In this document: positions 1 through 5,646 of the stretch, piece after piece | Layout of the letters: each line of letters opens with the position of its first letter | Position numbering within the stretch: the stretch's first letter is position 1 | Position numbers and translations under genes: made by a program | The notes under the pieces: model-generated | What the model saw: only the letters and a program-made list of their open reading frames with translations | What the model was told of the DNA's origin: nothing | The model's database searches: none | Origin: a virus | Lineage: Duplodnaviria > Heunggongvirae > Uroviricota > Caudoviricetes | Length of the DNA: 5,646 nt | IMG/VR virus record: IMGVR_UViG_2667527717_000010 | Location: 1 to 5,646 of that record | Reading direction: 5' to 3' (one strand)

Positions 1-2
1 CA

Positions 3-161
3 ACGTACGCCAAAACCGCCAGGTGCGTGGAAACGGGTGATTTTGCCCGGGCTTGGCAGGAAGGTGTTCGGATCTTCGGCGTTGATACGGCATTCCACCG
101 CATGGCCGCGAACGTGAACTTGAAGAGCGTGAGGCACTGGAAGCCAGGCAACAGGCCATGA
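3..161 (+). CDS. 3' end of an upstream ORF entering from the left edge (frame 3, open from position 3 to TGA 159-161); product unknown, possibly an upstream part of the exonuclease gene
   Basis: Frame 3 is open from the window edge and translates to a protein-like sequence (...[41 protein letters not shown]). Frames 1 and 2 both contain stops in this interval. No start is visible, so it is partial. Assignment is weak. Confidence 0.3.
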
Positions 162-217
162 TGGAAGGGCAGCAGGAGGGCGGACATGTCTCTCACTAAA
201 TTACTGCCGCTGCTGCC

Positions 218-502
218 ATGTATTGCGAGACCGCAGCGCTTGACCAGTTCTTCTGGATTTTCGTCAACAAAGACGAGAACTACCACTGGATCGCCATCAT
301 CGAGGCATCCGCCGAACTTCTGGAACTGGGCATGCTGGAGTACCGCAAGGCAATGCGCGCCATCGCTACCGGCTTTGACACTGGCGAGTGGCCAGCGCCG
401 ATCACCTCCGGTAACTCCGATGAAATAGCCGACTACACCGACGAACTGAACGATTTCGACACACGCCGCCTTGAAGCGCTGCGTACGGCACAAGGGGAAT
501 GA
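218..502 (+). CDS. C-terminal region of a lambda-Exo/YqaJ-type 5'-3' exonuclease; the N-terminal catalytic portion is absent from this frame, so this is probably a disrupted gene or remnant
   Basis: The translation contains WIFVNKD...HWIAIIE...GFDTGEW, which I match from memory to the lambda Exo C-terminus (WYFANYD...HYVVIE...GFVFGEQW). It sits immediately upstream of, and is coupled to, an annealing-protein gene, as in exo/SSAP pairs. Frame 2 is blocked by TAA 197-199 just upstream, there is no Shine-Dalgarno before ATG 218, and no frame is open across 1-217. Confidence 0.45.
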   Translation: MYCETAALDQFFWIFVNKDENYHWIAIIEASAELLELGMLEYRKAMRAIATGFDTGEWPAPITSGNSDEIADYTDELNDFDTRRLEALRTAQGE

Positions 503-1554
503 TGATGGAAAAAAACAACGTAGCAGTAATTGAACATAACGAACCGAGCACGATGAATAACACATCCCTGCTTCTGAATATCGACGTCATGGATCGCATG
601 ATGAAGCTAGCAGAGGTGATGTCTCAGGGCGTCGCGACAGTACCGAAACATCTACAGGGAAGACCTTCTGATTGTCTGGCAATAATCATGCAGGCCGCTC
701 GTTGGGGTATGGACCCATTTGTTGTAGGACAGAAAACACACCTGGTTAACGGGGCTCTGGGTTATGAAGCACAGCTTTACAACGCTTTAATCACCAGCTC
801 CAAAGTTGTACACGGGCGCTTTAAATACGAGTACGGCGGTGAGTGGGAAAAAATTGTTGGCAAAAAAGACGGGCGTGATGAATCAGGTTTGTTTGTTCGT
901 GTCGGAGCAGTTCTTCGAGGCGAGACAGAGGTGACCTGGGGAGAGCCAATTTACCTTGCTGATATTACTACGCGAAATTCCCCTTTGTGGAAAACCGCAC
1001 CTAAACAGCAAATAGGTTATTTGGCCGTTAAGTATTGGGCGAGGACTTACTGCCCTGAAGTCACAATGGGTGTTTATGACAGAGAAGATCTGGAACAACG
1101 AACAGAGCGCGAAATTAACCCTGCACCAATCCAACGAATGAGCGCTGCTGAAATCGCAGGTGACACCGTCACAACCACACAAAACACGCAGGAATCGTCA
1201 GTAAATATCGACTCACTGGCTGATGTTTTCCGCGAACGCATCAATGCTACGCAGGATGTAGACAGCGCCAAAGTAGTCCGGGCTGATATCGAAAGCGCGA
1301 AGGTCACACTCGGTTCGGCTCTGTTCACCGAACTGAAAAACAAGGCAGTGAAGCGCTATTACCTGGTAGATCACCGCAACAAAGTTGAAGCCGCGATCAA
1401 CTCCCTGCCGTCTCCGGACGAACCGAATGCAGCAGAACGGTTCGGAGAAGTTGAGCGAGCTCTTGCTGCGGCCAAACGTCACCTGGGTGACGAGCTGCAC
1501 GATCAGTTCAGCATCACCCTGGCAGATATGAAACCGGAATACATCACTGCATAA
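499..1554 (+). CDS. RecT/Bet (Red-beta)-family single-strand annealing recombinase, 351 aa
   Basis: Long ORF with the start overlapping the upstream stop (ATGATGATGG; the real start may be ATG 502 or 505, given the GGGGA at 494-498). Segment CLAIIMQAARWGMDPF..THLVNGALGYEAQL and later SPLWKTAPKQQIGYLAVKYWARTYCPEV resemble, from memory, conserved blocks of E. coli RecT and lambda Bet. Acidic C-terminal extension. Position matches a phage recombination module. Confidence 0.6.
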   Translation: MMMEKNNVAVIEHNEPSTMNNTSLLLNIDVMDRMMKLAEVMSQGVATVPKHLQGRPSDCLAIIMQAARWGMDPFVVGQKTHLVNGALGYEAQLYNALITSSKVVHGRFKYEYGGEWEKIVGKKDGRDESGLFVRVGAVLRGETEVTWGEPIYLADITTRNSPLWKTAPKQQIGYLAVKYWARTYCPEVTMGVYDREDLEQRTEREINPAPIQRMSAAEIAGDTVTTTQNTQESSVNIDSLADVFRERINATQDVDSAKVVRADIESAKVTLGSALFTELKNKAVKRYYLVDHRNKVEAAINSLPSPDEPNAAERFGEVERALAAAKRHLGDELHDQFSITLADMKPEYITA

Positions 1555-1569
1555 CGGAGGTGGTTGAAT

Positions 1570-1908
1570 ATGCCCAGATCAAACCCACCACAAAAGCAGG
1601 AGGCACTCATTCAGATAATCATCGAGGAAGTGAACCTGCGTGGTCGCCTGACCGTTAACCAGGCATCAGAGATGTTGTCGCTGCACCGTGGGACAACAGA
1701 AAAGTACTTTCGGGAAGCGACAATACGCGGTGGCCTTATTCGTCATGGACGCTGCGGCCTGTTCCGCGACCAGCGGGCTGTGCTTGATTTTGACTTACAG
1801 CGATTTTCGTACAACTCAGGAAAGTCCCTGGTGGATTTGCCGCCGGATTTTCGGGGAAGCGCGGTAATGCGCCGGGTTATTGAAATCGTGGGGAGGATGC
1901 CAGTATGA
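1570..1908 (+). CDS. Hypothetical small protein, about 112 aa, possibly with a helix-turn-helix-like segment
   Basis: ORF in the operon chain; GGAGG at 1556-1560 sits 9 nt before ATG 1570 (the ORF track begins at an in-frame TTG at 1564). Segment LTVNQASEMLSLHRGTTEKYF looks helix-turn-helix-like; no family recognised. Confidence 0.5.
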   Translation: MPRSNPPQKQEALIQIIIEEVNLRGRLTVNQASEMLSLHRGTTEKYFREATIRGGLIRHGRCGLFRDQRAVLDFDLQRFSYNSGKSLVDLPPDFRGSAVMRRVIEIVGRMPV

Positions 1909-2288
1909 CAATCGATAAACAGGCGCTGCGCCAATTAGCAACTGATGCGCACGAGCTTGGCATCATCAAGCGTTACACGAAAGGCATCGAGGCCAATAAG
2001 CGATTCATCGCCGCATTCAACCCGGCTACGGTGCTGGCGCTGCTGGATGAGCTGGAGAAAGATAACTGCTCAAACGTTCATTATGCTGACGCCGCCGAGA
2101 TGGAAATTGCAGCATTACGCCAGCGCATAGCAGAACTGCAAATTGCTCGAGACAAATGTTTCCTGAGCGGCCTGAAAACCGGCTGGGAATATGGCATTGC
2201 TGATGATACGGAAGGGTATAACCGTGAAATCGCTGATGCACAGGCAGTAATCGACCGCGCCGCTGGCATTGGCGTGAAGGGGGAATGA
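1905..2288 (+). CDS. Ead/Ea22-like prophage early-region protein, 127 aa
   Basis: ATG 1905 overlaps the upstream stop (ATGA). N-terminus MTIDKQALRQLA... and the NPATVLALLDELEK block match my recollection of the Ead/Ea22-like family common in enterobacterial lambdoid prophages. Confidence 0.5.
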   Translation: MTIDKQALRQLATDAHELGIIKRYTKGIEANKRFIAAFNPATVLALLDELEKDNCSNVHYADAAEMEIAALRQRIAELQIARDKCFLSGLKTGWEYGIADDTEGYNREIADAQAVIDRAAGIGVKGE

Positions 2289-2289
2289 G

Positions 2290-2472
2290 ATGGAACTAGT
2301 CATGTGGATATTCAAGTGCATAGGCGTAACTATTTGCCTGTTATCAGGGATACTGGTTACCGCTCTACTGGTGGGATTCGTAGCTCAATATTCCTGGGAA
2401 AAAATAAGGGTAGCTCATTCCGTTGTTGAAATTCAACGCGCCGTAAAGGCCTACAAAAACAAGAAGGACTAA
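2290..2472 (+). CDS. Small predicted membrane peptide, 60 aa, single N-terminal transmembrane helix and basic C-terminal tail
   Basis: ATG 2290 lies 1 nt after the upstream stop, preceded by AAGGGGGA. Hydrophobic stretch WIFKCIGVTICLLSGILVTALLVGFVA followed by a charged tail (KAYKNKKD). Confidence 0.45.
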   Translation: MELVMWIFKCIGVTICLLSGILVTALLVGFVAQYSWEKIRVAHSVVEIQRAVKAYKNKKD

Positions 2473-2589
2473 CCCATGACCACTATTACCAAAAAACAGC
2501 GTGCAGAGTTGCGCATGAAGTTCGGCGGTCGTTGTGCTTAGATTGGTAGCGCATGTCTGGCAGCACCGACACAAACAGAAGGATAACCG

Positions 2590-2847
2590 ATGTTCTGCCT
2601 GATTCAGCGTGGACAAATTTATACAGATTTTGACGGCTATCCTGTGACGATTTACCGCTGTGACGCCGACAGGATTGTGTATCGCCGTAATGACAGCCAA
2701 ATCCGTTCGGTTTCCACTGGTGAATTTAATGCGAAATTCGAGCGTATTGAATATCAGGAATATGCGCAGATAAAAGCCGAAATGGCCCGGGAGGAAAATA
2801 TCCGAAATTTACGCAATCAGGCCAGAGAAAATAAAGCAGCAGGATAA
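2590..2847 (+). CDS. Hypothetical protein, 85 aa
   Basis: ORF in the same orientation with AAGGA a few nt before ATG 2590; protein-like composition with a charged, helical-looking C-terminal half. No family recognised. Confidence 0.4.
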   Translation: MFCLIQRGQIYTDFDGYPVTIYRCDADRIVYRRNDSQIRSVSTGEFNAKFERIEYQEYAQIKAEMAREENIRNLRNQARENKAAG

Positions 2848-2939
2848 ACGCTGATATTGCCAGACAGTAAATAGAGGTAGAACGCTTAAAAACACCGCTC
2901 ACGCGGCGGGATTCGTGCAGCCTGAAAACGGAGGACATT

Positions 2940-3164
2940 GTGGACGCATTATTACGATACGCAACAAACAGAATTATCGAACTGGAGACCATGCTGTTAC
3001 CCGCAATACCGGAAATCATCCTTCGGGATTACCGTGGCAAGAAGTACACCAAGGACAAGCAAATTACTAGCTGTGGTAATGCGGTACCACCGCAGTTAGC
3101 TGAGGCGCTGGTGAGAGCTAACCTGCCTGAAATGTGTGTACAGCGTGAGGATCAGGCTGCATGA
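2940..3164 (+). CDS. 74-aa ORF carrying a cytosine-C5 DNA methyltransferase motif-X-like signature (SCGNAVPPQLAEALV); likely a C-terminal remnant of a prophage orphan methyltransferase, or a small methyltransferase-tail-like protein
   Basis: GTG start 5 nt after a strong GGAGG (2930-2934); the stop overlaps the next gene's ATG (ATGA at 3161-3164). GNAVPP followed by LA.A is the classic motif X of C5-methyltransferases (established knowledge). The in-frame upstream region is open only back to TAA 2868-2870, so there is no room for motifs I-VIII. Confidence 0.45.
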   Translation: MDALLRYATNRIIELETMLLPAIPEIILRDYRGKKYTKDKQITSCGNAVPPQLAEALVRANLPEMCVQREDQAA

Positions 3165-3514
3165 AAAAACATATCTGCATGTTTTGTGGTGAACCGGCCA
3201 CGCTGCTCTGCGATGGGAATCTCGGCTTTCCTCCAAAAGATGACCGTGGCAGAGAATGCATTGACGCATTCCACCAATATACCTGCGATGCGCCCATGTG
3301 CAGAAAATGTGGCACGCAGATGATGCGCATGTTCGTATCCGGGCGGAAACCTTATGCGGGGATCCACACAGTAGATCACTGCCCTATTTGTCTGCGTGAT
3401 CTGCCAACCTATCCAGCCCATGTGCGAAGGACATCTACTCGCAGGAGCAGGCAGAAGTTATCCGCGCTTCGCATTGGGCTGGTTACCAGAATGACCATAC
3501 GAAACGGCTGGTAA
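3161..3514 (+). CDS. Cys-rich putative zinc-ribbon protein, 117 aa, with a basic C-terminal tail; possibly a Lar/restriction-alleviation-like or other anti-defence protein
   Basis: Translationally coupled ORF. Three CxxC pairs (C6/C9, C47/C50, C74/C77) plus further Cys and His residues, and an Arg-rich C-terminal tail. It sits in the xis-proximal accessory position where Rac-type prophages carry ydaC/ralR-like genes. The functional label is inference. Confidence 0.5.
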   Translation: MKKHICMFCGEPATLLCDGNLGFPPKDDRGRECIDAFHQYTCDAPMCRKCGTQMMRMFVSGRKPYAGIHTVDHCPICLRDLPTYPAHVRRTSTRRSRQKLSALRIGLVTRMTIRNGW

Positions 3515-3578
3515 CTGAAAAAGGAGCTGAGCTGCAATCCTTTGATTTCTGGACCTGATCATCGTTGTTCAACCCCGG

Positions 3579-3609
3579 CCATCAGCTATTACGTATAGTG
3601 CGCTGATGG
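3579..3609. promoter_or_regulatory. Perfect 8-bp inverted repeat CCATCAGC-N15-GCTGATGG with a nested TACGTA palindrome in the only sizeable intergenic gap upstream of xis-int; candidate operator or regulatory hairpin
   Basis: Read directly: 3579-3586 CCATCAGC and 3602-3609 GCTGATGG are reverse complements; TACGTA at 3590-3595. A possible -35/-10 pair (TTGTTC 3565-3570, 16-bp spacer, TATTAC 3587-3592) overlaps the left arm. A second inverted repeat (GGTCAT 3608-3613, ATGACC 3628-3633) brackets the xis ribosome-binding site. Confidence 0.3.
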
Positions 3610-3634
3610 TCATAAAGTAAAAGAGACATGACCA

Positions 3635-3853
3635 ATGATTCAGCAAATCGTTTTTAATGAAGAATGGATGGTAGAAAAAAAACTACAGGATCGGACTGGT
3701 TTAAATGACCGCCAGATTGAGAAATACAGGCAAAATTGCTGGATTGAAGGGGTTCATTTTAAAAGAGTATCTCCCTTAGGAAACCTCAGAAGTTCTCGCG
3801 GAACGACCTGGTACAACTACCCCATGATTAACAAGTTTATTCAGGATTCCTAG
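3635..3853 (+). CDS. xis: Excisionase (Xis/AlpA-like winged-helix directionality factor), 72 aa
   Basis: Small basic ORF ending 2 nt before the int start codon. EEW...R.G...RQI.K.R...WIEG.HF pattern resembles lambda-type Xis (from memory); xis-int adjacency is canonical. Confidence 0.65.
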
Positions 3854-3855
3854 CG

Positions 3856-5103
3856 ATGGCTGCTTTACCAACAGGTGTAGAAATCAGAGGTAGTAGCATC
3901 TGTATCTGGTTTATGTACAGAGGAAAACGTTGCCGCGAAACTCTCAGAGGATGGAGCATAACACCTGCTAATATCAGAAAAGCAGGTAATCTGCGCTCAA
4001 TTATCGTCAGTGAAATCAACATGGGCGAGTTCGACTACCAGACTCGCTTCCCATCCTCCAAAAAAGCAATAAAAATTGTCACTACGGTTTCAGTCAGAAC
4101 TCTAGGCGAACTCTGTGATCTGTGGCTGTCGATAAAAGAGACTGAACTGGCGGCTAACACCTTGCGCAAAACCAGCTCGCAGCTCGACACGCTGAAATTC
4201 ATTATCAATAAAAACACGCCACTTTCGACGATTCGCCACAGCGACATTCTGAACTACCGCAACGAGCTGCTAAACGGAGAGACAAATTACCGAAACGCCA
4301 CGAGAGGAAATAAAACCGGCCGTACCGCGCGCACGGTTGATAATTACATTTCCCTGCTCTGCTCCCTGCTCCGTTTTGCGCAGCACTCAGGGTTTATTAA
4401 GCACAAACCTTTTGAGGGGGTTCGGAAGCTGCAAAAAGCCCGGATCAAACCGGACCCGCTCACAAAGCAGGAGTTTGCACAGTTGATGGAAGCAGAATAC
4501 GGCCAGAGCCAGAATCTGTGGAAATTTGCAGTATATACGGGCCTTCGTCATGGTGAACTTGCTGCGCTGGCGTGGGAGGATGTGGATCTCGAGGCGGGAA
4601 CAGTCAGCGTGTGCCGTAATCTGACCATTATCGGTACCTTCGGGCCGCCAAAGACAGATGCAGGCTACCGGACAATAAAGCTGCTGGAACCTGCGTTGGA
4701 AGCGTTGAAAGCACAGCGTGAACTTACCGCCCTCCAGCCAAAGTCAAAAATCGTTTTTAACCACCGTGAATATGGAAGGACAGAAACCCAGCGCGTGCAC
4801 TTTGTTTTCATGCCAAGGATGCGTAAAGGCGAGCAAAAACCGTATTACAGCGTATCGAGCATCGGGCACCGTTGGAACGCTGCCGTAAAACGTGCTGGCA
4901 TTCGTCGTCGGAATCCATATCACACACGGCATACTTTCGCCTGCTGGTTGTTATCCGCCGGTGCAAACCCGTCGTTTATCGCAAGTCAGATGGGACATGA
5001 AAATGCACAAATGGTTTATGAAGTATATGCAACATGGATGGATGATATGAACAAAGATCAAATTGAACTAATTAATAGAAACTTACTAAACTCTTTATTT
5101 TAA
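3856..5103 (+). CDS. int: Lambda-family tyrosine integrase (site-specific recombinase), 415 aa
   Basis: N-terminal arm-binding-type block LPTGVEIRG...WFMYRGKRCRETL; catalytic-domain signatures RHGELAALAWEDVDL, HTRHTFACWLLSAGANP and the terminal Tyr region MVYEVYATW (R...H-x-x-R...Y of tyrosine recombinases). Overall resemblance to Rac-type IntR is from recollection. Confidence 0.9.
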   Translation: MAALPTGVEIRGSSICIWFMYRGKRCRETLRGWSITPANIRKAGNLRSIIVSEINMGEFDYQTRFPSSKKAIKIVTTVSVRTLGELCDLWLSIKETELAANTLRKTSSQLDTLKFIINKNTPLSTIRHSDILNYRNELLNGETNYRNATRGNKTGRTARTVDNYISLLCSLLRFAQHSGFIKHKPFEGVRKLQKARIKPDPLTKQEFAQLMEAEYGQSQNLWKFAVYTGLRHGELAALAWEDVDLEAGTVSVCRNLTIIGTFGPPKTDAGYRTIKLLEPALEALKAQRELTALQPKSKIVFNHREYGRTETQRVHFVFMPRMRKGEQKPYYSVSSIGHRWNAAVKRAGIRRRNPYHTRHTFACWLLSAGANPSFIASQMGHENAQMVYEVYATWMDDMNKDQIELINRNLLNSLF

Positions 5104-5646
5104 GAAAGATGATATAAACATCGTACAATTCAAAATCAGATTACTGAATGATAATGCCGACACTAAACCGAATATTTTATATAACGTGTTACATTGAGAA
5201 TCCAATGCATTCTCTTTTTTATTAAGCTCCGTCAACTCTAACTTTTTCAACTCATCACGCATTGTCCTAAAAAGAACACTATACTCTGACTGACATTCTT
5301 GCACCAATACTTTTTGATAATTTGTAAGATAATATATGGTGAACGTCGTATATAAAGAAAGAACTATAGCTGCCATATTTAAAACCCACGAGTTTACATT
5401 ATCAAATTTCCCCATGGCAGCAAAACTGATTATTCCAGATATAGGAATGGCAAGTGACCTTGTAAGGGTGTCATACATTATGGAATTGAGTTTAGATAAA
5501 TAATCCCTGAATTTCTCTTGGTACTCCTTTCTTATTTTTTCAAAACTAAACCCGACCGTAAACGAAAGGTAATTTTCTTGGAAAATCCGTGAGAACAATG
5601 TAAAGTCGGTTAAAATTTTTGAAAGTCGATCTTCTTTCTTTACTCT
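5095..5646 (-). CDS. AT-rich gene for a predicted membrane protein (two central transmembrane helices, a coiled-coil-like segment and a hydrophobic C-terminus), convergent with int; the 5' end probably lies beyond the window
   Basis: Minus-strand frame open from the window edge (5646) to the stop at 5095-5097. The ORF track starts at TTG 5596-5598, which has no Shine-Dalgarno; the first ATG is codon 41 (5476-5478). Hydrophobic segments LAIPISGIISFAAM, WVLNMAAIVLSLYTTFTIYYL and IFGLVSALSFSNLILNCTMFISSF. The stop lies 9 bp inside the int coding end. G+C is visibly much lower than in the prophage genes. Confidence 0.5.
   Translation of the reverse strand, partial: RVKKEDRLSKILTDFTLFSRIFQENYLSFTVGFSFEKIRKEYQEKFRDYLSKLNSIMYDTLTRSLAIPISGIISFAAMGKFDNVNSWVLNMAAIVLSLYTTFTIYYLTNYQKVLVQECQSEYSVLFRTMRDELKKLELTELNKKENALDSQCNTLYKIFGLVSALSFSNLILNCTMFISSFLK

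Follow-up and report, generated by a model that had tools for sequence, protein, structure and literature searches.

The closest described counterpart of the locus presented here is the Rac prophage of E. coli K-12, which carries the recE-recT pair that encodes exonuclease VIII and RecT (proteins of 866 aa and 269 aa, respectively, in K-12). The lambda Exo and YqaJ exonucleases also act together with a single-strand annealing protein, and they belong, as RecE does, to the PD-(D/E)XK superfamily.

The stretch of DNA that was analyzed, referred to here as the window, has 5,646 bases and corresponds to the entire contig CCBS01000305.1 of the assembly GCA_000938175.1, the two sequences being identical. 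This assembly is a fragmented draft of at least 305 contigs, and a literature search on the accession numbers returned no publication. As the contig is coextensive with the window, position 1 is a contig end. Positions 211-5646 are the early-left arm of a Rac-like E. coli prophage that lies beside ttcA, and the genes of this arm are the 3' end of recE, recT, a DUF977 gene, an Ead/Ea22-like gene, xis, and int.

The arm shares the gene order recE, recT, xis, int with the Rac prophage, as well as the orientation of int, which in the intact loci faces ttcA-dbpA-zntB, i.e., the Rac attachment region. The ATGA overlap of recE and recT is also shared, together with the architecture of the intact RecE homologue, which combines an Exonuc_VIII N-terminus with a PD-(D/E)XK C-terminal domain. 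On the other hand, the identity to the DNA of the E. coli recE and recT reaches only about 81-89%, in short stretches, and the proteins of the relatives differ in length from those of K-12, with 1034-1038 aa in RecE and 351 aa in RecT. In addition, two extra genes (one of 402 aa and one NA37-like, of 341 aa) are found between int and ttcA, and of recE, the window itself retains no more than the final 96 codons.

The recT gene is intact (positions 499-1554, plus strand, 351 aa), and its product matches the Pfam RecT family PF03837 over residues 39-204 (E = 5e-31), while its start codon (499-501) overlaps the TGA (500-502) of the ORF found at 218-502. The exact RecT protein occurs in 65 gene-index blocks, and 24 of the 24 contigs that were read share the neighbourhood of the three shown, with a 1034-1038-aa RecE directly upstream and the same downstream genes through int, which is in agreement with the integrase look-up. 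Among the species-representative genomes, the closest relatives of this RecT are found in Citrobacter (93%, C. pasteurii). The last 140 residues or so of the protein form an extra C-terminal region, beyond the Pfam domain, which is common to the Citrobacter and Enterobacter relatives, and the matches in Pantoea, Erwinia, and Proteus end near residue 209.

Other parts of the arm also deserve a brief description. A 74-aa ORF at 2940-3164 (plus strand) ends in ...SCGNAVPPQLAEALV, which we take to be motif X of the C5 cytosine DNA methyltransferases, and this ORF looks like the C-terminal remnant of a dcm-like gene, with the Pfam search being empty at E <= 0.1. As the intact relatives also carry this 74-aa gene, it was inherited and is not an artefact of the contig.

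At the other end of the window, the AT-rich 402-aa gene shares 9 bases with the end of int, and the window holds just its 3' part (5095-5646, minus strand). In the related locus L054 (11240-13479), this gene is followed by the 341-aa NA37/YejK-like paralogue, both of them lying between int and the chromosomal ttcA. The 402-aa gene returned no Pfam or PADLOC family above the threshold, and the pair was unmatched in 5426 complete E. coli genomes. The two genes may be cargo of the prophage end. The prophage arm (211-5646) is itself absent from these 5426 complete genomes, in which the best place is 20% covered, at 81% identity, and the index of draft and run-level data lists its integrase in 162 blocks. 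The arm thus seems to be common in draft data and unrepresented in finished genomes.

Immediately upstream of recT, the 3' remnant of recE occupies positions 211-502 (plus strand), with 100% DNA identity to the intact locus L003 from position 211 on. This remnant runs from the third base of codon 938 to the stop codon, and comprises residues 939-1034 of the 1034-aa RecE. When the intact RecE was used as a tblastn query, window positions 209-499 aligned with its residues 938-1034 at 99% identity, which bears out the proposal of the initial annotation that 218-502 encodes what remains of the C-terminus of the exonuclease paired with the annealing protein.

The same annotation had assigned this partner to the lambda-Exo/YqaJ type, a classification that has to be replaced. 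The profile search of the intact homologue found PF06630 (Exonuc_VIII) at residues 54-194 and PF12684 (PD-(D/E)XK) at residues 835-1001, with no match to a YqaJ or lambda Exo Pfam profile in either the remnant or the intact RecE, and the records of E. coli and phage label the matching DNA as RecE or exodeoxyribonuclease VIII. On sequence grounds, then, the family of the remnant is RecE, and not lambda Exo/YqaJ.

The PD-(D/E)XK motifs of the intact RecE are RVRPD (891-895) and ADLKT (907-911), which include the residues D895, D908, and K910, and align in register with RCRPD and DVKT of 3H4R, the structure of the E. coli RecE nuclease domain. This match, which was obtained with the C-terminal 300 aa as the query, is weak (E = 0.13) and was used solely for the placement of the motifs, and the whole intact RecE returned nothing from the PDB at E <= 0.001. 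The catalytic D895 and D908-x-K910 are upstream of the break at codon 938, and are missing from the window, as are the N-terminal PF06630 and the full PF12684 domain.

The ORF at 218-502 encodes 94 aa, in which no Pfam family was found at E <= 0.01, and its ATG at 218 is the internal Met941 of RecE. As had been recorded in the initial annotation, no Shine-Dalgarno sequence precedes this codon (positions 198-217 were inspected, AAATTACTGCCGCTGCTGCC). Given that the motifs lie upstream of codon 938, the 94-aa product, if translated at all, would be predicted to lack nuclease activity.

The point at which recE is interrupted was located by the comparison with seven independent E. coli loci, to which bases 211-5646 are 99.9-100% identical, with no mismatches in L003, one in each of L002 and L054, four in L001, L053, and L055, and five in L056. 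A RecE of 1034-1038 aa is found directly upstream of recT in six of these loci, and the seventh (L056) has a 569-aa form. In an ungapped comparison, the 30-base bins score 30/30 up to the 210|211 boundary, and precisely there the identity falls to about 25%. When bases 1-230 were compared with the seven loci by blastn-short, only 211-230 were matched, with the homology beginning at 211 in all seven. The tblastn search with the intact RecE was equally clear, recovering window 209-499 only, with no recE similarity in any frame of 1-208. A single sharp breakpoint with no trace of recE upstream is unlike the outcome of frameshift or nonsense decay.

The initial annotation had nevertheless interpreted 1-217 as recE degraded in place, by frameshift or nonsense decay. 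Within the window, only the absence of a frame open across 1-217 speaks for this, and decay of this kind does occur in the family, given that the relative L032 (Leclercia NCTC13032) has an apparent frameshift, a change of frame inside recE, at about 5301-5309. However, similarity to recE is absent from 1-208 at both the protein and the DNA level, and accC and traQ/trbB account for bases 1-209 at 100% identity. The homology to a parent gene that a pseudogene would retain upstream of its disruptions is missing, which refutes decay in place and leaves this explanation with practically no probability.

The first of the foreign segments, at 1-121 (minus strand), is an internal fragment of the E. 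coli accC gene (biotin carboxylase), with 100% identity to gene bases 980-1100, i.e., about codons 327-367 of 449. This piece is antisense to recT and extends to the end of the contig, and its minus-frame translation fits accC, with the annotation and the register in agreement. It was matched in 5426 of 5426 E. coli genomes, and is 100% identical in strains such as CFSAN018748, 042, Ecol_316, and THO-008. The accC gene is essential, and the head of the contig holds merely an internal antisense slice of it.

The second segment comes from the transfer region of the F plasmid. In the BLAST search, window positions 118-209 were 98.9% identical to the F-type plasmids, and as the sole mismatch is at 121, the match from 122 to 209 is exact. 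This segment includes the 3' end of traQ (122-199, plus strand, frame 2), together with the ribosome-binding site and the first eight codons of trbB (174-209, plus strand), that is, AGGAGGG at 174-180 and the ATG at 186, which opens the peptide MSLTKLLP. Given that the annotated end of traQ at 482 of the plasmid locus L006 corresponds to window position 199, the TAA at 197-199 is the traQ stop codon, and given that the annotated start of the trbB CDS at 469 corresponds to window position 186, the AGGAGGG and the ATG are the ribosome-binding site and start codon of trbB itself.

Between the plasmid segment and recE there is a single orphan base, the C at 210, where the plasmid has A and recE has G in the three-way alignment. 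The alignment also indicates that the joins, at 121|122 and at 209/210/211, are blunt, with no useful microhomology.

Most of the signals that the initial annotation had described in this region were found in the sequence. No frame is open across 1-217, the stop codons are present at 159-161 in frame 3 and at 38-40, 83-85, and 197-199 in frame 2, and both the AGGAGGG at 174-180 and the ATG at 186 are there. In frame 1, the stop codons listed at 121-123 and 130-132 are genuine, although the triplets given at 112-114 and 118-120 are not stop codons, and the actual one is at 115-117. What has to be abandoned is the interpretation of the stop codons and of the ribosome-binding site with its out-of-frame ATG as a signature of decay, given that the plasmid annotation identifies them as native signals of traQ and trbB, i.e., of other genes pasted into the contig. 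The same annotation had proposed that its view would fall if 3-161 were the end of an unrelated gene and 218-502 were unrelated to exonucleases; the former region does consist of pieces of unrelated genes, and the latter is related to an exonuclease.

One further feature of the plasmid segment is its start (window 122-130), which reads exactly GAAGAGCGT, a 9-mer of the core of the Illumina TruSeq adapter, at the place where the native plasmid carries GGAAGAGCGT. Around 11 sites for adapter 9-mers occur by chance over the 5.6-kb window, so this feature was given no weight as a clue, and it may be a coincidence.

The window is thus a mosaic in which the foreign part (bases 1-210) lies at the terminus of the contig, and its segments, each identical to an unlinked locus, are joined abruptly. 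Bases 1-210 are, in all likelihood, a chimeric contig end, that is, an artefact of the assembly or of the library that is foreign to the prophage and involves no gene decay. The initial annotation had listed an assembly error as one of its alternatives, and this is the part of it that best matches the evidence, whereas the cryptic prophage or orphan annealing protein that it derived from decay finds no support in 210 foreign bases at the end of a contig. We infer that the joins were made in the library or during the assembly, without the involvement of the cell.

The head of the contig is composed of two short scraps, both of a type of DNA that such a cell would also contain, namely at least 121 bases of the chromosomal accC (antisense) and 88 bases of the traQ/trbB boundary of the F plasmid, which were joined bluntly, with the addition of one stray base. 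The source of these scraps was most likely a chimeric template or read, or else a faulty step of end-extension or gap-closing, and the assembler would have attached the foreign head at the point where the true path through recE stopped. The 94-aa ORF would then be a by-product, with an internal methionine as its start, no ribosome-binding site, and no nuclease active site. One difficulty of the chimeric contig end is that two blunt joins within 90 bases require either a doubly chimeric template or two separate artefacts.

Given this, the recET genes of the isolate are most likely an ordinary, intact pair in a Rac-like prophage at ttcA, and the biology that underlies the window would be that of an ordinary recET module. 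The case also calls for caution, given that what looks like a pseudogene, or like an "orphan annealing protein", near the end of a small contig in a draft assembly can be the product of a chimeric contig end.

The head may also be considered as the contaminating DNA of another organism, or as cross-talk within a multiplexed library, which is a very improbable origin here. In its favour, the nearest RecT among the species-representative genomes comes from Citrobacter, whereas the head is composed of E. coli and F-plasmid DNA. Against it, the near-identical prophages sit in E. coli chromosomes, in which the ttcA-dbpA-zntB flank is 99.9% identical to that of the E. coli strains Ecol_316 and THO-008, which have the exact accC allele. 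As these two strains are the best match for both the accC allele and the prophage flank, the three pieces can share a single preparation of E. coli DNA, and contamination from another species is unnecessary, since the copies of the prophage are found in the same E. coli lineage as the accC allele.

A genuine rearrangement would have a different meaning. A break in recE may have been repaired in the cell by homology-independent end joining, with the capture of F-plasmid and chromosomal DNA as filler, in which case recT would have lost its exonuclease partner. Both joins are contained in the deposited sequence, and all three pieces are compatible with one E. coli lineage. A copy of accC that duplicates the true locus would also be expected to halt a graph assembler at this point, which may account for the end of the contig.

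The gene-position look-up lists "samples_with_this_contig = 3" for CCBS01000305.1, and the protein index has the junction ORF on one contig (NCBI) only. The former entry might signal a reproducible contig, and the joins would be real if this contig had been obtained from three independent libraries.

However, the junction was found nowhere else in the collections that were searched. The junction string had 0 exact matches in viral_contigs and in genome_contigs (species-representative genomes), the 94-aa junction ORF forms a singleton cluster, for which the gene index lists a single contig, and in the 5426 complete E. coli genomes the share of bases 1-560 matched at any one place never exceeds 54%. 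A search with the cut 183-aa product at the right end of the contig found CCBS01000305.1 only, with no sister contig that has another left end.

The joins lie where artefacts are typically found, at the very end of a short contig, and E. coli very rarely captures two fragments of around 100 bases from separate replicons as a patchwork, which also counts against a real rearrangement. On balance, such an end-joining event is unlikely, and the more specific scenario, in which a double-strand break in the recE of the prophage was healed with an 88-base scrap of a resident F plasmid and a scrap of accC, leaving recT as an orphan, is rather doubtful. If the joins were real, they would represent a natural case of patchwork capture of filler DNA in an enterobacterial genome during the repair of a break, which would be of moderate interest.

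The known relatives provide valuable points of comparison for these explanations. In Citrobacter pasteurii CIP 55.13, two contigs (L007 and L008) also break inside the 3' end of recE, just upstream of recT, as the window does. Both contigs start 113 bases upstream of different recT paralogues (positions 1-113 in each case), and as their first 95 bases or so are more than 90% alike, these starts look like a contig break at a repeat boundary at the 3' end of recE. Unlike the window, both have a clean start in recE sequence, with no foreign head. That another draft breaks at this spot is in favour of a chimeric contig end.

Natural truncations of recE beside an intact recT are also found in the family, which favours a real rearrangement and counts against a chimeric contig end. 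For example, 77 residues (954-1030) remain at 5729-5995 of L026, from the complete genome of C. murliniae (CP163158.1), beside a DnaC-like gene, and 32 residues (1000-1031) remain at 5915-5989 of L010, from Citrobacter sp. Cu233. In the E. coli locus L056, the 569-aa RecE (1665-3374) keeps residues 483-1034 and lies behind com/mom. Given these examples, there is nothing implausible in an orphan recT as such.

The likeness to the two Citrobacter loci lies in the short C-terminal RecE remnant directly upstream of an intact recT, and the differences are found on the other side of the break. In L026 and L010, the remnant abuts genes of the prophage, such as the DnaC-like loader on the opposite strand, within long contigs or a complete genome, and in L056 it is likewise joined to phage genes inside a long contig. 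The truncations of the relatives thus join recE to phage genes (DnaC-like, mom) and not to scraps of housekeeping or plasmid DNA, whereas in the window the DNA next to the remnant consists of 88 bases of F tra sequence and then a piece of antisense accC, with which the contig ends.

Follow-up and report, generated by a model that had tools for sequence, protein, structure and literature searches.

An accessory segment between recET and xis in a Rac-like Escherichia coli prophage probably comprises four intact small genes and three gene remnants

The window analyzed here is a stretch of 5,646 nucleotides corresponding to positions 1 to 5,646 of IMG/VR record IMGVR_UViG_2667527717_000010. Six small ORFs, designated A to F, are located downstream of genes encoding YdaT, YdaE, RecE and RecT and are followed by xis, int and ttcA; the locus sits at ttcA in both E. 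coli and Salmonella. This gene context bears out the assignment made in an earlier note, namely the variable delayed-early accessory region of a lambdoid (here Rac-like) prophage extending from the recombination genes to xis and int. All six ORFs described there (112, 127, 60, 85, 74 and 117 aa) were recovered from the ORF list and the sequence, as were the ATGA overlaps at 1905-1908 and 3161-3164 and the single base (2289) separating the TGA at 2286-2288 from the ATG beginning at 2290. Tight head-to-tail packing applies to these junctions, whereas spacers of 117 nt (2473-2589) and 92 nt (2848-2939) interrupt the cluster elsewhere, and the longer spacer holds a gene relic that had not been listed (Table 1). 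A Shine-Dalgarno-like sequence precedes every start of the six ORFs. Chance ORFs are excluded for all six, since Pfam and PHROG searches returned database relatives for each of them. As genes, however, they do not all stand: ORF E represents a deletion-fusion scar and ORF F is frameshifted.

Table 1. Features of the accessory cluster and the adjoining excision and integration genes.
Feature	Position in window (nt)	Strand	Basis or remark
ORF A, 112 aa, intact DUF977 winged-helix DNA-binding-type protein	1570-1908; TTG alternative start 1564	+	Pfam, PHROG
ORF B, 127 aa, short Ead/Ea22-like coiled-coil protein, intact	1905-2288	+	start overlaps ORF A stop (ATGA)
ORF C, 60 aa, single-pass membrane protein, basic C-terminus, intact	2290-2472	+	PHROG phrog_3958, E 6e-11
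HNH::DUF551 deletion scar	2476-2589	+	not listed in the earlier note
ORF D, 85 aa, intact DUF4222 protein, family of host regulator RgdR	2590-2847	+	Pfam, PHROG
ORF E, 74 aa, GTG start, deletion-fusion scar	2940-3164	+	joins ends of two genes
ORF E 5' part: first 25 codons and upstream RBS of small ~85-aa gene	2940-3014	+	gene precedes methylase in relatives
ORF E 3' part: last 49 codons and stop of C5 cytosine DNA methylase	3015-3164	+	homology to methylase C-termini
ORF F, 117 aa, frameshifted	3161-3514	+	annotated stop 3512-3514
ORF F in-frame part, codons 1-90, 8-cysteine zinc-finger domain	3161-3431	+	phrog_10082, E 7e-24
ORF F displaced part: conserved C-terminal helical module and tail, out of frame	3432-3558	+	alignment with intact relative L032
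xis	3635-3853	+	DUF1233 excisionase; Pfam and PHROG matches
int	3856-5103	+	tyrosine integrase; Pfam and PHROG matches; closes operon with xis

No sigma-70-like promoter was recognized on the + strand between 1400 and 3900 in a simple consensus scan. The cluster, having no internal promoter, would probably be reached by read-through from the early-left operon that begins upstream and extends from recE-recT to xis-int, and its genes may be co-transcribed. Within the window, an Rfam search detected no RNA family, and repeats of any meaning were absent. In a DNA search of the whole window against complete E. coli genomes and phage records, recET was the only match, identity with the complete E. 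coli genomes being confined to these genes. Six E. coli loci were 99.9-100% identical and showed the same lesions; with 4-5 SNPs only, variation among the E. coli copies is too low for selection tests on ORFs A to D.

ORF A matches Pfam DUF977 (PF06163; 53.4 bits, cut-off 22.1) and is named 'DUF977 family protein [E. coli]' in RefSeq; DUF977 and, over the full length, the PHROG family phrog_2391 'DNA binding protein' (E 2e-37) are its best family assignments. A winged-helix fold has been assigned to DUF977 in the literature (PMC2686095). GGAGG is located 8 nt upstream of the ATG. Moreover, ORF A is similar in length (112 versus 114 aa) to lambda Ren and the 'Ren-like exclusion protein' (phrog_142; mEp237 gp44), has the N-terminal winged helix and a C-terminal ...SAxMRRV..GR... 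motif in common with Ren-like proteins, and its homologues are located after replication genes, as is ren. The likeness is nevertheless marginal, with a weak PHROG match (E 0.0013) and only 20 aa alignable pairwise. This faint resemblance would be the sole lead in the cluster pointing to a counter-defence gene, and it is a weak one.

The product of ORF B matches Pfam Ead_Ea22 (PF13935; 45.3 bits, cut-off 27) with residues 3-55, covering profile positions 3-81 of 139 only, and 12 Ead-type PHROG families, among them the 133-aa phrog_1667, which is matched from end to end. With the Ead gene of an epsilon15-type phage, segment 2072-2138 shares 97% identity, and the orthologue in Salmonella Ank comprises 137 aa. 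Ea22 is pro-lysogenic (PMC7093339), a function known for the lambda and Phi24B proteins only (PMC7093339, PMC10834534). For ORF C, a mean Kyte-Doolittle hydropathy of 2.57 was calculated for residues 10-31; its slot is variable and occupied in close relatives by an HNH gene or an unrelated 67-aa gene.

ORF D was assigned to Pfam DUF4222 (47.7 bits, cut-off 27) and, over its full length, to phrog_285 (E 2e-24). Homologues were found in 139 phage records, mostly of Stx phages, in which they adjoin xis/int, and their conserved N-terminus reads IQRGQIYTD. The DUF4222 protein RgdR activates ler and represses motility, and its RGD tripeptide is required for activity, which R20C abolishes (PMC10877973). 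RgdR, encoded on island OI-51 of EHEC O157:H7, and ORF D have the same Pfam domain, and both are small prophage-encoded proteins located near xis/int. In contrast to RgdR, ORF D lacks an RGD tripeptide; it contains RGQ, which is conserved in the Stx-phage homologues and might occupy the position of the RGD in RgdR. Furthermore, no LEE context is known for the source strains of ORF D. PDB sequence searches yielded no relatives for ORFs A, B and D. Characterized relatives of ORFs A to D adjust either the choice between lysis and lysogeny or the expression of host genes, and comparable roles may be assumed for the window genes. The intact ORFs A to D could still have counter-defence activities.

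The relic in the spacer between ORFs C and D joins remnants of two genes. Positions 2476-2541, with TAG at the end, correspond to codons 1-21 of an HNH endonuclease gene, and 2488-2540 show 85-92% identity to annotated HNH endonuclease genes of phages at their 5' ends. Joined to these codons are the final ~12 codons of a DUF551 gene (...AAPTQTEG and stop), which ends at 2586. Both genes are intact in Salmonella Ank (L117): the 140-aa HNH gene begins MALTKKQRAELRMKFGGRCAYCG, and the 240-aa DUF551 gene ends ...LPAAPKQTEG and stop directly before DUF4222. By comparison with this genome, ~1.65 kb are missing at the HNH::DUF551 junction of the window.

ORF E originates from a second deletion, for which Salmonella Denver (L115) provides the intact parental arrangement, including a 711-aa C5 methylase (PF00145, 73 bits). 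Window positions 2540-3015 are 96% identical to L115 positions 6601-7076, and window positions 3015-3130 are 95% identical to L115 positions 9244-9359, representing the 3' end of the methylase gene. Between these matching flanks, 2,167 bp were lost from the window, i.e., 60 codons of the small gene upstream of the methylase, which begins VDALLRYSINRIIELETMLLPAIPE/TVW in L115, and about 660 codons of the C5 methylase. The deletion junction at 3014/3015 reads ATACCGGAA/ATCATC and shows 1-nt microhomology. Residues 1-27 of ORF E match phrog_16025, and the 5' part was also compared by BLASTP with an 85-aa Klebsiella phage protein; the small ~85-aa gene preceding phage C5 methylases is also represented in ORF E. 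A reading of ORF E as a simple C-terminal methylase fragment was dropped in favor of a two-gene fusion scar after this upstream gene had been found.

For the 3' part, tblastn matches to the C-termini of phage C5 methylases were obtained. Compared with phage orphan C5 methylases such as the L115 enzyme and the 'putative methylase' of Klebsiella phage 5 LV-2017, it constitutes a true C-terminus with motif X (GNAVPP, residues 45-50), the sole methylase motif remaining; beyond the DNA identity to L115 of 95%, protein identity to others is 71-80% (80% to residues 573-621 of a Citrobacter werkmanii methylase). Motif I (FAGGGG), the PC motif IV and the ENV motif VI are missing from ORF E, whereas full-length relatives contain DNFAGGGGAS, SPDC and ENV. 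Likewise, no Pfam match, PF00145 included, and no complete domain were detected in ORF E. Judged from its sequence, the ORF E product cannot be an enzyme, all catalytic and target-recognition parts present in phage C5 methylases having been deleted. The same deletion was found in Salmonella Ank, which encodes a 74-aa fusion with 95% identity. The locus once carried an anti-restriction C5 methylase, now dead, which was the only bona fide function of this kind in the region. The fusion is in frame, GGAGG is located 5 nt upstream of the GTG, and the ATGA coupling to ORF F is kept. With this strong RBS retained, the product may still be made and could keep some activity.

Residues 1-96 of ORF F align to profile positions 1-93 of 138 in phrog_10082. 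Base-by-base alignment with the intact relative L032 revealed a 1-nt deletion between 3431 and 3432, ahead of the conserved C-terminal module; the frame from 3400 reads ...IYSQEQAEVIRASHWAGYQNDHTKRLVTEKGAELQSFDFWT and stop. In the displaced part, GGGQQ of the tail motif has decayed to GAELQ, the original TGA stop has become TGG, and substitutions affect codons that are invariant in 16/16 intact homologues. Programmed frameshifting was considered and rejected, there being no slippery site, degraded invariant downstream codons and a lost stop. A dN/dS of 0.13 was calculated for the zinc domain against L032; after the frameshift, the value is 0.45, based on few substitutions, as compared with 0.20 between intact relatives. 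The zinc-finger gene was originally coupled in translation to the methylase gene and is now frameshifted; the products of ORFs E and F are both likely to be non-functional. ORF F was lost independently in Salmonella Ank, where a ~353-bp deletion is responsible. Decay proceeded from a shared methylase deletion to separate hits on ORF F in E. coli and Salmonella. Since the zinc domain of the window copy is intact and its dN/dS is low, a truncated product may still be made and could keep some activity.

Intact relatives of ORF F belong to a family of about 375 representatives at 50% identity. Within phrog_10082 (18 clusters), C6, C9, C17, C42, C47, C74 and C77 are invariant and C50 is nearly so; the family consensus reads ...EQAxxIRAAHWAGF...GGGQQxFDF. 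Neither a Pfam domain nor an informative fusion was found among 130 members and 10 longer members, and NCBIfam contains no model for the family. An AlphaFold model of an intact homologue reached a pLDDT of 87 with a deep alignment and 51 with a 16-sequence alignment; no structural neighbor of the model was found, and its C-terminal tail was of low confidence, consistent with disorder. This tail was inspected for the beta-clamp-binding motif Q-phi-x-[L/M]-[F/L] or Q-phi-x-[L/M]-x-[F/L] on a flexible terminus (PMC11139829). The tails of intact relatives (GGGQICLDL, GGGQLCLDL, GGGQLTLF, GGGQQCLPF, GGGQQTFDF) match the motif or nearly do so, remote members carry QLSLF, QLGLF or QPDLF, and clamp-type motifs in the relatives are 46-65-fold enriched over shuffles. 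Judged from these motifs, binding of the intact ORF F relatives to the beta clamp is probable. The motif is absent from the window copy, in which the corresponding stretch, shifted out of frame, reads GAELQSFDFWT.

A parallel is provided by the phage Mu late activators MuC/Mor, which use terminal beta-clamp-binding motifs (PMC12867686). Like the intact ORF F relatives, they are small phage proteins with a clamp-binding-type motif on a flexible terminus, and the C-terminal QPDLF of MuC is the same pentapeptide as in some remote ORF F members. There is, however, no sequence or fold relationship: the ORF F family consists of 8-cysteine zinc fingers without Pfam match, for which clamp binding is predicted from the motif, and in the window copy this motif is out of frame and degraded.

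Relatives of ORF F are repeatedly located immediately 3' of orphan DNA methylases of phages, which belong to two unrelated classes (C5 and Dam). A methylase was present within 1.3 kb in 11/18 genome loci, and in a larger viral set it directly abutted the relative in 16/80 loci, NinB or DUF1187 being commoner neighbors. An obligatory methylase linkage was dropped on the basis of the latter count, the association being recurrent and not required. The intact methylase module of L032 had no match in complete E. coli genomes. The separate ways in which ORF F decayed in two sister lineages once the methylase had been lost would fit a functional link between the two genes. Chances appear about even that the intact relatives form an undescribed phage zinc-finger family whose disordered tail putatively docks on the host clamp, the position next to methylases suggesting replication-fork-coupled protection of phage DNA or clamp-directed host takeover.

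The layout of the cluster corresponds to that of known accessory regions. In the lambdoid/Stx exo-xis region (BP-4795 ORF7-ORF3; lambda ea22 region), genes occupy the same place between the recombination genes and xis-int, and delayed-early position, tight translational coupling and mosaic make-up are common to both. Stx phages BP-4795 and JLK-2012 show the order Ead/Ea22, small gene, DUF551, DUF4222, small gene, xis, int, which is followed by B-C-D-xis-int in the window (Ead/Ea22-like, small gene, DUF551 slot, DUF4222). In contrast to these phages, the window features RecE/RecT (Rac type) instead of exo/bet, a DUF551 slot cut down to the HNH::DUF551 stub, and a short ORF B (127 versus 256-277 aa); moreover, the DUF977 gene, the membrane microprotein and the methylase/ORF F remnants are additions to the exo-xis layout. 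Integration at ttcA and the flanking YdaT, YdaE, RecE, RecT, xis and int are shared with the Rac prophage of K-12, whose segment order is recT-ralR(lar)-rcbA(ydaC)-xisR-intR. The interval corresponding in position to the window cluster holds the restriction-alleviation gene in K-12 Rac. Nevertheless, RalR has no homologue among the six window ORFs, and DUF1187 (RcbA-like) genes, located at the corresponding place in relatives, are absent from the window.

The earlier note had regarded most of these ORFs as unassignable and had proposed an anti-defence and host-takeover island. The former view no longer holds, as five of the six ORFs have clear family assignments and the sixth belongs to a defined, unnamed family. 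Regarding the latter, a classical counter-restriction gene was once present, as deduced from the intact orphan C5 methylase that a Salmonella relative with 95-96% identity carries at this place. An island still active today, with small proteins that inhibit restriction, other defence or host functions, would also be in keeping with the early accessory position, the weak Ren-likeness of ORF A, the membrane protein nature of ORF C and the probable clamp binding of ORF F relatives. However, the sole recognizable counter-restriction gene has been deleted and its neighbor frameshifted, and per-ORF profile searches (Pfam, PHROG, NCBIfam, PADLOC) matched none of the six ORFs to a known counter-defence family. 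PADLOC v2 and NCBIfam gave no matches for ORFs A, B, D and F; in PADLOC v2, ORF C obtained one marginal ZorA match (E 0.036) and ORF E methylase tails only (E about 1e-3 or weaker), while PHROG provided no anti-restriction annotation, the best families being 'unknown function' or 'DNA binding protein'. Furthermore, the effects of the characterized relatives Ea22 (ORF B) and RgdR (ORF D) concern the choice between lysis and lysogeny and the regulation of host genes, not defence, and three separate lesions within 1.1 kb indicate relaxed selection on the segment. An active island is therefore considered unlikely, because the locus contains four genes of little-known function and three gene wrecks, including the deleted methylase.

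It appears slightly less probable still that ORF E, the truncated ORF F or both encode neo-functional microproteins, e.g., a stand-alone zinc finger useful to the lysogen, and not pseudogenes. The retained frame, ribosome-binding site and coupling of ORF E, the fixation of the allele in many E. coli assemblies, the low dN/dS of the ORF F zinc domain and the existence of remote members representing the zinc domain alone, such as the 77-aa P0055 and the homologue in locus L031, are compatible with this assumption. On the other hand, the low dN/dS mostly reflects history before the frameshift, nearly all of ORF F was deleted in the Salmonella Ank sister lineage, formerly invariant downstream codons have decayed, ORF E lacks a complete domain, and no protein accession is listed at NCBI for the 117-aa product. 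Assembly or sequencing artefacts of one draft genome are a highly improbable source of the frameshift and deletions. The 5' edge of the contig looks chimeric, since nt 1-121 match an internal piece of accC at 100% and do not run on into recE, unlike in related loci; in contrast, the exact ORF F allele occurs on 82 contigs in 118 blocks from independent runs and in the six nearly identical loci, so that this lesion is not a sequencing error, and the fusion ORF also exists in Salmonella Ank.

Taken together, the interval 1564-3514 is very likely a delayed-early accessory segment of the exo-xis type in a Rac-like prophage at ttcA of E. coli, composed of four intact small genes and three genes wrecked by illegitimate deletions, and not an active anti-defence island. 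The outcome is above all a correction: an apparent island of six unknown genes turns out to be a standard mosaic exo-xis segment under erosion, and the 74-aa and 117-aa ORFs should not be counted as candidate new effectors. The locus represents a clean, nucleotide-resolved case of stepwise prophage decay, with one shared methylase deletion and two independent hits on the neighboring gene. The useful lead lies beyond the window copy, in the intact ORF F family, which is unannotated, structurally orphan, often methylase-linked and equipped with clamp-binding-type tails. If true, this family would constitute a new class among phage proteins that engage the bacterial sliding clamp, of which few are known.

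All six small ORFs (A-F) proposed in the earlier note between the recombinase genes and xis were found both in the ORF table and in the raw sequence. Moreover, A and B as well as E and F do overlap through ATGA (1905-1908 and 3161-3164, respectively), and a single base (2289) does separate the ORF B TGA from the ORF C ATG. The supposed head-to-tail packing holds for these junctions, but the run is broken twice, by a 117-nt spacer at 2473-2589 and a 92-nt spacer at 2848-2939. ORFs A-D represent intact genes, but ORFs E and F are gene remnants, and a third remnant is located at 2476-2589. Shine-Dalgarno-like sequences were observed upstream of all six starts, and chance ORFs could be excluded because Pfam and PHROG profile searches identified relatives of all six. 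The minus strand of the D-E spacer contains a hairpin resembling a terminator (2893-2908; CGCCGCGTGAGCGGTG, then TTTTT), with no apparent gene upstream of it on that strand.

Features of the accessory segment (1564-3514) and of the cassette beyond int; ORFs A-F according to the ORF table and raw sequence
Feature	Position	Strand	Description
ORF A	1570-1908	+	112 aa; TTG alternative start at 1564
ORF B	1905-2288	+	127 aa
ORF C	2290-2472	+	60 aa
HNH::DUF551 stub	2476-2589	+	21-codon ORF MTTITKKQRAELRMKFGGRCA and stop; HNH 5' end joined to DUF551 3' end
ORF D	2590-2847	+	85 aa
ORF E	2940-3164	+	74 aa; GTG start
ORF F	3161-3514	+	117 aa
402-aa gene, 3' part	5095-5646	-	low-GC two-gene cassette between int and ttcA; L001:11935-14174
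341-aa YejK/NA37-like gene	after 402-aa gene, L001:11935-14174		second cassette member

The element is a Rac-like prophage integrated at ttcA, featuring the locus order YdaT, HTH repressor, YdaE, RecE (~1,035 aa), RecT, cluster, xis, int, two-gene cassette and ttcA-dbpA-zntB. At the DNA level, complete E. coli genomes, like sequenced phages, have only the recET part in common with the window. Identical proteins occur in draft E. coli assemblies under the RefSeq names 'DUF977 family protein', 'ead/Ea22-like family protein', 'DUF4222 domain-containing protein' and 'hypothetical protein'; an exact-protein look-up returned no NCBI accession for the 117-aa ORF F product. Between 1400 and 3900, no sigma-70-like promoter was detected on the plus strand (a single match on the minus strand vs. 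3.1 expected), and no Rfam family matched in the window, which suggests that the cluster is transcribed by read-through from the upstream early operon. Window nucleotides 1-121 match, at 100% identity, a stretch from within accC, a housekeeping gene that each of the 5,426 complete E. coli genomes carries; related prophage loci align only from nt 211 onward, inside recE. At its 5' edge, the contig probably has a chimeric join or a rearrangement breakpoint, which leaves the cluster finding unaffected.

Among the intact genes, ORF A encodes a full-length DUF977 protein (Pfam, 53.4 bits, cut-off 22.1) matching the PHROG family phrog_2391 'DNA binding protein' (E 2e-37). A winged-helix fold was previously assigned to DUF977 (PMC2686095). 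Homologues in Gifsy-1/2, SPN3UB and Klebsiella phages adjoin replication genes, corresponding to the position of lambda ren. ORF A matches the 'Ren-like exclusion' proteins of phrog_142 faintly (E 0.0013), and mEp237 gp44 shares with it a C-terminal ..SAxMRRV..GR motif and also an N-terminal winged helix. This Ren-likeness is a weak hint of counter-defence, the sole one within the cluster. ORF B encodes a short Ead/Ea22-like protein (Pfam, 45.3 bits, cut-off 27); Ea22 of lambda and Phi24B favours lysogeny (PMC7093339). ORF C encodes a single-pass membrane protein (phrog_3958; hydropathy 2.57, residues 10-31), and the content of its slot varies between close relatives. ORF D is a full-length DUF4222 protein (Pfam, 47.7 bits, cut-off 27) with homologues in 139 phage records, the majority being Stx phages. 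Only RgdR from EHEC island OI-51 has been characterised in this family; it activates ler/LEE, represses motility and requires an RGD motif (PMC10877973). ORF D and its Stx-phage homologues contain RGQ, which may correspond in position to RGD.

Since BP-4795 and JLK-2012 feature the order Ead/Ea22, small gene, DUF551, DUF4222, small gene, xis, int, the arrangement B-C-stub-D-...-xis-int is the canonical exo-xis module of lambdoid phages, here placed in a prophage of the RecET type. The description of the region as variable, early and accessory was borne out. The segment as a whole is a partly decayed mosaic of the exo-xis type.

Decay is evident at three sites. Window positions 2488-2540 within the stub match the 5' ends of phage genes annotated as HNH endonucleases (85-92% identity). 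The sister prophage in Salmonella Ank possesses an intact 140-aa gene (start MALTKKQRAELRMKFGGRCAYCG) at this place, and its 240-aa DUF551 gene ends in ..LPAAPKQTEG and a stop right ahead of DUF4222; the window reads on after the stub TAG as ..AAPTQTEG and a stop. The stub is thus an HNH-5'::DUF551-3' fusion with loss of ~1.65 kb. The HNH assignment is based on annotated DNA matches, the 140-aa protein scoring below the Pfam HNH threshold (16.4 bits).

ORF E is a methylase deletion scar. Its residues 1-27 match the N-terminus of the 85-aa family phrog_16025, and residues 26-74 the final 49 positions of a 400-aa PHROG methyltransferase family. In C. werkmanii, C. braakii, Pseudescherichia and Klebsiella phage 5 LV-2017, a gene of ~85 aa is followed by a C5 methylase of 621-715 aa, and Salmonella Denver (L115) retains this parental arrangement. 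Window positions 2540-3015 and 3015-3130 correspond to L115 6601-7076 (96% identity) and 9244-9359 (95%), respectively; as these matches are far apart in L115 and adjoin in the window, 2,167 bp are missing. The junction ATACCGGAA/ATCATC shows 1-nt microhomology, and codons 26-85 of the small gene plus ~660 codons of the 711-aa methylase (PF00145, 73 bits in L115) were deleted, including FAGGGG, the PC motif and ENV. Motif X (GNAVPP) is the sole surviving methylase motif; judged from its sequence, ORF E cannot methylate DNA. In Salmonella Denver and relatives (L114-L116), the block from DUF977 to DUF4222, small gene and C5 methylase resides in a different phage backbone, indicating that it moves as a module; downstream, a P2 gpA-type replication initiator, DUF968 and a Q antiterminator replace ORF F-xis-int.

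Intact relatives of ORF F comprise 130 or 138 aa. Residues 91-117 of the window copy do not align with them, and an alternative frame at its 3' end (..IYSQEQAEVIRASHWAGYQNDHTKRLVTEKGAELQSFDFWT and stop) encodes the C-terminal module of the family. Alignment with the closest intact relative (86% DNA identity) revealed one missing T between 3431 and 3432, three substitutions converting the invariant GGGQQ to GAELQ, and a change of the old stop TGA to TGG. The frameshift is fixed and not a sequencing error, because the identical allele recurs on 82 contigs (118 blocks) and six fetched loci (99.9-100% identity) share the lesions. Salmonella Ank has the methylase scar in common with the window (74-aa fusion, 95% identity) and still contains the TGG stop-loss, while a separate deletion removed window 3190-3542, almost the whole of ORF F. 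The common scar and the differing ORF F lesions indicate that the methylase was lost first and ORF F then inactivated twice independently. dN/dS amounts to 0.13 for the zinc domain and 0.45 past the frameshift, compared with 0.20 between intact relatives, a suggestive pattern that is based on few changes.

Orphan phage methylases shield phage DNA against host restriction. Regarding the anti-restriction content anticipated in the earlier note, the ancestral locus did hold an orphan C5 methylase, but this gene is now deleted. Furthermore, ORFs A-D and F matched no defence or anti-defence profile in PADLOC and NCBIfam, and known relatives of B and D affect the lysis-lysogeny decision and host regulation. 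An active anti-defence island is thus quite improbable. A further DNA-modification module of anti-restriction type occurs in the same early arm of an E. coli variant prophage (L003:74-1584), where a Gin/Pin-type resolvase, a Com zinc-ribbon gene and a Mom-like DNA modification gene lie directly upstream of a truncated recE.

Defence-like cargo of the prophage seems to reside on the far side of int, where GC content is ~31%. The 402-aa and 341-aa proteins remotely resemble the two members of the NCBIfam 'DS1' anti-phage pair, scoring far under the thresholds: 51 bits for DS1_2_antiphage (cut-off 315) and 27 bits for DS1_1 'nucleoid-associated anti-phage protein' (cut-off 330). PADLOC v2 gave no match for the cassette, which probably represents a diverged two-gene defence system at the prophage end. 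In one E. coli assembly (L005:5403-5867 and downstream), the NA37-like gene is truncated, the ttcA-dbpA-zntB-dgcM-smrA block is absent and the prophage end adjoins abgR-abgABT-ogt-fnr, indicating a chromosomal deletion beside the prophage.

The close ORF F family comprises 18 clusters in 5.8 billion proteins, and a profile search recovered 375 representatives with the shared N-terminal domain; no Pfam or NCBIfam model covers the family. In Rac-like prophages, intact members directly precede xis; in nin regions, they follow NinB. A DNA methylase was present at most 1.3 kb upstream in 11 of 18 genome loci, six of these 11 showing a 4-nt stop/start overlap, and directly abutted the gene in 16 of 80 viral loci (8 C5, 8 Dam). 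The linkage is recurrent, not obligatory, and is seen with methylases of two unrelated classes and in both neighbourhoods.

In close relatives, the tail consists of an invariant GGGQQ and then x-[LF]-x-[FL]-COOH; family variants include GGGQICLDL, GGGQLCLDL, GGGQLTLF and GGGQQCLPF. Diverged members end in pentapeptides that match textbook clamp-binding motifs (QLSLF, QLGLF, QISLF, QMRLF, QPDLF). Within the last 14 residues, Qxx[LM]F occurs in 13 of 165 members (0.20 in shuffles) and the hexapeptide form in 32 of 165 (0.69 in shuffles), an enrichment inflated by relatedness, the pentapeptide cases nonetheless being scattered across 50%-identity representatives. Canonical clamp motifs are Q-phi-x-[L/M]-[F/L] and Q-phi-x-[L/M]-x-[F/L], mostly at flexible termini (PMC11139829, PMC6511837), and MuC of phage Mu binds the clamp through C-terminal QPDLF (PMC12867686). 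The clade nearest the window (QQ[ST]FDF) differs from the canonical motif at two positions, and in the window copy the module is out of frame and degraded. The family may thus bind the host beta clamp, with clamp inhibition, coupling to replication forks or joint action with the methylase as candidate roles. Chances appear about even that intact ORF F proteins are clamp-binding phage zinc-finger proteins of a new class, with a link to DNA methylases.

What the first reader, a model, noticed from the sequence alone, without database searches (positions are those of the whole stretch)
2871..3164. 74-aa ORF retaining only the motif-X tail of a cytosine-C5 methyltransferase, yet with a strong ribosome-binding site and coupling to the downstream gene
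SCGNAVPPQLAEALV is a near-textbook C5-methyltransferase motif X (GNAVPP..LA.A), but the frame is open only from 2871 and translation can start only at GTG 2940, so the catalytic motifs are absent. It may be a deletion remnant of a prophage orphan methyltransferase, a common anti-restriction device, kept for coupling to the downstream Cys-rich gene. It may instead be a stand-alone methyltransferase-tail peptide that modulates a host or phage methyltransferase or restriction complex. Its coupling to a zinc-ribbon protein in the position where Rac-type prophages carry restriction-alleviation genes supports the second reading, but this is speculative.
Basis: partly seen in the sequence, partly recalled or inferred. 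Interest (0 to 1): 0.6.

Follow-up and report, generated by a model that had tools for sequence, protein, structure and literature searches.

The report
Deletion scar of a prophage methyltransferase
The 74-codon ORF is what remains after a ~2-kb in-frame deletion joined the first 25 codons of a small phage gene to the last 48 codons of the cytosine methyltransferase gene next to it, so its good ribosome-binding site and its overlap with the next gene are inherited, and it is ordinary prophage gene decay.

Summary
ORF 2940-3164 ends with a genuine C5-methyltransferase motif-X tail (tblastn E 1e-16 to 1e-18). It has a GGAGG Shine-Dalgarno site 5 nt upstream of its GTG start, and its stop overlaps the next gene's start (ATGA).

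The ORF is a chimera. Codons 1-25 are the 5' end of a small 85-90-aa gene (phrog_16025) that in intact relatives lies just upstream of, and overlaps, a 659-715-aa C5-methyltransferase. Codons 26-74 are the 3' end of that methyltransferase. Three distinct intact loci (L020, L022, L023) carry small ORF, methyltransferase and the same Cys-rich gene in that order, with the identical stop/start overlap. The junction maps to window 3014/3015, implying a ~2012-bp deletion.

So the start site and the coupling are inherited, not evolved for a tail peptide. The fusion appears to drift neutrally (5 nonsynonymous to 2 synonymous changes versus a Salmonella-borne copy; DUF4222 next door 1.5 to 5.5). It sits between other lesions: an HNH remnant and a frameshifted Cys-rich gene. 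Its full-length architecture is unique among 1.84 billion representative proteins.

The deletion-remnant reading is supported. The stand-alone regulatory-peptide reading is not. Retention for coupling remains possible but untested. Interest is low.

The parts
2930..2934 (+). Shine-Dalgarno GGAGG, 5 nt upstream of GTG 2940. It occupies the same position as the purine-rich SD of the small ORF in most intact relatives.
   Evidence: Sequence; upstream regions aligned across loci and anti-SD duplex -9.5 kcal/mol.
2940..3014 (+). Codons 1-25 (V/MDALLRYATNRIIELETMLLPAIPE): the 5' end of the small 85-90-aa ORF (phrog_16025) that precedes the methyltransferase in intact loci.
   Evidence: phrog_16025 profile positions 1-27, E 2.2e-6; BLASTP 13/27 identities from M1 to M1 with L001:1082-1336; L009 and L023 small-ORF translations; blastn window 2968-3015 = L023 3796-3843.
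3014..3015 (+). Deletion junction (…CCGGAA|ATCATC…). About 2012 bp are missing relative to L023, with at most 1 nt of microhomology.
   Evidence: Left and right blastn matches both end or start at window 3015; base-by-base three-way display; E. coli methyltransferase DNA matches all start at window ~3015; phmmer alignment starts peak at residues 25-27.
3015..3164 (+). Codons 26-74 plus stop: the last 49 codons of a 659-715-aa C5-cytosine methyltransferase (after motif IX through the C-terminus).
   Evidence: tblastn and BLASTP to phage methylases; 82-84% DNA identity to L020 and L023 from 5855 on; parent motifs placed against PDB 3g7u and DNMT1.
3072..3092 (+). Motif X core CGNAVPP, the only canonical C5-methyltransferase motif retained.
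   Evidence: Translation; column conservation among 151 relatives; motif X alignment in the parent.
3147..3151 (+). GAGGA inside the last methyltransferase codons, 9 nt upstream of the Cys-rich gene's ATG: the likely SD of the downstream gene.
   Evidence: Sequence; the same context is present in L011, L020, L022 and L023. Function is inferred.
3161..3164 (+). ATGA stop/start overlap between the fusion ORF and the Cys-rich gene. It is ancestral.
   Evidence: The same GCNGCATGAA junction is found in intact loci L020, L022, L023 and L039, and in L011.
3161..3514 (+). Cys-rich (zinc-ribbon-like) gene, phrog_10082 family. Here it carries a 1-nt deletion near 3431, so the conserved C-terminal tail is out of frame.
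   Evidence: phrog_10082 E 6.7e-24, profile positions 1-93 of 138 only; tblastn frame switch between 3424 and 3433; CGAAGGA-CATC here, CGAAGGATCATC in L011 and L020.
3433..3558 (+). Out-of-frame remainder of the Cys-rich gene (…EQAEVIRASHWAGYQNDHTKRL…FDFWT*).
   Evidence: tblastn Zn residues 92-130 at 3433-3549, frame 1; translation; homologous tail in L011 and in the Erwinia phage homolog.
2476..2541 (+). Neighbouring lesion: the first 21 codons of an HNH endonuclease gene, cut off by a ~1.6-kb deletion.
   Evidence: phrog_2118 HNH E 1.2e-6; phage HNH gene matches; intact 140-aa gene in L034 and junction sequence.

Best explanation
ORF 2940-3164 is a gene-fusion scar in the early-left arm of a Rac-type prophage integrated at ttcA in E. 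coli. The ancestor carried a translationally coupled cassette: a small ORF (85-90 aa), a large orphan C5-cytosine methyltransferase (about 660 aa) and a Cys-rich gene. One illegitimate deletion of about 2012 bp removed codons 26 to the end of the small ORF and all of the methyltransferase except its last 49 codons. The two parent genes overlap in different frames, and a deletion length of 2 mod 3 joins them in frame. As a result, ribosomes can still start at the small ORF's native initiation site (SD plus GTG), read 74 codons, and stop at the methyltransferase's native TGA inside the ATGA overlap with the Cys-rich gene. The product lacks motifs I-IX and the target-recognition domain, so it cannot methylate DNA. 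It is most likely functionless and drifting. At most it passively keeps ribosome delivery to the downstream gene. Shown: the chimeric origin, the junction, the ancestral start and overlap, and the absence of catalytic motifs. Inferred: translation, lack of function, and the reason for methyltransferase loss. On that last point, a resident C5-methyltransferase is a liability in hosts with m5C-dependent restriction such as McrBC. That rests on general knowledge and was not tested here.
For: The N-terminal 25-27 residues match the start of the small ORF. The C-terminal 49 residues match the methyltransferase end. Intact modules lie upstream of the same Cys-rich gene in L020/L039, L022 and L023, with a parent scoring PF00145 80 bits. 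The left match ends and the right match starts at window 3015, and the 2012-bp gap is 2 mod 3. The start codon is homologous and an SD sits at the same place in most intact loci. The GCNGCATGAA overlap is identical in intact loci. An independent second fusion exists in L011 with a different junction, MDAAL|MRILQPHELY. Between the window and L034, which share the junction, the fusion ORF shows 5 nonsynonymous and 2 synonymous changes (ratio about 0.75), against 1.5 and 5.5 (about 0.07) for the adjacent DUF4222 gene. S44 replaces an Arg present in 91% of 151 relatives, and none has Ser. Only P0001 matches full length among 1.84 billion representatives. Other remnants of this methyltransferase have unrelated N-termini and different junctions. 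Neighbouring lesions include the HNH remnant, the Cys-gene frameshift, and deletion of the Cys gene in L034/L035. The single-sequence AlphaFold model is poor, pLDDT 54.
Against: The ORF has stayed open, with a strong SD, in both E. coli and Salmonella-borne copies. With only 7 substitutions in 225 nt that is expected under neutrality, and the substitution counts are too small to exclude weak selection. Both independent deletions upstream of this Cys-rich gene subfamily are in frame (chance about 1/9), which hints that frame preservation may matter. No expression or phenotype data exist.
Confidence: 0.85

Rival explanations
1. Selected leader ORF. The scar is kept open and in frame because translation through it, ending at the ATGA overlap, is needed to express the downstream Cys-rich gene by translational coupling and by unmasking its GAGGA SD. 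Its amino-acid sequence is irrelevant.
For: The ATGA overlap and the GAGGA SD lie inside the retained methyltransferase 3' codons and are conserved in intact loci. Two independent deletions (window lineage and L011) both keep the small ORF's start and the methyltransferase frame. An L010-type remnant with no coupled downstream gene is entered out of frame. Near-neutral pN/pS is what a sequence-independent leader would show.
Against: There are only two independent events. In L034/L035 the Cys-rich gene is deleted yet the ORF persists. In the window the Cys-rich gene is itself frameshifted, so there is little sign that its expression is under selection. In L027 and L029-L032 the Cys-rich gene has its own strong SD and no overlapping upstream ORF.
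Confidence: 0.1
2. Stand-alone methyltransferase-tail peptide. The 74-aa product is a functional small protein, for example a dominant-negative or modulating partner of a host or phage C5-methyltransferase or restriction complex, possibly acting together with the zinc-ribbon protein.
For: Motif X is intact and the ORF has good translation signals. Many short ORFs ending in the same tail exist in databases. C5-methyltransferase fragments can associate, as in M.AquI, M.EcoHK31I and M.SssI fragment complementation (PMC3404938).
Against: The translation signals are inherited from another gene. pN/pS is about 0.75 overall and about 1.2 in the tail. There are rare substitutions at conserved tail positions. 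The short relatives have unrelated N-termini and variable junctions, so they form no conserved family, and many may be partial gene calls. No full-length homolog exists outside this lineage. The Cys-rich gene usually occurs without any methyltransferase tail. There is no confident autonomous fold. PADLOC gives only weak methyltransferase-tail hits.
Confidence: 0.03
3. Small subunit of a split C5-methyltransferase (like M.AquI beta or M.EcoHK31I beta) that complements a large subunit encoded elsewhere.
For: It carries a conserved methyltransferase motif on a separate small polypeptide, and split C5-methyltransferases exist (PMC3404938).
Against: Known small subunits carry motif IX, with or without part of the variable region. 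This ORF starts after motif IX. No partner with motifs I-VIII occurs in the 20 kb around the gene in L004-L007. The first third of the ORF comes from an unrelated gene.
Confidence: 0.01

Closest known systems
Truncated or partial C5-methyltransferase genes in temperate phages, e.g. mEp237 gene 046 (134 aa, annotated 'similar to C-terminus' of a Klebsiella site-specific methylase) and the truncated batIM homolog in a B. thuringiensis prophage (PMC8936443)
   Same: A C-terminal piece of an orphan phage C5-methyltransferase left in an otherwise syntenic prophage, with the catalytic motifs missing.
   Different: Here the remnant is an in-frame fusion to the 5' end of the upstream accessory ORF. 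It therefore retains a native start and SD as well as the native stop/start overlap with the next gene. Only 49 methyltransferase codons remain.
Intact small-ORF plus large C5-methyltransferase cassette of enterobacterial lambdoid and Rac-like phages (Klebsiella phage 5 LV-2017 ARB15724/ARB15725; E. coli WP_131445573/WP_487320629; IMG/VR loci L020, L022, L023)
   Same: This is the direct parent architecture. The start of the small ORF, the methyltransferase C-terminus, and (in L020, L022, L023) the downstream Cys-rich gene and its ATGA overlap are all the same.
   Different: About 2 kb is missing from the window, so motifs I-IX and the variable region are gone.
Naturally split C5-methyltransferases M.AquI (alpha/beta) and M.EcoHK31I (PMC3404938)
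   Same: A conserved C-terminal methyltransferase motif on a separate small polypeptide.
   Different: Their small subunits contain motif IX (M.AquI beta also has half the variable region and motif X) and are encoded next to a large subunit. The window ORF has only motif X, has no partner, and has a foreign N-terminus.
Rac prophage restriction-alleviation gene ralR (lar), between recT and xis (position known from E. coli K-12 Rac; my own knowledge)
   Same: The same genomic neighbourhood: recT-proximal small genes just before xis-int at the ttcA site.
   Different: Neither the 74-aa ORF nor the Cys-rich gene shows a Lar-family match. The best Pfam hits for the Cys-rich protein are three weak zinc-binding families at E about 0.15.

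Membership tests
C5-cytosine DNA methyltransferase (Pfam PF00145) | Motif I, AdoMet-binding FxGxG | tested here: not met
   Absent from the 74-aa product. Present in the intact parent (FAGGGGAS, L020 residues 8-15), aligned to PDB 3g7u.
C5-cytosine DNA methyltransferase (Pfam PF00145) | Motif IV, catalytic Pro-Cys, with motifs VI and VIII | tested here: not met
   Absent. The parent has SPDCRHFS and DYGxPTIRKR. The deletion removes them.
C5-cytosine DNA methyltransferase (Pfam PF00145) | Variable or target-recognition region and motif IX | tested here: not met
   The junction lies after the parent's motif IX (RMLQPHELYRCQGFPEWY). The 'PE' in the window comes from the small ORF.
C5-cytosine DNA methyltransferase (Pfam PF00145) | Motif X (GNAVPP) | tested here: met
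   CGNAVPP at 3072-3092. C, G, N, V and the second P each occur in 97-100% of 151 relatives; A in 89% and the first P in 66%.
C5-cytosine DNA methyltransferase (Pfam PF00145) | Score above the curated family threshold | tested here: not met
   12.1 bits against a gathering cutoff of 22, E 0.13. No NCBIfam hit. No PDB sequence hit at E<=1.
Split C5-methyltransferase small subunit (M.AquI beta / M.EcoHK31I beta type) | Carries motif IX (with or without part of the variable region) and is encoded beside a large subunit with motifs I-VIII | tested here: not met
   Motif IX is missing. tblastn with a full methyltransferase finds only the tail in the 20-kb loci L004-L007. Family definition taken from PMC3404938.
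phrog_16025 small ORF (85-90 aa partner of the large methyltransferase) | Full-length match to the 85-position profile | tested here: not met
   Only profile positions 1-27 match, E 2.2e-6. Residues from about 26 onward are replaced by methyltransferase sequence.
Lar/RalR restriction-alleviation proteins (considered for the coupled Cys-rich neighbour) | Sequence match to the Lar family model | tested here: not met
   A Pfam scan at E<=1 returns only Phage_zn_bind_5, DZR and zf-B_box at E about 0.15. PHROG assignment is phrog_10082, unknown function.
Anti-phage defence system components (PADLOC) | Match to a defence-system protein model | tested here: not met
   The 74-aa ORF gives only weak methyltransferase-tail hits (E 1e-3 to 8e-3). 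The Cys-rich protein gives none.

The most novel reading that the evidence does not exclude
The most novel reading not excluded: short ORFs ending in this methyltransferase tail are retained repeatedly in enterobacterial prophages because they do something. Either they act as in-frame leader ORFs that deliver ribosomes to the gene behind the lost methyltransferase, or the motif-X peptide interferes with C5-methyltransferases of the host or of competing phages. The two independent in-frame fusions upstream of the same Cys-rich gene (the window lineage and L011), and the many chimeric tail-bearing ORFs in the 1.84-billion-protein library, would then reflect selection and not just ascertainment.
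Probability: 0.07. Interest if true: 0.45.

Novelty: already known. Interest (0 to 1): 0.1.

Why it matters
It matters mainly for annotation. The ORF should be labelled as a fusion pseudogene or remnant (small ORF 5' end joined to a C5-methyltransferase 3' end), not as a hypothetical protein or a methyltransferase. The strain should not be expected to carry the prophage's m5C modification. It is also a clean example of how an internal in-frame deletion can leave an ORF that looks well designed, with a strong RBS and coupling to the next gene, purely by inheritance. That is a useful caution when reading small ORFs in prophage cargo regions. If the coupling-leader idea were confirmed on a larger set of alleles, it would be a modest illustration of operon architecture constraining how genes decay.

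Tried and rejected
1. Megablast of window 2400-3600 against 5,426 complete E. coli genomes found nothing, although the host flank is E. coli. This prophage variant exists only in draft assemblies and metagenomes.
2. The first related-loci scan of genome contigs with the single Cys-rich protein found no relatives. It worked only with an alignment.
3. A degenerate DNA pattern across the methyltransferase-end/Cys-gene junction recovered only the three intact viral loci and one metagenome copy, with no further deletion alleles. The in-frame versus out-of-frame statistic therefore stays at n=2.
4. The search for homologous proteins (word-indexed) returned only 4 hits. The exhaustive representative search was needed.
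5. The BLASTP extension of the 97-aa frame over the parent's residues 614-671 at first suggested a contiguous C-terminal fragment. I rejected this because that part is gapped and weak, DNA similarity starts only at 3015, and the N-terminus matches the small ORF ungapped from residue 1.
6. A microhomology-mediated deletion at the shared CCGGA(A/G) in both parents was considered. The window lacks the TGGTAC that such a crossover would retain, so the junction has at most 1 nt of microhomology.
7. A PDB sequence search with the 74-aa product found nothing. The single-sequence AlphaFold model is low-confidence and uninformative.
8. The promoter and terminator scan found no plus-strand signals in 2400-3700.
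9. PADLOC on the Cys-rich protein and on the two cargo genes beyond int gave nothing.
10. The antisense ORF 2726-3019 (97 aa) was not supported by any evidence and was ignored.

Full report
**Setting.** The window is the early-left arm of a Rac-type prophage. Its genes are:
- RecT (499-1554, PF03837)
- DUF977 (1564-1908)
- Ead/Ea22 (1905-2288)
- a 60-aa membrane ORF (2290-2472)
- an HNH fragment (2476-2541)
- DUF4222 (2590-2847)
- the 74-aa ORF (2940-3164)
- a Cys-rich 117-aa ORF (3161-3514)
- excisionase (3635-3853, PF06806)
- integrase (3856-5103)

Contigs that encode exactly the same 74-aa product also carry RecE, YdaS/YdaT-like genes and a repressor on the left, and ttcA, dbpA and zntB on the right. 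That flank is 99.9% identical to E. coli chromosomes. None of 5,426 complete E. coli genomes contains window 2400-3600, so this is a rare variant.

**Observation.**
- The frame opens at 2871.
- The first start codon is GTG 2940.
- GGAGG lies 5 nt upstream of it.
- The stop overlaps the next ATG as ATGA.
- The C-terminal similarity to C5-methyltransferases is highly significant: tblastn E 1e-16 to 3e-18 on annotated phage methylases, and phrog_23072 positions 352-400 of 400 at E 1.3e-13.
- It is sub-threshold for Pfam PF00145 (12.1 bits against 22) because only motif X is left.

**What it really is.** PHROGs gave the key clue. Residues 1-27 match the first 27 positions of phrog_16025, an 85-position family labelled 'DNA methyltransferase' (E 2.2e-6).

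In Klebsiella phage 5 LV-2017 an 85-aa ORF (MDSSLEYACKRLQELESLLLVDVPE…) lies at the 5' end of a 715-aa methylase gene and overlaps it. In an E. coli prophage a 90-aa ORF (…DALLGYAYRRIVELENLLLPNISE…) overlaps the start of a 690-aa C5-methyltransferase. The window ORF begins V/MDALLRYATNRIIELETMLLPAIPE, which gives 13 of 27 identities, ungapped from residue 1, with the Klebsiella protein. It ends like the methyltransferase: …DYRGKKYTKDKQITSCGNAVPPQLAEALVRANLPEMCVQREDQAA. The ORF is therefore a chimera of two neighbouring genes.

**Intact relatives and the breakpoint.** I searched with an alignment of the Cys-rich protein and its homologs. Three distinct viral contigs (L020, L022, L023) and a metagenome copy (L039) carry the intact order: small ORF (85 aa), then C5-methyltransferase (659 aa; PF00145 80 bits), then the Cys-rich gene.

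At DNA level, window 2968-3015 matches L023 3796-3843, inside the small ORF. Window 3015-3216 matches L023 5855-6056, the methyltransferase 3' end running into the Cys-rich gene. Window 3015-3635 matches L020 at 83.6%. A base-by-base display puts the junction at …CCGGAA|ATCATC…, with at most 1 nt of microhomology. DNA matches to E. coli methyltransferase genes all begin at window ~3015. In an exhaustive search of 1.84 billion representative proteins, alignment starts peak at query residues 25-27.

The deletion is about 2012 bp, which is 2 mod 3. That is exactly what is needed to join the two overlapping parental frames in frame. Aligning the parent to solved structures identifies motifs I, IV, VIII, IX (RMLQPHELYRCQGFPEWY) and X. 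The junction lies just after motif IX, so only motif X survives.

**The 'designed-looking' signals are inherited.** The start codon is at the homologous position: GTG GAC GCA in the window and L034, ATG GAC GC… in L011, L020, L022, L023 and L001. A purine-rich SD lies 5-7 nt upstream in most of them, though it is weak in L023. The GCNGCATGAA stop/start overlap with the Cys-rich gene is the same in the intact loci. A GAGGA that probably serves as the downstream gene's SD lies within the last methyltransferase codons. No plus-strand promoter-like or terminator-like site interrupts the operon.

**Is the fusion under selection?** A copy with the same junction occurs in a prophage whose host flank is only 78% identical to E. 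coli. This fits the source label Salmonella enterica. Between the two copies the fusion ORF has 5 nonsynonymous and 2 synonymous differences (pN/pS about 0.75; about 1.2 in the methyltransferase-derived part). The adjacent DUF4222 gene has 1.5 and 5.5 (about 0.07). The counts are small, but they fit neutrality.

The window and L034 carry Ser where 91% of 151 relatives have Arg and none has Ser (…VARCGNAVPP becomes ITSCGNAVPP). There are other rare residues as well. Only the query's own cluster matches over the full length among 1.84 billion representatives. A single-sequence AlphaFold model is low-confidence (pLDDT 54), which is weak evidence only.

**The neighbourhood is decaying.** Three other lesions lie close by:
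- The HNH gene is reduced to 21 codons by a ~1.6-kb deletion.
- The Cys-rich gene has lost one T near 3431, which puts its conserved C-terminal tail out of frame.
- In L034/L035 the Cys-rich gene is almost entirely deleted (window 3190-3542) while the fusion ORF remains.

**Other remnants.** The same methyltransferase family has been eroded many times in different ways:
- **L011:** an independent in-frame fusion after codon 5 of the small ORF (MDAAL|MRILQPHELY…), again overlapping an 81%-identical Cys-rich gene.
- **L010-type remnants:** found in E. coli genomes, entered out of frame from an unrelated ORF.
- **mEp237 gene 046:** retains 121 methyltransferase codons.
- **P0004:** joins motif I to motifs IX-X.
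- **Many short database ORFs:** unrelated N-termini fused at various points to the same tail.

These do not form a conserved stand-alone tail family. The protein database can only show in-frame, gene-called cases, so it gives no frame statistics.

**The Cys-rich neighbour.** It belongs to phrog_10082, of unknown function. In most loci it follows unrelated genes or has its own SD, and no methyltransferase is present. It shows no Lar-family match. The synteny argument for a tail-peptide plus zinc-ribbon restriction-alleviation pair therefore does not hold.

**Mechanism.** The best explanation (confidence 0.85) is a neutral deletion scar. It can probably still be translated from the small ORF's initiation site and terminates at the ancestral overlap, and its product has no methyltransferase activity.

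A minority possibility (about 0.1) is that the open frame is retained because it delivers ribosomes to the downstream gene. Two of two independent deletions upstream of this Cys-rich gene subfamily are in frame. Against this, the downstream gene is damaged or lost in the very lineages that keep the ORF.

A functional tail peptide (about 0.03) and a split-methyltransferase subunit (about 0.01) are not supported. Known split enzymes place motif IX on the small subunit and have an adjacent large subunit (PMC3404938). Why the methyltransferase was lost is inference only. Truncated prophage methyltransferase homologs are already documented (PMC8936443), and m5C-dependent restriction in the host is a plausible driver that was not tested.

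**Verdict.** The deletion-remnant reading is supported and refined to base resolution. The regulatory-peptide reading is not supported. This is ordinary prophage gene decay, useful mainly for correct annotation.

Noticed in passing
window 2476-2541: The first 21 codons of an HNH endonuclease gene (MTTITKKQRAELRMKFGGRCA*) are followed directly by sequence that in L034 lies just upstream of DUF4222. This is a ~1.6-kb deletion that removed most of the HNH gene and a DUF551 gene. The intact 140-aa HNH gene is at L034 5909-6331.
   Followed up: yes
window 3161-3558: The Cys-rich gene (phrog_10082, unknown function) has lost one T near 3431 compared with L011 and L020. The conserved C-terminal tail (EQAxVIRxAHWAxxQNDH…GGGQQ…F) is now out of frame at 3433-3558. 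In L034/L035 the gene is almost entirely deleted (window 3190-3542).
   Followed up: yes
L014-L033 (Cys-rich gene homologs), positions about 5700-6010: The Cys-rich gene behaves as a mosaic module. It follows several unrelated upstream genes, usually with the same …GCNGCATGAA overlap, so many upstream proteins end in 'AA'. In Providencia loci L016, L017 and L019 the ORF coupled upstream is a small CxxC…CxxC protein that resembles Lar-type restriction-alleviation proteins by eye. This was not tested.
   Followed up: partly
window 5095-5646 (minus strand); L004 12156-14857: Beyond int lies a low-GC (0.32-0.35) two-gene cassette on the opposite strand: a 402-aa protein with no Pfam family and a 341-aa NA37/YejK-like nucleoid-associated protein (E 1e-42). 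It is bracketed by the live int and a 3' integrase remnant (aa 346-411, 71% identity) immediately upstream of ttcA. It looks like separately acquired cargo or a relic of tandem integration. PADLOC gave no match.
   Followed up: partly
L001 1082-1339; L009 1803-2075; L020, L022 and L023 3768-4022: An 85-90-aa ORF (phrog_16025, labelled 'DNA methyltransferase' only by association) lies just upstream of the large 659-715-aa C5-methyltransferase and overlaps its start in five of the seven intact loci examined. L003 and L008 match only its C-terminal two-thirds. It has no Pfam or NCBIfam match and its role is unknown.
   Followed up: partly
L034 (Salmonella-labelled assembly GCA_010369405.1) compared with L004-L007 (E. 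coli): The same prophage arm, with the identical fusion junction, sits at the ttcA site in two host species. The int-to-ttcA segment is 95-99% identical, but the dbpA-zntB flank is only 78% identical. The deletion therefore predates inter-species spread of this prophage.
   Followed up: partly
P0004 (122 aa): Another internally deleted C5-methyltransferase. Motif I (FAGGGGAS) through …YCESVWDVDP is joined directly to motifs IX-X (HELFAAQGFP…CGNSVCPP). This shows that in-frame internal collapse of these genes recurs.
   Followed up: no

Follow-up and report, generated by a model that had tools for sequence, protein, structure and literature searches.

A Rac-like prophage carries, convergent with its integrase gene, a putative anti-phage gene pair remotely related to DS-1 and similar in architecture to type II PANGU

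The window analyzed here is a stretch of 5,646 nucleotides of a virus of the Caudoviricetes (positions 1 to 5,646 of IMG/VR record IMGVR_UViG_2667527717_000010), and its right end carries the 3' part of a gene belonging to a two-gene operon. We propose that this operon, in which the gene for a YejK-like nucleoid-associated protein is followed by the gene for a putative membrane effector, is probably a diverged anti-phage pair of the DS-1 / type II PANGU class residing on a Rac-like prophage and working by the mechanism outlined below. Anti-phage activity of the pair is suggested by homology together with architecture. NCBIfam, BLASTP and family HMM comparisons identified both proteins as remote homologues of DS-1, and the arrangement of their domains is like that of type II PANGU, which speaks for the defence-type cargo suspected at this junction in the first-pass annotation. 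Since systems of this kind were already described in 2026, the pair is an extension of a known class and not a discovery.

The first-pass annotation had been made from the window alone and described a minus-strand ORF of at least 184 codons, open to the window edge and ending 9 bp inside int; both points were confirmed by translation. The frame (5095..5646, minus strand) consists of 183 sense codons and a stop, without internal stop. At the local base composition 8% of codons are expected to be stops, and 183 stop-free codons would arise by chance with a probability of about 2.5e-7. This frame corresponds to codons 220-402 and the stop codon of a DS-1B / Pag2B-like effector gene, as judged from the open frame and its match to NF053869. 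The first 219 codons of the gene lie past the window edge. The whole gene has 402 codons and is found at 11240..12448 of an extended contig (L001), where residue 300 is the sole difference from the window fragment (F300 vs L300). The int and effector genes converge and overlap by 9 bp (5095..5103), with the int TAA at 5101-5103 and the effector TAA (minus strand) at 5095-5097. The strong AT-richness noticed from about 5040 onward was also evident, as the G+C content was 0.50 for positions 1-5039 and 0.315 for positions 5040-5646. Homologues of the frame with conserved length were found, 32 of them close and 1019 of them representatives of 50% identity clusters at E<=1e-3, showing that it is coding and that the effector family is large. 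All database copies of the gene are annotated 'hypothetical protein', and the present analysis supplies a working annotation.

Partner genes, if any, had been expected just beyond the window. On the extended contigs an NA37/YejK-family gene of 341 codons was found just outside it, 5 bp upstream of the effector gene and on the same strand. This 5-bp spacing was seen on four contigs that all have the identical integrase, and window positions 212-5646 differed by 1 nt from the sequence L002. The effector gene is translationally coupled to the NA37 gene (5-bp gap), and a good Shine-Dalgarno sequence is located ahead of both genes. When related contexts were sampled protein by protein, the NA37 partner was present in all eight contexts examined, and the intergenic spacing was 5-29 bp in seven related contexts. 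The partner is a basic protein (pI 8.8) that matched Pfam NA37 over the complete model (E=1e-42, positions 1-325 of 325) and the solved structure of YejK, 9be2_A (E=1.3e-17). The housekeeping protein YejK (NdpA; PDB 9be2) of E. coli belongs to the same fold family, shared by the partner over its whole length. However, the partner scored 152 bits against the 341-bit cut-off of the YejK equivalog, and unlike YejK it is encoded on a phage, by an AT-rich gene in an operon with an effector gene. The partner is a YejK paralogue and no substitute for the host's own yejK.

The closest characterized relative is DS-1 (DefensePredictor system 1, working id D390), composed of DS-1A (WP_000355468.1) and DS-1B (WP_000150292.1) (PMC13092281, Science 2026). 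DS-1 cloned in MG1655 gave -log EOP values of 7.6 for Bas1, 2.7 for Bas26, 1.7 for Bas3 and T3 and 1.0 for T5, and the main text of that report offers no mechanism (PMC13092281). The full effector matched NCBIfam NF053869 DS1_2_antiphage with 51.1 bits (E=1.1e-13, model positions 70-266 of 337; cut-off 315 bits), and the window fragment matched the same model with 36.6 bits (E=2.8e-9). For the partner, 27.2 bits were obtained with NF053868 DS1_1_antiphage (E=1.8e-6; curated cut-off 330 bits). In BLASTP the effector aligned to DS-1B with 24% identity over 113 aa (E=2e-6) and the partner aligned to DS-1A with E=3e-4. An HMM of the effector family detected DS-1B with E=2.6e-16, and DS-1B matched 170 of the 179 family proteins. 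Both NCBIfam scores are far under the equivalog cut-offs, and by sequence comparison the two proteins are therefore remote homologues of DS-1 and not DS-1 orthologues.

The likeness to DS-1 extends to the organization of the operon. Both systems have two genes, with the NA37/YejK-family gene first and a protein of about 400 residues encoded second (391 aa and 404 aa in DS-1, 341 aa and 402 aa here), both have an acidic N-terminal region and hydrophobic C-terminal segments in the second protein, and both are found in E. coli. In contrast, identity is about 24-25% and restricted to the central third, and DS-1A has an N-terminal CxxC...CxxC zinc ribbon (MDITCLECG...CDKCG), whereas the Pfam NA37 match of the partner starts at residue 10 and its N-terminus is without Cys pairs. 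The anti-phage activity of DS-1 was established by plaque assay, whereas the present pair is known here from sequence. Of the profile searches suggested in the first-pass annotation, Pfam was positive for the partner (NA37) and gave sub-threshold DUF matches only for the window fragment and the full effector, while PADLOC-DB v2 (2023), a library older than DS-1 and PANGU, returned no family at E<=1 for either protein.

The two central hydrophobic helices, charged segment and hydrophobic C-terminus described earlier for the window fragment were recovered by hydropathy, although marginally in this protein and clearly in the family mean. The top family motif, FxVGFSFxKIRKEYxEKFRDYLSKLN (residues 248-273; 5485..5562, minus strand), consists of invariant or near-invariant columns in the family alignment; it forms the core of the alignments to DS-1B and directly precedes the first hydrophobic helix. 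Hydrophobic segment 1 (residues 281-297, TRSLAIPISGIISFAAM; 5413..5463, minus strand) and segment 2 (residues 305-327; 5323..5391, minus strand) are predicted membrane helices arranged as a hairpin. They are followed by a charged helical linker (residues 328-372; 5188..5322, minus strand) with a family hydropathy of -0.4 to -1.2, predicted to be cytoplasmic and to form a long helix in the AlphaFold2 model; its richness in K/R would fit the positive-inside rule. Segment 3 (residues 377-399; 5107..5175, minus strand) is a predicted C-terminal membrane helix. In the effector itself the Kyte-Doolittle 19-residue means peaked at 1.35-1.56 (residues 279-298, 305-326 and 377-398), which is marginal for transmembrane helices, but the mean of 161 family members was clearly hydrophobic at the same three positions (1.85, 2.0-2.4 and 1.9-2.1, respectively). 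AlphaFold2 placed the three segments in long helices, in a full-length model with a pTM of only 0.58. Residues 1-200 of the effector have a charge of -8 and a pI of 4.9, and the N-terminal half was net negative in 99% of the 161 family members (mean -9.8). No recognisable enzymatic motif and no solved structural relative were found for the effector, its N-terminal domain included.

This architecture was compared with that of PANGU. Type II PANGU, composed of Pag2A and Pag2B, was described as 'Cluster 2' of NAP operons; Pag2B has an N-terminal acidic DNA-mimic domain and a C-terminal TM domain and binds Pag2A with a KD of 19 nM (bioRxiv 10.64898/2026.04.06.716658). Both genes are needed, and PANGU-Ecu causes an abortive-infection phenotype with growth arrest (bioRxiv 10.64898/2026.04.06.716658). 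Pag2A is located on the nucleoid before T4 infection and is diffuse afterwards (bioRxiv 10.64898/2026.04.06.716658). The present operon is similar in pairing a YejK-like nucleoid-associated protein, encoded at close spacing (below 40 bp, here 5 bp), with an effector that has an acidic N-terminal half and predicted C-terminal hydrophobic helices; this comparison was made at the level of architecture. It differs in its setting, since the published type II PANGU examples adjoin defence islands, with one tested example from E. coli (bioRxiv 10.64898/2026.04.06.716658), whereas the pair described here is a prophage moron overlapping int. Type I PANGU (Pag1A and the GRel toxSAS Pag1B) likewise shares the YejK-like sensor family and a DNA-mimic docking domain on the effector. 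However, Pag1B is soluble and depletes ATP/GTP as an alarmone synthetase, and no toxSAS Pfam match was found in the present pair.

The mechanism that we consider probable for the pair is modelled on type II PANGU, from which the release of a nucleoid protein on genome damage, binding to a DNA mimic and abortive infection are taken. In the uninfected cell the YejK-like protein would be bound to the chromosome, and the effector would be held in the inner membrane by the hydrophobic hairpin and the C-terminal helix, all encoded in the window, while its acidic N-terminal domain would face the cytoplasm. Degradation or remodelling of the host DNA by an infecting phage would free the nucleoid protein, which could then bind the effector at this acidic domain, in which it would find a likeness of DNA. 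Binding would switch the state of the membrane domain, the membrane would be compromised and the infection aborted. Membrane damage as the output is suggested by analogy. As a naturally diverged pair, this operon is a test case for how a released nucleoid protein may switch on a membrane effector in type II PANGU and DS-1.

Kiwa is a two-gene defence operon that combines the membrane protein KwaA with the DNA-binding protein KwaB. The logic of a membrane protein and a DNA-binding protein is common to Kiwa and the pair described here, but the two systems differ in gene order and in domain families, and sensor and effector are proposed to have swapped roles. A role at phage entry would follow this logic: the membrane protein would hold the NA37 protein at the inner membrane, and incoming phage DNA would be captured or blocked at the injection site, either as in Kiwa or as classical superinfection exclusion protecting the lysogen. 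The predicted membrane anchoring of a protein with a DNA-binding partner and the location in a prophage, a frequent setting of exclusion genes, agree with such a role, and the complete protection by DS-1 against one siphovirus (Bas1, -log EOP 7.6) could fit an entry block. We nevertheless regard it as unlikely. Neither protein had a PADLOC-DB match at E<=1, to KwaA, KwaB (DUF4868) or any other model, and Pfam gave NA37 alone. The nucleoid protein of type II PANGU is on the nucleoid before infection and diffuse after it, and growth arrest resembles abortive infection. Moreover, classical Sie proteins act alone, whereas the NA37 partner accompanied the effector in every context examined. Superinfection exclusion in the strict sense, offered earlier as one possibility, therefore found no support, as the effector is a 402-aa protein with a large predicted cytoplasmic domain and a constant partner and not a small solo membrane protein.

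A role for the prophage outside defence was weighed as well, with the pair serving as a nucleoid-to-membrane tether, as a silencer of prophage or host expression, or as an addiction (toxin-antitoxin-like) module. Housekeeping YejK is a general nucleoid protein and AT-rich cargo is a typical target of nucleoid proteins, both of which would suit such a role, as would an effector in which no recognisable enzymatic motif and no solved structural relative were found. However, DS-1, the remote homologue, and type II PANGU, the architectural match, both protect when cloned alone in E. coli. PANGU constructs are also not toxic (bioRxiv 10.64898/2026.04.06.716658) and are therefore not classical toxin-antitoxin pairs. 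Finally, the minimal integrase-plus-pair islets described below have no prophage to serve. We consider a non-defence role very improbable and retain the anti-phage reading.

With respect to its origin, genomic comparison showed that the pair is prophage-borne cargo (a 'moron') of a Rac-like prophage of E. coli / Salmonella and not a host gene. Its position is between int and the Rac attachment core, which is located in the 5' end of ttcA. Comparison with prophage-free genomes gave the answer that had been sought from it: at the empty site of E. coli (uspF-ttcA, L015) the pair was absent, and homology to L001 started only at 13949, inside ttcA. The pair was also absent from ordinary Rac-carrying E. 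coli, in which intR directly adjoins ttcA. Among 5426 complete E. coli genomes only three had any similarity, at another site. The flanks of all four contigs were 98-99% identical to E. coli, and Salmonella was therefore rejected as the host of the window, although some cluster members were from Salmonella.

Homologous pairs were found in other mobile settings. One is located beside a different, unrelated integrase at tRNA-Ser, where the junction reads phage tail DNA, att core, pair and int; this pair is therefore inside the phage. Another is part of a minimal islet at tRNA-Gly that consists of a P4-type integrase, likewise unrelated, plus the pair, and further ones were found inside a Mu-like prophage and in other variable regions. 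The first-pass annotation had also considered a host gene with the attachment site at its 3' end, the last codons being re-supplied by the phage, and the effector 3' end does abut and overlap int, as is seen when a phage inserts at the 3' end of a gene. The attachment core, however, lies about 2.7 kb further on, in the 5' end of another gene, and both the empty site and ordinary Rac lysogens are without the pair. Furthermore, the pair was found at three chromosomal sites, each time with a different integrase, and its G+C content is 0.29-0.36 in hosts of 0.49-0.58, 15-25 points below the host. The host-gene reading is thus almost certainly wrong, and the view of horizontally distinct cargo beside an integrase was upheld.

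The convergent neighbour of the effector gene encodes a Rac-family tyrosine integrase of 415 aa (3856..5103, plus strand; Pfam Arm-DNA-bind_2 and Phage_integrase) with 72% amino-acid identity to E. coli IntR. The last approximately 20 codons of int (5040..5103, plus strand) form an AT-rich tail with a G+C content of 0.20-0.22 that still encodes an Int-type C-terminus (DDMNKDQIELINRNL...), and the versions from E. coli, Enterobacter and Serratia share this tail. Outside the window, the int segment at 4894..5045 (plus strand) is repeated as a decayed copy with 80% identity over 152 nt. This remnant, representing the last ~66 int codons, is located at L001 13690-13887 between the NA37 gene and ttcA; it was detected by tblastn in E. 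coli, Enterobacter and Serratia loci and also aligned with the 3' end of the real intR. The remnant is the scar of the insertion of the cassette, which lodged inside the former int 3' end, so that int gained a new AT-rich tail and the remnant was left by att. An origin from recent recombination with a resident Rac prophage was rejected because the same remnant, progressively decayed, was found in Enterobacter and Serratia.

Integrase-proximal morons are accessory genes that have settled between int and att and have transcription of their own, independent of the phage. The pair resembles such morons and defence hotspots in consisting of compositionally foreign accessory genes between int and att. 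It differs in that the cassette lies within the former int 3' end, with the ~66-codon remnant by att and the new tail on int, and it is an example of a cassette lodged in an integrase 3' end with neither int nor the att arm destroyed.

The convergent overlap, 9 bp here, measured 10 bp in relatives from Enterobacter and 18 bp in those from Serratia. No terminator-like site was found between int and the effector gene, scans for promoters and terminators gave no more than chance-level signals, and no Rfam family was found within the window. A regulatory function of this conserved head-on overlap is conceivable but decidedly unlikely. Transcription of the defence operon antisense into int would damp excision in the lysogen; upon induction, int transcription would silence the defence operon, and the prophage would therefore be spared from triggering its own nucleoid-damage sensor. 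Such a reading draws on the overlap of 9-18 bp in three genera, the lack of a terminator, the int tail rebuilt out of AT-rich DNA of the cassette type and the old int end retained by att. If true, a toggle between defence and excision would be built into the integration module. A second reading, likewise unlikely, is that the N-terminal domain of the effector gates a new type of pore that the nucleoid protein would open.

Taken over the contexts found, candidate nucleoid-protein-based defence pairs occur as morons of Rac-like, lambdoid and Mu-like prophages and in minimal integrase islets across Enterobacterales. Megablast with the int-effector region as query matched none of 50,697 phage records, and tblastn of phage records gave only six weak matches, with weak homologues in Klebsiella and Acinetobacter phages. 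PHROG families 5023 and 3767 gave matches, and the scan of species-representative genomes yielded one locus, in Citrobacter murliniae.

Translated on the minus strand, window 5095-5646 reads through 183 sense codons to its first stop, and the frame is still open where the window ends, as the first-pass annotation had described. The local base composition predicts stops at about 8% of codons, so that the chance of 183 codons without one is approximately 2.5e-7. The effector stop codon is located at 5095-5097 on the minus strand while int, the integrase gene, occupies 3856..5103 on the plus strand; the convergent genes thus overlap by 9 bp, again as first read, and no terminator-like site was found between them. 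The shift to AT-rich DNA near 5040 was also reproduced, with a G+C of 0.50 in 1-5039, 0.315 in 5040-5646 and 0.22 in the last 64 nt of int.

Since the window cuts the effector gene, the sequence was extended to the right on public contigs. The integrase protein was found residue for residue on many of these, and four were fetched (L001-L004); window 212-5646 and L002 differ by one base. The full gene and its neighbours were recovered. On all four contigs the effector gene has 402 codons (L001 11240..12448), and the partner gene that had been predicted to lie outside the window was found 5 bp before it on the same strand, an NA37-family gene of 341 codons (L001 12454..13479). Past this gene, about 460 bp of non-coding DNA was followed by ttcA, dbpA, ynaL and zntB. 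The ttcA-side flank shares 98-99% identity with E. coli and is the classical attachment locus of Rac. In the cluster of the 402-aa protein, most members were named E. coli and a few Salmonella enterica, and all were labelled 'hypothetical protein'. On L004, which shares int, the pair and recT, the left arm (1-1700) differs, carrying a resolvase, Com and Mom of Mu type and a shortened recE, and shows prophage mosaicism around a constant int-pair module.

The AT-rich gene had been read either as prophage cargo or as a host gene whose 3' end is the attachment site. In an E. coli strain that has no prophage at this site, uspF is followed directly by ttcA, and homology of the empty site to L001 begins only at 13949, within the first codons of ttcA. 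In an E. coli strain with an ordinary Rac prophage, intR is followed directly by ttcA with zero extra genes. Of 5426 complete E. coli genomes, only 3 showed any nucleotide similarity to the fragment, at another locus. The pair is therefore located within the prophage, where it separates int from the att core, and a host gene carrying attB is refuted by its absence from both the empty uspF-ttcA site and the ordinary intR-ttcA junction. The G+C of the pair was 0.29-0.36, compared to 0.49-0.58 in Enterobacterales hosts.

The AT-rich switch falls inside int, yet the gene keeps an Int-type C-terminus in its last 20 codons (DDMNKDQIELINRNL here vs DDMNDEQVAMLNARL in IntR of E. coli Rac). The last 60 nt of int had a G+C of 0.20-0.28 in the E. 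coli, Enterobacter and Serratia versions. As this tail (window 5040-5103) is AT-rich in all three and yet encodes the conserved Int C-terminus MNKDQIELINRNL, it seems to have arrived together with the AT-rich cassette. Outside the window, between the NA37 gene and ttcA (L001 13690-13887), the final ~66 codons of a Rac-type int persist as a remnant. This remnant shares 80% DNA identity with window 4894-5045 and aligns to the genuine 3' end of intR from E. coli; it has stayed in frame in E. coli and Enterobacter, and the Serratia copy carries a frameshift. The Enterobacter and Serratia versions show the same three features, namely the remnant, an AT-rich int tail and an overlap of 9-18 bp, which argues for a single, ancient entry of the cassette into the 3' end of a Rac-type int, with a new int tail brought along. 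The original tail possibly stayed beside att because it overlaps the att arm, and the remnant was probably retained as that arm. After the remnant, a conserved TTTGCCCC...ATGCCCC motif is followed by the att core ATACAACCTGAACAAA in ttcA.

The partner is a full-length, basic (pI 8.8) member of the NA37/YejK family (Pfam, E=1e-42) that also matched the solved YejK structure 9be2_A (E=1.3e-17) and PHROG 3767. It scored 152 bits against a YejK equivalog cut-off of 341 bits, indicating a paralogue. In NCBIfam the partner matched NF053868 'DS1_1_antiphage, nucleoid-associated' (E=1.8e-6), and the 402-aa effector, for which no Pfam family and no PADLOC match was found, matched NF053869 'DS1_2_antiphage' (E=1.1e-13); the window fragment alone already did so at E=2.8e-9. 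DS-1, listed as D390 in the DefensePredictor study, comes from E. coli, where one operon encodes a 391-aa NA37 protein and a 404-aa hypothetical protein; expressed in MG1655 from its own promoter, it gave -log EOP values of 7.6 for Bas1, 2.7 for Bas26, 1.7 for Bas3 and T3 and 1.0 for T5 (PMC13092281). Direct comparisons, with 24% identity over 113 residues for the effector and DS-1B (E=2e-6) and 25% over 109 residues for the partner and DS-1A (E=3e-4), confirmed at the sequence level a remote homology of both proteins to DS-1. DS-1A carries an N-terminal zinc ribbon. Searching 1.84 billion cluster representatives with a profile recovered 1019 effector relatives at E<=1e-3, nearly all of 380-460 residues. 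The family HMM matched DS-1B (E=2.6e-16), and DS-1B matched 170 of 179 family proteins. These searches place the effector in a single large family in which DS-1B forms a separate branch. The pair is no DS-1 orthologue, its scores falling far short of the NCBIfam equivalog cut-offs.

An AlphaFold2 model of the effector, built with 28 homologues (mean pLDDT 83, pTM 0.58), showed an alpha/beta N-terminal domain (residues ~1-180) and, after it, long helices spanning 234-296, 303-351 and 358-401. Hydropathy analysis found three hydrophobic stretches, spaced as in the first-pass annotation. In the model, those at 281-297 and 305-327 make up the tip of the first helical hairpin and that at 377-399 lies in the last helix. 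Across 161 family members the mean hydropathy at these positions was 1.85, 2.0-2.4 and 1.9-2.1, respectively, with strongly polar stretches between them. Because K/R-rich sequence precedes the first stretch and follows the second, the protein likely has its N-terminus inside, followed by a membrane hairpin, a charged helix in the cytoplasm and a last helix in the membrane. The predicted membrane part lies wholly inside the window, as does the most conserved motif, FxVGFSFxKIRKEYxEKFRDYLSKLN (residues 248-273). Residues 1-200 have a net charge of -8 and a pI of 4.9, and the N-terminal half is negative in 99% of family members (mean charge -9.8).

PANGU operons combine a YejK-like nucleoid protein with an effector (2026 preprint, 10.64898/2026.04.06.716658). 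In type II, the nucleoid protein Pag2A is paired with Pag2B, which joins an acidic 'DNA-mimic' domain at its N-terminus to a transmembrane domain at its C-terminus; both genes are required, and growth of infected cultures stops, consistent with abortive infection. Pag2A resides on the nucleoid, becomes diffuse after T4 infection and binds the acidic domain with a KD of 19 nM, and type I is triggered by T4 EndoII degradation of the host genome (10.64898/2026.04.06.716658). Compared by architecture only, our pair shares with type II the nucleoid-protein family, the tight operon, the acidic N-terminal half and the hydrophobic C-terminus. Since all testable architectural features match, the same mechanism is proposed: the nucleoid protein would be released and would then bind the acidic N-terminal domain of the effector, whose output on activation would be membrane damage. 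The pair is probably an anti-phage system of the DS-1/type II PANGU class; whether release and binding apply to it is an even call. By homology and architecture, it is a new, diverged candidate for a type of defence system that was first reported in 2026, and not a type of its own. The location inside the prophage, the remote DS-1 homology and the presence of a partner support the original reading of defence or exclusion cargo.

The NA37-family gene was immediately upstream of the effector gene (5-29 bp) in all contexts examined. In Salmonella and E. coli strain 44, homologues of the pair (effector 46-50% identity) are located between an unrelated 336-aa integrase and tRNA-Ser(UGA). On one Salmonella contig (L009) the order is phage tail and tail-fibre genes, the 3' 61 nt of tRNA-Ser (att core), the pair and int, and starting at the att core the contig is 99.9% identical to the integrated form (L009 6440-6730 vs L006 6641-6728). 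This order places the pair inside the tRNA-Ser-type phage too, and the junction is that expected of an excised circle or tandem lysogen. In Klebsiella, Raoultella and Citrobacter, the pair of a 37%-identical clade sits in a minimal islet with tRNA-Gly(CCC) and a P4-type integrase. These islets (L010-L013, about 5300-9300) encode a 405-aa effector, and those of L012 and L013 additionally a 97-aa AraC-type HTH fragment. On L010 and L011 no integrase gene was called in the corresponding 1.6-kb space, where it may have decayed. Among more distant pairs, one was in a Mu-like prophage and others in variable regions. One distant pair (L023 2245-7815, 421-aa effector) directly follows a PAAR/Tle1-like type VI secretion effector and a DUF2931 neighbour, with an IS66 TnpB fragment just downstream.

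At the left end, window 1-121 is 98% identical to E. coli accC and ~122-209 is 98-100% identical to the F-plasmid traQ/trbB junction, with recE/recT from ~212 onward. On contigs with the identical integrase these leftmost 210 nt are recE, and the L002 match starts only at 212. Window 1-209 is thus not prophage DNA, and the end looks like a chimeric contig end or spliced sequence. A 74-codon ORF ending ...CGNAVPPQLAEAL (2940-3164, plus strand) gave a weak, below-threshold match (E=0.13) to the Pfam model for C-5 cytosine DNA methylases, limited to the final 40 positions of the model, and probably represents what is left of the C-terminus of a Dcm-type methyltransferase. It overlaps by 4 bp a 117-codon Cys-rich ORF (3161-3514, plus strand) with zinc-ribbon matches only, all sub-threshold. 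A 60-codon ORF with a hydrophobic core is located at 2290-2472.
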